From IMG/VR virus record IMGVR_UViG_3300005764_000008, positions 1 through 41,221 of that record: a stretch of DNA of 41,221 bases. The stretch is one strand, 5' to 3'. This DNA comes from a virus. The position numbers and the translations under genes are program-made. The notes beneath the pieces were generated by a model. That model ran no database searches. It was not told where the DNA came from and saw nothing but the letters and a program-made list of their open reading frames with translations. Positions 1 to 41,221 of this stretch are shown one piece after another. Position 1 is the first letter of the stretch. The number at the start of each line of letters is the position of its first letter.

Positions 1-80
1 GCGTCGTGCTGGCGTCGATGCCGCCCGAAGGCATGCTGTTCCACGACATGGCCGCGAAAGGCATTCAAGGACGGCTCGCG
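1..80. repeat. Terminal direct repeat, copy 1 (identical to 41142..41221). It is either a circular-assembly overlap or a terminal redundancy.
   Basis: Bases 1-80 match 41142-41221 letter for letter. The helicase reading frame passes through the junction without a stop. Confidence 0.95.
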
Positions 81-1007
81 GCGCGGTGCGCGTCGATTCC
101 GGATCGCGTGGCGGCAACTGTATGTTTAGTGCTAAAATCGTTTAATGACGAAAGCGCAGCGCCGCGAATATTGTCGGAAGTGGCAACAGAAAAACAAGGC
201 TTGGGTGAAGGCCTATCGGGACAAGACGCGGGATCGTCGCAATGCTCGACGTCGCCATTTATACAAGCGGGACGAATGGCGAAGGAAGGAAGCGTGCGCA
301 CAAGCGACAGCTTACGCGAAGGCGCATCCGAGAGCGAAGAAACGCGACAGCATCAAACGCTACGGCCTGACACTGGAACAATTCGATGCGATGCTAATAG
401 CGCAGAAACGGCGCTGCGCGATTTGTGGCCTGCCGCAATCGCGGAAGATTTTTCCTTACGTGGATCATTGTCACCGGACGGGCAAGGTGAGAGGGTTGCT
501 CTGCATCAACTGCAATCATGGTATCGGGAAGTTTCGCGACGATACCAACTTGCTCGCGAAGGCGATCGCCTACCTAAATTTATCATCTGGTGCGGGCTCA
601 ATACCGAACAGGACGAACTTGCGCGCATCTTCGGCGACTGGTGCGTAAGCGTGTCCGGACGCGATAGCAGACTGGAAAAAATAGACATGATGCGGCGGTG
701 GATGAACGACCCGAATTGCCCCATCATGCTCAGCAAGCTCAAAGTGTTAGGGTTTGGCATGAACTTCCAGCATTGCCATCAGATGATCTGCGTCGGCCTC
801 GGCGACAGTTACGAGCAGTATTATCAGGGCGTGCGCCGCTGCTGGCGGTTCGGGCAGCAGCACCCCGTCGACGTGCATATTGTCGTCAGCGAAGCCGAAA
901 CTGGCGTCGTGGCGAACGTGCGGCGGAAGGAACAGGATGCGATGCTAATGGCGCAGGAACTGCTTACGCACCTGCGCGATTTCGAGCGAGAGGAGATGAG
1001 CGCGTGA
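3..1007 (+). CDS. SNF2/Rad54-like helicase, C-terminal part (continues the ORF starting at GTG 40421 across the circular junction)
   Basis: The frame is continuous with 40421..41221. C-lobe motifs present: KFIIWCGLNTEQDEL, SKLKVLGFGMNFQHC and YYQGVRRCWRFGQ (motif VI-like). The segment encoded by about 118-560 looks like an inserted linker. Confidence 0.8.
   Translation, partial: VVLASMPPEGMLFHDMAAKGIQGRLAARCASIPDRVAATVCLVLKSFNDESAAPRILSEVATEKQGLGEGLSGQDAGSSQCSTSPFIQAGRMAKEGSVRTSDSLREGASESEETRQHQTLRPDTGTIRCDANSAETALRDLWPAAIAEDFSLRGSLSPDGQGERVALHQLQSWYREVSRRYQLAREGDRLPKFIIWCGLNTEQDELARIFGDWCVSVSGRDSRLEKIDMMRRWMNDPNCPIMLSKLKVLGFGMNFQHCHQMICVGLGDSYEQYYQGVRRCWRFGQQHPVDVHIVVSEAETGVVANVRRKEQDAMLMAQELLTHLRDFEREEMSA
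118..575 (+). mobile_element. Putative homing-endonuclease insertion within the SNF2 helicase inter-lobe linker (boundaries approximate)
   Basis: Helicase-like sequence (GIQGRLAARCASIPDRVAATV) stops near 118 and resumes near 560 (LPKFIIWCGLN). The interval is filled by the Endo VII ORF in another frame. Confidence 0.45.
145..648 (+). CDS. Endonuclease VII-family (HNH/beta-beta-alpha-Me) homing-type endonuclease, nested out of frame inside the helicase gene
   Basis: Translation contains RRCAICGLP...VDHCHRTGKVRGLLCINCNHGIGKFRDD...AIAYL, the Endonuclease_7 signature. The N-terminus is basic. Local base composition is more A-rich than the flanks. The last ~25 codons overlap resumed helicase coding in another frame. 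Confidence 0.8.
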   Translation: MTKAQRREYCRKWQQKNKAWVKAYRDKTRDRRNARRRHLYKRDEWRRKEACAQATAYAKAHPRAKKRDSIKRYGLTLEQFDAMLIAQKRRCAICGLPQSRKIFPYVDHCHRTGKVRGLLCINCNHGIGKFRDDTNLLAKAIAYLNLSSGAGSIPNRTNLRASSATGA

Positions 1008-1171
1008 CGCCACAAGAACGACAAGCCGCCATCATCGAACTGCGCGACATGGCCTATGAAATGGAACGCCGCGCAATGCAGATGGATGGTGACGATTTCG
1101 AACGCGGACGCAGGACCGATCGCGCCAAGATGCTCCGCCTTATTGCTGCAGAATTGGAGTCGCAATCGTGA
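1004..1171 (+). CDS. Small hypothetical protein (55 aa), GTG start overlapping the helicase stop
   Basis: GTGA overlap with the helicase stop, and the ORF's own stop overlaps the next GTG start. The sequence looks helical and charged (RQAAIIELRDMAYEMERRAMQMDG). Confidence 0.4.
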   Translation: MTPQERQAAIIELRDMAYEMERRAMQMDGDDFERGRRTDRAKMLRLIAAELESQS

Positions 1172-2049
1172 ACGCCGTCACCGAAGGCGCGAATTGGACC
1201 CTCGTCAACGGCGATAGCTGCGAAGAACTGCCTAAACTGAACGCCGAGAGCGTGGATCTCTCAGTATATTCGCCGCCGTTCATGAGTCTCTACACCTACA
1301 GTGCCAGTGAACGTGACATCGGGAACTGCTCGTCAGACGCCGAGTTCTTCGAGCATTTCGGCTTTCTCCAGCGCGAACTCTTGCGCGTGACGAAGCCGGG
1401 TCGCTTGACATGCGTCCATGTCGCCCAAGTGCCGGCGATGCTCGCGCGTGATGGCTATATTGGCATGAAGGATTTCCGCGGACGCACGATCGAATGCTAC
1501 GAACGCAACGGCTGGATTTATCACGGTGAATGCTGCATCGACAAGGATCCACAAGCACAGGCGATCCGCACGCACTCGAAAGGGCTATTGTTCGTTCAGT
1601 TGAAGAAAGACGCCTCTTGGCTCCGACCGGCAATGGCCGACTACATTCTTGTATTTCGGAAGTCTGGCGAAAACGCCGTCGCAATTCGGCCCGATCTCAC
1701 GAATGAAGAATGGATCGAATGGGCACGCCCAATCTGGTATGGCATTCAAGAGTCGGATACGCTCCAAGTCGCTGAAGCGAGAGCGAATGACGACGAACGC
1801 CATATCTGTCCACTGCAACTCGGGACAATCGAACGCTGCGTTCGCCTCTGGTCGAATCCGGGCGAACTCGTCGTCTCACCGTTCGCCGGGATCGGGAGCG
1901 AAGGCTATGAAGCCGTGCGGCTTGGGCGACGGTTCTGGGGCTGCGAGCTCAAGGAATCGTATGCGCGTGTCGCAGTGCGCAATCTCCAGACGGCGGAAAC
2001 ACTGAAGACGCAAGGCGGACTCTTCGACGCGGCGACGGTGACGACATGA
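1168..2049 (+). CDS. DNA methyltransferase, N4-cytosine/N6-adenine family (beta-class motif order)
   Basis: Catalytic motif SPPF (DLSVYSPPFMSLY) lies N-terminal. The AdoMet motif VVSPFAGIGSEGYEAVRLGRRFWGCE lies C-terminal. Confidence 0.85.
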   Translation: MNAVTEGANWTLVNGDSCEELPKLNAESVDLSVYSPPFMSLYTYSASERDIGNCSSDAEFFEHFGFLQRELLRVTKPGRLTCVHVAQVPAMLARDGYIGMKDFRGRTIECYERNGWIYHGECCIDKDPQAQAIRTHSKGLLFVQLKKDASWLRPAMADYILVFRKSGENAVAIRPDLTNEEWIEWARPIWYGIQESDTLQVAEARANDDERHICPLQLGTIERCVRLWSNPGELVVSPFAGIGSEGYEAVRLGRRFWGCELKESYARVAVRNLQTAETLKTQGGLFDAATVTT

Positions 2050-2228
2050 CCACGATCGTCGTCTGTCCCCGCTGCGGCGTCGAATCGCTCCGCACCGCGA
2101 CGAATCATCGCAAGGTGCTGTGCCGGCATGAATTTCATGATCCGGAAGATTGCGGTGTGTGCGGCTGGTGCCGGACGGGGACGCCATGGCCACCGAAGGA
2201 TGATGATGCCACTCCCGCTCGCGATTGA
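2046..2228 (+). CDS. Small Cys-rich (Zn-ribbon-like) protein
   Basis: ATGA overlap with the methyltransferase stop. Contains CPRCG ... CRHEFH ... CGVCGWC. The 3' end overlaps the start of the next gene. Confidence 0.45.
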   Translation: MTTIVVCPRCGVESLRTATNHRKVLCRHEFHDPEDCGVCGWCRTGTPWPPKDDDATPARD

Positions 2229-2904
2229 TTTGTTCTGTGGTCTTGGAGGCTGGACGGAAGGCTTGCTCGCGGAAGGCTGGCGTGTCGCCGGCTTCGATAT
2301 CGAACGGCATGTCTATGGCCAGGCTAGGTATCCCGCGCAACTGGTGCTGCAAGACGTGCTGACGATGCACGGCTCGCAGTTCGCGTCAGCGGATCTGATC
2401 GTCGCTTCGCCGCCGTGCCAGGCGTATTCGTATCGGGCGATGCCGTGGAAGCGGGCGAAGGCGTTGCCACCACCGGATAATGCGCTGTTTAACGCGTGCT
2501 TTCGGATTCAGCGGGAAGCGATTGAGGCGGCGAATCGGTTTATTCCGCTCGTCGTCGAGAACGTGCGCGGGGCGCAGCCGTATGTCGGGCGGGCACGGTG
2601 GCATTTCGGCAGCTTCTATCTGTGGGGGGATGTGCCGGCGTTAATGCCGCCAGTTCGAGCTCGGAAGAATAATGGCGGCTCATGGTTCGCCATTGCGCAC
2701 AATACAACGAGTGGACATGGGCGGAATCCCGATGGGCGTAAGGCTCCTAGCGGAACGCAATGGTTTAACGATGGGCCGCGAACGTCAGACAGTCTCGCCA
2801 GCATGGGCGGCAAGTCTCATGCTCGCAAAGCCGCCTCCGCCCACATCGCGAAGATTCCCACCGTGCTCGCGCGGCACATTGCACGCGCATGGTATCCATG
2901 CTGA
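2200..2904 (+). CDS. DNA (cytosine-5) methyltransferase, compact phage type
   Basis: Motif I DLFCGLGG, motif IV ASPPCQAYS and motif VI VVENV. The ATG triplet run at 2200-2208 is preceded by GAAGG. The longer 2128 start looks unlikely. Confidence 0.85.
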   Translation: MMMPLPLAIDLFCGLGGWTEGLLAEGWRVAGFDIERHVYGQARYPAQLVLQDVLTMHGSQFASADLIVASPPCQAYSYRAMPWKRAKALPPPDNALFNACFRIQREAIEAANRFIPLVVENVRGAQPYVGRARWHFGSFYLWGDVPALMPPVRARKNNGGSWFAIAHNTTSGHGRNPDGRKAPSGTQWFNDGPRTSDSLASMGGKSHARKAASAHIAKIPTVLARHIARAWYPC

Positions 2905-4283
2905 CGCTCCGTCCGTATCAATCGGACCTCATTGAGCAGACCCGCGCCCTCCTACGCCAATCGACGCGCCGTGTGCTCATTACCAGCCCAACGGGCAGTG
3001 GCAAGACCTGTCTCGTTGCGCACATGCTCGCCTCCGCCGCAGCGCGCGGCAAGCGTTCGTGGTTCATCGTTCATCGTCGCGAACTGCTTGACCAGTCCGT
3101 GCGCACGTTCGTGGATGCGGCCGATCTCCACGTCGGCATTATTGCGGCCGGCTATCCGTCGGACACTCGAGCGCCCGTCCAAGTATGCGCGGTCCAATCG
3201 CTGCGCAAACGGCTGGCAAAGGTCCAACCGCCAGACCTGCTCGTCTGGGATGAGTGTCACCATCTGCCGTCGAAATCATGGTCTGACATCGCGGCCGCAT
3301 TACCCAATGCGACGCATATCGGGCTCACCGCGACCCCCGCACGTCTCGATGGCCGAGGCCTCCGGCCATTCTTCGATGCGATGGTGCGGGGCCCGTCGAC
3401 CGCGGACCTGATTCGCGATGGGTATCTGTCGCCCTATCGGTTCTACGCACCGGCGCAGTTCGATGTCTCCAAGTTGCATACGGTGGCAGGCGATTACAAC
3501 CGCGGCGAGGTCCATACGCAGATGTCGGCGTCCACGGTCGTCGGTGATGCCGTCACAACCTATCAGCGCTACGCCGACAATGGCCGCGCGCTCGTGTTCG
3601 CGTGGTCGGTGGCGGCCAGTGAAGGACTCGCGCAGGCGTTTCGTGATCGCGGCATTCCTGCTGCGCATGTCGATGGAGACACGCCCGCTGACGAACGCGC
3701 GGCGAAGATGGAGCAATTCCGCAATGGCGAAATCAACGCGCTCTGCAACTGCGAACTCTTCGGCGAAGGCCTCGATGTCCCCGCAGTTGATGCTGTCTTT
3801 CTACTGCGTCCAACACAGTCGCTTGGCTTATATCTACAGCAATGCGGACGCGGTCTCCGCACCGCAGATAGTAAAACTGTCGTGCGGGTGTTCGATCATG
3901 TGGGGAATTATCAACGCCACGGCTTACCAGACGACCTCCGGCACTGGACGCTTGACGGTCTTACAAAAACCACTCGTGAAACATCGACTCCGATTAAGCG
4001 CTGCCCGTCTTGCTTTGGCGTCGCCTCGGCGGCGAAAAAAGTCTGCCCCTACTGCCAGGCGGTCTACCCGGTCAAAGCGCGGAAAGTAGTGCAGCTGGCT
4101 GGCGACCTCTCCGAACTCGAACTCCAGTCGCTCAGGCAGCAAATGCCGCTCCTCTCGCGCGAGTGTCGGACGCTGGCGGAATTTCAGGGGCTGGCGAAAC
4201 GGCTGCACTACAAGCCAGGATGGGCGTGGATGGCGTGGCAGCGGGCGCAACGGCATCGGAGGGCCTATGCCGGCACCCACTGA
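2889..4283 (+). CDS. SF2 DEAD/DEAH-type DNA helicase (type III restriction Res-like fold) with C-terminal Zn ribbon
   Basis: LRPYQ, Walker A SPTGSGKT, motif II VWDECHH, motif III GLTATP and motif VI QQCGRGLR. C-terminal CPSC...CPYC. Confidence 0.85.
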   Translation: MVSMLTLRPYQSDLIEQTRALLRQSTRRVLITSPTGSGKTCLVAHMLASAAARGKRSWFIVHRRELLDQSVRTFVDAADLHVGIIAAGYPSDTRAPVQVCAVQSLRKRLAKVQPPDLLVWDECHHLPSKSWSDIAAALPNATHIGLTATPARLDGRGLRPFFDAMVRGPSTADLIRDGYLSPYRFYAPAQFDVSKLHTVAGDYNRGEVHTQMSASTVVGDAVTTYQRYADNGRALVFAWSVAASEGLAQAFRDRGIPAAHVDGDTPADERAAKMEQFRNGEINALCNCELFGEGLDVPAVDAVFLLRPTQSLGLYLQQCGRGLRTADSKTVVRVFDHVGNYQRHGLPDDLRHWTLDGLTKTTRETSTPIKRCPSCFGVASAAKKVCPYCQAVYPVKARKVVQLAGDLSELELQSLRQQMPLLSRECRTLAEFQGLAKRLHYKPGWAWMAWQRAQRHRRAYAGTH

Positions 4284-4656
4284 AGCCGCCATCCAGCGCG
4301 CCGTCCTGCTTGAGGCCTCGCGGCTCGGCGCATGCCTCTTCCGGAACCAAGTGGGCCTCTACGAGCTCGCCGACGGTCGGCGCCTCTCGAGCGGTCTCGC
4401 CATTGGCTCCCCCGATTGCGTCGGCTGGAAAACCGTGACCATTACGCCGGATATGGTTGGAAGGCGTCTGGCGGTCTTCGTAGGCGTCGAAGTCAAGCGG
4501 CCCGGGTGGAAGCTCAGGCCGGAACAGGCGCGCTTCCTCGCGGCGCTGGAGGCCGCCGGCGCGATTGCCGGCGTCGTCACCGACCTGACACAACTCCGGG
4601 CACTGCTGGCCACAACATCTTGTGGTTGTGCTAGCCGCGACACAGGTGTAACGTGA
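4267..4656 (+). CDS. VRR-NUC domain nuclease (PD-(D/E)xK fold)
   Basis: GSPDCVGW ... GVEVKRPGWKLRPEQARFLAALEAAG matches the VRR-NUC D...E-x-K...Q pattern. Confidence 0.7.
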   Translation: MPAPTEAAIQRAVLLEASRLGACLFRNQVGLYELADGRRLSSGLAIGSPDCVGWKTVTITPDMVGRRLAVFVGVEVKRPGWKLRPEQARFLAALEAAGAIAGVVTDLTQLRALLATTSCGCASRDTGVT

Positions 4657-4697
4657 CCGCTTACGCCGTTTCGCTTACACTATCCACACGTCGGGCG

Positions 4698-4711
4698 AGG
4701 GTGGCCACCCT
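4698..4711. promoter_or_regulatory. Perfect 14-bp palindrome AGGGTGGCCACCCT, flanked by two CTTACAC...ACGTCGG direct repeats
   Basis: Read directly. CTTACAC occurs at 4674-4680 and 4734-4740. ACGTCGG occurs at 4688-4694 and 4742-4748. The palindrome sits in the only sizeable gap of this block. It could be an operator or a hairpin. Confidence 0.4.
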
Positions 4712-4784
4712 TCGCTCCCGCGCGGCGCCTGCCTTACACAGACGTCGGCCCGACGCCCTTGTATCGCATGTAAGGAGTGATGTC

Positions 4785-4817
4785 GTGCGCACGGTCTCGT
4801 CATCAGCCCATTCGTGA
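4785..4817 (+). promoter_or_regulatory. 10-codon upstream ORF with its own Shine-Dalgarno sequence, ending in a GTGA overlap with the VirE-like start
   Basis: AAGGAG at 4772-4777, then a 7-nt spacer to GTG 4785. Its stop TGA 4815-4817 overlaps GTG 4814. The VirE-like start has no SD of its own. Confidence 0.3.
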
Positions 4818-5998
4818 GCGGCCTCTGCTGGGCCAATATCCTTGAATGCAACGACCAATCCGTCCCACGGTCGTCGCTGAGTAACGCGGTCCTCGTGCTG
4901 CAACACGACCCGCTCTTCGCGCCAGACTTGTTTTACTACGACGCATTCCTTGATCGCATTCTCGTCCGCAATAGTGCGCAACGTGAATGGCGCGACGATG
5001 ATGACGTGCGGCTCACGGTCTATCTGCAGCAAACCATTGGCATGATGACCGTGCAAAAATCCGTCGCCGCTGATGCTGCCACCTACGTCGCGCGTCAACG
5101 CCAACGGCATGCCGTGACGGATTATCTCGATACGCTCGTCTGGGATGGCACCGATCGCATCGCACATGCCTTCGAAGACTTCTGGGGTGCCGAACCATCC
5201 GCTACGCAACCCTGCGAATACTTGCGTGCGGTCAGCGCGAATTTCTTCCTCGGTCTCATCGCCCGTGTCCGTCAGCCTGGTTGCCAATTGGATAACATGG
5301 TGATTTTCGAAGGCGCGCAAGGCATTGGAAAATCGCGCGCCATGCGCGTCGTTGGTGGCGACTGGTATGCCTTAGCTGCGGAACCCGTGAGTTCGAAGGA
5401 TTTCTTTCAGGCGATTCGCGGGATTTGGCTGTTGGAAATCGGCGAAATGGATGCCTTTTCAAAAGCCGAACGCGAGCGCATCAAACTGGCGATCAGCACC
5501 CCGACCGATCGCTATCGTGCGTCATGGGGCCGGCGCGCGGAAGACCATCCACGACAGACCGTTTTTGCTGGTACAACCAATCGCGATGATTACGGCAATG
5601 ACGACACGGGACTCCGACGCTTCTGGCCCGTGCGGTGCGGCGACATCGCGATCGACAGTCTTGCCGCCATTCGTCCGCAGCTTCTTGCGGAAGCCGACGT
5701 TCGCTATCAACGCGGCGAATCGTGGTGGGACACGCCGACCGATTCGACGCTCGCGGTGCAGCGCGATCGACAGCACGATGACGTCTGGACGATGACCGTG
5801 ATGGAGTGGCTCGGCGTGCGCGACGAAGTGACGAGTGCCGATGTCCTCGTCCAAGGACTCAAGTTCCGCGAGGCCGATATCGGTCGGCTCGAGCAGAACC
5901 GTGTCGCGTCCATTCTCACGCTCAACGGCTGGCGACGGCAGACGATTCGCGTTAACGGACGTCCGGTCAAGGGCTATCGTAAAATAACGGAATTGTAA
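4814..5998 (+). CDS. VirE-like (virulence-associated protein E family) P-loop NTPase, likely a replication initiator or helicase loader
   Basis: Walker A FEGAQGIGKSRAM, Walker B-like WLLEIGEMD, plus TNRDDYGNDDTGLRRFWPV. The overall pattern is typical of phage VirE proteins. No primase domain is attached. Confidence 0.8.
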   Translation: MSGLCWANILECNDQSVPRSSLSNAVLVLQHDPLFAPDLFYYDAFLDRILVRNSAQREWRDDDDVRLTVYLQQTIGMMTVQKSVAADAATYVARQRQRHAVTDYLDTLVWDGTDRIAHAFEDFWGAEPSATQPCEYLRAVSANFFLGLIARVRQPGCQLDNMVIFEGAQGIGKSRAMRVVGGDWYALAAEPVSSKDFFQAIRGIWLLEIGEMDAFSKAERERIKLAISTPTDRYRASWGRRAEDHPRQTVFAGTTNRDDYGNDDTGLRRFWPVRCGDIAIDSLAAIRPQLLAEADVRYQRGESWWDTPTDSTLAVQRDRQHDDVWTMTVMEWLGVRDEVTSADVLVQGLKFREADIGRLEQNRVASILTLNGWRRQTIRVNGRPVKGYRKITEL

Positions 5999-6056
5999 TG
6001 GCTCTGCACATGTTATGCCATTACACGTCGGTTCGAACCGATCTTTTGCGTGCGTG

Positions 6057-6228
6057 GGTTACTTCTAAGTCGTTGATACCATTGATTGTAACCGTTGTAA
6101 CCTATGTAACCTATATATATATATATTCATGCGCGCCCACGCATAACTATAAGATCCCTCGGTTGCAACGGACACAAGGGTTACAATTCCAGTAACCGGC
6201 CTATTGTCAGCAACTTAAGTGCGTAACC
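6057..6228. repeat. Origin-like or regulatory region: seven GTAACC/GGTTAC hexamers, three 9-bp-phased TGTAACC iterons, a (TA)7 tract and an inverted repeat
   Basis: TGTAACC at 6087, 6096 and 6105. TTGAT at 6073 and 6082 in the same 9-bp phase. (TA)7 at 6112-6125. GGTTAC-N7-GTAACC at 6179-6197. GTTGCAAC palindrome at 6162-6169. This is the largest non-coding gap and lies between the replication and late blocks. Confidence 0.5.
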
Positions 6229-6229
6229 G

Positions 6230-6703
6230 ATGTCAAAAAGAGGTGAACCGATGACTCGAACCCGTCTCCTGGTGGCTCTGCTTCTCATCAGCCTCTCAGC
6301 GGTCGTTTCAGCTACCGGCTGGATTGGCCATGCTGTCGCACCGGCCTGCGACCGGTCCTACGTCTTCGCGCGGGACATCAACGGCGCGCCTGGCAACACG
6401 TTCTACTATCGGGCACATGACTGCGAGACCGTCTTCGTGGCGACCGGTGCCGCCGTTGTGCTCCCGCCGCTCGTCGGGCAGACGGCGCCGCAGACGGTCA
6501 CGGTGCTGAACATCGGCACAACCGAAGCGCTGGTCGGTGCGGGCGATGCGGTGCTTGACCCGCAGGTGACGGGCTACACGACGTCGTTTCCGCAGCTGCC
6601 GGTGTGGTCGAGCGCGACGGCAGCGATGCTGCTGCAGCCTGGCGAGCGGCGGACGTTTCGCGCGATGCCGAACAAGCTTGGGGCGACATGGTTCTCGCAG
6701 TAG
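6230..6703 (+). CDS. Hypothetical exported protein (signal-peptide-like N-terminus); first gene of the late block
   Basis: N-terminus MTRTRLLVALLLISLSAVVSATG (from the internal ATG 6251) looks like a Sec signal. No other motifs recognised. Confidence 0.6.
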   Translation: MSKRGEPMTRTRLLVALLLISLSAVVSATGWIGHAVAPACDRSYVFARDINGAPGNTFYYRAHDCETVFVATGAAVVLPPLVGQTAPQTVTVLNIGTTEALVGAGDAVLDPQVTGYTTSFPQLPVWSSATAAMLLQPGERRTFRAMPNKLGATWFSQ

Positions 6704-6722
6704 GCGCGTATACTGTCGGGCA

Positions 6723-7190
6723 ATGACGCCTTGGACTTGCACGCACTGCCAGACGGAGCAAACGACGGACACGATCTGCCAGTCGTGCGAGCGTCCGCGG
6801 TTTACCTCGTCGGCGGTGCAGATTGCGGAGCACATCCTCGAGCATCTGGCGGATGGCTGCGTCGATCAGCTTGACGTGCTGAAAGCCATGAACGCGCGGT
6901 CGTGCTATGCGCGCATCAATGGCGGGCATGGCTTCTCGCTGTCGTTCATCGCGCAGCAGATTCGATTGCTCACGAAAGACACGACGGCGATGGCGCGCGA
7001 GGTCGCTCGCGCGCGATCGGCACGGCTGATGCTCGAGGTCTGCGAGACTGGCGACAGTAAAGACAAGCTGGCTGTGCTGACGAAATGGGGACCGGACACG
7101 AACACGGAACGCGTCGACCATTCCGGCAACGTCACCAGCACGCTCGTGATTGAAACGAACAGCGGGCCGCCGCCGAAGCAGAATGGCTGA
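6723..7190 (+). CDS. Putative terminase small subunit with N-terminal Zn ribbon (called from position)
   Basis: Lies immediately upstream of the large terminase, and its stop overlaps that gene's start (ATGGCTGA). N-terminal CTHC...CQSC. No family motif recognised. Confidence 0.5.
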   Translation: MTPWTCTHCQTEQTTDTICQSCERPRFTSSAVQIAEHILEHLADGCVDQLDVLKAMNARSCYARINGGHGFSLSFIAQQIRLLTKDTTAMAREVARARSARLMLEVCETGDSKDKLAVLTKWGPDTNTERVDHSGNVTSTLVIETNSGPPPKQNG

Positions 7191-8610
7191 AACCCGCATT
7201 CGCTTCTTCGGCGCGCACTCCGCCGCGTTTCATGACACTTCACGGCAAATCGATATCGAAGGCGCGGTGCGTAGCGGCAAGACATGGCTGTGCCTCTACA
7301 AGGTCCTTGCGCTGTGCCGGCAGTATCCTGGGATCCACGTCCTCATCTGCCGCTTCTCCGATGACGACACGCACTCGATTCTGAAACCGATCTGGCGCGC
7401 CATCTGCGCCAGCGGCGGCGTGCGGCTGCGATGGAATGCCGAAGAAAGCTATGACGAGCTCGACAACGGCTCGCTGGTCTACATCACCGGACTCAAGACG
7501 CAGGACCAGACGAATCCGTTTCGGAAATTTCGTGGCATGACGCTGGCGGTCGTCTACGTCGACCAAGCGGAAGAACTGCCGCATCCGCATTACCAAGAGC
7601 TCGTGCTGCGCTTGTCACAGTCGGGCTTTCCTCATCAGCTCATTCTCAGCCCACAGACGGTCGAGGAAGACCACTGGATTGCGAAGGAATTTCCGCACGA
7701 CCGACCGCTGCGCGACGGCCGTGCGTATTACGCGCTGTCGACGCATGACAATGCGCACAATCTGCCGGCGAACTATATCGCCGAGATGGAGCAGGCGCAT
7801 CCGCCAGGCACGCCGATTCATACCACGCTAATTCTCGGGCAGCGGGGCGCGACGGTGCGCGGCGATCCGGTCTACGGGACGCCGTCGGACGGCTCGCGGA
7901 CTGGCGCGTTCCTGCGGTCACGGCATGAACGGCCGTGTGCGTTTGACCCACGGCTGCGGCTCGAGGTCGGGCTCGATTTCGGGAAGCATCATCCGTGTCT
8001 CGTGGCGCGGCAAGTGTCGCCGGTCGGACAGGTGCGCTATCTCGGCGGCATCCTCGGGCAGAACCTGATGTTCGACGCGTTCCTGACCGTGTCATTGCAG
8101 TATCTAGCGCGCTGGTTCCCGCATCCCATCGACACGGTGTGGTGTTGCGATCCAGCGGGCGTCTCGAATCCGATTGGCGTCGACATGGGGAAACTGCTGC
8201 TGGGGCATGGGATTCGCGCGGTCTATCGTGAGGACTCGAACTCGCCGGCGGCGCGGGTCGCGTTGATTGAACGGATCGCGAAGCAGATGCGCGGGCGCGC
8301 GCTCGACGGTGACGAAGCCTTGATTGTCGCGCGCGAGGACGAACGCTGGATTCGGCTCAGCGAGCACGGGGCGGTGACGCATCGGATGGTGGCGCAGGCG
8401 TTTGAGTCGGGCTACATCTGGGACGAGCACATGGTGTCGGTGGGGTCGAAGCAAATGCGGAAGCCGAAGAAAGATGGCTGGCACGAGCATCCGATGAACG
8501 TCGTGGAATATCTGGAAGCGAACTTCGGAATGTCGACGGCGCCACGGAAACCAAAGACGCCACAGTATCCAGCGCCGACGGTGCACGGCAGTATGAGCTG
8601 GGCGGGTTGA
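7183..8610 (+). CDS. terL: Terminase large subunit
   Basis: Walker A GAVRSGKT and Walker B VVYVDQAEE. The C-terminal nuclease-like region contains WCCDPAG and other acidic motifs. The gene lies upstream of the portal. Confidence 0.85.
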   Translation: MAETRIRFFGAHSAAFHDTSRQIDIEGAVRSGKTWLCLYKVLALCRQYPGIHVLICRFSDDDTHSILKPIWRAICASGGVRLRWNAEESYDELDNGSLVYITGLKTQDQTNPFRKFRGMTLAVVYVDQAEELPHPHYQELVLRLSQSGFPHQLILSPQTVEEDHWIAKEFPHDRPLRDGRAYYALSTHDNAHNLPANYIAEMEQAHPPGTPIHTTLILGQRGATVRGDPVYGTPSDGSRTGAFLRSRHERPCAFDPRLRLEVGLDFGKHHPCLVARQVSPVGQVRYLGGILGQNLMFDAFLTVSLQYLARWFPHPIDTVWCCDPAGVSNPIGVDMGKLLLGHGIRAVYREDSNSPAARVALIERIAKQMRGRALDGDEALIVAREDERWIRLSEHGAVTHRMVAQAFESGYIWDEHMVSVGSKQMRKPKKDGWHEHPMNVVEYLEANFGMSTAPRKPKTPQYPAPTVHGSMSWAG

Positions 8611-8633
8611 AATTGGGTGTATACTGCCCAGCC

Positions 8634-8816
8634 ATGCTGAGTCGGCGCGAATGGATGACGCGGCTGGCGATCCTGCCGCTGGCGGTCTGGCAGCCGAAGC
8701 CGCCGAAGATGTCCCAGCCGTCCCAGCCAGGTGATCGGTTCACGTTTGCCGATCAGCCGTATCAGATTACGCGGGTGACGGACGCGGCGATTTACGCGGA
8801 GCCGGTCCATGAGTGA
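8634..8816 (+). CDS. Small hypothetical protein
   Basis: ORF between terminase and portal. The start is uncertain (TTG 8607 or ATG 8634). The N-terminus SRREWMTRLAILPLA is hydrophobic. Confidence 0.4.
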   Translation: MLSRREWMTRLAILPLAVWQPKPPKMSQPSQPGDRFTFADQPYQITRVTDAAIYAEPVHE

Positions 8817-9072
8817 ATCCGCCGCCCGTGCCTCCCGTCGTGACCTCCGCCGTGCGGTCGGCACCGAAGCCATCGGCGTCATCGACACGCACACGAAACT
8901 GCTGACGGACGACATCCCCTCGCGGCTTGCGTCGCTTAGTCGCGATGATGTCGCGATTCGGACGCAGGTCTTGGCGCTCGCCTCGCAGATTGCGGCCGAA
9001 CGGGCATGGCGGCAGGCGATCGAACGGCATCCGTGGTATCGGCGCCTCTGGTGGCTCCTGCGCGGACGGTAA
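8809..9072 (+). CDS. Small hypothetical protein
   Basis: The ATG overlaps the previous stop, and the ORF ends one base before the portal start. Confidence 0.5.
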   Translation: MSESAARASRRDLRRAVGTEAIGVIDTHTKLLTDDIPSRLASLSRDDVAIRTQVLALASQIAAERAWRQAIERHPWYRRLWWLLRGR

Positions 9073-11490
9073 ATGCCGAATCTCCGCGAACGTCCCGCGC
9101 GTCGCCTCGGTCCCAGAGACCCGTCGCTGTCGACGTCGGCGGACGAGCAGCCGGACGATCAAACGCCAGCCCCCGGCGACGCGAAGAAACGCACGCGGAA
9201 AGAACTCCACGCGTTTCTCGAGCAGGCGCGCGACCTATTCAAGCAGGGCCAGGACGCGACGAAGGACCAGATCGAACGCGAACTCAGCGACATTCGATTT
9301 TACAACGGCGAGCAGTGGCCGAATGATGTCTTCACGGCACGAAAAGGCCAGAATGCCAGCAATGGCATGCCGCCCGTGCCGGCGCGCCCGTGCATCACGG
9401 TCAATAAGACGCGCGAACCTGTGCGGCAGGTGCTCAATCAAGAGCGGCAGAGCGATGTCGGCATTGAGCTCGTGCCGGCCGATGACTTCGGCGATCTTGG
9501 CATTACCATCGACGACAGCGAAGTGACGCTCCGTGAAGATCTGGTCCGGCGCATTCAGCGCGAATCGGAAGCGAGTGATGCCCGCACGTGGGCGTTCTCG
9601 CGCGCGGTGCAGGCGGGACGTGGATTCTACATCGTGCGGACGCGGTATCTGGACGGCCCGACGCGCGACCAGGAAGTCTATGTCGCGCGGATTTACAACC
9701 AGGCGAGCGTGACGCTCGATCCGGCGCATGAACAGCCAGATGGATCCGACGCCGAATGGGGCTTCATCGGCACCGACATGCCGTGGAATCAGTATCAGGC
9801 GGAGTTTCCGAAGGCCGCGAACGGCCAAAAGAATTCGGTGCTTGTGGCGGATGATACTGAATTCCGCGGTCTTGGCGAGAAGTATCCGGAGTGGTTCAAA
9901 GTCACCGGTAAGCAGCGCAGTTGCCGTGTGGTCGAGTATTTCTACACCGAACGCACGACGCGCACGCTGGCGATGCTGAGCGATGGCCGCGATGTCTACG
10001 AGGACGAACTCAGCGACAAGGATCGAGAAGAAAAGTATGACACGCGCGAGGTCGTGACGAAGACAATCCAGTGGGCGAAAATCGACGCCACGCAGATTCT
10101 CGACGAGACGGAATGGCCGGGCCAATACATCCCGATTATCAAAGTGCTCGGCGAAGAACTCCATCCGCACGATGCCGAACGCCGCTCAGAGGGCATGGTG
10201 CGCCCGATGCGCGGACCGGGCCGAGGGTTCAACTACATGGTCTCGAAGTGGGTCGAGACAATTGCGCTCAGTCCGATTCCGCCGCTGATGGTGGCGGAGG
10301 GCCAGATCGAAGGCTACGAGCCGTGGTATCAGGCGGCGAACACGCGGACGCTACCCTATCTGCCGTTCAAGCAGCGCGACCTCGAAGGCAATCCCGCGGG
10401 ACCGCCCAGTGCGCCAGCGCGCGACCTCGGGTCCGTCATCGGCCCGCTGTCGCTCTCGGTGCAGATGTTCGCGGAGGCGATTCAGAGCGTCTCGGCGACA
10501 CACGATCCGTCGCTCGGGAAAGATGCGCCGAACGCGAAGAGCGGGCGGGCGATCAAGGCGCTGCAGGATCAGAGCACGCTGGCGACGTCAAACTATCAGG
10601 ACAATCTGATGCGCTCGATGCGGTATGAGGCGCGCATCATCAACGATTTGCTGTATCCGATTTACGGACGACCTGGTAGGATTGCGCGGCTATTGAACAA
10701 ACAGGGCGAACCGTCGGCGGTGATGCTCCATCGGCCGATGGTGCGCGGGGCGAACGGACGGCCGCAGGCGGCGCAGCCGGGCCAGGACGGTGCCGAGACG
10801 TTCACGCTGACGAAGGATGCGCGGTTCGATGTTGCGGTCAAGGTGACGCGCGCCTACGATACGCGGGCGCAAGAGGAGATGGCGCTCGTCGGGGATCTCA
10901 TCGCGAACGAACCGCAGCTGATGACATGGTTCGGGGATCTGTATTTCAAGAACATGGACGGGCCGGGTCACGCCGAGATGGCGGATCGCGCAAAAGCGAT
11001 GCTCGCGCAGCCGGTGCAAGCGATGTTGAACGCCAAGCAACAAGGGCAGCCGACCCCCGCGCAGCTGCAGCAACTCCAGACCGAAAATCAGCAGATGCAG
11101 CAGCAACTGCAGCAGGCCGCGCAGCAGATTCAGCAGGAGACGGCGAAGTATCAGGCGCAGGCGCAGATCGAACGGTTCAAAGCTGATGCGAATGCCTCGC
11201 TACAAATCACGCTGAAACAGATGGACACGGCCGCGAAGGTAGAAGTTGCGCGTATTACCGCCGCGAAGCAGACCGCGGACCTTCAGGCGGAACTTGCCGA
11301 AGAGCGCATCGCACTCCATGCCGAACAGGCCCACGAGATGGGCATGGCGGCGATGGACCAGTCGCACGAGCAGCAGATGGGGCAACAGCAGGCGCAGCAG
11401 GCGCAGGATCAGCAGGCGCAAGCGGCACAGCAGCAACAGGCCGCGCAGCAACAAGCGGCGGCGGCGCAGCAACAGCCGCAGCCGACGTAA
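9073..11490 (+). CDS. Portal protein (P22-type) with a long Q-rich helical C-terminal extension
   Basis: DIRFYNGEQW ... RPCITVNKTREPVRQVLNQERQ ... IELVPAD matches the portal N-terminal pattern. Size (805 aa) and position fit. The last ~150 aa are Q/A-rich. Confidence 0.85.
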   Translation: MPNLRERPARRLGPRDPSLSTSADEQPDDQTPAPGDAKKRTRKELHAFLEQARDLFKQGQDATKDQIERELSDIRFYNGEQWPNDVFTARKGQNASNGMPPVPARPCITVNKTREPVRQVLNQERQSDVGIELVPADDFGDLGITIDDSEVTLREDLVRRIQRESEASDARTWAFSRAVQAGRGFYIVRTRYLDGPTRDQEVYVARIYNQASVTLDPAHEQPDGSDAEWGFIGTDMPWNQYQAEFPKAANGQKNSVLVADDTEFRGLGEKYPEWFKVTGKQRSCRVVEYFYTERTTRTLAMLSDGRDVYEDELSDKDREEKYDTREVVTKTIQWAKIDATQILDETEWPGQYIPIIKVLGEELHPHDAERRSEGMVRPMRGPGRGFNYMVSKWVETIALSPIPPLMVAEGQIEGYEPWYQAANTRTLPYLPFKQRDLEGNPAGPPSAPARDLGSVIGPLSLSVQMFAEAIQSVSATHDPSLGKDAPNAKSGRAIKALQDQSTLATSNYQDNLMRSMRYEARIINDLLYPIYGRPGRIARLLNKQGEPSAVMLHRPMVRGANGRPQAAQPGQDGAETFTLTKDARFDVAVKVTRAYDTRAQEEMALVGDLIANEPQLMTWFGDLYFKNMDGPGHAEMADRAKAMLAQPVQAMLNAKQQGQPTPAQLQQLQTENQQMQQQLQQAAQQIQQETAKYQAQAQIERFKADANASLQITLKQMDTAAKVEVARITAAKQTADLQAELAEERIALHAEQAHEMGMAAMDQSHEQQMGQQQAQQAQDQQAQAAQQQQAAQQQAAAAQQQPQPT

Positions 11491-11500
11491 GGAGTTCGTC

Positions 11501-11728
11501 ATGCCGCATCGTCTGGAACAATCACACAAGCAGCATCACATCAGCGCCGCGACGCGGAACGCGCTTCCAACCAGCGAATTCGCGCTCCCAGGACGGCGGT
11601 ATCCGATCGATACCCGTCGTCGGGCCGCCAATGCGAAGTCTCGCATCAGTCAGTTCGGCACACCGCGCGAAAAAGCCGTCGTGAACGCGAAAGTGCGGCG
11701 GAAGTTTCCGACGATGGGTCAGAAATAG
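11501..11728 (+). CDS. Small basic hypothetical protein
   Basis: AAGGAG lies 6 nt upstream of ATG 11501. Contains EFALPGRRYPIDTRRRAANAKSR. Confidence 0.55.
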   Translation: MPHRLEQSHKQHHISAATRNALPTSEFALPGRRYPIDTRRRAANAKSRISQFGTPREKAVVNAKVRRKFPTMGQK

Positions 11729-11746
11729 TCAGCACGGAGCCAACAC

Positions 11747-11950
11747 ATGCCCAATTTTCTCGAAAAGCGTCTCAAGCAGGAAGCCGCCAGCCGTGGATTT
11801 GAAGGCCGGAAGGCCGATGCCTACGTCTACGGCACCATGAACAATCTCGGCGCGATGCGTGGCAACAAAGAGACGCCAAAGGGCCGCGCGATGGAGAAAA
11901 AGCATGCCAGAAAGGTCGGCAAGTTGACACGTCGCCCGACTCGTGCATAA
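11747..11950 (+). CDS. Small basic hypothetical protein
   Basis: 67-aa ORF between portal and scaffold. Lys/Arg-rich. Confidence 0.5.
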   Translation: MPNFLEKRLKQEAASRGFEGRKADAYVYGTMNNLGAMRGNKETPKGRAMEKKHARKVGKLTRRPTRA

Positions 11951-11972
11951 TTAACCGGAAAATTCTCCGTTC

Positions 11973-12947
11973 ATGGCCGATACTGCCCTCGAATCCGTCC
12001 AGACGCCGAGTCCGACCGTCGAGCCGGTTGCCGAACCCGCGGCACCGGCACCGACATCCATCACCATCGATAACGACGACCCGAACTGGGATGACCCCAC
12101 GAAAGCCCAGCTCGGTCGCGACGAGCAAGGGCGCTTCGTCCGTCCGCGGCATCGATCGCGCAGTTCGCAGACTCACGAGCGCATTGGCGAGCTCACCCGC
12201 AAGAACGCGGAACTGACAGAACAACTCGCGGCCGCGAAAACGCCGCCGCCGACCGAACCCGCGAAACCACCCGCGCCGGCTCCCCAGCCCACGCCGTTCC
12301 AGCCACCGCCCGCCGCCGCGGCGCCGCCACCCTCCGCCGGCTTCCCGTCATTCGATGTCTGGCTGACGCAGGAGGGCAATTCGACCAAGGGCTACGACGA
12401 TTACAGCGATGCGCGCGCCGACTGGCGCTGGCAGGTGAACGCGCAGCAGCAGGCCGCCGCGCAGCAGATGACCGCCGTGCAGCGGTTCGAGGCCGAACGC
12501 ATCCAGGCGTATACGGCGCAGATCGCCGATGTCAAGAAGCAGTTCTCCGACTTCGACACGATCGTGACGAACGCGGTCACCGTCTCGCCGATTATGCGCG
12601 CCGCGATTCTCGCGTCGGACAAAGGCGCGCAGATCGCCTACGCGCTCGGCAAACAGCCCGATCTTGCGCACGAGCTCGCGCGGCAGTCGTGGTATCACGA
12701 CCCGTCGCAGGCCGGGCTCATGCAGCGCTATCTCGAATCGCTGGTTCCCTCTTCTTCCCCGCGTCAGCAGGCCGTGCCCCCGACCGGATCGACCGCGACG
12801 CCAGCGCCGAAACCTCCCAAGCCGCCCAATCCGGTGCGGACTGGGCCGATTACGACGGGTGACGAGTTGCCCGGCGATGACAGTAGTCTCGAAGACCATG
12901 ATCGGGTCTGGGGACCACACGCACGCCGCGCCGCCGGACGCCGGTAA
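11973..12947 (+). CDS. Putative scaffolding protein
   Basis: Position between portal and capsid protein. Low-complexity P/A/Q-rich sequence with helical segments. Confidence 0.55.
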   Translation: MADTALESVQTPSPTVEPVAEPAAPAPTSITIDNDDPNWDDPTKAQLGRDEQGRFVRPRHRSRSSQTHERIGELTRKNAELTEQLAAAKTPPPTEPAKPPAPAPQPTPFQPPPAAAAPPPSAGFPSFDVWLTQEGNSTKGYDDYSDARADWRWQVNAQQQAAAQQMTAVQRFEAERIQAYTAQIADVKKQFSDFDTIVTNAVTVSPIMRAAILASDKGAQIAYALGKQPDLAHELARQSWYHDPSQAGLMQRYLESLVPSSSPRQQAVPPTGSTATPAPKPPKPPNPVRTGPITTGDELPGDDSSLEDHDRVWGPHARRAAGRR

Positions 12948-12959
12948 GAGGCCGCCGCT

Positions 12960-14189
12960 ATGGATACGTTCATTTCACCCACGTGGGTGACGAAGGACGT
13001 AGCGCTGAATTTCGACAACGAGCTCGCGCTACTTTCCCAGTTCGATCGCAGTTGGGACGATTCGTTCCAAAACAAGCCGGAAGGCGCACAGATCGGTTAT
13101 ACCGTGCAGGCGCGCATTCAGCAGCGTTTCACGGTCACGGAAGGACAGGCGCTTGCGCAGCAGGCGATTCTGAACCAGACCGTGCCGATTACGATCAATC
13201 ATCAGTTCCATGTCGACATGGGCTGGTCGTCGGCACAGGCGACGCTCGAAGTCGAGGAAGTGCAGGACCGCTACACGCGGCCGGCCGGGCAGGCGCTGGC
13301 GTCGAAGTGGGACGCGGTGGCCGGCCAGGAAGTCTATCAGTCAGTCTATTTCTCGGTCGGGGCACCGAACACACCGATCACCTCGAACAGCACCTACACC
13401 CGCGCGCAGGCGATTCTGCGGGCGCTGGCGGTGCCGGCGGAGTTCTGCGCGGTGCTCGATCCGCAGTCGCACGCCGACATCGCGAACGCGAACATGGCGC
13501 TGTTCAACCCGACCGGTGCGGTCAGCGGATTCTTCCGCAATGCGCAGTTCGGGAATGGCAAGCAGCTCGGCATCAACGATTGGTATGTCGACCCGCTGAT
13601 GCCGACGCACACGACGGGGAACTTTACCTCGTCAACGCCGGTCGTCTCGAGCGCGAACCAGACCGGCTCGACGCTGGCGCTCTCAGGGCTCGGCACCTAC
13701 GCGTTCAAGAAAGGCGATGTCTTCACCGTCGATTCCGTCTTCGCGGTGAACCCGCTGGCCTATACGACCACGCGCTATCTGCAGCAGTTCGTCATCACGC
13801 AGGACGTGTCGGGCTCGAGCACGGTCACGCTGAACATCTCGCCGTCCATCATCATTAGCGGCTCGCTGCAGACCGTCAACGTCTCACCGGCGAATAACGC
13901 GGCCGTGACGTTCTTCGGCGCGACCGGCACCGTCAATGCCACGATGGCCACGCAGAACTCGGTGCAGAACCTGATTTTCAATCCGGCCGCGTTTGCGTTC
14001 GTCATGGCGGATCTCAAGGCGAATCTCGCCGGGGCGACGACCAAGCGCGTGCAGAGCAAAATCCGCGGACTGTCGATGCGCTACGCGGAGCAATACAACA
14101 TCCAGACCGACCAGAATCCGTCCCGCATCGACACGATTGCGGGCGTGGCGCCGGTCCTACCCTACTACGCCGTGCGGGCGTGGAGCTAA
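12960..14189 (+). CDS. Major capsid protein (P22-coat-like)
   Basis: Position after the scaffold and size of 409 aa. The N-terminal pattern (LALLSQFDRSWDDSF...GAQIGYTVQARI) resembles the P22 coat family. Confidence 0.75.
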   Translation: MDTFISPTWVTKDVALNFDNELALLSQFDRSWDDSFQNKPEGAQIGYTVQARIQQRFTVTEGQALAQQAILNQTVPITINHQFHVDMGWSSAQATLEVEEVQDRYTRPAGQALASKWDAVAGQEVYQSVYFSVGAPNTPITSNSTYTRAQAILRALAVPAEFCAVLDPQSHADIANANMALFNPTGAVSGFFRNAQFGNGKQLGINDWYVDPLMPTHTTGNFTSSTPVVSSANQTGSTLALSGLGTYAFKKGDVFTVDSVFAVNPLAYTTTRYLQQFVITQDVSGSSTVTLNISPSIIISGSLQTVNVSPANNAAVTFFGATGTVNATMATQNSVQNLIFNPAAFAFVMADLKANLAGATTKRVQSKIRGLSMRYAEQYNIQTDQNPSRIDTIAGVAPVLPYYAVRAWS

Positions 14190-14199
14190 GGAGACTGAC

Positions 14200-14844
14200 A
14201 TGGCGCTGAACACTACGACACTCTCGGCGGCGTTGCCGGCCACCGGCACGAACGCGTCCGTCATCACCGTTGCGTCGGCGACAGGCTTCGCCGCAGGCAG
14301 TTGGGTCCAGATCGACTCGGAATTCACCCGCGTCGCGAAGACCTACACCTCCGGCACGGTCATCCCGCTGGACGGCCGCGGCCTGAATGGATCGCTCGCC
14401 GTGGCGCATCCGGCGACCGCAAACGTCACCGTGGGCACCAGCACGGATTTCGCGAATCCGGCTGCGGCCGTCACCGTCGCCTATCCGCTGGCGCCGATCA
14501 GCCGGCCGAAGACGAGCTATTCGGCCGCGGGCGCGATTGCGTTGCCGACGCCTGGCGCGGATGCCGTCGCGATCATCAACGGCACGAACGCGCTGGCGAT
14601 GACACTCGCGAATCCGACGGCCGACATGGATGGAGCGATTCTTTTCATCGTCGGGAATGGGAAGGCCGCGCACACGGTGACCTATACGGCCGGGCTCGGC
14701 AACGGCGGGTCCGCACTTGATGTGCTGACGTTCGCCACCGGCGGTCAGCAGTGTCTGGCGGTCATCGCGGCGAACTCGATCTGGGTGCCACTGCCGTCGG
14801 TGCTCGGCGGCACGCTCACCAACATCACGATCACGGCGTCGTAA
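14200..14844 (+). CDS. Hypothetical virion protein (possible head decoration or fibre), G/T/A-rich beta-type sequence
   Basis: AAGGAG lies upstream of ATG 14200. The gene is directly after the capsid gene and before a terminator-like hairpin. Confidence 0.6.
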   Translation: MALNTTTLSAALPATGTNASVITVASATGFAAGSWVQIDSEFTRVAKTYTSGTVIPLDGRGLNGSLAVAHPATANVTVGTSTDFANPAAAVTVAYPLAPISRPKTSYSAAGAIALPTPGADAVAIINGTNALAMTLANPTADMDGAILFIVGNGKAAHTVTYTAGLGNGGSALDVLTFATGGQQCLAVIAANSIWVPLPSVLGGTLTNITITAS

Positions 14845-14858
14845 GACGTCACGATCGG

Positions 14859-14901
14859 CCGGTCGTCGCGTGTCTCACCTCCGCGCGGCGACCGGGTTTT
14901 T
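14859..14901 (+). terminator. Intrinsic-terminator-like hairpin followed by a T5 run
   Basis: CCGGTCG(14859-14865) pairs with CGACCGG(14889-14895), and CGCG(14867-14870) pairs with CGCG(14882-14885). TTTTT follows at 14897-14901. Placement after the capsid/decoration genes is classic. Confidence 0.45.
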
Positions 14902-14919
14902 CACAAAGGATGGCTCATC

Positions 14920-15393
14920 GTGCCTGTCTTCATCGCGCCGGAAACGCCGCACGGGAAAGAACTCTGGACCTGGGATCACTACGAGGACGAAGTGCATCCG
15001 CTGTCCGAACCGGACAAGCCGATTCGCGGCCGTCGGAAGCGCGGCTTTCAGGAGTTCCCGAAGGCGATGTATAAGGCCGGCCGGAACGACCAGAATCAGA
15101 TTGACCTCACGTCCTCTCGCATCGCTGGCAATCCGGACGAACAGGCGCGCTACGAGCGCGAAGGTTACGTCGAAGGACCGGGCAAGGCGGTCGAAAAGGC
15201 CGAGGAACTCGAGCAGGACATCGCCATCGCGGCAGCCAATCGCGCGTTCCATGATCGCCGGATGAGCCTCGCCGCACAGGAAGAGGCCGCGGCGGCCGAC
15301 GCCGCCTCCGCCGACCATCTCGGCGAGATTCCCGAAACCCCGATTCAGCGGCGCGGGCCGGGCCGGCCGCGCAAGGATGATTCGCATGGCTGA
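14920..15393 (+). CDS. Hypothetical protein with a C-terminal AT-hook-like RGPGRPRK motif
   Basis: GTG start 9 nt after AAGGA. Contains EFPKAMYKAG and an acidic coiled segment. Confidence 0.55.
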   Translation: MPVFIAPETPHGKELWTWDHYEDEVHPLSEPDKPIRGRRKRGFQEFPKAMYKAGRNDQNQIDLTSSRIAGNPDEQARYEREGYVEGPGKAVEKAEELEQDIAIAAANRAFHDRRMSLAAQEEAAAADAASADHLGEIPETPIQRRGPGRPRKDDSHG

Positions 15394-16024
15394 TGAACTC
15401 GTTGGCGGGGCGTATCTGCCCGGCCGGAACTACACGCGCACGGGCGCGGTCGATACGGGCGGCAGCTACAACAACGCCATCCTCATCGGCACGCCCAATA
15501 TCAACGTCCTGAAATCCGCCGTCAGCACGTCGACCGTCTCGGCCGGCTATGCTGCCGACACGTATCTCGCTGGTTCCGCGATTGCGATGCCGACCGGCGG
15601 CTTCACCGTCGGCGCCCGCTACGGCTGCTGGTTCGACATGGTGAAAACCGCCGCTGGCACGGCCGCGTTCACCGTCACTGTTCGCATCGGCACCGCGGGC
15701 ACGACCTCGGACGCGTCGATTTTGTCGTTCGCGTTCGGCGCCGGCACCGCCGCGGCCGATACGGGCACGTTTGAGGTCGTCTGCCACTTCCGCACGGTCG
15801 GGAGCGGCACGAACGCCGTGCTGGTTGGCACGTGCTGGTGCTCGCATGCGCTCGCCGTCACCGGGCTGATTTCGACTGGTGCGTCCGGTGCTGGGCAGAT
15901 CACGTCCGTGTCGAGCGGCTTCGATTCGACGCCGGCTGGTTCCATCATCGGCGTATCGGTGAACGGCGGCGCGTCGTTCTCGGGGACGAACACGATCGTC
16001 GAGTCGGAACTCCGCGGCTACTAA
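15386..16024 (+). CDS. Hypothetical virion protein, G/T/A/S-rich
   Basis: ATG 15386 overlaps the upstream stop (ATGGCTGA), with AAGGA 8 nt upstream. Confidence 0.6.
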   Translation: MADELVGGAYLPGRNYTRTGAVDTGGSYNNAILIGTPNINVLKSAVSTSTVSAGYAADTYLAGSAIAMPTGGFTVGARYGCWFDMVKTAAGTAAFTVTVRIGTAGTTSDASILSFAFGAGTAAADTGTFEVVCHFRTVGSGTNAVLVGTCWCSHALAVTGLISTGASGAGQITSVSSGFDSTPAGSIIGVSVNGGASFSGTNTIVESELRGY

Positions 16025-16033
16025 GGGGCCGAC

Positions 16034-16792
16034 ATGGCCGCCACGACCGCGCAGAACGTCATCATCGATGCGTTTCAAACGCTGGGCGTCTTCCAGCCGG
16101 GCGAAAGCATCTCGGCGGATGATGCCGCGTTCGGACTGCTCCGACTCCAAGGGCTGCAAGAACTCTGGAAACTCATGCCGCGCACGTCAGTCACGAACGT
16201 GCGTGAAACCTTCGCGCTAACGGCTGGCAAGGGCGGACCGGGCAACGTCTACACCGTTGGCCCGACCGGTGATTTCGCGACGACACGGCCAGCCTCGGTG
16301 ACCGAGATCACGAACGTCGGTCTGATTCTCGGCGGCACGTCGCCAGCGGTCGAAATTCCACGCGCGCTCTTCACCGATGATGCCTTTGCACAGAATCAGG
16401 TCAAGGACCTGCAGAATGCGATCTACACCGACGCCTACTACAATGCGACCTACGCAAACGATCTCGGGTCGCTGATTCTCTGGCCGGTGCCGAATACGAA
16501 TCTTCATACGTTCGTGTGGTATCGCAATCTGCCGATTCCGCTGTTTCCGAGTCTCACGGCATCGATGGACCTGCCGACGGGCTACTTCCGCGCGTTCAGC
16601 GATGCGCTGGCCGAAGAACTCGCGATGCCGTATGGCCGTGCAGATCTCTACGAGGTGATGGTCGCGCGTGCGCTGAAATCGCTCGCGATCGTGAAACGCG
16701 GAAACACCGAATTGACCGATCTGCCGCAGGATCCGGCCGTCACGGCGGAACAGCGCGGCGGCTACAACATTCAGACGGGGACAGGTGGCTAG
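16034..16792 (+). CDS. Putative head-tail adaptor protein (tentative)
   Basis: The N-terminal pattern IIDAFQTLGVFQPGESISADDAAFGLLRLQGL resembles adaptor/connector proteins of short-tailed phages. Position is downstream of the capsid gene. Confidence 0.45.
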   Translation: MAATTAQNVIIDAFQTLGVFQPGESISADDAAFGLLRLQGLQELWKLMPRTSVTNVRETFALTAGKGGPGNVYTVGPTGDFATTRPASVTEITNVGLILGGTSPAVEIPRALFTDDAFAQNQVKDLQNAIYTDAYYNATYANDLGSLILWPVPNTNLHTFVWYRNLPIPLFPSLTASMDLPTGYFRAFSDALAEELAMPYGRADLYEVMVARALKSLAIVKRGNTELTDLPQDPAVTAEQRGGYNIQTGTGG

Positions 16793-16793
16793 C

Positions 16794-17216
16794 ATGGGAA
16801 AGGCGATTCGACTCGGCCTGCTGGTGGGCCTGTTCGTGCTTGGCGTGGAACTCGGTGCGCCGGCGCAGGTCGTAACCGGCAACGTGTGCTATCTCACGAG
16901 CGCAGCCTCGCCGAACGCGACAATGTGCCGCTCGGTGCCGACGATGGTCTCAGACATGACCGCCGTTAACACGACCGCGACGCTCTACTATCTGCGCATG
17001 TATGACCTCGCGGCCACGCCGAACTGTGCCTCTGCAACCGGCTTCGTGGAGTCGATTCCGGTGCCAGCGAGCGCGACCGGTGCAGGGGTTGTGCGCACGT
17101 TTCCGATGGGCCACTGGTTTGCGACTGGGCTCGGCTTCTGTCTCACGGGCGGTGGCGGGTCGACGGACAACACGAACGCGGCGACCGGTGTCTACATTTC
17201 CATCGGATACAAGTAA
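16794..17216 (+). CDS. Small exported protein (clear Sec-type signal peptide)
   Basis: N-terminus MGKAIRLGLLVGLFVLGVELGAPAQ followed by beta-rich sequence. Confidence 0.6.
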   Translation: MGKAIRLGLLVGLFVLGVELGAPAQVVTGNVCYLTSAASPNATMCRSVPTMVSDMTAVNTTATLYYLRMYDLAATPNCASATGFVESIPVPASATGAGVVRTFPMGHWFATGLGFCLTGGGGSTDNTNAATGVYISIGYK

Positions 17217-19109
17217 ATGCGCCGCGCGTGGGCGATGGGACTCGGCATGTTCATGCTGATCGCCCCGGTGCGTCATCAGCAATTGCCGATGTCTGGCGCG
17301 GGCCCTGGCGCGGTCTCGGCCGGCTTCGTCGTGACGCCGACCATCACCGCCGCCAGTTGTTCGCAGACGGATGTGCAGACGGCCTTGACGGCGGCCACGG
17401 CCTCAGGATCGGTCGTGGCGATTCCGGCTGGGACGTGCCACTGGACCACGCTCGTCTCGTGGAGTGCGCCGGCGAACTCGGTGCTGGAGGGATCGGGAAC
17501 CAATACGGCGCGTGGCGGCTCGCAGCAGACCATCATCATCGACGACTACGTGAACACCTCGAAGCTGTTGGACATCACGAATGTCGTGGGCTCGTTTCGC
17601 ATCACGCAGTTGGATTTCAAGGGCGGCACCGGCAGCGGCAAAGAAAACGGCCTGATTGTGCTGAACGGCACGTCGCTGGCGACACACATCGATCATACGT
17701 ATTGGAATTTCCAGACCTACAGCGACAGCAACAACGACAGCAAAGGCGTCCGATTCGGCGGATGGCATGCGGGCGTCTACGAGAACAATCTCGTCTACAT
17801 GCCGGTCATTGCGGAATCCGTGTTCTTTACGGAAACCGATTACAACACGACCGGCACGAACAATATCGGCGATCAAGCGTGGGCCGCTGCGACAGGGTTT
17901 GGCACCAGCGATTTCGTCTTCATCGAGGACAACACGTTTTACGGCAAGAGCGGTCACGGCGGCAGCGGCTTCTTCGAGAGCGGCGTGTCAGATTGCAACA
18001 ACGCCGGGAAGTTCGTGATCCGCTACAACACGATTTATCAGGCCGGGACTGGGCAGACGCATCCCTCTGGGAGTTCGGGCGCGGCACGCGGGTGTCGGGC
18101 GCACGAGCTCTATGGGAATTCGGTGTCGCCGTTGCCGGATTTCGATCCGATCGTGGATATTCCGCCGCTGACATTTTCGTGGATGTCGAGCGGGACCGCC
18201 CTCGTCTGGGGGAACACTACGCAGGGCGCCTTCAAGGAGTTCATCCATATCGATTCGATGCGGAAGGACAACAGCACCTACGGCGAGGCGAATCAGCCGG
18301 ACGGGTTCGGCTACTGCGGCGGCCAATTCCTGACAGCGACGGTGAATACCTCTGGCACGGCGGTGACGGCGACGTCTTTTCCGAATGCGCCGGGTGGCTG
18401 GAAATTGACCGATGGCAGCGGGCCGGCCGGTCATGCGAGCGACTACCAACTCACGAACGGCGCAGCCATCAACATCAACAGCGTCAACTACACGGTCTTT
18501 AGCCTGACCGATGCGAGCCATCTCACGCTGACGAGCTCGGCTGGCACGCAAACTGGCGTGAACAGCTACGTGTATTCGCCGTGGGATGGGAATACCGATG
18601 CGACCTACGGCTATCCCTGCCTCGATGACGTCGGCCGCGGGATCGGAGATTTGCTCAATGGCGCGTCGTTCCCGAATCGCTTGAACGTGACGCAGGGCAA
18701 CATCGTGGCATGGCCGCGGCAGGCGTCGGAACCCATCTATGAGTGGAACAACACGTTCACGTCTGTGCCCGGCTGGGGCAATGACAGCAGCACGCACATT
18801 CTGCTGCAGACCGGCGGCGTTGGCGTCGGCAGTCGGTTGGTCATCAATCAGGACTACTACTCCGACGTGATGTCGGCCTCCTGCGCGCAGGGCGGCGGGG
18901 CCTGCTCGAGCGGCGTCGGCAGCGGCACACGGGCGCAGCGCCCAGCGAACTGCACGAAGGGTGTCGCCTGGTGGAGCACCGACCAGGGTGGCAACTGGAA
19001 CACGACGAACGGCTCGAGCAACGACGGCACGCTCGACCTCTGCACAGCGACGAATACGTGGACGAATGGGTGGTACGTGCCCTACACGTACCCGCATCCG
19101 CTGAGATGA
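17217..19109 (+). CDS. Right-handed beta-helix (pectate-lyase-fold-like) protein with signal/anchor-like N-terminus; candidate polysaccharide depolymerase
   Basis: N-terminus MRRAWAMGLGMFMLIAPV. CSQTDVQTALTAATASGSVVAIPAGTCHWTT is typical of secreted beta-helix proteins. Repeated G-x-N/D turns (ITQLDFKGG, FIEDNTFYG). Confidence 0.6.
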   Translation: MRRAWAMGLGMFMLIAPVRHQQLPMSGAGPGAVSAGFVVTPTITAASCSQTDVQTALTAATASGSVVAIPAGTCHWTTLVSWSAPANSVLEGSGTNTARGGSQQTIIIDDYVNTSKLLDITNVVGSFRITQLDFKGGTGSGKENGLIVLNGTSLATHIDHTYWNFQTYSDSNNDSKGVRFGGWHAGVYENNLVYMPVIAESVFFTETDYNTTGTNNIGDQAWAAATGFGTSDFVFIEDNTFYGKSGHGGSGFFESGVSDCNNAGKFVIRYNTIYQAGTGQTHPSGSSGAARGCRAHELYGNSVSPLPDFDPIVDIPPLTFSWMSSGTALVWGNTTQGAFKEFIHIDSMRKDNSTYGEANQPDGFGYCGGQFLTATVNTSGTAVTATSFPNAPGGWKLTDGSGPAGHASDYQLTNGAAININSVNYTVFSLTDASHLTLTSSAGTQTGVNSYVYSPWDGNTDATYGYPCLDDVGRGIGDLLNGASFPNRLNVTQGNIVAWPRQASEPIYEWNNTFTSVPGWGNDSSTHILLQTGGVGVGSRLVINQDYYSDVMSASCAQGGGACSSGVGSGTRAQRPANCTKGVAWWSTDQGGNWNTTNGSSNDGTLDLCTATNTWTNGWYVPYTYPHPLR

Positions 19110-19112
19110 CAC

Positions 19113-19790
19113 ATGGCCTATAGCCTGATTGCTCACCTTTCGGCCGGTCTTGGCGTCAACGGCGGCACGTCCTCCGGTATCACGACGACCGGCGCGAATC
19201 TCATCGTGCTCGTCGCCGCAGCCGATGTCAGCACGACGCTCGTCTCCGGCGACATCTCCGACAGCAAAGGCAACACCTATACGCGGACGACGAATACCTA
19301 CGGGGTGTCGACAGTACGCATTCAGACGTTCTTTGTCTTTGGGCCGACGGTCGGTGCCTCGCACACGTTTACCGTCACCAAAACCGGCGGCTCGGTGAGC
19401 ATTGGGGTGCTGGCCTTTAGCGGCGCGGTGACGAGCCCGTGGGATCTGGAAGACGGGAACGCCCTCGCCAGTGCGGCAAGCATTGCGCCTGTGACTGGCA
19501 TTACGCCCAATCAGGCTAACTCGGTGGTCGTGACCGGCGTCGGCGCGGATACCGGTTCGCTCTCAATCACGACGCCAAGCGGCTTCACGCAGCCGGATGC
19601 GACCATTCAGGCGGGTGCCGGACAGTATGGTCTCGCGGTCGCCTACCAGATTCAGACTTCCGCCGCGTTCACGCAACCCTCGTGGGGGACGACGCCCAAT
19701 AGTGGCCTAGCGACCCATGTGACGGATTTCAAGGCGGCGGCGGCTGGCGGCGGCACGACTGGCAAAATCCTCGTGCTGGGAGTCGGCTGA
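19113..19790 (+). CDS. Hypothetical beta-rich protein
   Basis: 225-aa G/T/S/A-rich ORF adjacent to the beta-helix gene. Its stop overlaps the next ATG. Confidence 0.6.
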   Translation: MAYSLIAHLSAGLGVNGGTSSGITTTGANLIVLVAAADVSTTLVSGDISDSKGNTYTRTTNTYGVSTVRIQTFFVFGPTVGASHTFTVTKTGGSVSIGVLAFSGAVTSPWDLEDGNALASAASIAPVTGITPNQANSVVVTGVGADTGSLSITTPSGFTQPDATIQAGAGQYGLAVAYQIQTSAAFTQPSWGTTPNSGLATHVTDFKAAAAGGGTTGKILVLGVG

Positions 19791-21238
19791 TGCCGCCCTA
19801 TCCTGGCTTTCTCGGCCCGACGTATCAATCCGCCAGCCAGATGGCCGATCAGGAACGGCTCATCAACTGGATGCTCGAGCCGAACGAATCGCCGTCCGCG
19901 CCGAATCCCTACGTCATGCTTCCGACGCCTGGTTTCACGACGCTGATTACCGTCGACCAGACGCCGATTCGCGCGCTGCAGGAATACGGCGGGCGCGTGT
20001 TTTTCGTGGCTGGCAGCGTGCTCTACGAGCTCACCAGCGCCGGGTTCAACGTCTGGGTGGCGATCAATCGCGGGTCGGTCACCGTCGATGCAAATCCGGC
20101 GACGATTTCATGGAACGGGCCGGCTGGGAACGAGCTGTTCATCACGTCCGGCGGTGTCGGCTATGGCTATGACCTCGGGACGAATACGCTGACGACTGTG
20201 CTCGCGTCTGGCGCAACGATGGGTGCGTATCTCTCGAATCGGTTCCTCGCGCTCGATGCGACGACCGGAACGCTGCAAGCGTCGAACCTGCTCAGCACGA
20301 CGTTCAATCCGTCCATGATCGTGCAGCGCAGTGCCGCGCCGGATCCATGGGTGTCGATGTCCGTCATCCACAACGAAATCTGGCTGTGGGGCGCACGGAC
20401 CGGCGAAGTCTGGTATGACGCGGGTGCGTTCCCGTTCCCGTTCGAGGCGATTCCGGGCGCCGTCTTCGAGCAGGGCATCGCGGCGCCATTCTCCGCCACA
20501 CGCAACGGTTCGCCGCTCCAGTGGATTGGCCAGAACAATCAGGGCACGCGCGTCGTCTGGCAGGCGAACGGTTACCAGCCGCAACGGGTCAGCACGCACG
20601 GTATCGAGCAGATGCTCGCGTCGTTCTCGACCGTCAACGACTGCGTCTCGTTCACCTATCAGCAGCGCGGGCATGTCTTCTACGTGCCGGTCTTCGGGCT
20701 CGCGCAGCAGGCGTTCCACTGGGATACGACGCTTGGACCGGCCGGGTGGGGCGAGCGGCTCTTCTGGAATACGACGACGGCTAGTTGGGAAGCCCTGCAC
20801 GTTTCGACCTACACTTACGGCTTCGAGCGGCATCTCGTCGGAGACCGCCTCACCGGCAAGATTTACCAGATGGATCCGTCGTTCTACACCGACGTCGACG
20901 GCAACGGGATGCGTCGGATGCGACAGCCGCCACGGCTCGCGCAGGAACAGAAGCGCGTCTTCTATAGCCGCCTGCAGCTCGTGATGGACGTCGGCATTGG
21001 GCTCAGCACTGGGCAGGGCACCGACCCGCAGGTCATGCTGCAGTCGTCGAACGATGGCGGCAAGACGTTCGGCAATGAACGCTGGGTCTCGGCTGGTCCG
21101 ATCGGGAAGTGGGGCACGCGCGTGGTCTGGCGACGGCTCGGCTCGGCGCGGAATCGCGTCGATCGCTTCGTGGTCAGCGATCCCGTGCCATTTCGGATTG
21201 TGGATGCGGTGCTCGATTATGCGCCGGGCGTCTCATGA
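19790..21238 (+). CDS. P22 gp10-like tail hub / packaged-DNA stabilisation protein
   Basis: N-terminal GPTYQSASQMADQERLINWMLE. The C-terminal SSNDGGKTFGNERWVSAGPIGKWGTRVVWRRLGSARNRVDRF parallels the P22 gp10 C-terminus (TTDGINYGRE...RVLWKRVGRIRR). Confidence 0.65.
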   Translation: MPPYPGFLGPTYQSASQMADQERLINWMLEPNESPSAPNPYVMLPTPGFTTLITVDQTPIRALQEYGGRVFFVAGSVLYELTSAGFNVWVAINRGSVTVDANPATISWNGPAGNELFITSGGVGYGYDLGTNTLTTVLASGATMGAYLSNRFLALDATTGTLQASNLLSTTFNPSMIVQRSAAPDPWVSMSVIHNEIWLWGARTGEVWYDAGAFPFPFEAIPGAVFEQGIAAPFSATRNGSPLQWIGQNNQGTRVVWQANGYQPQRVSTHGIEQMLASFSTVNDCVSFTYQQRGHVFYVPVFGLAQQAFHWDTTLGPAGWGERLFWNTTTASWEALHVSTYTYGFERHLVGDRLTGKIYQMDPSFYTDVDGNGMRRMRQPPRLAQEQKRVFYSRLQLVMDVGIGLSTGQGTDPQVMLQSSNDGGKTFGNERWVSAGPIGKWGTRVVWRRLGSARNRVDRFVVSDPVPFRIVDAVLDYAPGVS

Positions 21239-21516
21239 TCGCGCCGCCCCCGTTCCGCACGCCGATCGTGGATATCAAGTCCGGCTTCATCAATCAGCCG
21301 GTCTGGGTGCGCTGGTTGACGGCTGTGCTACAAATAGTCAATCAGCAAGAGGGCGCGAGTCTGACGGCGAATCTGCCCGCCAATCCGGTCGTCGGCATGA
21401 TTGTGGCCGTCAGCGACTCGACAACGACGACGTGGGGCGCGACGATTGCCGGCGGCGGCACGAATGCGGTCCTTGGCTGGTGGAATGGCGCAAATTGGAC
21501 GGTGATTGGGAAATGA
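21235..21516 (+). CDS. Small tail-associated hypothetical protein
   Basis: ATGA overlaps at both ends. Ends in WGATIAGGGTNAVLGWWNGANWTVIG, which is reminiscent of fibre-associated W-G-W motifs. Confidence 0.55.
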   Translation: MIAPPPFRTPIVDIKSGFINQPVWVRWLTAVLQIVNQQEGASLTANLPANPVVGMIVAVSDSTTTTWGATIAGGGTNAVLGWWNGANWTVIGK

Positions 21517-21884
21517 CGCGACGGATTCTGCCACACGACGAATGGCCGAAACTGGCCGGCACCGCGCTCGAGGCCGTTTGGCCACTCCTGCCGCCCGAAC
21601 GCACGTCGATTCTCGTGGTCGAGGACGAGGAGACCATCATCGGGTGCTGGGCGTTCCTGTGGGCACTCCATGCCGAAGGCGTCTGGGTGCATCCGGCGCA
21701 TCAGGGGAAGTCGGCCGTCGCGCGGCACCTGCTGCACGGACTGAAGGACGTGGCCGGCAGTCTCGGCGCGGGCGCAGTCGTGACGTCCGCCGTCGATCCG
21801 GGCGTGGCGGCGATGCTCGAGCAGCTCGGCGCCGAACCGTTCCCGCAGAGTTACACCTTGGCCGTGGCGAAAGGGGTGCATTGA
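21513..21884 (+). CDS. Minimal GNAT-family N-acetyltransferase-like protein (123 aa)
   Basis: ILVVEDEETIIGCWAF ... LHAEGVWVHPAHQGKSAVARHLLHGL fits GNAT beta4 / motif A (Q/R-x-x-G-x-G/A-like). Confidence 0.55.
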   Translation: MTRRILPHDEWPKLAGTALEAVWPLLPPERTSILVVEDEETIIGCWAFLWALHAEGVWVHPAHQGKSAVARHLLHGLKDVAGSLGAGAVVTSAVDPGVAAMLEQLGAEPFPQSYTLAVAKGVH

Positions 21885-22357
21885 TGCCGGCTGCAGTGGC
21901 TGTGCCGTTGATTCTGGGCGCAGGATCGGCGGCGACGAGTCTCATTGGCGCGAAAATGCAGTCGGGAGCGGCGAAGTCGGCCGCGCAGACACAGGCCGCG
22001 TCTGTTGACAAGGCGCAGCAGTTCGCGCAGCAGGCGTTTCAGCAGCAGCAGGCGGCGCTGAGCCCCTACCGGCAGGCAGGACAGGCCGCACTCGCGTCCC
22101 TGATGGCGCGGCAGTATGGCGGCTCGCCAGCCGCCTACATGCCGCCCCAAGGCTACGGTGTGCCGCCCCAGATGCGAATGCCGCAGGGCGTCGGCCTCGG
22201 GACGCTTGGCGCCACGGCGCCGAATCCTGGCATGGCGAACCTGAATCCGGCGGCGATTGCCGCGCGGAACATCCCGCCTGGCGTCATCGGCGGACTGCCG
22301 CAACCGCCCGTGTCGTCTGACGTGATGGCGATGGCCCGCGCCCGCGGAGTTTACTGA
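21884..22357 (+). CDS. Internal virion / ejection-type protein (A/Q/P/G-rich)
   Basis: Hydrophobic N-terminus AVAVPLILGAGSAATSLIGA followed by Q-rich sequence. Position after the hub gene. Confidence 0.55.
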   Translation: MPAAVAVPLILGAGSAATSLIGAKMQSGAAKSAAQTQAASVDKAQQFAQQAFQQQQAALSPYRQAGQAALASLMARQYGGSPAAYMPPQGYGVPPQMRMPQGVGLGTLGATAPNPGMANLNPAAIAARNIPPGVIGGLPQPPVSSDVMAMARARGVY

Positions 22358-22358
22358 G

Positions 22359-24287
22359 ATGTATCCTGGCGCACAGTGGAGGCAGCAGCAGCGCCCCTAT
22401 AGCGGCGGTCCGATGGCGATGCCTCAGACGGGCTGGAATCAGATGGCCCAACCGCAAGGGACGGGTCTCGGTTCCATCGGCCAGCCGATGTCCGGCGGCA
22501 CCGCACAGACTCCAGGCGGCGTCCCCGGTGGTGGCGAGTTCAAGCCGGAGAATTGGCAGCAGATGTATACAATGGGCAGCGGATTCGCCGCCCAGCCGAC
22601 ACAGCAGCCACAAGCGCCCGGCGGCGGCAGCGCGAGTGGGCCGGCGTGGACGAACGATCCCCAGTTCGCCAACATGGATCCACGGCTGAAGCAGGTGTTT
22701 CTCGAGAGCGGCCAGACGCCGACCGGCCGCGGATCTGGCAACACCGATTGGCAATACTGGCAAGACAAGATGCGCACCGGAGATGCGAACTACTTCCTAG
22801 GGCGCCTGTCGTCCGATTTCAGCGGCGGCGGTCCCGACACCGGGCGTAGCGGGGGCGGCGGCATTGGGCTCGGATCGATGCCGTTCCCGGTCGAGAATTT
22901 CAGCGGCCATATGCAGATGCCCCAGGCCACATCGACGGGGAGCAGTGGCAGCGGTCAAGGTCCGGCGCCGACCTCGGCTGGTGTGGATCCGTTTGCCGCC
23001 AGCGGGGGCGGTGTCTATTACCCGAATACGGGTCAGTGGGTGCCGAAGAACAACGCGCCAGCCCAGCAGGCGGCAGCTGCCGCCAATGGCGGCCCTGGAC
23101 AGCCCGGAGGCACCACGGGCGAAGCACCGGCCGGCGGTAGCACCACGCCCGGGCAACCGTCGACGCCCTCGGCACCGGCCACATCGACCGCTGGGAACTT
23201 CTCGTTTACGCCCATGACGGCGCCGGGCGACATCACGCCACAAACCACGACGGCGCCCGATGCGTTGACGCTGGATCGGCTCGCTACCCCGTCGCAATTT
23301 CAGGGCCTCACGGCGGCCGAACTGCAGCAGGATCCGTCGTATCAGTTCCGCCTCGACCAGACGCTCGGCGCGATGCAGAATCAGGCCGCCGCGAAAGGGC
23401 TCCTGCATTCCACAAATACAGTGCAGGCGCTCGGAGACACGGCTGGCCAGATGGCCTCGCAGGAGTATGCCGCGGCCAATCAGCGGAAGCTGGACGCCTA
23501 CAATACGAACCTGCAAGCGAATCTCGCCACAACGCAAGCGAACAATGCCGCCGCCGCGCAAGCCTACGGAATGACGAATCAGTTCGGGCAAGCGGCGCAG
23601 CAGTTCAACGCCGGCCAGAACCTCGCCGCACAGCAGTTCAACAATCAGCAGGCGCTGGCGGCCAACCAGCAGGCATATCAGCAAGGGCTCAACGCCTACA
23701 ACGCGAATCTCCAAGCGGAGCTCGGCCGCGGCCAACTCGGCGTCAGTCAGGGTCAGTTGGCGCTCGGCAACCGCGAAGCCGACATCAACCGCGAGCTCGG
23801 GCTCGGCAACATCAATCTCGGCTACACGCGCGCCGCGAACGACCTGACGCTGGGACAGGGGCAACTCGCGCTCGGCAATCGCAACGCCGACATTTCGCAG
23901 CAACTCGGGCTGGGGAATATCGGGCTCGGCTACTACCAAGCCGGAAACGCTTACAATCTCGGGCTCGGCAACCAGCAACTCGGGTGGGCGAACTTCGGCC
24001 TCGGGGCCGACCAGCAGCAGTTCAATCAAGGCTACTCGCTGGCGAACATGGGGCTCCAAGCGGCGGGGCAATACGGCAACTACGCCGGTCAATACGGCAA
24101 CGAAGCCGGGAACCTCGCGACGCAGGCGGGCAATGCCAATGCCGCCGGGCAGGTCGGGTCTGCGAATGCGTGGGCGGGCGGACTGGGGAATCTGTCGAAC
24201 GCGGCGCTCGCGGGCTACGGAATGTATCAGCCATCGCCCTATACCGCGCCGCCGCCCGGCTATGCGGCGCCGATGGGATGGTCGTAA
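22359..24287 (+). CDS. Large Q/N/G/A-rich internal virion (ejection-type) protein with an internal 36-aa duplication
   Basis: 642 aa of low-complexity sequence. The unit GQLALGNR.ADI...LGLGNI.LGY is repeated at 23751 and 23859. Confidence 0.6.
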   Translation: MYPGAQWRQQQRPYSGGPMAMPQTGWNQMAQPQGTGLGSIGQPMSGGTAQTPGGVPGGGEFKPENWQQMYTMGSGFAAQPTQQPQAPGGGSASGPAWTNDPQFANMDPRLKQVFLESGQTPTGRGSGNTDWQYWQDKMRTGDANYFLGRLSSDFSGGGPDTGRSGGGGIGLGSMPFPVENFSGHMQMPQATSTGSSGSGQGPAPTSAGVDPFAASGGGVYYPNTGQWVPKNNAPAQQAAAAANGGPGQPGGTTGEAPAGGSTTPGQPSTPSAPATSTAGNFSFTPMTAPGDITPQTTTAPDALTLDRLATPSQFQGLTAAELQQDPSYQFRLDQTLGAMQNQAAAKGLLHSTNTVQALGDTAGQMASQEYAAANQRKLDAYNTNLQANLATTQANNAAAAQAYGMTNQFGQAAQQFNAGQNLAAQQFNNQQALAANQQAYQQGLNAYNANLQAELGRGQLGVSQGQLALGNREADINRELGLGNINLGYTRAANDLTLGQGQLALGNRNADISQQLGLGNIGLGYYQAGNAYNLGLGNQQLGWANFGLGADQQQFNQGYSLANMGLQAAGQYGNYAGQYGNEAGNLATQAGNANAAGQVGSANAWAGGLGNLSNAALAGYGMYQPSPYTAPPPGYAAPMGWS

Positions 24288-25937
24288 ATGCCGATTGATC
24301 CGTCGATTCCGCTCGGCGTGCGCCCAGTACAGTTGCCGAATCCGCTGGAGACGATGCAGCAGATTCAACAGATGCGCATCCAACGCGAGAATGCCGCGCT
24401 GCTCGAACAGGAACGGCAAGCGCGCACCGCCGAACTCCAGCAGAACGAACAGAAAGTCGCGGAAGCCAATCGCGCGCATCAGTCGTTCATTACGGCGCTC
24501 CAGAACGGGCAAAACGTGCGCGGCGCGTCGATGGATTATGCGACGATCCATGACCCGTCGGCGCTCCCGCTGTTGCAGGATCACTTCGACAAGATGGACG
24601 AGAGTGCGGCGAAAATCAAGCAACTCCAGACTGATGTTGCGACGAAAACTGACGCGCTCAATAATGCCTATCTCGATCACATCGGCACCATCGCGGAGGA
24701 TTCGCTGAAGTATGCGAATGGCGATCCGGTCAAATTGCAATCCGCCTTGACCATCGCGGCGAAGCATTACGGCGAACAGTTTCCGGCAGAAAAGGCCCGT
24801 GCCGATCAGATGCTCTCGGGCATGCTCGCGTTGCCTCCGGACCAGTTGATGGCGAGCACGACGCAATTGCGCAACGCCTCGCCGTCCTATCAGAAGAAAC
24901 AGGAAGCGCTGGAAAAACCGGTCACACTTGCGCCCGGTGCCTCGCTCGTGTCGCCTGAGACCGGCAAGACGCTCGTGACGGCGTCAGAACGGCCGTCGTT
25001 ACAGTCGAAAGATGTCATGCTCGACGGGAAGCGTGCCATCGCGAACTTCGACCCGCATACGGGGAAATACACAGATGCCTCTGGGCAGGATGTGTCGGCG
25101 CGTGTAACACCGATTCCGCCCGCGTCGCTCATCATCAACGAGCAGCGACAGCAAGCGCCGACGATGCCAGAGTTCGCGATGACGGATGCGCGTCCGGTTG
25201 GGGTCGAAGGAAACAAGCCCGATCCGACGATTCGCATGACGCCGAACGGGCTCTACCAGGCGGCACAGAACTTCATTATGGCGGGCGTCTATCCGCCGAC
25301 TGGGCGCGGCACCGACCCGATTTCTGTGTCGCAGCGCGAAGCCATCAATGCGAAAGTCGGCGCGATTGCTGCGGCGGCTGGCATGGACGTGCCGACGCTT
25401 CGCGCGTTCTACAAATCGAATGCCGCGAGTCTGGCGCAGACCCAGAAATCGGCAGATGCCGTGCAAGCGTTCATGGCAACGGCTGATAAGAATGCCGATC
25501 TTTTGCGCACGGCCATCACGAAGATCCCTGACAGTGGAATTCCACTCTTGAATCAGCCGCTGCGGTCTTTCCAGAAAAACATCGCTGGCGATCCGAAAAT
25601 GTCTAGCGTTTCAACCTATCTACAATCGGTGCAGACGGAATACGCTCGCATCATTGCGCAGCCGAATCTGAGTGGACAACTCACCGATACTGCGCGCAAA
25701 GAAGTCGAAACCATTTTGGATCCGAAATCGACGGTTCAACAGATGATCGCGTCATTAGATGCACTGAACGCGGAAGGACACAATCGTCTGATTTCTCTCG
25801 GCGATCAGATTCAACGCATTGGCATGCGGATGCAGGGTGGAACTCAGCCTCCGGCGGCAAGCGGTTCCACACCTAAAGCGCCTCCTGCGAATGAAACGCC
25901 AGAACAACGGCTCCGTCGGCTGAGTAGCGGAGGATAA
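24288..25937 (+). CDS. Internal virion (ejection-type) protein
   Basis: 549-aa helical Q/A-rich ORF starting one base after the previous stop. Confidence 0.6.
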   Translation: MPIDPSIPLGVRPVQLPNPLETMQQIQQMRIQRENAALLEQERQARTAELQQNEQKVAEANRAHQSFITALQNGQNVRGASMDYATIHDPSALPLLQDHFDKMDESAAKIKQLQTDVATKTDALNNAYLDHIGTIAEDSLKYANGDPVKLQSALTIAAKHYGEQFPAEKARADQMLSGMLALPPDQLMASTTQLRNASPSYQKKQEALEKPVTLAPGASLVSPETGKTLVTASERPSLQSKDVMLDGKRAIANFDPHTGKYTDASGQDVSARVTPIPPASLIINEQRQQAPTMPEFAMTDARPVGVEGNKPDPTIRMTPNGLYQAAQNFIMAGVYPPTGRGTDPISVSQREAINAKVGAIAAAAGMDVPTLRAFYKSNAASLAQTQKSADAVQAFMATADKNADLLRTAITKIPDSGIPLLNQPLRSFQKNIAGDPKMSSVSTYLQSVQTEYARIIAQPNLSGQLTDTARKEVETILDPKSTVQQMIASLDALNAEGHNRLISLGDQIQRIGMRMQGGTQPPAASGSTPKAPPANETPEQRLRRLSSGG

Positions 25938-26861
25938 ATGCCGCTCTCCCGTGACGATTTGATTCGCAAGATGATCGCCGAAGGCACGAGCGACGACGAT
26001 ATTCGTGCGACGTTGAAAGTCTACGACGCGCAACAGCCGACATCAGCGCCGGCCTCGTCGTCGGTGGGCAGCACGGCGAAAGATGTCGGCATTGGTGTCC
26101 TCAAAGGCGCGGGGTCAACGCTCTCGAATCTCGCTGAAATGGGATCCTTCATCGTGCCAGGCGCCATGCCGTCTGTCGTCGCGCCAGGATTTCAGCGTCC
26201 GATGTTTACGAAGGCCGATGAACTCACAACGGCGAGCAATACCGCGCAACGTGTCGGGAAGGTCGCAGAAGGCGTGGCAGAACTCGCCGTGCCTGCCACT
26301 GCGGCCGTCAAGACTGGGTTGAAAGCGATTCCAAGCGCGACGGCAGCGAAAGAAGGATTTCAGGCGGTCATGGGGGCGGCGAAAGATATCCCGGTGAACT
26401 TGGCCGAACCGGGGGATGTCGCCTTGCGTATTGCCGACCTCGCGCAACGTGGCGGCGGCACGAATTTCGGCCCCGGCCCTGTGCGCCAGTTTGTGCAATG
26501 GGCCACCGACCCGAAGAAAGCGCCGATGACGTATGAAGTGGCGCGCGATTTCGCGAGCAATATCAGTCGGCTTTCGGCCGATGAGATGAGCCGATTGTCG
26601 CCCGCCATGAAATACGAACTCGGCAACTTGCGCGTCACGCTCAATAAAGCCGTCGGCGAGGCTGCGGCCCAAGCGGGGAAAGGCGCCGAATACGCGCAGG
26701 CGATGAACGAATACGCCAAAGCGATGCGGTTCCGCGATGCAATGGCGAGCGTAGTGCAAGGCGCCCAGCAGGCGATTCCTTATGTCGCGAAAGGCCTCGG
26801 CCTCGGCGCGGGCGGATCGGCCGCGTATTGGGCATGGCGGAATCTTGGCGGAGGAGAGTAA
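25938..26861 (+). CDS. Internal virion (ejection-type) protein
   Basis: 307 aa, A/G-rich, with a hydrophobic C-terminal segment (GLGLGAGGSAAYWAW). Confidence 0.6.
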   Translation: MPLSRDDLIRKMIAEGTSDDDIRATLKVYDAQQPTSAPASSSVGSTAKDVGIGVLKGAGSTLSNLAEMGSFIVPGAMPSVVAPGFQRPMFTKADELTTASNTAQRVGKVAEGVAELAVPATAAVKTGLKAIPSATAAKEGFQAVMGAAKDIPVNLAEPGDVALRIADLAQRGGGTNFGPGPVRQFVQWATDPKKAPMTYEVARDFASNISRLSADEMSRLSPAMKYELGNLRVTLNKAVGEAAAQAGKGAEYAQAMNEYAKAMRFRDAMASVVQGAQQAIPYVAKGLGLGAGGSAAYWAWRNLGGGE

Positions 26862-27545
26862 ATGGCCGTCGGCACCCTCGCTCCCGACCCGTATCTGACG
26901 ATTTTCGATAACGTCGGCGTCATAGCCCCCGGCGCGAAAATCAACTCGTATCTCAGCGGCACGAGCACGCCGAGTCCGACCTACAGCGATGCCGCACTCA
27001 GTGCACCGCAGAATCCAGCCGTGGCCGATTCGTCGGGACGCGTGACGGTCTATCTGGATCCGGCGATCGGAAATTACAAGTTCATCATCACGAAATCGGA
27101 CGGCAGTGCGCTCAGAACCGCCGACCCAGTCGCGGCTGTCAATACGTCGTCCGGCCTCGGTGTGCAGTTCGTCTTTGGCGGGGAAAGTTCGACGCCGGTC
27201 ACGCAGACGTCCTACAACTCCGGAAGCACGTTCGATAAACTGCAACCCGGCACGGCGGCGTTCGTCAAGGATTCGGCGTCGCTGACGGGCACCTACGTGA
27301 TTCAGGCGACGGGCGTGGTCGTCTCTGGCACGATGTCAGTCGCAATCATGGACCTCTCGTCCGGCACGCCGGACACGCCGATTGCCACGGCGGCCTCGAT
27401 TACCAGCACGACCGGCCAGATGGCGCAGAGCGGCACGATTACGTTCGCGACCCCAGGCACGCCGCACACCTACGGCATCAAGACCCTGATTACGGCCGGG
27501 GGCACCGGCTTTGTCTGGGGCATTTCGCTCGTGAGGACGGCATGA
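26862..27545 (+). CDS. Tail fibre/spike protein (N-terminal virion-attachment-type motif)
   Basis: LTIFDNVGVIAPGAKINSYLSGTSTPSPTYSD...NPAVADSSGRVTVYL resembles the conserved N-termini of podophage fibres and spikes. Confidence 0.55.
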   Translation: MAVGTLAPDPYLTIFDNVGVIAPGAKINSYLSGTSTPSPTYSDAALSAPQNPAVADSSGRVTVYLDPAIGNYKFIITKSDGSALRTADPVAAVNTSSGLGVQFVFGGESSTPVTQTSYNSGSTFDKLQPGTAAFVKDSASLTGTYVIQATGVVVSGTMSVAIMDLSSGTPDTPIATAASITSTTGQMAQSGTITFATPGTPHTYGIKTLITAGGTGFVWGISLVRTA

Positions 27546-28456
27546 GACAGCTTCTGTTTGCGCTCACCGTCGTCTCGCTCGTGCTAGCCTCCGTGCTCCT
27601 GCAGGCGCAGATTGCGCCGGGGATTTTCAGCACGCTACAGACGACCTCGGCGGCGAGCTCCTCGCTGAAAGTCGGCTGCGCGGTCGGCGCGGCGACATGC
27701 GCGGGCGGCATCGTGGCGGGACAGTTGGCGCTCCACAACGGCGGGAACGTCAATACGATCGATAACGCGCTCGGCGGCGGGACGGCGCAGTTGGCGATTA
27801 CCTCAAGCGGCAATACGCTGACGCTAAAGCCGGATACGCTCGACTCCAATGCGACCACTGTGAATATCAACGTGGCTGGCAGCACCGTCGCGCAGTGGAC
27901 CTCGTCGATCTTCACGCTCGGTCCACTCGGCACGACACAGGAACTTCGCGTGAATGCCGGCAGCGTCGGCACGACCGTGCAGGGCGGCTTCTTCGGCACG
28001 CGCACGGCGAACGATATGGCCCTGCTGACGAATAACGCCACGATTGCCAAACTCTGTAACGGTGGCGGTATCACCGTCGGCAATCCCGATCCGACCGGCG
28101 GCTGCAAAGGCAACGGCACCATCAATATCAGCGCCGATATCTACAAAAACAACGCGGCCTACACGAATCCGCGCTGGGCGTTTCAGCGCTACTACACCGG
28201 CGCCGCCGATACGACCGGCCCGTATGCCGTCCCGCGCTGGTATACCGGCCTAATGCCGCTCAAAGACCATCGCGACTTCGTGCGCGTTCATCATGACCTC
28301 CCGCTGATGCTGCATGCGAAGGACGGCGGGATGTTCGAGCGCGGTGACATGATGCTGGCGTCGCTCGAAGAGGCGTATCTCTATATCTACCAGCTGGAAG
28401 ACCGCATCTCGAAACTCGAAGCGGCGCAGCATAAAGCGCCACGGAGGAAACGGTGA
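27542..28456 (+). CDS. Tail-fibre-like protein with a signal-peptide-like N-terminus
   Basis: N-terminus MRQLLFALTVVSLVLASVLLQAQ. G/T/N-rich beta region. C-terminal DHRDFVRVHHDLP...LEEAYLYIYQLEDRISKLE resembles fibre C-terminal modules. Confidence 0.55.
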   Translation: MRQLLFALTVVSLVLASVLLQAQIAPGIFSTLQTTSAASSSLKVGCAVGAATCAGGIVAGQLALHNGGNVNTIDNALGGGTAQLAITSSGNTLTLKPDTLDSNATTVNINVAGSTVAQWTSSIFTLGPLGTTQELRVNAGSVGTTVQGGFFGTRTANDMALLTNNATIAKLCNGGGITVGNPDPTGGCKGNGTINISADIYKNNAAYTNPRWAFQRYYTGAADTTGPYAVPRWYTGLMPLKDHRDFVRVHHDLPLMLHAKDGGMFERGDMMLASLEEAYLYIYQLEDRISKLEAAQHKAPRRKR

Positions 28457-28620
28457 AACGACTCGTCGCATTCGGCCTCGCTTTCGTCTTCGCGGCGGCG
28501 TTCTTCTTCCTGCGCCCATCGTGGCAGCCGCTCTGTGCGGCCTTTTCGCCGGATTCGGTCGAGTGGATTCTGCTCGGGTGCTGGATTGACCCACCGTCGG
28601 GCGATCCGAAGACCTACTAG
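28453..28620 (+). CDS. Small membrane protein (55 aa)
   Basis: GTGA overlap with the previous stop. Hydrophobic LVAFGLAFVFAAAFFFL. Confidence 0.35.
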   Translation: MKRLVAFGLAFVFAAAFFFLRPSWQPLCAAFSPDSVEWILLGCWIDPPSGDPKTY

Positions 28621-28638
28621 GGAGCCGTTCTGCCGTGG

Positions 28639-28737
28639 ATGGGCACTGCCGCGTCGCCCCTAAGCATCTGGGTCTTGATGTTGGCGCTGATTGTCTATTC
28701 CGCCGTGCTCGCCTACGAGGATTTGCGACGACGATGA
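28639..28737 (+). CDS. Possible 32-aa single-TM peptide
   Basis: Translation is MGTAASPLSIWVLMLALIVYSAVLAYEDLRRR. No good SD. Confidence 0.25.
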   Translation: MGTAASPLSIWVLMLALIVYSAVLAYEDLRRR

Positions 28738-28743
28738 CACGTC

Positions 28744-29007
28744 ATGGGGCCGCGTCCTGTTAAGCTGAGGCACGGGCACATGTATCGCCTCTCTGGCATG
28801 CGGAAAGAAATGTGGCAGGTGCCGATGCGCCCCTACGGCCGACCGCAGTCGCTAGTGGCCAAATACATCGGCGGCGGCCAAGGGACACGGCGCTGGTATC
28901 TGTTTGAGGTGCATGTGCACGGGCGGGAACATGGCGTCATTCTGATGCCGTGGGAAGATCTGGCACGGATGGAACTCGAAGACCTTGGACATGGAGACAC
29001 CGTGTAA
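28744..29007 (+). CDS. Hypothetical protein
   Basis: 87-aa ORF. Its stop overlaps the next start (TAATG). Confidence 0.5.
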   Translation: MGPRPVKLRHGHMYRLSGMRKEMWQVPMRPYGRPQSLVAKYIGGGQGTRRWYLFEVHVHGREHGVILMPWEDLARMELEDLGHGDTV

Positions 29008-29345
29008 TGGCCGTGACGCCGGAATATCGCCACTACAACGATGACCTAGACAGGCGTCGCGCCGAAGAAACCGCCGATCCGTGGCTCGCTGGCGTGCCGC
29101 CGTGGGTGAAAGCTATCGCCGTCGTCGGCATTCCTGGCGTCATTGCGCTCTTTTTGGTCTATCAAGTCGCCAATCAGATTCCAAAGCTCGAAGAACGGCA
29201 GGTCACGATTGAGAAGAATCTCGACCAGCAACGACAGGGGCTCGAACGTGAAGCCGTCAAGATGGACCAGATGTTCCGAACTCTGCAGCGGATTTGCTCG
29301 AACACGGCCAAGACCGACGAGGACCGGCAGCGATGCTTCGACTGA
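29007..29345 (+). CDS. Type-II membrane protein with a coiled-coil ectodomain (i-spanin-like or holin-like)
   Basis: TM segment WVKAIAVVGIPGVIALFLVYQVA, then helical sequence EERQVTIEKNLDQQRQGLEREAVKMDQ. Two C-terminal Cys. Confidence 0.55.
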   Translation: MAVTPEYRHYNDDLDRRRAEETADPWLAGVPPWVKAIAVVGIPGVIALFLVYQVANQIPKLEERQVTIEKNLDQQRQGLEREAVKMDQMFRTLQRICSNTAKTDEDRQRCFD

Positions 29346-29680
29346 TCGCGTATCGGCCGGCGGTCATCCTGATGGGCCTCTTTCTGGGGATGACGCTCTG
29401 CTCGTTCGGGGCGAGTGTGGTACTGCTCCGCCGGCAGGTGGCGATTCAGCTTCGCTTGGCCGAAGCCGAAGCGACGATGAAGGACTATGAGCGACGCGCC
29501 GCGACGGCGAACACGGTGCAGGACCAGCGCTTGACGGTGCTCGAGACCGCGATGTTTGCCAACCATCCGCCGAAGGATATGACCGCCGTGCAGCTCTGGC
29601 AGAAGAACCGGGACAAGGAACTGCGCGACCGGCTGACGGCGCTCGAGCGCTGGCGGCTCGCGCAGGACGGCCGGCGATGA
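29333..29680 (+). CDS. Second type-II membrane protein with a coiled-coil ectodomain (spanin-like)
   Basis: TM segment AVILMGLFLGMTLCSFGASVVLL followed by a helical region. Overlaps the previous gene by 13 nt. Confidence 0.55.
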   Translation: MLRLIAYRPAVILMGLFLGMTLCSFGASVVLLRRQVAIQLRLAEAEATMKDYERRAATANTVQDQRLTVLETAMFANHPPKDMTAVQLWQKNRDKELRDRLTALERWRLAQDGRR

Positions 29681-29763
29681 GGGATGACCTGCTGCGCCAA
29701 CTCGTCGCCATTGTGCGCCGGGTCATGGTGTGGCGTGTGCTCGTGTCGAGAGGGCGTCGATAA
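29677..29763 (+). CDS. Possible 28-aa coupled peptide
   Basis: ATGA overlap upstream and TAATG overlap downstream. Translation is MRDDLLRQLVAIVRRVMVWRVLVSRGRR. Confidence 0.25.
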   Translation: MRDDLLRQLVAIVRRVMVWRVLVSRGRR

Positions 29764-30563
29764 TGGTCAACGCATGGTTTCCGAAGCTACGCACCGATGG
29801 CACGATTGCCAGCGGGAACGCTGGCATCTGGATCTCACCCGTCAATGGCCTGCCGCGGCAGGTGTCGACCGTAGGCACATCGCCCATCTGGTCCGCCGAT
29901 ACCATCATCTACAATCGGAATGACGGAACCACGCAAGTGGGGGATGCGGTGCTGCCGGCCGCCTTTAACGGGATGGTCGGCTGCGATTGCGGCCAATGGG
30001 CGGGCTTTCTCGCCACTGGGTCTGGCGAGATTCGACGGTATCAGGGGCTGAGCCAAATCGCCACCGCGACAGCGACCTGTGCGCCGAAATTCTTCGGTTT
30101 CTCGTTCGGATGGCTGGCGCCCTACCAGACCGGACCGGACTACCAGCGCACGCTGACCATTAGCGGACGGGTGCGTGCCAGCGGGGAGATTCTGGATTGG
30201 TTCCCAGACCGTAGCGGGGCGTTCTACGTCTATGTCGCGGCGACCGGCACCTATAGCCGCGCCATCTGGGACGACAAAGGCAACAACGTCACCATCCGGT
30301 CGCAGGCGGACGAAACGCCCATTCTCTGTTTTGCTGGGCCTGACGGTTTACCGTGGATCCTGTCCAATGCCCCCACGGCCGGCACGTTTGTCCGCATGAT
30401 TTACTCGGCGTTTGGCTATGTCATTCCCGGCGATTTGTATTATCCCGACGCACGCCTGATCGGTGACCGTCTCCGCGTGGTAGGCTCGTGGAGCGACGGA
30501 TCGCCGCGCTTCGATGTGTGGGTGGATTTCACGGCGCCGAAAGTAGACCTGAGAACGTTATGA
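29763..30563 (+). CDS. Hypothetical protein (266 aa)
   Basis: ATG 29763 overlaps the upstream stop. Beta-rich, with no recognised motif. Confidence 0.6.
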   Translation: MVNAWFPKLRTDGTIASGNAGIWISPVNGLPRQVSTVGTSPIWSADTIIYNRNDGTTQVGDAVLPAAFNGMVGCDCGQWAGFLATGSGEIRRYQGLSQIATATATCAPKFFGFSFGWLAPYQTGPDYQRTLTISGRVRASGEILDWFPDRSGAFYVYVAATGTYSRAIWDDKGNNVTIRSQADETPILCFAGPDGLPWILSNAPTAGTFVRMIYSAFGYVIPGDLYYPDARLIGDRLRVVGSWSDGSPRFDVWVDFTAPKVDLRTL

Positions 30564-30940
30564 CCTACCATATCGCCGTCATCGGCCCCAATGGCCGCTA
30601 TGCCTCCTTTGATCCGACTACGCACATCCTCGCGTTCGACCGGGACGCCGTGGCCGGATCCTGGGAGCAGTTTACCGCGAAGCCTTCCACCGATCCCGCG
30701 CGGTGGGTGCTCGAAAGCGTCTCGGCGCCGGGCTGGATCTGGGGCGTCGACGTCACACAGTTCGGCTCCAACGAGTTGTCCAAGCTGTTCTACCTGACCG
30801 ACCGGGCACCCGGCAACTATGAGCAGTTCTTCTTGGGCACGACGCCGAACGGGCTGCTGCTGGCGATGATCGAATACCTGACCCAGGGCGTGACGACCAA
30901 GCCTTATGCCTCGCCGAATCTCACACTGGTGCAACTGTGA
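30560..30940 (+). CDS. Hypothetical protein (126 aa)
   Basis: ATGA overlap upstream and GTGA-type overlap downstream. Translation begins MTYHIAVIGPNGRYASFDPTTHILAFDRDAVAGSWEQF. Confidence 0.6.
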   Translation: MTYHIAVIGPNGRYASFDPTTHILAFDRDAVAGSWEQFTAKPSTDPARWVLESVSAPGWIWGVDVTQFGSNELSKLFYLTDRAPGNYEQFFLGTTPNGLLLAMIEYLTQGVTTKPYASPNLTLVQL

Positions 30941-31974
30941 GTCTGTCTGACGTCGTGCCGCGCATTGTGCCGTTTGGGTCGCTCCCGATTCCGACGCGCG
31001 CCCAACTCGCCGACGTGCGGACCAGCGGCATGCAAGGGCTGATCGTCAATACCCCGTCCTTCGGTCCCGGCAACTGGTTCGAGCTCTACCTGACGTCGGA
31101 AGAGCTGACTGCCGCTGACCGGGCGGCGGTCTACGCGGCCAAGCGCGCCGCTGGTGATACCCACATGATCGTGGCGCTCTCGTGGGCGTATCGCGAGAGT
31201 GGGATCTCGTTCGGAACCCTCGGTCGGGCGCCGGCTGGCTTCGACGGCACTAGGAACTGGCTGCGCTTCCTGGCGCTCCTGGACGAGATCATCGCGGCCG
31301 GCTTCTACATCAGCCTTCACATGGCCGGCGACGGCCTGTCGCGGCCTGACTTCGGCTACAACGACCCCGTCGGCGACACCTACGGCTGGCAGTGGCTCAT
31401 GGCGAATCTGGCCACGATCCGCGCGCAGGTCGGCGAGGCCCGCGCGGCATATATCGCGTGGTGTCCCGGCTTCGATGGCTGCATTCCGGGCTGGGCCGGC
31501 CCGGAGAACGATTGGCATCGGACGAACGAATACCTGCAGGCGGCGAGACAGACGTTGGGGCCGAGTGCCGTGATCGCCCTCTACCTCTCGGCCGGCTATT
31601 GGGCGTGGAGCGGTGAGACGAACGATTGGGCCACGCCAGACGGGCAGCAGGCCGATGTCGCGTTCTATGAGGGGCCTGTGCCCTTCGGGCCGCTGGTCGG
31701 GCCGTATCCGGGCCCGGAGAACGGATCGCCGTGGGACCAGATCTGGCAGATTTCCAAGCGGCTCTTGATGGGCGCGTATGTGCGGCCGCCCGACCAGCCG
31801 GCCGATGACGATCCAGGCACGATCCCGGGTTCGCATCAGACGCTGCGCGGGCCATTGATGACGAATTACTTGGAAATCAGCACCTATGATTGGGTGCGCG
31901 GACGTGTTGACAGCGGCACGGTGCAGCGGCAGCGGGCCTACCTGCGCGGGTGCGGCTGGGCTCGGACGGGATAG
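30937..31974 (+). CDS. Hypothetical W/Y/G-rich protein (345 aa); candidate glycan-active enzyme or endolysin (from position only)
   Basis: Alternating hydrophobic-strand/helix pattern (MIVALSW, YISLHMAGDG, YIAWCPGFDG, VIALYLSAGYWAW) is suggestive of a barrel fold. No canonical lysozyme or amidase motif. Confidence 0.55.
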   Translation: MSLSDVVPRIVPFGSLPIPTRAQLADVRTSGMQGLIVNTPSFGPGNWFELYLTSEELTAADRAAVYAAKRAAGDTHMIVALSWAYRESGISFGTLGRAPAGFDGTRNWLRFLALLDEIIAAGFYISLHMAGDGLSRPDFGYNDPVGDTYGWQWLMANLATIRAQVGEARAAYIAWCPGFDGCIPGWAGPENDWHRTNEYLQAARQTLGPSAVIALYLSAGYWAWSGETNDWATPDGQQADVAFYEGPVPFGPLVGPYPGPENGSPWDQIWQISKRLLMGAYVRPPDQPADDDPGTIPGSHQTLRGPLMTNYLEISTYDWVRGRVDSGTVQRQRAYLRGCGWARTG

Positions 31975-31991
31975 CCTCAAGGACGGCCATC

Positions 31992-32177
31992 ATGCCATTA
32001 CTCACCGTCCTCATCACGATCGTCCTGCTCGGCGTGGTGCTCTATCTGGTCGAGACCTACGTCCCGATGTCGCCGCCGATCAAGACGCTGCTCCGCGTCG
32101 TGGTCGTGCTGGTGATTGTGCTGTGGCTCCTCCAACTCGTTGGCGTTGTCGGGCCGAACATGCCGCGGATTCGCTGA
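31992..32177 (+). CDS. Small two-TM membrane protein (Thivi_2564-like pattern); holin candidate
   Basis: Translation is MPLLTVLITIVLLGVVLYLVETYVPMSPPIKTLLRVVVVLVIVLWLLQLVGVV. Confidence 0.6.
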   Translation: MPLLTVLITIVLLGVVLYLVETYVPMSPPIKTLLRVVVVLVIVLWLLQLVGVVGPNMPRIR

Positions 32178-32178
32178 G

Positions 32179-32421
32179 GTGCAGGACCCATGCCCCGATG
32201 CGATTCCCATCCCCGCGTCATCCTCGAACGTGGCCGGATGGTTCTTCGCCGCCGTGCTTGTTGCCGTGCTGCTCTTCGAGGTGTGGGCCTATCGAACACA
32301 TCGACCGACGATTTCACAGTGGATGCGTCATCATCTCGGCAGATTTCGACTCTGGCGAGTCTTCGCGGTCGGGTTGCTCGGTCTGATTCTCTGGCACCTG
32401 TTTCTCGGCGGTCCGATTTAG
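32179..32421 (+). CDS. Small two-TM membrane protein
   Basis: Contains AGWFFAAVLVAVLLFEVWAY and WRVFAVGLLGLILWHLFLG. The start is uncertain (GTG 32179 or GTG 32230). Confidence 0.5.
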   Translation: MQDPCPDAIPIPASSSNVAGWFFAAVLVAVLLFEVWAYRTHRPTISQWMRHHLGRFRLWRVFAVGLLGLILWHLFLGGPI

Positions 32422-32435
32422 CAGAAGGATAAACG

Positions 32436-32642
32436 ATGCAGAGCACGCACTATGTCACGCTGGCGATTCTTCTCGGCGCTGTCGCCCTCCAGATTGGCGG
32501 CCTGAAACAGTGGAGTGACGCCCTCGCCCCGTCGTTTGTCGCAGGCACCTTAGCGACGCTGGCCGCCGTGCTGCGGGCGATGTTCCAGCCGCCGCCCACG
32601 AGCGTGCCGACCGTCGACGTGGCGAAGGTGGGGAAACCCTAA
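32436..32642 (+). CDS. Small two-TM membrane protein; holin candidate
   Basis: Contains YVTLAILLGAVALQIGG and FVAGTLATLAAVLRAMF. AAGGA lies upstream. Confidence 0.55.
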   Translation: MQSTHYVTLAILLGAVALQIGGLKQWSDALAPSFVAGTLATLAAVLRAMFQPPPTSVPTVDVAKVGKP

Positions 32643-32950
32643 TGCTGCCAACACAGCCGACAACCGCGGCGCTCCCTGGATGGCCTGTTAATCCGCCAGC
32701 GGCAGCTCCGCTCAGCCAGGACGCGCTCAAAGCCGCCATCGCGCACGACCTGAACACCAACATCACGATTCCGGACGGGCACCGCGGCGCGGTTGTGGTC
32801 TTCGCGAATAAGGACACGATCGAAACGGCAATCGCTGGGAAGGTGCTGGAGAAAGGCTCGCTGGTCTGGACGGTCGGTGCCGTCTATAGCCACGACTGGA
32901 CGGGCGCGCATGCGGACACGATGGGGACGGTGAGCACGATTACGTGGTAG
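32642..32950 (+). CDS. Hypothetical protein; last gene of the late block
   Basis: 102-aa ORF whose ATG overlaps the previous stop (TAATG). Confidence 0.55.
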   Translation: MLPTQPTTAALPGWPVNPPAAAPLSQDALKAAIAHDLNTNITIPDGHRGAVVVFANKDTIETAIAGKVLEKGSLVWTVGAVYSHDWTGAHADTMGTVSTITW

Positions 32951-32960
32951 CGGCAGGTTG

Positions 32961-33039
32961 ATGCGTGGTCGGCGTCCCGGCTGGGAAACATCGGGTGCCC
33001 CGCTCGGTGAGGACGGGACGGCCGGCCACCATCACGCAT
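32961..33039. terminator. Long imperfect palindrome at the convergence of the late and early blocks (possible bidirectional terminator)
   Basis: ATGCGTG(32961-32967) pairs with CACGCAT(33033-33039). Inner GTCCCG/CGGGAC arms are present. There is no clean U-run. Confidence 0.3.
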
Positions 33040-33043
33040 TGTT

Positions 33044-33337
33044 TCATTCTTCCTCTCTGTCCGCTTCGAGTGCCGCGATCCGGGCTTCGGCCTGCTCTCT
33101 GGCATAGTGCTCTGTCAACCACTGGCAGCCTTTGAAACCGCACATGCCATTGAGGTATTTTGCCGAGCGAATGCCTTCGAGCCGGTCTAGCGCCTCGGCC
33201 TGCTGCTGCACGAGGTCGAGGAGCCACGGAATATCAGCAAAAAGGAGGCCGACATAGCCGACGTTGGCTCCATTCTTGAGTCGGTGGAGTAGTTGCCGTA
33301 TCTCCGCCAGCCGTGCAGCGGTGGAGGGGTCAGTCAT
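33044..33337 (-). CDS. Hypothetical protein; last gene of the early block
   Basis: 97-aa ORF with an ATGA overlap to the upstream gene. Confidence 0.55.
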   Translation of the reverse strand: MTDPSTAARLAEIRQLLHRLKNGANVGYVGLLFADIPWLLDLVQQQAEALDRLEGIRSAKYLNGMCGFKGCQWLTEHYAREQAEARIAALEADREEE

Positions 33338-33690
33338 ATCCAGTTTTCCATTTCGGCTTCGAGTTCTGTGATGATGGCCTTCAGCCGGTCCCGCTCGGCT
33401 TCGGACTGCGCCAATTTCGCCTTCAGGTCTGCGACCTCCACCATAAGTCCGTCTGCATCTTCTATGTGAACAGTTGCGGAATGCTTCCAGTCATCACGCT
33501 CCTGTTCGGCCTGCGCCAACGCAGTGGCGAGAAAATCTCGGAGAATCTGCAAGCCTTCATCTTCAGGCAGGAACGAATAGCCTGCCGTATCGCCGTCATG
33601 TTCAAGTGCGCCTGCAAGTTTTTGGTAGGTATCTTGTAGCAGTTGTTCCCGCAGGCTCGGCGTCCCTGATGGCGTGGGGTGGTCAGTCAT
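33334..33690 (-). CDS. Hypothetical acidic coiled-coil protein
   Basis: 118 aa. The C-terminal half is a helical heptad-like sequence (VADLKAKLAQSEAERDRLKAIITELEAEMENW). Confidence 0.6.
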   Translation of the reverse strand: MTDHPTPSGTPSLREQLLQDTYQKLAGALEHDGDTAGYSFLPEDEGLQILRDFLATALAQAEQERDDWKHSATVHIEDADGLMVEVADLKAKLAQSEAERDRLKAIITELEAEMENWI

Positions 33691-33818
33691 CGTTCGGTGT
33701 CCCTTCGTCTTTCAACAGCTTCAGACCATCGACGTTCGGTCTCAATAACGCCGTAGCGATAGCCATATAAAAGCCCCAAAATCAAGGCAAGAAAAACGCC
33801 ACTTAGGAGCAGAATCAT
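33687..33818 (-). CDS. Small single-TM protein (43 aa)
   Basis: Translation is MILLLSGVFLALILGLLYGYRYGV.... Its stop overlaps the next ATG (ATGA). Confidence 0.4.
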   Translation of the reverse strand: MILLLSGVFLALILGLLYGYRYGVIETERRWSEAVERRRDTER

Positions 33819-33829
33819 GTCGGTGCCCT

Positions 33830-34009
33830 TCACAGAAACGTCGCCAGCAGCACGCCGAACCAGAGCGCCACGACCAGAATCAGCATGGCGAATCCAGCCA
33901 ATTGCGGCCCGAAGTCGTAATCGCCTTCCTGTTTCACGCGCGTGGCGGCATAGATGGAGAGCAGCGTCACGAGGACTGCCACCGTCCAGCGGTTAATTGG
34001 CAAGGTCAT
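33830..34009 (-). CDS. Small two-TM membrane protein
   Basis: Translation is MTLPINRWTVAVLVTLLSIYAATRV...LAGFAMLILVVALWFGVLLATFL. The ATG overlaps the upstream stop. Confidence 0.5.
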   Translation of the reverse strand: MTLPINRWTVAVLVTLLSIYAATRVKQEGDYDFGPQLAGFAMLILVVALWFGVLLATFL

Positions 34010-34191
34010 GGCTTCGGTGTCCCTTCGGCGTAGGCGGCGAGGAGGGCGGCGAGCTCCTTGGCGCAAATACGCACCCAATCACCACAAGTTTGCTCGCCAG
34101 CGTCATAATCAATGCGTTTCGCAGCCGATTCCCATTGCTTAATCAACCGATGGATCCCTTCCACGAGCGAGAACGACGGCTGGTCAGGCAT
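34006..34191 (-). CDS. Small hypothetical protein
   Basis: 61-aa ORF that begins immediately after the stop of the repeat protein. Confidence 0.5.
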   Translation of the reverse strand: MPDQPSFSLVEGIHRLIKQWESAAKRIDYDAGEQTCGDWVRICAKELAALLAAYAEGTPKP

Positions 34192-35760
34192 TTACGTCTC
34201 CACCTGTGGCGCATACTCGGCTGGCATCATCCCGAACGACCACGCCACCGCGTCATGTGCCGTCGGCATTGTCGGCGGCACCCGCAGCATGTAGTGCTTG
34301 AACGACCCGTCGGCCTCTGGCGTGCTATTGCGCACCTTCACCATCACCAGCGGCTCGTCGCCCTCAAGTTCCACGCGGTAGAGCGTGCCGAACGCGTCCG
34401 CGGAGATTGGAGTCGCTCCGCTGTCCGCAAAAAACCGCTCAAAGCCGTAGCGCTCGAGCATGACCCGCCGCACTTCGGCATTCGCTTCCTGCTGAATCTG
34501 CCCGACCGTGAGTCGCTCCGGATGGAGGATGAGCCACGCGGGTACGCGCGTGCCGTGCCACGCCCACAGCGCGGTGCCATCGCGCCAGGCGCAGAAGGGA
34601 CCGTCTTCGCAGTGTGGTCGGTTTTGCGCATCCACCATGAGTCGCACGGGCCGGTCGCTCACCATACAAAATTTTTCGTGCATGATGCGCGGGCCGCCAT
34701 GCTGGGCCGCAGCTTCGTAGTGCTGCCACTTGGAATACTCCAGATCGAGATGGGCAACATGGCGAAAGAAGGACAAGAAGGCTGGCGCACCGGACCATTG
34801 GTTGCCACCATCCCACATGTTATAAGCATGTGAAGCGCAGTCGAGAAGGAAGGTTACGTTGGCTGGAGCGAACGCGGCGGCGATGCTTCGCATGTCGGCG
34901 GGAGAGATTCCGCTAAACCAATCGCTCAGCGTTGGATTGAAAGCATCCCTCGTCGCGGCCCGCGTCGCGTCACTCGTCGCGTCCCACGTCGCGGCCCTCG
35001 TTGCGTCCCACGTTGCGTCCCACGTTGCGTTCCCCGTCGCGTCACTCGTCGCGTCCCCCGTCGCGTCCCCCGTCGCGGCCATCGTCGCGGCCCGCGTCGC
35101 GTTCCCCGTCCCGGCCAACGTCGCGTCCCACGTCGCGGCCTCCGTCGCGGCCCACGTCGCGTCCGTCGTCGCGTCCCTCGTCCCGGCCAACGTCGCGGCC
35201 CACGTCGCGGCCGTCGTCGCGTCCCTCGTCCCGGCCCGCGTCGCGTCACTCGTCGCGTCCCGCGTCGCGTTCCCCGTCCCGGCCATCGTCGCGGCCCGCG
35301 TCGCGTTCCCCGTCCCGGCCAACGTCGCGGCCCACGTCGCGGCCTCCGTCGCGTCCCACGTCGCGTCCCCCGTCGCGGCCATCGTCGCGGCCCGCGTCGC
35401 GTTCCCCGTCCCGGCCAACGTCGCGGCCCACGTCGCGGTCTCCGTCGCGTCCATCGTCGCGGCCCGCGTCGCGTCACTCGTCGCATCCCTCGTCGGACAC
35501 TTGTTCGAGAGATGCCACAGCCCAGCCGCAAAGCCGCCGGCAAACCGCAAGACAAACGGCGACGGCACGAACACGATGCGAGCGTCAGGCGGCGGTTCCA
35601 GCTTCGCCGCCCGATACAATCCACGAACTGCCACGCGCATCGCCTCGCGATCGGTCTCCATCATTGGCGCCGTGCTCATCGCATTCGCAATCCAACGCTG
35701 CGCCCACGGCTCTAATTGCGCGCGATGCTCAGGCGTCAGTTCATACTTTTTCTTGGTCAT
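34192..35760 (-). CDS. Tetrapeptide-repeat protein: N-domain + ~45 x (x-x-A-T) + conserved C-domain of unknown function (DUF6745-like from memory)
   Basis: Residues 91-270 form an unbroken 4-aa repeat. The C-domain contains WHGTRVPAWLI...QQEANAEVRRVMLERYGFERF. The N-domain contains LEPWAQRWIANAMSTAP...IVFVPSPF. Confidence 0.8.
   Translation of the reverse strand: MTKKKYELTPEHRAQLEPWAQRWIANAMSTAPMMETDREAMRVAVRGLYRAAKLEPPPDARIVFVPSPFVLRFAGGFAAGLWHLSNKCPTRDATSDATRAATMDATETATWAATLAGTGNATRAATMAATGDATWDATEAATWAATLAGTGNATRAATMAGTGNATRDATSDATRAGTRDATTAATWAATLAGTRDATTDATWAATEAATWDATLAGTGNATRAATMAATGDATGDATSDATGNATWDATWDATRAATWDATSDATRAATRDAFNPTLSDWFSGISPADMRSIAAAFAPANVTFLLDCASHAYNMWDGGNQWSGAPAFLSFFRHVAHLDLEYSKWQHYEAAAQHGGPRIMHEKFCMVSDRPVRLMVDAQNRPHCEDGPFCAWRDGTALWAWHGTRVPAWLILHPERLTVGQIQQEANAEVRRVMLERYGFERFFADSGATPISADAFGTLYRVELEGDEPLVMVKVRNSTPEADGSFKHYMLRVPPTMPTAHDAVAWSFGMMPAEYAPQVET
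34939..35490 (-). repeat. 12-nt tandem repeat array (~46 units) lying in frame within the coding sequence
   Basis: On the coding strand each unit is NNN-GNC-GCG-ACG. Near-identical 72-nt higher-order blocks recur. Every listed alternative frame across it is open, which is an artefact of the periodicity. Confidence 0.9.
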
Positions 35761-35766
35761 GAGTGT

Positions 35767-36105
35767 TCAGTCCTGCACGTTGCGAATCGCCTCGGGCGTA
35801 TATTCCCGCTGGCGAATCACTTCAAACGTCCCGATCGGCAAGCCGATACGGCCATGTTCCTCATGCACGAGGGCGGCAGGCCGCGAGACGACCAGCAAGC
35901 GCGTCCCGTCCGGCTCCTGGAAGAGTTGCATGGCTGGCACCGGATCGGCGTTGTCGACGGCGGCGATGACCTCGTGTGCATGGCCTGTGACTTCGCCATA
36001 GGCGAGAATCACGCGGCCTGCGTCCGTCACCGTCTTTGCTTGCGCACTCGGCTGCTTTGTCGTCGCGCGAATCGCCACATCGCCTTGTCGCCAGATGCTG
36101 TTCAT
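35767..36105 (-). CDS. Hypothetical conserved phage protein (small beta-barrel/cupin-like pattern)
   Basis: GAGGAG lies 7 nt upstream of ATG 36105. Contains GDVAI...RVILAYGEVTGHAHE...LVHEEHGRIGLPIGTFEVIRQREY. Confidence 0.65.
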   Translation of the reverse strand: MNSIWRQGDVAIRATTKQPSAQAKTVTDAGRVILAYGEVTGHAHEVIAAVDNADPVPAMQLFQEPDGTRLLVVSRPAALVHEEHGRIGLPIGTFEVIRQREYTPEAIRNVQD

Positions 36106-36107
36106 AA

Positions 36108-36485
36108 TTACCACTCCTCTTTGCTCTGTATTTGTGGTTGCCGTGTTGGAGTCGCGCCGCTCCGAATCCGCGCCGCCCAGCCACGTGCCCGCTGCGCATC
36201 CAGCAGATTGTAGGTCTGTTTCTTCGCGTCTTCTTCCTTTGAGGCAAAATAATCGAACCGTTCCGCAAGCAGGTCCAGATATTCCGCAGGGCACTCGCTG
36301 AAGTGCCGCCCTTTCATCGGCTCGCCATGCCAGTCGCGCGGGTCTTTCTGGCGCACGGTCGGATCGCCGTATTTCCCGTCGAGGTCGACCGCCGAGGGTG
36401 CAGTTGACGTCGGCTTACGGCGCGCTTCCATCCGCTTCAGCGTGGCGTCGATGGAGCGGAGGATATCGATGACTTCGGCATTCAT
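36108..36485 (-). CDS. Hypothetical conserved phage protein
   Basis: ATG 36485 makes an ATGA overlap with the exonuclease stop (alternative ATG at 36491). Contains DLDGKYGDPTVRQKDPRDWHGEPMKGRHFSECPAEYLDLLA. Confidence 0.6.
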   Translation of the reverse strand: MNAEVIDILRSIDATLKRMEARRKPTSTAPSAVDLDGKYGDPTVRQKDPRDWHGEPMKGRHFSECPAEYLDLLAERFDYFASKEEDAKKQTYNLLDAQRARGWAARIRSGATPTRQPQIQSKEEW

Positions 36486-37045
36486 CGGCATATTTCCTCC
36501 CACACACGTGCACAGAGGCGTGCATCTGCCAAGGCGCCATGAGCACCGTCAATTGATAAGCCGAAATGTTTCGCCACAGTGCTTAGCTTATAATTCAACG
36601 GCTTCGCGGGTGTCTTGTCGAAGTAAAACAAAACCGCCTGCAATACATCCCGCCAGAGCATCTCGCACGGCATGAACGTCGTCTCACCGAACATCGTCTT
36701 GACCCGCGGCTGGTCGAACGGCACGTTGTAGGCGAACATGCGCGCCACGTCATATGAGCGACCCGTGCGCTTCGATACCATCGGCACCGCACGATACGGC
36801 TGCAACCACTGCGCGAACTGTCGCGCTGCGACATCAGGCCACACCGCTTCACGCCAGCGCTCTGGATCGTAGTGATTCAGCTTCAGCGCTTCCGGATCGC
36901 ATTTGTCCGGATCGAACACAATGCACTGCTCGAACGACGCGAGTTCAACGCGCGTCCCCGAATCGACGGCGACGGCGCCGAGTTCGATCGTTGGATGGTG
37001 CGGCTCGGTGCCGCCGGTTTCGGTGTCGAGATAAATCACAGTCAC
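36482..37045 (-). CDS. DnaQ-like 3'-5' exonuclease (DEDDh)
   Basis: Exo I YLDTETGG, Exo II AYNVPFDQ and Exo III HGALADARL. Confidence 0.85.
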   Translation of the reverse strand: MTVIYLDTETGGTEPHHPTIELGAVAVDSGTRVELASFEQCIVFDPDKCDPEALKLNHYDPERWREAVWPDVAARQFAQWLQPYRAVPMVSKRTGRSYDVARMFAYNVPFDQPRVKTMFGETTFMPCEMLWRDVLQAVLFYFDKTPAKPLNYKLSTVAKHFGLSIDGAHGALADARLCARVWEEICR

Positions 37046-37048
37046 TAG

Positions 37049-38521
37049 CTACTCCATCTCCTCAGGTGCATACAGCCCCGACACGACATCCGGATACACC
37101 AGCCGCGCCAGCTTCGACGACGCCCGAGCCACGCACATGTCGGCCGGATTCTTGCGCCAGCCCGACCGCTGCCAGCGCTTGTCGGATTCGGGGTCGTTTT
37201 CGATGTAGCCGAACGCGCGACGGCCTTCCTCGACCGTGAACGACAGCCGCATCTCCGGATCGTTACCGCGTTGCGTGGCGAAGGTTGCCCGCGTGTCGGT
37301 CCGCTCGATGCAGCGGAAATACCGCGCTTTGCCTGACGTCAGCACGAGCGATTGAATCGTCCCGGCCGAAAGCGTCGGCTTACCTTCGATGATGTGAAAC
37401 GCCCGAAGCGCGGCCATTGCCGGAATGCCGAGTTCCCGACCGGCCAGCACCGTCGCGAGGACCGCTTGCGGCGTGCCGTAGGCGGCAAAGAGGCGCGAAT
37501 CAAACATCCGCTGCGCCAGCTTGACGGCTTCGTCCATGTTGCGCGGCTCAAGCTGCTGCGTGTAGTCGACTGGGATGAGTTGTCCCGAAGTCCCCTCGTT
37601 CGGGACCGACGAGTGAAGATCGCCCGCGGCTGGCGCAACAGCCTGCCCGCCGGAAGGCATCGGCGGTTCGGGCGACGGGAGCGGAGTCGGATCCGGTTCT
37701 GGGTCAGCCATCGGCGCTACGGTGCGCTCGACGGCAATCTCGGCGAACGGAATCGGCGCGTCGGCCTTCAGCGTGACCAGCTGTCGCGTCAGCGGCCAGC
37801 GGTCACGGAATTCCATCAGCGCCGTTCGGCGCGCGGGCGTGACGCCTGGCACGACGCCGTTCTTCATCTTGGCATAGAGCGCGTCCAGCGAGCCGTGCTC
37901 TTTCAGCAGCTGCGCCGCAATCACGCCGCCGATGCCTTTCGCGCCATCGATGTTATCGCTCGTGTCGCCGACGAGGCAGAGATAGTCGATGAACTGCGCC
38001 GCAGTGATGCCGAACTTAGCGGTGACGGCCTCGGCGTCGAAGGTATCGCCGTTCGTCAGCTTCTTGACCCGCACACGGTCGTTCACGAGCTGCAGGAGGT
38101 CTTTATCGGCGCTCGCAATCAGCACCGTCGTGCCGTCAATCGCCAGCGCTTCTTTCGTCGCCGTCGCGATAATGTCGTCGGCCTCGTAGCCCAGCGATGA
38201 CCAGATCGCGAAGCCGTCGGCTTTCAACGTCTCGCACGCCAGCCGAATCTGATGGAGCAACGGCTCGAGCTTCTCCGGCCGGTTCGCCTTGTAGCCGCGG
38301 TATTTCCCATCGCCGATCGCTTCGCGCGGGCTGAGATCGTGACGGAAGGACTTCCCACTGTCGCAGCAGATCGCCGCGTGCGCGTGGTCGGCGGCGAGCG
38401 TGCGCACGCGTGTAATCGTCTGGCGGCTGACGTAATCCTGGTCGGGCTCGTTGCCGGACATATGCCAGATGGGATAGGCCAGCGAACTGAGGTCAATCAA
38501 GAGAAGTTCAGTCGTATTCAT
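37049..38521 (-). CDS. 5'-3' exonuclease (FEN / Pol I N-terminal type) fused via a Pro-rich linker to a RecT-like annealase-type C-domain (C-domain call tentative)
   Basis: FEN motifs: LLIDLSSLAY, CCDSGKSFRHD...YKANR, YEADDIIAT, ASADKDLLQLV and LVGDTSDNIDGAKGIGG. Linker PEPDPTPLPSPEPPMP. C-domain GIPAMAALRAFHIIEGKPTLS...NPADMCVARASSKLARLVYPDVVSGLY. Confidence 0.8.
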   Translation of the reverse strand: MNTTELLLIDLSSLAYPIWHMSGNEPDQDYVSRQTITRVRTLAADHAHAAICCDSGKSFRHDLSPREAIGDGKYRGYKANRPEKLEPLLHQIRLACETLKADGFAIWSSLGYEADDIIATATKEALAIDGTTVLIASADKDLLQLVNDRVRVKKLTNGDTFDAEAVTAKFGITAAQFIDYLCLVGDTSDNIDGAKGIGGVIAAQLLKEHGSLDALYAKMKNGVVPGVTPARRTALMEFRDRWPLTRQLVTLKADAPIPFAEIAVERTVAPMADPEPDPTPLPSPEPPMPSGGQAVAPAAGDLHSSVPNEGTSGQLIPVDYTQQLEPRNMDEAVKLAQRMFDSRLFAAYGTPQAVLATVLAGRELGIPAMAALRAFHIIEGKPTLSAGTIQSLVLTSGKARYFRCIERTDTRATFATQRGNDPEMRLSFTVEEGRRAFGYIENDPESDKRWQRSGWRKNPADMCVARASSKLARLVYPDVVSGLYAPEEME

Positions 38522-38526
38522 TTGCT

Positions 38527-38544
38527 GTTCTCCTTCGGAAGAAC
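38527..38544 (-). promoter_or_regulatory. Hairpin sequestering the Shine-Dalgarno sequence of the exonuclease-fusion gene
   Basis: The minus-strand RNA GUUCUUC-CGAA-GGAGAAC forms a 7-bp stem (one G-U pair). The 3' arm contains the GGAG of the SD, just upstream of AUG 38521. Confidence 0.4.
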
Positions 38545-38559
38545 GGTTGCGATTCCATC

Positions 38560-38652
38560 GAAAGAAACGCCGTCTGAGTTTTCTCCTCTCGCCGATGGGC
38601 GAGCGTGCCGGCTTGAGATCCGGTCAGCCTTTCCTCTGCCAGCGTTTCTTTC
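38560..38652 (-). ncRNA. Structured leader element: an 11-bp closing stem around internal hairpins
   Basis: GAAAGAAACGC (38560-38570) is the exact reverse complement of GCGTTTCTTTC (38642-38652). Inside are CTCGCC-GATG-GGCGAG (38588-38603) and a CCGG...CCGG hairpin. Confidence 0.35.
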
Positions 38653-38730
38653 CATGAAACGGCGCCGATGTCTCCCCGCCTCGGCACCCACAGCGGCGAA
38701 GGATGCGCGACCCGCCGCGCAACCGGAGAT

Positions 38731-38913
38731 CTACGCCTCGGGCTGGGACTCGGCCGGCAGTCCGCGCTTCTTGCGGGGACGGCCACGCTTCGGCGGCGCA
38801 CTCGCCTCCGCCTGCGGGGCGATGCCGAGGAGATAGTCACGCATGCGCTGCAGTTCCGCGATCTCGCCGTTGATTTTGGTGATCGCCGCGTCGAGCCCTG
38901 ACGTCTTTGCCAT
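38731..38913 (-). CDS. Small coiled-coil protein with a C-terminal AT-hook-like KRGRPRKKRG
   Basis: GGAGGA lies 5 nt upstream of ATG 38913. Translation begins MAKTSGLDAAITKINGEIAELQRMRDYLLG. Confidence 0.55.
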   Translation of the reverse strand: MAKTSGLDAAITKINGEIAELQRMRDYLLGIAPQAEASAPPKRGRPRKKRGLPAESQPEA

Positions 38914-39049
38914 GTATCCTCCGTTTCCGTTGCCACTCAAGTGCCCACAGGGCGAGAATGCGCCGGCGGGCTGGTTCCTCTTGCAGGTCCGCGAGTCGAT
39001 GTCGAATGTCCCCGATGCTGCACGGCGGGCCGTCGTTCGGCCAGGTCAT
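38837..39049 (-). CDS. Hypothetical protein; its 3' end overlaps the next gene
   Basis: ATGA overlap with the upstream stop. Translation begins MTWPNDGPPCSIGDIRHRLADLQEE. The 77-nt overlap with the 38913 gene makes the true end uncertain. Confidence 0.4.
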   Translation of the reverse strand: MTWPNDGPPCSIGDIRHRLADLQEEPARRRILALWALEWQRKRRIHGKDVRARRGDHQNQRRDRGTAAHA

Positions 39050-39228
39050 CGCTGCAGCTTCGCCCACTGCTCGCGGCACTTCGGTTTCCCGCACGTCGGG
39101 TCACCAAAACTCGGCGCGTCCAGCTTTTCGCGCCCGCAGATGTAGCAGCGAGCCGGTTCCTCTCGACGCGATCCCGTGCTGGGAAGCGGCCAGTCGCGTT
39201 CATCTCGGCCTTGCTTGGCGTCAGTCAC
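39046..39228 (-). CDS. Small Zn-ribbon protein
   Basis: GTG start. Contains CYICG...(x12)...CGKPKC. Confidence 0.5.
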   Translation of the reverse strand: MTDAKQGRDERDWPLPSTGSRREEPARCYICGREKLDAPSFGDPTCGKPKCREQWAKLQR

Positions 39229-39505
39229 GGTTCACCTCTTCGGATGTGCTCTGCGCCCGTTCGATGCGGCACATCTCGCAGTCGCAGTCACCCGCGTGGA
39301 TGCCGTCGTCCTCGACGCTGAAATCCATGAGTTCGCAGTCGCAGTCGCCTTCGAATTTCTTCAGCAGGGCGAACAACGCCAGTTCCAGCCGCCGCCGATG
39401 CTCGACCGAAATCGCCTGCGCTTCCGTGTAGAAGTCGGGCGAGTCGGGATCGTCTGTGAGCGCGAACTTTGATGACACCTCGAAGCGATAGGTGATGGTC
39501 TTCAT
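39221..39505 (-). CDS. Small acidic protein with a duplicated GDCDCE motif
   Basis: ATGA overlap with the upstream stop. Contains FEGDCDCELMDFSVEDDGIHAGDCDCEMC. Confidence 0.55.
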   Translation of the reverse strand: MKTITYRFEVSSKFALTDDPDSPDFYTEAQAISVEHRRRLELALFALLKKFEGDCDCELMDFSVEDDGIHAGDCDCEMCRIERAQSTSEEVNRD

Positions 39506-39753
39506 CGTCCAACCTTCAGCGTCTTGGCGCGCAGTTGCTTTCGCACCGCGTAGGGCGGCACCATCATCGTCAGCGCCGGACGAACCAGCCGCACGACATC
39601 GGTGGAGACGCCAGCCGCATCGGCCAGCGTCCACAGCCGCTGCTGTTCGATGTCCCAGTTCGCGTAGGTGATGCGCTTGGTGAGGTAGAGGTCGCAATTC
39701 GCCTGGATAGCGGATGCGATCAGTTCGGCGCGGTGCGGGTTGCCGGTCTGCAT
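39502..39753 (-). CDS. First gene of the early block; possible DNA-binding regulator (HTH-like LADAAGVSTDVVRLV)
   Basis: GAAGGAGG lies 5 nt upstream of ATG 39753, downstream of the TTGACA-N17-TAAGCT promoter. Confidence 0.6.
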   Translation of the reverse strand: MQTGNPHRAELIASAIQANCDLYLTKRITYANWDIEQQRLWTLADAAGVSTDVVRLVRPALTMMVPPYAVRKQLRAKTLKVGR

Positions 39754-39783
39754 GCTGGCCTCCTTCGTAGTAACCATGAGGAC

Positions 39784-39812
39784 AGCTTACCGCTTGGGTT
39801 TCTGCTTGTCAA
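39784..39812 (-). promoter_or_regulatory. Sigma70-type promoter for the leftward early block
   Basis: On the minus strand: TTGACA (39812-39807), a 17-nt spacer, then TAAGCT (39789-39784). This lies about 30 nt upstream of the strong SD/ATG at 39753. Confidence 0.5.
39787..39800. promoter_or_regulatory. Operator-like 14-mer TTACCGCTTGGGTT, copy 1
   Basis: 13/14 identical to 39942-39955. It overlaps the -10 and spacer of the leftward promoter. Confidence 0.35.
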
Positions 39813-39930
39813 CACCTTTTTTCGGCCGACCGCCTTTTTTCCCGTTTTCCCTCGCAGCGGCCCGTTTGAGGGCACTTTTCGCCAATCCGCCCCGTCTGCC
39901 GGCTTCCGCTACGGTCATGGACATTTTCAT
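39787..39930 (-). CDS. Doubtful 47-aa basic ORF (KGG/AT-hook-like GGRPKKG)
   Basis: No SD. The ORF contains the promoter above and A/T runs. Either a real small basic protein or non-coding control DNA. Confidence 0.25.
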   Translation of the reverse strand: MKMSMTVAEAGRRGGLAKSALKRAAARENGKKGGRPKKGVDKQKPKR

Positions 39931-39935
39931 GGGGA

Positions 39936-39965
39936 TTGACTTTACCGCTTCGGTTGTGGCAATGT
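39936..39965 (+). promoter_or_regulatory. Candidate rightward promoter (good -35, weak -10); it would yield a leaderless or near-leaderless mRNA
   Basis: TTGACT at 39936-39941, and 18 nt later CAATGT at 39960-39965. The ATG at 39973 has no SD. Confidence 0.25.
39942..39955. promoter_or_regulatory. Operator-like 14-mer TTACCGCTTCGGTT, copy 2
   Basis: Sits in the spacer of the candidate rightward promoter, directly after TTGACT. Confidence 0.35.
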
Positions 39966-39972
39966 CAAGCGC

Positions 39973-40248
39973 ATGGACAAACAGAACGACGGCGGGCCGG
40001 CATTTCCGCAAAGCGTGAGCGCTGACCACATGGGAACGGTGACCTGTTCCTATGATTTCGAGAATGGGAGCGGCATGTCCCTCCGCGACTACTTCGCGGC
40101 GCAGGCATTGGTGCTCTCTTCCGATGCTTCCATCATGGGGCTTCTCGCCAAACAAGCAAAGGATGACGACCTTGCGCTAGTGATCGCTGCTGGTGCTTAT
40201 CAAATCGCCGACGCCATGCTCCGCACCCGCGCTGGAGCATCCAAATGA
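39973..40248 (+). CDS. Conserved phage hypothetical protein (GGPAFP motif family)
   Basis: DGGPAFPQ ... GMSLRDYFAAQAL are hallmark motifs of a widespread prophage protein of unknown function. Confidence 0.65.
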   Translation: MDKQNDGGPAFPQSVSADHMGTVTCSYDFENGSGMSLRDYFAAQALVLSSDASIMGLLAKQAKDDDLALVIAAGAYQIADAMLRTRAGASK

Positions 40249-40424
40249 CCCTCAAAGACACCGCCCTCGCCTCCGCCCTCGCCGACCGCGCCATCTATCG
40301 CACGATGGCCCAAGCCGCAATGGATCAGCTCCATGCGGCGAACCTCACGATTCAGCGCCAGCGAGACCAGATCGCCGATCTCCGCGAACAAATTGCGCGG
40401 TATGGACGGGAGCAGTTCAAGTGA
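40245..40424 (+). CDS. Small coiled-coil protein (59 aa)
   Basis: ATGA overlap upstream and GTGA overlap with the helicase start. Confidence 0.45.
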   Translation: MTLKDTALASALADRAIYRTMAQAAMDQLHAANLTIQRQRDQIADLREQIARYGREQFK

Positions 40425-41221
40425 GCTACGCCGCGTTCCTCGAGTCGAAGAAACGCGTCTATGCCGGCGACGGACTCCGCTCAGGCATCGTGCTGCCGCC
40501 GCAACTCTACGACTGGCAAGCGGCGATCGTGCGCTGGGCCCTGCGCAAAGGACGCTCCGCCATTTTCGCGGATTGCGGCCTCGGGAAATCGTTCATGCAG
40601 ATCGCATGGGCCGATGCGCTGCGCGTGCCGACGCTGATGCTCGCCCCGCTCTGTGTCGCCGAGCAGACGGTTGATGAAGCGCGGAAACTCGGCATCGATC
40701 TGGCCTACGCCGAAGGGCCGCATGCGATCCGCGGACGGCTCACGATTACGAATTACGAGCGGCTCGATCGCTTCGACCCATCAAAATTCGAGGCCGTTGT
40801 GCTCGACGAATCATCTATCCTGAAAGCCTTCGACGGCAAGACACGCACCGCGCTCATCAAAGCCTTCGGTGCGACACGCTATCGGCTCTGCTGCACCGCC
40901 ACACCGTCTCCAAACGACATCGCCGAACTCGCGAATCATGCCGAGTTCCTCGGGCTGATGACGCGACAGGAATTTCTCGCGACATGGTTCGTCCATGACG
41001 ACGAAGGCTGGCGCATGAAGAAACACGCGCGCGGCCCGTTCTTCCGTTGGCTGGCGTCATGGGCGATGACACTCCGCACACCATCAGACCTCGGCTACAG
41101 CGATGACGGCTATCTCCTGCCGCCGTTGAATGTCACCGATTGCGTCGTGCTGGCGTCGATGCCGCCCGAAGGCATGCTGTTCCACGACATGGCCGCGAAA
41201 GGCATTCAAGGACGGCTCGCG
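40421..41221 (+). CDS. SNF2/Rad54-like helicase, N-terminal part (runs off the window and continues at 3..1007)
   Basis: YDWQ, Walker A FADCGLGKS, motif II VVLDESSILK and motif III CCTATPSPND. There is no stop before the window end. Confidence 0.85.
   Translation, partial: MSYAAFLESKKRVYAGDGLRSGIVLPPQLYDWQAAIVRWALRKGRSAIFADCGLGKSFMQIAWADALRVPTLMLAPLCVAEQTVDEARKLGIDLAYAEGPHAIRGRLTITNYERLDRFDPSKFEAVVLDESSILKAFDGKTRTALIKAFGATRYRLCCTATPSPNDIAELANHAEFLGLMTRQEFLATWFVHDDEGWRMKKHARGPFFRWLASWAMTLRTPSDLGYSDDGYLLPPLNVTDCVVLASMPPEGMLFHDMAAKGIQGRLA
41142..41221. repeat. Terminal direct repeat, copy 2 (identical to 1..80)
   Basis: Exact 80-nt identity with the window start. Confidence 0.95.

What the first reader, a model, noticed from the sequence alone, without database searches (positions are those of the whole stretch)
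80..650. Endonuclease VII-type homing endonuclease gene nested out of frame inside the SNF2 helicase, with the host frame left open
What the sequence shows:
- The helicase (GTG 40421, through the circular junction, to 1007) has normal N-lobe motifs up to about nt 118 and normal C-lobe motifs from about nt 560.
- Between them is a ~440-nt, more A-rich segment. Its +1 frame encodes a textbook Endonuclease VII/HNH protein (CAICG...DHCH.TGKVRGLLC..CN.G.G).
- The endonuclease ORF fills essentially the whole insertion. Its last ~25 codons overlap resumed helicase coding.
- There is therefore no room for a group I intron core. Because the frames differ, it cannot be an intein.
- The helicase frame has no stop across the insert and reads as a hydrophilic ~145-aa linker.

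Inference:
- The helicase may tolerate a translated-through mobile insertion in its inter-lobe linker, which would be an intron-less, intein-less way of colonising an essential gene.
- Alternatively the helicase is inactivated or expressed in some unusual way.

Caveat: in this GC-rich genome, open alternative frames of this length arise by chance. The open host frame is suggestive, not proof.
Basis: partly seen in the sequence, partly recalled or inferred. Interest (0 to 1): 0.62.

Follow-up and report, generated by a model that had tools for sequence, protein, structure and literature searches.

The report
Hidden endonuclease gene inside phage helicase
A selfish DNA-cutting gene sits in a shifted reading frame inside a phage helicase gene, and selection keeps the helicase frame free of stop codons so the helicase is probably translated straight through it; this is real and widespread, but this way of invading a gene was first described in 2025.

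Summary
The window is a complete circular phage genome of 41,141 bp. Its Snf2-like helicase (GTG 40421, across the junction, to 1007) carries a 462-nt insertion at nt 114-575. Relatives that are 80-88% identical and 429 aa long lack it. The insertion is filled by an intact Endonuclease VII gene (145-648) in the +1 frame.

The open helicase frame is not chance:
- Synonymous reshuffling of the nuclease gene leaves it open in fewer than 0.05% of trials (0.7% with background codons).
- T-ending codons are absent exactly where they would create a helicase-frame stop.
- All 16 distinct loci found through the nuclease alone (31-63% GC) keep the helicase frame open. Only 1 of 53 nuclease genes outside this helicase has an open alternative frame, and that one is nested in another gene.

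I found no intron or intein signal. The insert is predicted to be a disordered loop between two well-folded lobes.

Patchy distribution, a flank that travels with the insert, and decayed copies all point to homing. A conserved extended -10 box 6 nt before the ATG suggests the nuclease is made from a leaderless transcript.

The kind is already published (Arsenault et al. 2025), and this scan has noted it before on other DNA. This is a new member. No RNA or protein data were available.

The parts
40421..41221 (+). Helicase gene, 5' part (GTG start; N-terminal RecA-like lobe with GLGKS, DESS and TATP motifs). The last 80 nt duplicate window 1-80 (terminal repeat of the circular genome).
   Evidence: PHROG 62 DNA helicase, E=1.4e-58. 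Start aligns with 'MSYADFL' of relatives. Foldseek on the model of relative P0003 gives Snf2-family ATPases as best hits.
3..113 (+). End of the helicase N-lobe, in the frame with position mod 3 = 0, up to '...IPDRVA'. This is the last stretch colinear with insert-free relatives.
   Evidence: Alignments; 75-90% nt identity to empty-site loci L089-L091 up to this point.
114..575 (+). Insertion relative to empty-site alleles (462 nt replacing about 10 codons). In the helicase frame it reads as a stop-free, hydrophilic linker rich in S, A, R, E and G.
   Evidence: boundaries; frame kept open by selection; no Pfam domain in this frame; equivalent residues 294-398 of P0003 have pLDDT about 30; composition.
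130..138 (+). TGcTAAAAT: an extended -10-like promoter element ending 6 nt before the nuclease ATG. Putative promoter for a leaderless nuclease mRNA starting at or next to A145.
   Evidence: Block TTAGTGCTAAAATCGTTT is conserved in relatives that are otherwise 50-70% identical. TGnTAnnnT with exactly a 6-nt gap occurs in 7 of 19 nested genes against a background of 0.18%. No -35 box, and not called by the consensus scanner. Inferred only.
145..648 (+). Endonuclease VII-type (His-Me finger) homing-endonuclease gene, 167 aa, in the +1 frame relative to the helicase. It has a basic helical N-terminal half and a catalytic C-terminal half. The last 24 codons overlap the helicase C-lobe.
   Evidence: AF2 model has mean pLDDT 88.5. 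Best PDB match is T4 endonuclease VII 1en7 (probability 0.99, E=0.02). CxxC, DHCH and CxxCN motifs are invariant in 17 nested homologues.
355..579 (+). Endonuclease VII catalytic domain (Pfam PF02945, positions 6-81 of 82).
   Evidence: 80.4 bits, E=2.9e-24.
576..1007 (+). Helicase C-terminal RecA-like lobe (WCGLN strand, Helicase_C, QxxGRxxRxGQ-like motif), ending with stop TGA at 1005-1007.
   Evidence: equivalent residues 430-575 of the P0003 model have pLDDT about 75-95.
603..750 (+). Flank that travels with the insert (co-conversion-like tract). It is 43-57% nt identical to empty-site alleles but 73-85% identical to insert-bearing L004. The rest of the gene matches the empty-site type.
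   Evidence: Sliding-window and per-codon comparison.
1168..2049 (+). Context only: downstream N6/N4 DNA methyltransferase gene. The helicase-methylase module is conserved in all relatives.
   Evidence: ORF (SPPF motif). Syntenic genes in L004, L005, L006 and L089-L091 carry PF01555. Pfam was not run on the window's own copy.

Best explanation
This is a free-standing Endonuclease VII-type homing-endonuclease gene that has invaded the linker between the two RecA-like lobes of a phage Snf2-like helicase. It needs no intron and no intein.

How it most likely works:
- The cassette (nt 114-575) brings its own extended -10 promoter (TGcTAAAAT, 130-138) and an ATG 6 nt downstream. The nuclease is therefore probably made from a leaderless transcript, independently of helicase translation (inferred).
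- The helicase mRNA is translated straight through the cassette in the other frame. This gives a 575-aa helicase whose lobes are joined by an extra disordered, hydrophilic loop of about 145 aa (inferred from sequence evolution and the structure model).
- Selection acts on synonymous sites of the nuclease gene to keep the helicase frame free of stops (shown).
- The nuclease is presumed to cut insert-free helicase alleles of co-infecting relatives. Repair from the invaded allele would then copy the cassette plus about 150-175 nt of downstream helicase sequence. The mosaic pattern is shown; cleavage is inferred.
- Copies later decay by nonsense mutations or in-frame deletions while the helicase frame stays open (shown in relatives).
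For: (1) Insertion and empty site. Relatives 80-88% identical are 429 aa and read ...DRVARAAEIAQAPGQWLVWCGLN... at this point.

(2) Selection for the open frame.
- Window P(open) is below 0.0005 (codon permutation) and 0.007 (background codons).
- 0 of 42 nuclease codons preceding AA-, AG- or GA-starting codons end in T, against 32 of 125 elsewhere (p=5e-5). Pooled over 7 other +1-frame loci the counts are 0 of 367 against 164 of 783 (p=1e-30).

(3) Sample unbiased for helicase-frame openness.
- Loci were found through the nuclease protein only. In 16 distinct loci the nuclease gene lies inside this helicase. All have both lobes in one frame and no stop across gaps of 177-870 nt.
- This holds even at low GC: L011 (31%) has 32 stops in the third frame, L037 (43%) has 18 and L039 (49%) has 17.
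- Controls: of 53 distinct Endo VII ORFs not nested in this helicase, the alternative frames are open in 1 and 0. The single open case is itself nested in another gene.

(4) The nuclease frame differs between lineages (+1 or +2) and there are two insertion sites, so the pattern arose repeatedly.

(5) The nuclease frame carries the protein-level constraint. Amino-acid identity is 43% in that frame against 27% in the helicase frame on the same DNA, in 36 of 36 pairs. Catalytic and zinc-binding motifs are invariant.

(6) No splicing signature.
- No Rfam hit in 1-1200.
- RNA folding z-score of 0.12.
- No intein or Hint match.

(7) AlphaFold2 model of the closest insert-bearing relative, P0003. Both lobes are confident (pLDDT about 80-95) and insert residues 294-398 have pLDDT about 30. 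The best structural matches are Snf2 ATPases. From my own knowledge, the SRCAP, SWR1 and INO80 hits naturally carry long inter-lobe insertions.

(8) Mobility. The distribution is patchy, and the window is a mosaic: its backbone matches the empty-site type, while the insert plus nt ~603-750 match the L004 type. Decayed copies exist (L004 has a TAG at codon 5; L007 and L059 are remnants), all with the helicase frame open.

(9) Promoter. An extended -10 box lies exactly 6 nt from the ATG in 7 of 19 nested genes from at least 4 lineages, against a background of 0.18%.
Against: - There is no RNA or protein evidence.
- The consensus scanner, which requires a -35 box, does not call the promoter. Only about a third of nested genes show the element, and four of the seven belong to one lineage.
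- For lineages where the nuclease is in the +2 frame, the per-locus chance of an open frame is not small (0.05-0.85). The argument there rests on the ensemble and on AT-rich cases.
- Nuclease activity, its target site and helicase activity with the insert are all untested.
- The phage is uncultured and its host is unknown.
Confidence: 0.8

Rival explanations
1. Cryptic removal. The segment is taken out of the mRNA or the protein by an unrecognised intron, a translational bypass or an atypical intein, so the mature helicase lacks the linker. The open frame would then serve only the period before removal, or an intein-like fold.
For: - An open host frame is also what an intein requires.
- Inteins carrying out-of-frame Endo VII-like genes exist in actinophages.
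- The window's insert happens to begin with Cys in the helicase frame.
Against: - No Rfam intron match and no excess RNA structure (z=0.12). The nuclease ORF fills the insert and leaves no room for a ribozyme core.
- No Hint or intein Pfam match, even at E up to 10.
- The first insert residue is C, E, R or S in relatives, and there is no HN-C/S/T at the 3' junction.
- Helicase-frame sequence is poorly conserved (27% identity) and predicted disordered.
- A 462-nt bypass has no precedent.
- An RNA intron would not need the host frame to stay open.
Confidence: 0.07
2. The nested gene is not a selfish homing endonuclease. It is a domesticated Holliday-junction resolvase or DNA-processing partner of the helicase, overprinted so that the two are co-expressed.
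For: - PF02945 is the family of T4 endonuclease VII, a junction resolvase, and T4 endo VII is the best structural hit.
- It is the only Endo VII gene in this genome.
- Its association with one helicase family is recurrent.
Against: - Close relatives (80-88% identical helicases in the same gene neighbourhood) lack it entirely.
- Copies decay.
- The flanking tract shows a gene-conversion mosaic.
- The same family occurs free-standing (L021; T7-like phages) and nested in an unrelated gene (L049).
- Endo VII-motif proteins are proven homing endonucleases (F-CphI, PMC6083498).
Confidence: 0.08
3. The open helicase frame is a by-product of composition or of the nuclease's amino-acid sequence. The helicase is in fact inactivated or dispensable.
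For: - The genome is GC-rich (62%).
- For +2-frame lineages the chance of an open frame is appreciable.
- The helicase-methylase module may be non-essential in some phages (PMC11855218 argues this for the methylase).
Against: - The window's own P(open) is below 0.0005 to 0.007.
- T-ending codons are avoided specifically at stop-creating positions.
- All 25 nested loci are open (about 20 distinct sequences), against 1 of 53 and 0 of 53 controls.
- The frame is open at 31-49% GC.
- The frame survives nuclease decay and an in-frame deletion (L007).
- Both lobes stay conserved.
Confidence: 0.03

Closest known systems
ShiLan domain: hidden out-of-frame HNH endonuclease in an actinophage DNA methylase (Arsenault, Gosselin & Gogarten 2025, Genes 16:178, PMC11855218)
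   Same: - The insertion is present or absent among close relatives.
- The host frame has no stops.
- An endonuclease ORF in another frame fills the insert.
- There is no intron or intein signature.
- The in-frame product is predicted to be a loop.
- Leaderless expression is suspected.
- It lies in the same helicase-methylase gene module.
   Different: - The host gene here is the neighbouring stand-alone Snf2-like helicase, not the methylase.
- The nuclease here is PF02945 Endo VII-type; the paper describes ShiLan's as an HNH with zinc fingers and a GTG start.
- The phage here is an uncultured 62% GC virus, not a mycobacteriophage.
- This report adds formal evidence of selection for the open frame, a co-conversion mosaic and a specific extended -10 element.
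- Sequence homology to the ShiLan nuclease was not tested.
Mycobacteriophage Pacc40 gp60 (helicase-methylase fusion) with a hidden endonuclease ORF (same paper, section 3.6)
   Same: The helicase domain belongs to the same family (33-35% identity to both lobes) and carries an out-of-frame nuclease-like ORF with the host frame open.
   Different: - The Pacc40 insert lies in the N-lobe (after 'QRPSDI', equivalent to about residue 255 here), not in the inter-lobe linker.
- Its ORF has no detectable similarity to the window's Endo VII protein (no tblastn hit). The paper's searches retrieved AP2-domain and HNH proteins for it.
- The host protein is a fusion that also carries an intein.
[quoted passage not shown]
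   Same: The nuclease family is the same (Endo VII-like), it is encoded in a shifted frame, and the host frame stays open over it.
   Different: There the surrounding in-frame sequence is a real intein that splices itself out. Here no splicing domain exists and the insert is presumably retained in the helicase.
Free-standing homing endonucleases with intronless homing (T4 Seg and Mob proteins, reviewed in PMC2988022; F-CphI of cyanophage S-PM2, an Endo VII-motif homing endonuclease, PMC6083498)
   Same: - The nuclease gene is autonomous and has its own expression signals.
- Distribution is sporadic.
- Flanking markers are co-converted.
- The Endo VII catalytic motif is used for homing (F-CphI).
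   Different: Those genes sit between genes. From my own knowledge, mobE in Aeromonas phage Aeh1 instead splits nrdA into two polypeptides. Here the gene lies inside a coding sequence that is read through.
In-frame LAGLIDADG insertions in fungal mitochondrial rps3 (Sethuraman et al. 2009; from my own knowledge, not checked here)
   Same: A homing-endonuclease gene sits inside a protein-coding gene without an intron or intein of its own.
   Different: That endonuclease is fused in frame and translated as part of the host protein. Here the two products use different frames of the same DNA.

Membership tests
Endonuclease VII / His-Me finger nuclease (Pfam PF02945) | Profile match above the curated threshold | tested here: met
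   78.4 bits against a cut-off of 23.6, E=3.7e-22; 80.4 bits in the genome search; PHROG endonuclease VII families at E down to 3.8e-30.
Endonuclease VII / His-Me finger nuclease (Pfam PF02945) | Zinc-binding CxxC...CxxC and catalytic D-H-x-H...N residues | tested here: met
   C91, C94, D107, H108, H110, C120, C123 and N124 are invariant in 17 nested homologues. The correspondence to T4 Endo VII residues is from my own knowledge.
Endonuclease VII / His-Me finger nuclease (Pfam PF02945) | Fold similar to T4 endonuclease VII | tested here: met
   AF2 model has pLDDT 88.5. The top PDB hits are 1en7, 1e7l and 2qnf (probability 0.96-0.99), but E is only 0.02-0.06 and TM about 0.3, over the catalytic part only.
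Homing endonuclease gene (mobile) | Presence or absence among otherwise close alleles, with a defined empty site | tested here: met
   Relatives of 429 aa, 80-88% identical and with the same gene neighbours, lack the insert.
Homing endonuclease gene (mobile) | Co-conversion of flanking host sequence | tested here: met
   Nt ~603-750 follow the insert-bearing type (L004), while the rest of the gene follows the empty-site type.
Homing endonuclease gene (mobile) | Site-specific cleavage of the insert-free allele and gain of the insert in crosses | not testable with these tools
   This needs purified protein and mixed infections.
Read-through ('hidden', out-of-frame) endonuclease insertion element, ShiLan type | Host reading frame uninterrupted across the insert, more often than chance allows | tested here: met
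   with the figures given in the summary and in the For line.
Read-through ('hidden', out-of-frame) endonuclease insertion element, ShiLan type | Endonuclease ORF in another frame of the same strand filling the insert | tested here: met
   ORF 145-648 against insert 114-575.
Read-through ('hidden', out-of-frame) endonuclease insertion element, ShiLan type | Insert retained in the mature mRNA and protein | not testable with these tools
Group I / group II intron | Conserved ribozyme core detectable by covariance models, or unusually stable structure | tested here: not met
   No Rfam hit except a chance snoRNA match at E=1.9. Folding z-score is 0.12. Only about 30 nt of the insert lies outside the ORF.
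Intein | Hint splicing domain; Cys/Ser at the N-terminal junction; His-Asn plus Cys/Ser/Thr at the C-terminal junction | tested here: not met
   No Pfam intein or Hint match at E up to 10 in three helicase-frame inserts. The junction residue varies (C, E, R, S) and there is no HN motif. The region is predicted disordered.
Snf2/Swi2-like SF2 helicase (host gene) | Two RecA-like lobes with SF2 motifs; profile and fold similarity | tested here: met
   Helicase_C scores 24.7 bits (cut-off 23.5). SNF2-rel_dom scores 23.0 bits, just under its cut-off of 24.9. PHROG 62 DNA helicase gives E=1.4e-58. Foldseek best hits are SRCAP, CSB, DDM1, Chd1 and RapA at E about 1e-13.

The most novel reading that the evidence does not exclude
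Read-through nesting may be a general third lifestyle of homing endonuclease genes, beside introns and inteins, and it may come with a portable expression module. Under this reading the cassette carries an extended -10 promoter placed exactly 6 nt before its ATG, so the nuclease is made from a leaderless mRNA that starts inside the host gene. Its synonymous sites would be tuned so that any host frame stays open. This would let the same Endo VII element family colonise several sites of the helicase (two found here) and unrelated genes (L049), in phages from 31% to 63% GC. The 3' part of the insert (a helix at residues 401-427 of the P0003 model) may even stand in for the native inter-lobe helix.
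Probability: 0.45. Interest if true: 0.6.

Novelty: new member of a known kind. Interest (0 to 1): 0.45.

Why it matters
Homing endonuclease genes are normally thought to need an intron, an intein or an intergenic site to live in a genome without killing a gene. This case adds strong comparative evidence for a recently proposed alternative, in which the host protein simply carries the insert as a disordered loop.

- It gives quantitative evidence that selection, not base composition, keeps the host frame open. That evidence comes from a sample chosen without regard to the host frame.
- It extends the phenomenon to a stand-alone Snf2-like helicase, to uncultured phages across a wide GC range, and to at least two sites in one protein family.
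- It offers a concrete, testable answer to the question the 2025 paper left open, namely how the hidden nuclease is expressed: an internal extended -10 promoter giving a leaderless mRNA.

There is also a practical point. Gene callers annotate only the long helicase ORF. GenBank records for Gordonia phages Squiddly and Malisha list just 'DNA helicase' over the same arrangement. These nuclease genes are therefore systematically missed, and helicases of about 575-620 aa in this family are mis-sized.

Tried and rejected
- Single-protein search of viral contigs with the nuclease found nothing. An alignment query was needed.
- The DNA search of phage records matched only the conserved C-lobe of mycobacteriophage and Gordonia phage helicases. 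No close relative has been isolated.
- The consensus promoter and terminator scan found nothing in 1-1200. The extended -10 idea therefore rests on conservation and enrichment only.
- The Rfam search gave no intron, RNA folding showed no excess structure, and the Pfam search of the helicase-frame insert gave no domain.
- The genome-contig scan gave only 3 loci, one of them nested (L093, binned as a Parcubacteria MAG). That is too little to infer a host.
- I considered a helicase-nuclease frameshift fusion and rejected it. Two stops (TAG 127-129 and TAA 133-135) lie in the nuclease frame just upstream of its conserved ATG.
- I considered a split helicase made as two polypeptides and rejected it, because no stop ends the N-terminal part.
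- I did not annotate the rest of the genome or use the metagenome-contig scan. The evidence was already sufficient.
Full report
WHAT IS THERE

The window is a complete circular phage genome. Its first and last 80 nt are identical, giving 41,141 bp. It is an IMG/VR record with direct terminal repeats, rated 100% complete.

A single reading frame runs from GTG 40421 across the junction to TGA 1005-1007 and gives a 575-aa protein. That protein matches Pfam Helicase_C. It matches SNF2-rel_dom just under that family's cut-off. It also matches PHROG 62 'DNA helicase' at E=1.4e-58.

In the +1 frame, ORF 145-648 (167 aa) matches Pfam Endonuclease_7 (PF02945) at E=3.7e-22, well above threshold. It also matches several PHROG endonuclease VII families. 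The segment around it is GC-poorer and A-rich.

IS IT AN INSERTION?

Yes. A protein search returned many relatives of 428-431 aa at 80-88% identity over the aligned lobes. These read '...AARCASIPDRVARAAEIAQAPGQWLVWCGLN...', where the window reads '...AARCASIPDRVAATV[CLVLKSFNDE ... LAREGDRLP]KFIIWCGLN...'.

The insert is nt 114-575 and replaces about 10 codons. Three empty-site loci (L089, L090, L091) have the same gene neighbourhood: helicase, a small ORF or none, then an N6/N4 methylase.

Seven other proteins of 521-579 aa carry the insert (P0003, P0027, P0030, P0031, P0033, P0036, P0039). One of 482 aa (P0049, locus L007) keeps only its two ends.

IS THE OPEN HELICASE FRAME CHANCE?

No. Four tests agree.

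(a) Codon shuffling. I kept the window's nuclease protein fixed and permuted its synonymous codons. The helicase frame stayed open in fewer than 0.05% of 2,000 trials, with a mean of 6.5 stops. Drawing codons from the helicase lobes' usage gave 0.7%.

(b) Mechanism of avoidance. In this frame arrangement, a helicase-frame stop needs a T-ending nuclease codon followed by a codon starting AA, AG or GA. In the window, 0 of 42 such positions have a T, against 32 of 125 elsewhere (p=5e-5). In seven other +1-frame loci the counts are 0 of 367 against 164 of 783 (p=1e-30).

(c) An unbiased sample.
- Proteins found with the helicase as query are biased, because a gene caller only reports a long protein if the frame is open. 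I therefore searched viral contigs and genome contigs with an alignment of the nuclease alone.
- Of 80 viral loci, 18 (15 distinct sequences), and one of three genome loci, have the nuclease gene between the N- and C-lobe of this helicase family.
- In every one, the two lobes are in the same frame and the helicase frame has no stop across a gap of 177-870 nt.
- This holds even in AT-rich genomes. L011 (31% GC) has 32 stops in the third frame, L037 (43%) has 18, and L039 (49%) has 17.

(d) Controls. Among 53 distinct Endo VII ORFs from the same search that are not nested in this helicase, the two alternative sense frames carry typically 5-6 and about 12 stops. They are open in 1 and 0 cases. 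The one open case (L049) turned out to be nested in a 941-aa ORF of another kind.

WHICH FRAME CODES?

Both frames are constrained, but differently. On the same DNA, pairwise amino-acid identity averages 43% in the nuclease frame and 27% in the helicase frame. The nuclease frame is higher in 36 of 36 pairs.

The nuclease's CxxC, DHCH and CxxCN motifs are invariant in 17 nested homologues. Its AlphaFold2 model is confident (pLDDT 88.5). Its best PDB matches are the T4 endonuclease VII structures (probability up to 0.99, though E is only 0.02).

The helicase-frame product is hydrophilic (S, A, R, E and G make up about 50%) and matches no Pfam family. In a model of the closest insert-bearing relative (P0003, 72% identical), the two lobes have pLDDT of about 80-95. 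Insert residues 294-398 have pLDDT of about 30. Residues 401-427 form a helix leading into the first strand of the C-lobe.

The model's best structural matches are Snf2-family ATPases: SRCAP, CSB, DDM1, Chd1, RapA, SWR1 and INO80. From my own knowledge, SRCAP, SWR1 and INO80 naturally carry very long insertions between the lobes, so the fold can tolerate one there.

NOT AN INTRON, NOT AN INTEIN

- Rfam finds nothing in 1-1200.
- The RNA of 100-600 folds no better than shuffled sequence (z=0.12).
- Only about 30 nt of the insert lies outside the ORF.
- However, the helicase-frame insert has no Hint or intein match. Its first residue varies (C, E, R, S) and there is no His-Asn at its end.

EVIDENCE OF MOBILITY

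The insert is patchily distributed among close relatives.

The window's helicase is a mosaic. Against the three empty-site loci, nucleotide identity is about 65-91% over the whole N-lobe and again from nt ~750 onward. It falls to 43-57% in the roughly 50 codons following the conserved WCGLN strand (nt ~603-750). In that same stretch the window is 73-85% identical to insert-bearing L004. Further downstream the window again follows the empty-site type ('HQMICVGLG') while L004 differs ('HRMLFVGIG'). This is the footprint expected from repair of a double-strand break, with co-conversion of one flank.

Decayed copies exist. L004 has a TAG at codon 5 of the nuclease. L007 has lost most of the nuclease gene (about 95 helicase-frame codons) through an in-frame deletion. 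L059 keeps only a roughly 180-nt fragment of the nuclease ORF. The helicase frame is open in all three.

The same nuclease family also occurs in other settings. It is a conventional free-standing gene between an uninterrupted helicase and the methylase (L021). It is also a sporadic free-standing gene in T7-like and other phages.

Within the helicase family there are at least two insertion sites:
- Site A is the inter-lobe linker, as in the window.
- Site B is a C-lobe loop about 45 residues downstream (L011, L013, L016, L020, L034, L039).

The nuclease is in the +1 frame in some lineages and +2 in others. The arrangement therefore arose more than once.

HOW THE NUCLEASE MAY BE EXPRESSED (INFERRED)

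There is no Shine-Dalgarno sequence before ATG 145. Instead, the block TTAGTGCTAAAATCGTTT is nearly invariant among relatives whose inserts are otherwise 50-70% identical. It contains TGcTAAAAT, an extended -10 element, ending 6 nt before the ATG. That spacing would start transcription at or next to the A of the start codon and give a leaderless mRNA.

The same design (TGnTAnnnT, gap of exactly 6 nt) is found in 7 of 19 nested genes. These include distant lineages (L001, L024, L039), against a background frequency of 0.18%. L019 and L020 have near-matches.

There are caveats. Four of the seven belong to the window's own lineage. There is no -35 box, and the consensus scanner does not call the site.

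WHAT IS KNOWN

Earlier notes of this scan pointed me to Arsenault, Gosselin & Gogarten 2025 (PMC11855218), which I read.

The paper describes the 'ShiLan domain'. This is an insertion in an actinophage DNA methylase with no stops in the host frame, no intron or intein features, and an HNH endonuclease hidden in another frame. The paper also describes a second case in Pacc40 gp60, a helicase-methylase fusion.

I checked Pacc40.
- Its helicase domain belongs to the same family as the window's (33-35% identity).
- Its hidden ORF lies in the N-lobe.
- Its hidden ORF has no detectable similarity to the window's Endo VII protein.

A preprint from the same group reports inteins with out-of-frame Endo VII-like genes. 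F-CphI shows that Endo VII-motif proteins can be true homing endonucleases (PMC6083498).

The strategy is therefore already known, and this scan has noted it before on other DNA. The window is a new member. It differs in host gene (a stand-alone helicase), insertion site and nuclease family, and in coming from an uncultured phage.

Gordonia phages Squiddly and Malisha carry the same layout, unannotated, inside genes labelled only 'DNA helicase'. They are tractable laboratory systems for testing it.

WHAT IS SHOWN AND WHAT IS INFERRED

Shown here:
- the nested genes and the empty site;
- selection for the open host frame;
- stronger protein-level constraint on the nuclease frame;
- absence of splicing signatures;
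- the mosaic flank and the decay series;
- recurrence at two sites.

Inferred:
- that the helicase is actually translated through the insert and remains active;
- that the nuclease is expressed from the proposed promoter;
- that the nuclease cuts empty alleles.

VERDICT

The finding is real and statistically solid, but it is a new member of a kind first described in 2025.

Noticed in passing
L049:1719-2252 (inside ORF L049:634-3459): An Endo VII gene of the same family is nested out of frame in a 941-aa ORF that is not a helicase (function not determined), and the host frame is open. The element type therefore colonises other genes too.
   Followed up: partly
L011:2542-2544 (also L012): In this 31% GC phage the helicase, which carries a site-B insert, has an in-frame TAA inside the conserved 'DSYEQYYQ' motif. 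Reading continues in frame through motif VI into the methylase ORF. It could be a pseudogene, a sequencing error, stop-codon recoding, or a helicase-methylase fusion like Pacc40 gp60.
   Followed up: no
L021:1983-2447: The same nuclease family occurs as an ordinary free-standing gene between an uninterrupted helicase and the methylase, overlapping the helicase 3' end by 32 nt. This could be a staging post for invasion of the neighbouring genes.
   Followed up: partly
L001:2403-2933 and L002 (Gordonia phages Malisha and Squiddly): These cultured phages have the same nested layout (Endo VII ORF of 176 aa in the +2 frame, with an S/T/P-rich linker in the helicase frame). GenBank annotates only a 619-aa 'DNA helicase'.
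   Followed up: yes
L004:3363-3377; L007:1784-1897; L059:1986-2168: Decay series of the nuclease gene: a TAG at codon 5 (L004), an internal in-frame deletion that removes most of the gene (L007), and a remnant ORF of about 180 nt (L059). The helicase frame is still open in all three.
   Followed up: yes
L093:1630-3372: A contig binned in a Parcubacteria MAG carries the same helicase with the nested nuclease, including the TGCTAAACT box 6 nt before the ATG. It is probably a phage fragment in the bin and says little about the host.
   Followed up: partly
window 1004-1171: A small ORF lies between the helicase stop and the methylase start. Its start overlaps the helicase stop (GTGA). Related loci have a small ORF of 56-78 or 133 aa here, or none.
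   Followed up: no

Follow-up and report, generated by a model that had tools for sequence, protein, structure and literature searches.

The region under study lies on the minus strand of a 41,221-nt stretch of viral DNA (IMG/VR record IMGVR_UViG_3300005764_000008, positions 1 to 41,221; "the window" hereafter means this whole stretch). It is part of an early minus-strand block with exonuclease/RecT genes and comprises the following features:

34192..35760, minus strand: complete gene for a 522-aa repeat protein (ATG start; stop codon at 34192-34194)
35491..35760, minus strand: conserved N-terminal domain, residues 1-90
34951..35490, minus strand: tetrapeptide array, 45 units of 12 nt, residues 91-270
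35179..35436, minus strand: interval in which a 228-nt (19-unit) segment is absent from allele P0001
34195..34950, minus strand: conserved C-terminal region, residues 271-522
34195-34722, minus strand: match to Pfam DUF6745, residues 347-522
35767..36105, minus strand: conserved partner gene for a His-rich protein of 112 aa
36482-37045, minus strand: RNase T-like 3'-5' exonuclease gene, upstream in the same block
37049-38521, minus strand: gene for a 5'-3' exonuclease fused to a RecT-like annealing domain, upstream in the same block

The repeat gene was delimited from the ORF listing and is backed by at least 779 full-length homologues as well as by the DUF6745 match. The latter (PF20530) reaches 179.9 bits (E = 5e-53) over model positions 31-206, the Pfam gathering cut-off being 27 bits. 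The N-terminal domain carries the motifs RWIANAMST.PM and VFVPSPFV.RFAGGFAA and is conserved in phage and cellular homologues, whereby D, Y, P, and SP residues are invariant in the alignment of both groups. The C-terminal region contains the family-wide motifs [ST][DE]RP, R.H, GP..[FYW]RDG, [WI]HG..VP, and N.E.RR. Two AlphaFold2 models were obtained, in which the N- and C-terminal domains are confidently predicted (pLDDT above 90; ranges of 84-98 and 89-97, respectively, in one model) and the array is modeled as helices with low confidence (pLDDT 37-71 in that model, 41-47 in the other); the array may therefore be disordered. This architecture of a globular N-domain, an array and a DUF6745 C-domain had been outlined in a preliminary description of the locus, where a DUF6745-like domain was named, and it is the one that we found. 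A 61-aa ORF located downstream (34006-34191) is not conserved beside the homologues.

Residues 91-270 split into exactly 45 in-register x-x-[A/G]-T units without interruption, in agreement with the earlier count of unbroken tetrapeptides in a 522-aa ORF. Positions 3 and 4 are almost invariant, as had been noted, with T at position 4 in all 45 units and A (39) or G (6) at position 3. Position 2 is occupied by A (21), D (18), N (5), or T (1), and position 1 by R (11), W (9), G (8), S, M, and L (4 each), E (3), or T (2). The array is mildly acidic with a net charge of -10 over 180 aa. On the DNA level the unit reads N[G/T/A/C]G G[A/C]C G[C/G]G ACG. At 34946-35495, Tandem Repeats Finder detected 45.8 copies of a 12-nt period (score 503) as well as a super-period of 96 nt with 5.6 copies (score 579); this is the sole large tandem repeat in the window. 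The 12-nt period had been recognized before; the statement that GCGACG recurs in every unit applies to 36 of the 45 units, the others having GGGACG (6) or GCAACG (3). A search of the window for a second array copy yielded just chance matches of 17-25 nt (E ≥ 0.07). The GC content amounts to 77.8% in the array versus 62.4% in the window. The copy number of 45 comes from one metagenome assembly, and 26 units were counted for this gene in another, so that collapse or expansion during assembly is possible for this long array.

The partner gene, whose stop codon precedes the start codon of the repeat gene by 6 nt, encodes the protein MNSIWRQGDV...GEVTGHAHEV...HEEH...QREYTPEAIRNVQD and belongs to phrog_27831, to which no function is assigned. 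A partner gene adjoins the repeat gene in the same orientation at 75 loci, among them the window; this amounts to 75 of the 91 loci compared, or 75 of 81 if those with too little flanking sequence are set aside. At least 3,311 homologues of the partner were found, none of which has a Pfam domain, and searches of PDB and NCBIfam gave no match. Both proteins have invariant polar residues, which belong to the motifs [DE]RP, R.H, and HG of the repeat protein and to GH.H and H.EH of its partner. The early, recombination-related context that had been proposed for the repeat gene holds, since exonuclease and RecT genes are its neighbors; the same neighbors are present on the P0001 contig, and RecT and exonuclease genes also adjoin the copy in a Paraburkholderia prophage. 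Phages lambda and P22 carry gam and abc at this kind of position. In two temperate elements the module is located 1.4-1.5 kb from the integrase gene. A position near the integrase is also typical for prophage defense genes.

The C-domain is common to at least 8,500 protein clusters (8,582 clusters at 50% identity, E ≤ 1e-3), and this family, with its thousands of clusters, shows the repeat logic in phages that infect Proteobacteria, Actinobacteria, Chloroflexi, Verrucomicrobia, and other groups. Phage and prophage members have from 3 to more than 80 array units. The fixed residues differ by lineage (AT, SV, QV, QL, NL, SSL, AV), whereas positions 1 and 2 draw on the same small alphabet across lineages; this is often W/R/G at the one and D/A at the other, a combination that recurs in many independent lineages whose fixed pairs differ (AT, SV, QV, NL, QL). 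Relatives with x-x-S-V arrays, which had likewise been mentioned, exist (L028, L029, L034). In cellular and cyanophage members the middle segment comprises about 100-150 aa and is non-repetitive or vestigially period-4. Chromosomal homologues from Actinoplanes and Micromonospora have kept the partner gene and lack a perfect array, which argues that the core module has a function for which hypervariability is not needed. Neither the partner gene nor these array-less homologues, nor the precedent of Tweety gp54 treated below, appeared in the preliminary description. The Actinoplanes homologues are flanked on the opposite strand by radical-SAM, sulfatase-like, and ATP-grasp genes, which give no functional clue.

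The constraint on the array acts at the level of the protein and not of the DNA, and it is on the protein that selection acts. The codons for the fixed Ala-Thr pair differ between lineages (GCG-ACG, GCA-ACG, GCC-ACC, GCT-ACC, GCA-ACA, and others), although a single codon pair is used inside each array. In 31 arrays the mean entropy is 1.24 bits at nt 1, 0.68 bits at nt 2, and 0.90 bits at nt 5, compared to 0.14-0.24 bits at third-codon positions. The window array behaves in the same way, with nt 1, 2, and 5 variable and third-codon positions near-invariant. Compared with within-array shuffles, the position-1 residues of adjacent units avoid R-R (z = -5.1) and aromatic-aromatic pairs (z = -3.1) and favor opposite charges (z about +4), a pattern that fits i/i+4 contacts in a helix. 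An autocorrelation analysis of 3,209 units, which tested for a structural super-period as a solenoid would show, revealed no clear lag for a recurrence of aromatic or charged residues every 3, 4, or 9 units.

In natural populations hypervariation is restricted to the array, whose unit number and sequence evolve at a far higher rate than the genome does elsewhere. A comparison of five near-identical contigs, which stem from five samples, shows 54 variable columns over 2,319 nt, and 53 of these lie inside the array of about 85 nt. Since the arrays of these contigs measure just 48-96 nt, the variation there is not due to assembly collapse. Compared to the window gene, allele P0001 lacks exactly 19 units and is identical in all else; the two proteins have a common prefix of 118 aa and a common suffix of 338 aa, whereby the deletion junction is ambiguous within an identical stretch of 30 nt or 10 aa (ATWAATLAGT). 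The alleles P0003, P0266, and P0008 encode proteins of 471, 486, and 408 aa with differences confined to the array, and alleles in other clusters are 1-4 units apart. Unequal recombination and length variability, which had been predicted for this gene, are thus borne out by the 19-unit deletion, the 1-4-unit allele differences, and the distribution of the variable columns. Repeat number also varies among the closely related phages compared here.

Database searches related the protein to its own family only. NCBIfam and PHROGs searches with the repeat protein were uninformative, a PDB profile search returned just designed helical repeats via the low-complexity array, Foldseek comparison of both AlphaFold2 models with PDB gave nothing below E = 0.5, and a BFVD fold search yielded DUF6745 proteins only. 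PADLOC-DB contained no family at E ≤ 1, neither for the complete protein nor for either of its terminal domains. Neither an effector-like domain (profile and fold searches) nor a link by homology to any defense or anti-defense protein (PADLOC, PDB, BFVD) was recognized, and the literature searched describes no function for DUF6745.

Our preferred reading, which we hold tentatively and at somewhat below even confidence, is that the array protein is a recombination-tuned module for recognition or counter-defense; by analogy, its most likely function would be the one shown for gp54 of mycobacteriophage Tweety. The repeat gene would belong to a conserved gene pair and encode the larger of its two subunits, the other being the small His-rich protein (35767-36105). 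In the large protein, composed of the N-domain, a period-4 segment, and the DUF6745 C-domain, the period-4 segment would have been expanded in phages and prophages into a perfect tandem array of 12-nt units. The two fixed residues of each unit (A-T here) would in all likelihood line the constant face of an alpha-helical stalk, and the other two (W/R/G/S/M/L/E/T and A/D/N) would make up a variable ridge that is exposed. Units would be gained, lost, and reshuffled through unequal recombination and gene conversion among them, at a much higher rate than that of point mutation elsewhere in the genome, possibly with the help of the phage's own adjoining RecT/exonuclease genes, and selection would keep the units heterogeneous. 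We infer that the protein is made early in infection and, possibly together with its partner, would bind or neutralize a variable immunity component of the host or of a prophage. Array length and sequence would set the match to the target, so that escape variants would arise at high frequency.

The direction of the interaction could also be the reverse. The module might serve as a sensor or defense system, for superinfection exclusion or competition between phages, in which the array recognizes proteins of rival phages and DUF6745 or the partner acts as effector. We consider this unlikely, although the evolutionary regime matches that of the WD-repeat domains of fungal NLR-like het genes (PMC1805685, PMC2873952), the module is close to the integrase in temperate elements, and actinomycete chromosomal homologues exist. 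These chromosomal homologues are, however, precisely the ones without arrays; there is no PADLOC match and no recognized effector-like domain, and on apparently lytic-type contigs (that of the window phage as well as L001, L002, and L087-L091) the gene is placed among those for early replication and recombination. It would be an equally minor possibility that the two genes have a conventional biochemical function, for example as a metal-dependent enzyme and its partner, and that the array is a tolerated slippage-prone, low-complexity or disordered linker with essentially neutral variation. The joint conservation of array-less homologues and partner, the invariant polar residues of both proteins, the low pLDDT of the array, and the tolerance of copy numbers anywhere between 3 and more than 80 would agree with this. 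But slippage and concerted evolution should homogenize the units, whereas their heterogeneity is kept, and the same W/R/G and D/A alphabet is found on different fixed pairs in independent lineages. Moreover, the near absence of synonymous-site variation, the non-random charge and aromatic patterns between adjacent units, and the conservation of A-T through codon changes argue against a neutral linker.

The preliminary description had further suggested a nucleic-acid mimic. The array would then be a decoy for DNA-binding defense enzymes in the manner of Ocr, ArdA, or pentapeptide-repeat proteins. Such a role might be read from the periodic structure, the early-gene context, and the frequency of acidic residues at position 2 (D 30%), but it has become very improbable, as the net charge is just -10 over 180 residues, Arg is the commonest residue at position 1 (24%), the fixed pair depends on the lineage, and lineages with SSL or QL as fixed residues have few acidic residues. 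In addition, the period is 4 with no match to a pentapeptide-repeat Pfam family, and fold searches showed no similarity to known mimics. The anti-defense role that had been named beside it persists through the analogy with Tweety gp54 only, and the flanks of gp54 are not homologous to those of our protein. Extremely improbable, finally, is the assumption that the 12-nt repeats act as DNA (iterons, origin, packaging, or regulatory site) or are an assembly artefact, with an incidental protein repeat. That the DNA is perfectly repeated in tandem, with a super-period of 96 nt, and that two assemblies of the same gene disagree on copy number would speak for it. Against it stand a reading frame that is always preserved, arrays that differ between otherwise identical genomes, unlike arrays of binding sites, and the lack of a further copy, or of a template repeat, anywhere in the window; arrays as short as 48-96 nt vary likewise, which rules out collapse as a general cause. 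A DNA-level function was rejected as an explanation for the whole family because codons, and with them the DNA motif, differ between lineages while the residues are conserved.

If the favored reading as a recognition or counter-defense module is carried further, the array might be a programmable recognition polymer, that is, a helical scaffold with a two-position alphabet that is spelled out in tandem and frequently rewritten by recombination, and which together with the His-rich partner would bind variable proteins of hosts or rival phages. The alphabet would essentially consist of W/R/G and D/A, each state being one nucleotide change away from the others. We regard this extension as speculative and quite unlikely to hold in full. 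If it were true, phages across many bacterial phyla would possess a rapidly evolvable binding repertoire and a general viral counterpart of repeat-based immune receptors, with Tweety gp54 as a convergent or distantly related instance. DUF6745 gains a first testable role, and new handles are provided by the conserved partner, the array-less cellular homologues as natural controls, and the engineerable two-position alphabet.

Among known systems, the DUF6745 proteins of Microcystis phage Ma-LMM01 (gp174), Actinoplanes, and Micromonospora share a homologous C-domain with the window protein, and the wider DUF6745 family also shares the N-domain and the adjacent small partner, two features that are defined here and not by Pfam. 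Pentapeptide-repeat proteins such as Qnr and MfpA are likewise built of short tandem units in which some positions are fixed and others vary, and some of them are DNA mimics. Their A(D/N)LXX units have period 5 and they form a quadrilateral beta-helix, whereas the window array has period 4 and is modeled by AlphaFold2 as helix without a beta-solenoid; no pentapeptide family (PF00805) was matched at E ≤ 1, and membership was rejected. The window protein was also rejected as a variable protein of a diversity-generating retroelement (DGR), as the window contains no template copy and the variation is not adenine-specific: all four bases are used at the variable nt 1 and the pattern is tandem. No reverse transcriptase was found among the 30 ORFs scanned in the window. 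Variable region 2 of bbp36 from Bordetella phage BMP-1/BPP-1 is an in-frame tandem repeat in a non-essential gene and is likewise copy-variable, with 9-20 copies between isolates (PMC2884959); its unit has 24 bp (a 19-bp repeat and a 5-bp spacer) compared to 12 nt here, and the two are likened by description. The WD repeats of fungal het genes (Podospora HNWD) follow the same regime of near-identical repeats with few hypervariable positions, whose gain, loss, and shuffling give rise to diversity in recognition (PMC1805685, PMC2873952), but they are 42-residue WD40 repeats of eukaryotic cell-death receptors with no sequence or structural relation to the window protein.

The closest parallel is Tweety gp54, the only tetrapeptide-repeat phage protein known to have been studied experimentally. 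It is a counter-defense protein tuned by repeat number (PMC9262239 and PMC8549241, reviews from the same laboratory): defense-escape mutants gain or lose repeats and thereby re-tune counter-defense against the prophage systems of Phrann or MichelleMyBell, the target being a prophage (p)ppGpp-synthetase-like system (PMC9262239, PMC8549241). Its 12-bp unit has been described as GC-rich and as encoding two residues that are fixed and two that vary, with no variation at third-codon positions (PMC2884959). A central array of 12-bp units is common to Tweety gp54, Che8 gp57, PMC gp51, and the window protein, and copy number differs among the three former (48, 26, and 15; PMC2884959). Tweety gp54 and the window protein agree in having two invariant and two variable residues per unit, in a variable NGG codon (G/W/Q in gp54, W/R/G in the window protein), in an array that is a GC-rich island, and in an early, non-structural gene; in both and in 31 further arrays, entropy places the variation at first and second codon positions with the third near-invariant. 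They differ in the fixed pair (A-A versus A-T) and in the C-terminal flank (about 45 aa versus a domain of 250 aa), and Tweety gp54 has neither DUF6745 nor any other Pfam domain, nor is there a partner gene in its 10-kb region. Homology of the flanks was rejected, since hhalign of the family profile against gp54 gave a probability of 32.5% over 18 columns, and a tblastn search of the phage collection with the window protein did not retrieve Tweety. With non-homologous flanks and neither DUF6745 nor a partner, the functional analogy is drawn from the array alone, and counter-defense has been demonstrated for Tweety only. The primary account of it is reportedly that of Dedrick et al. (2017, Nat Microbiol). 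So far, gp54 has been an isolated case of counter-defense specificity tuned by repeat number. Here a gp54-like repeat logic is found on the unrelated and widespread DUF6745 scaffold. The occurrence of this logic in an unrelated, very large family, together with the natural hypervariation of its arrays, suggests that phages in general make use of repeat-tuned recognition.

The repeat protein carries 45 unbroken in-register tetrapeptides at residues 91-270. Tandem Repeats Finder placed a 12-nt period with 45.8 copies as well as a 96-nt super-period at 34946-35495, and it found no second array of like size elsewhere in the window. The features concerned are:

34192-35760 (-): repeat gene, 522-aa protein
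35767-36105 (-): partner gene, 112 aa, phrog_27831, directly upstream, ending 6 nt before the repeat-gene ATG
37049-38521 (-): exonuclease-annealase ORF, 490 aa, 5'-3' FEN-type exonuclease at aa 5-260 and RecT-like single-strand annealing domain at aa 326-490
1168-2049 (+) and 2128-2904 (+): two neighbouring DNA methyltransferase-like genes beside helicase genes
11382-11479 (+): imperfect short tandem repeats of 15, 18 and 24 nt, Q/A-rich, portal gene 3' end

Across the 45 units, position 4 is always T and position 3 is A (39) or G (6), whereby position 2 is A (21), D (18), N (5) or T (1) and position 1 is R (11), W (9), G (8), S, M or L (4 each), E (3) or T (2). At the DNA level the unit reads N[G/T/A/C]G G[A/C]C G[C/G]G ACG. 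Its third-codon positions are, in order, G in 41/45, C in 44/45, G in 42/45 and G in 45/45 units, nt 1 takes all four bases (A14, T13, G11, C7) and nt 5 is A23/C22. The GC content of the array is 77.8%, compared to 62.4% for the window. For this 540-nt array, 45 units is the exact copy number as assembled only. The preliminary description of the array was correct apart from one detail, as GCGACG, said to recur in every unit, is present in 36 of 45. The observation itself is real and striking. Other-frame and opposite-strand ORFs across the array read VASLVASH..., SRPTSRPS... and RRGPRRWPG...; those at 34859-36001 (+), 35001-35762 (+) and 34926-35624 (-), 232-380 aa long, were rejected as genes and put down to the absence of stop codons from the repeat.

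The window is a phage genome, which originates from a JGI metagenome and for which no nucleotide-level relatives were found in the phage collection. Since nt 1-80 are an exact copy of 41142-41221, the assembly is circularly closed (or terminally redundant) and represents a complete genome of ~41,141 bp. The plus strand encodes helicases, two DNA methyltransferases, a primase/helicase, the large terminase, a P22-like portal, the major capsid protein and a head-closure protein; the methyltransferase-like pair could serve self-protection against restriction. In the minus-strand block at 33-40.7 kb, an RNase T-like exonuclease gene accompanies small ORFs and the exonuclease-annealase ORF, in which the 5'-3' exonuclease and the RecT-like domain are fused instead of being encoded by the usual two genes.

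The C-terminus of the repeat protein corresponds to Pfam DUF6745 (E=5e-53), and its PHROG match is a family annotated as of unknown function; DUF6745 was not mentioned in the literature searched. A word-indexed search yielded at least 779 homologues of 353-699 aa that share the three-part architecture. When the C-domain alone served as query in an exhaustive phmmer search, 8,582 clusters (50% identity) matched at E<=1e-3, and 5,454 did so at E<=1e-10. Arrays range from 3-4 to >80 units among the sequences in hand. Scoring 3,209 units taken from the 117 nearest proteins gives A in 98% at position 3 and T in 85% at position 4; at position 2, A accounts for 44% and D for 30%, and the main residues at position 1 are R (24%), D (13%), T (11%), Y (10%), S (7%) and W (6%). 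Distant members retain the architecture with a changed fixed residue pair, such as [G/R/W][D/G]QL in gp38 of the M. abscessus prophage prophiGD102-1, [E/G/R/W]SSL in a Manatee Spring siphovirus, and x-x-S-V, x-x-Q-V, x-x-N-L, x-x-A-V and x-Q-A-T in contigs from many phyla.

By profile search, homologues of the partner gene were found beside DUF6745 genes at 75 of 91 loci, in every case on the same strand, immediately upstream at ~60 and immediately downstream at ~13 (among them L004, L012, L014, L015, L017, L018, L020, L025, L032 and L040). That adjacency is retained though gene order swaps argues for a two-component unit. Ten of the 16 partner-less loci have insufficient flanking sequence; in the other six, Obscuribacterales-type MAG contigs (L022, L041, L048, L049, L055, L060), the partner was not detected despite ample flanks, and the middle region contains degenerate W-x-N-L motifs. 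At least 3,311 homologues of the partner were found. It matches nothing in Pfam, NCBIfam or the PDB, and its invariant residues lie in R-x-G-D-V, L-A and E-x-x-G-H-x-H, followed by a later H, Q and V-x-D. In Microcystis phage Ma-LMM01 (L086), gp175 (partner homologue) and gp174 (array-less DUF6745 protein) are located directly upstream of the uracil-DNA glycosylase gene.

In Actinoplanes, Micromonospora and related genomes the gene pair is chromosomal, partly syntenic and array-less (L039, L061, L083, L084 and ~35 further Actinoplanes/Micromonospora loci), with radical-SAM, sulfatase-like and ATP-grasp genes on the opposite strand. The middle segment here is ~100-150 aa long and non-repetitive, with period-4 vestiges such as RLRSRLGEDL. 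Array-bearing copies in cultured bacteria occupy mobile contexts, as in Paraburkholderia nemoris, where RecT/exonuclease genes lie on one side and an integrase on the other. As arrays occur in phage/prophage contexts and chromosomal copies lack them, perfect arrays are a phage/prophage-specific expansion of a pre-existing family feature.

P0001, the best database match, lacks 76 aa (19 units) through a clean deletion at a 10-aa identical stretch and otherwise has the same sequence as the window protein; its 9-kb contig carries the same neighbour genes. Full-length alleles measure 356, 360, 368, 372 and 372 aa in one 90%-identity cluster, 365, 373 and 377 aa in a second, and 408, 471 and 486 aa in a third, with the length differences within these clusters located in the array. 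For the first cluster, DNA from five contigs, from five samples, was aligned across the gene and the 1,200 nt preceding it; of the 2,319 columns, 54 are variable, 53 of them inside the ~85-nt array and none upstream. Two equal-length alleles differ by five nucleotide changes across two adjacent units and are otherwise identical over the 2,319 nt, which points to unit replacement by recombination and not point mutation. A diversity-generating retroelement (DGR) was considered for the array and largely excluded.

That the array is a DNA-level element or an assembly artefact is likewise largely excluded. A sequencing read is longer than the ~85-nt arrays of this cluster, and collapse during assembly therefore does not explain their variation. 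The fixed residues use one codon pair inside each array; between arrays A-T is kept while the codons change (GCG-ACG, GCA-ACG, GCC-ACC, GCT-ACC, GCA-ACA and others), so that what is conserved is not a motif in the DNA. The sequences indicate that selection works on the protein. Another reading, a conventional enzyme pair with the array as a neutral linker, is rather unlikely. Averaged over 31 arrays, the entropy per site reaches 1.24 bits at nt 1, 0.68 at nt 2, 0.44 at nt 4 and 0.90 at nt 5, compared to 0.14-0.24 bits at the four third-codon positions and <=0.15 bits at nt 7-12. With heterogeneous nonsynonymous and identical synonymous sites, units thus stay diverse despite homogenisation. Many arrays simplify to [T/C/G]GG G[A/C]C plus six invariant bases, that is W/R/G x D/A, an alphabet common to AT, SV, QV, NL and QL fixed-pair arrays. 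Such persisting heterogeneity, and an alphabet recurring in independent lineages, would not be predicted by neutral slippage.

AlphaFold2 with 117 homologues modelled residues 1-86 and 275-521 at pLDDT >90 (pTM 0.65) and the array as helices at pLDDT 37-71; a nine-unit homologue behaved similarly (array pLDDT 41-47, pTM 0.76). Neither model matched a PDB chain (best E 0.56-0.89), a BFVD structure search returned DUF6745 proteins only, and the sole matches of a PDB profile search were designed helical repeats, via the low-complexity array. At position 1 of adjacent units, R-R (z=-5.1) and aromatic-aromatic pairs (z=-3.1) are under-represented compared to within-array shuffles, and opposite charges are over-represented (z about +4). 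These biases, from duplicated blocks that are non-independent, may weakly fit i/i+4 contacts on a helix ridge; no longer structural period was detected in the 3,209 units. We tentatively favour a two-gene early module, in which the large subunit would display a variable and probably helical surface or spacer, tuned by recombination. What it recognises may be a host or prophage protein that itself varies, with counter-defence as the likeliest role. That the module instead acts as a defence or exclusion sensor is rather unlikely. The anti-defence or nucleic-acid-mimic role proposed in the preliminary description is supported in part, counter-defence being favoured and a DNA mimic very unlikely.

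The published precedent for the array is Tweety gp54, a mycobacteriophage protein with 48 copies of AA[G/W/Q][S/Y] in 12-bp units, invariant third-codon positions and a GC-rich core; 26 copies of this repeat type occur in Che8 and 15 in PMC, a pattern in which the authors saw selection for variation (PMC2884959). The same group subsequently showed that, when Tweety escapes on lysogens that express Phrann gp29/gp30, a (p)ppGpp-synthetase-like defence, the mutants have gained or lost gp54 repeats, whereby repeat changes tune counter-defence to the Phrann or MichelleMyBell system by an unexplained mechanism (PMC9262239; PMC8549241). The evolutionary regime of the window array also parallels that of the WD-repeat recognition domains of fungal NLR-like genes (PMC1805685, PMC2873952). 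Every array-level feature of gp54 is common to the window protein, whereas the flanking domains and the partner gene are not shared. Judged by sequence, the window protein would work in a gp54-like manner, but it does not belong to the gp54 family. This kind of element was known from one phage before, and the window represents a new, far more widespread variant. With it come a partner gene that had gone unnoticed and evidence, at the population level, of hypervariation confined to the array.
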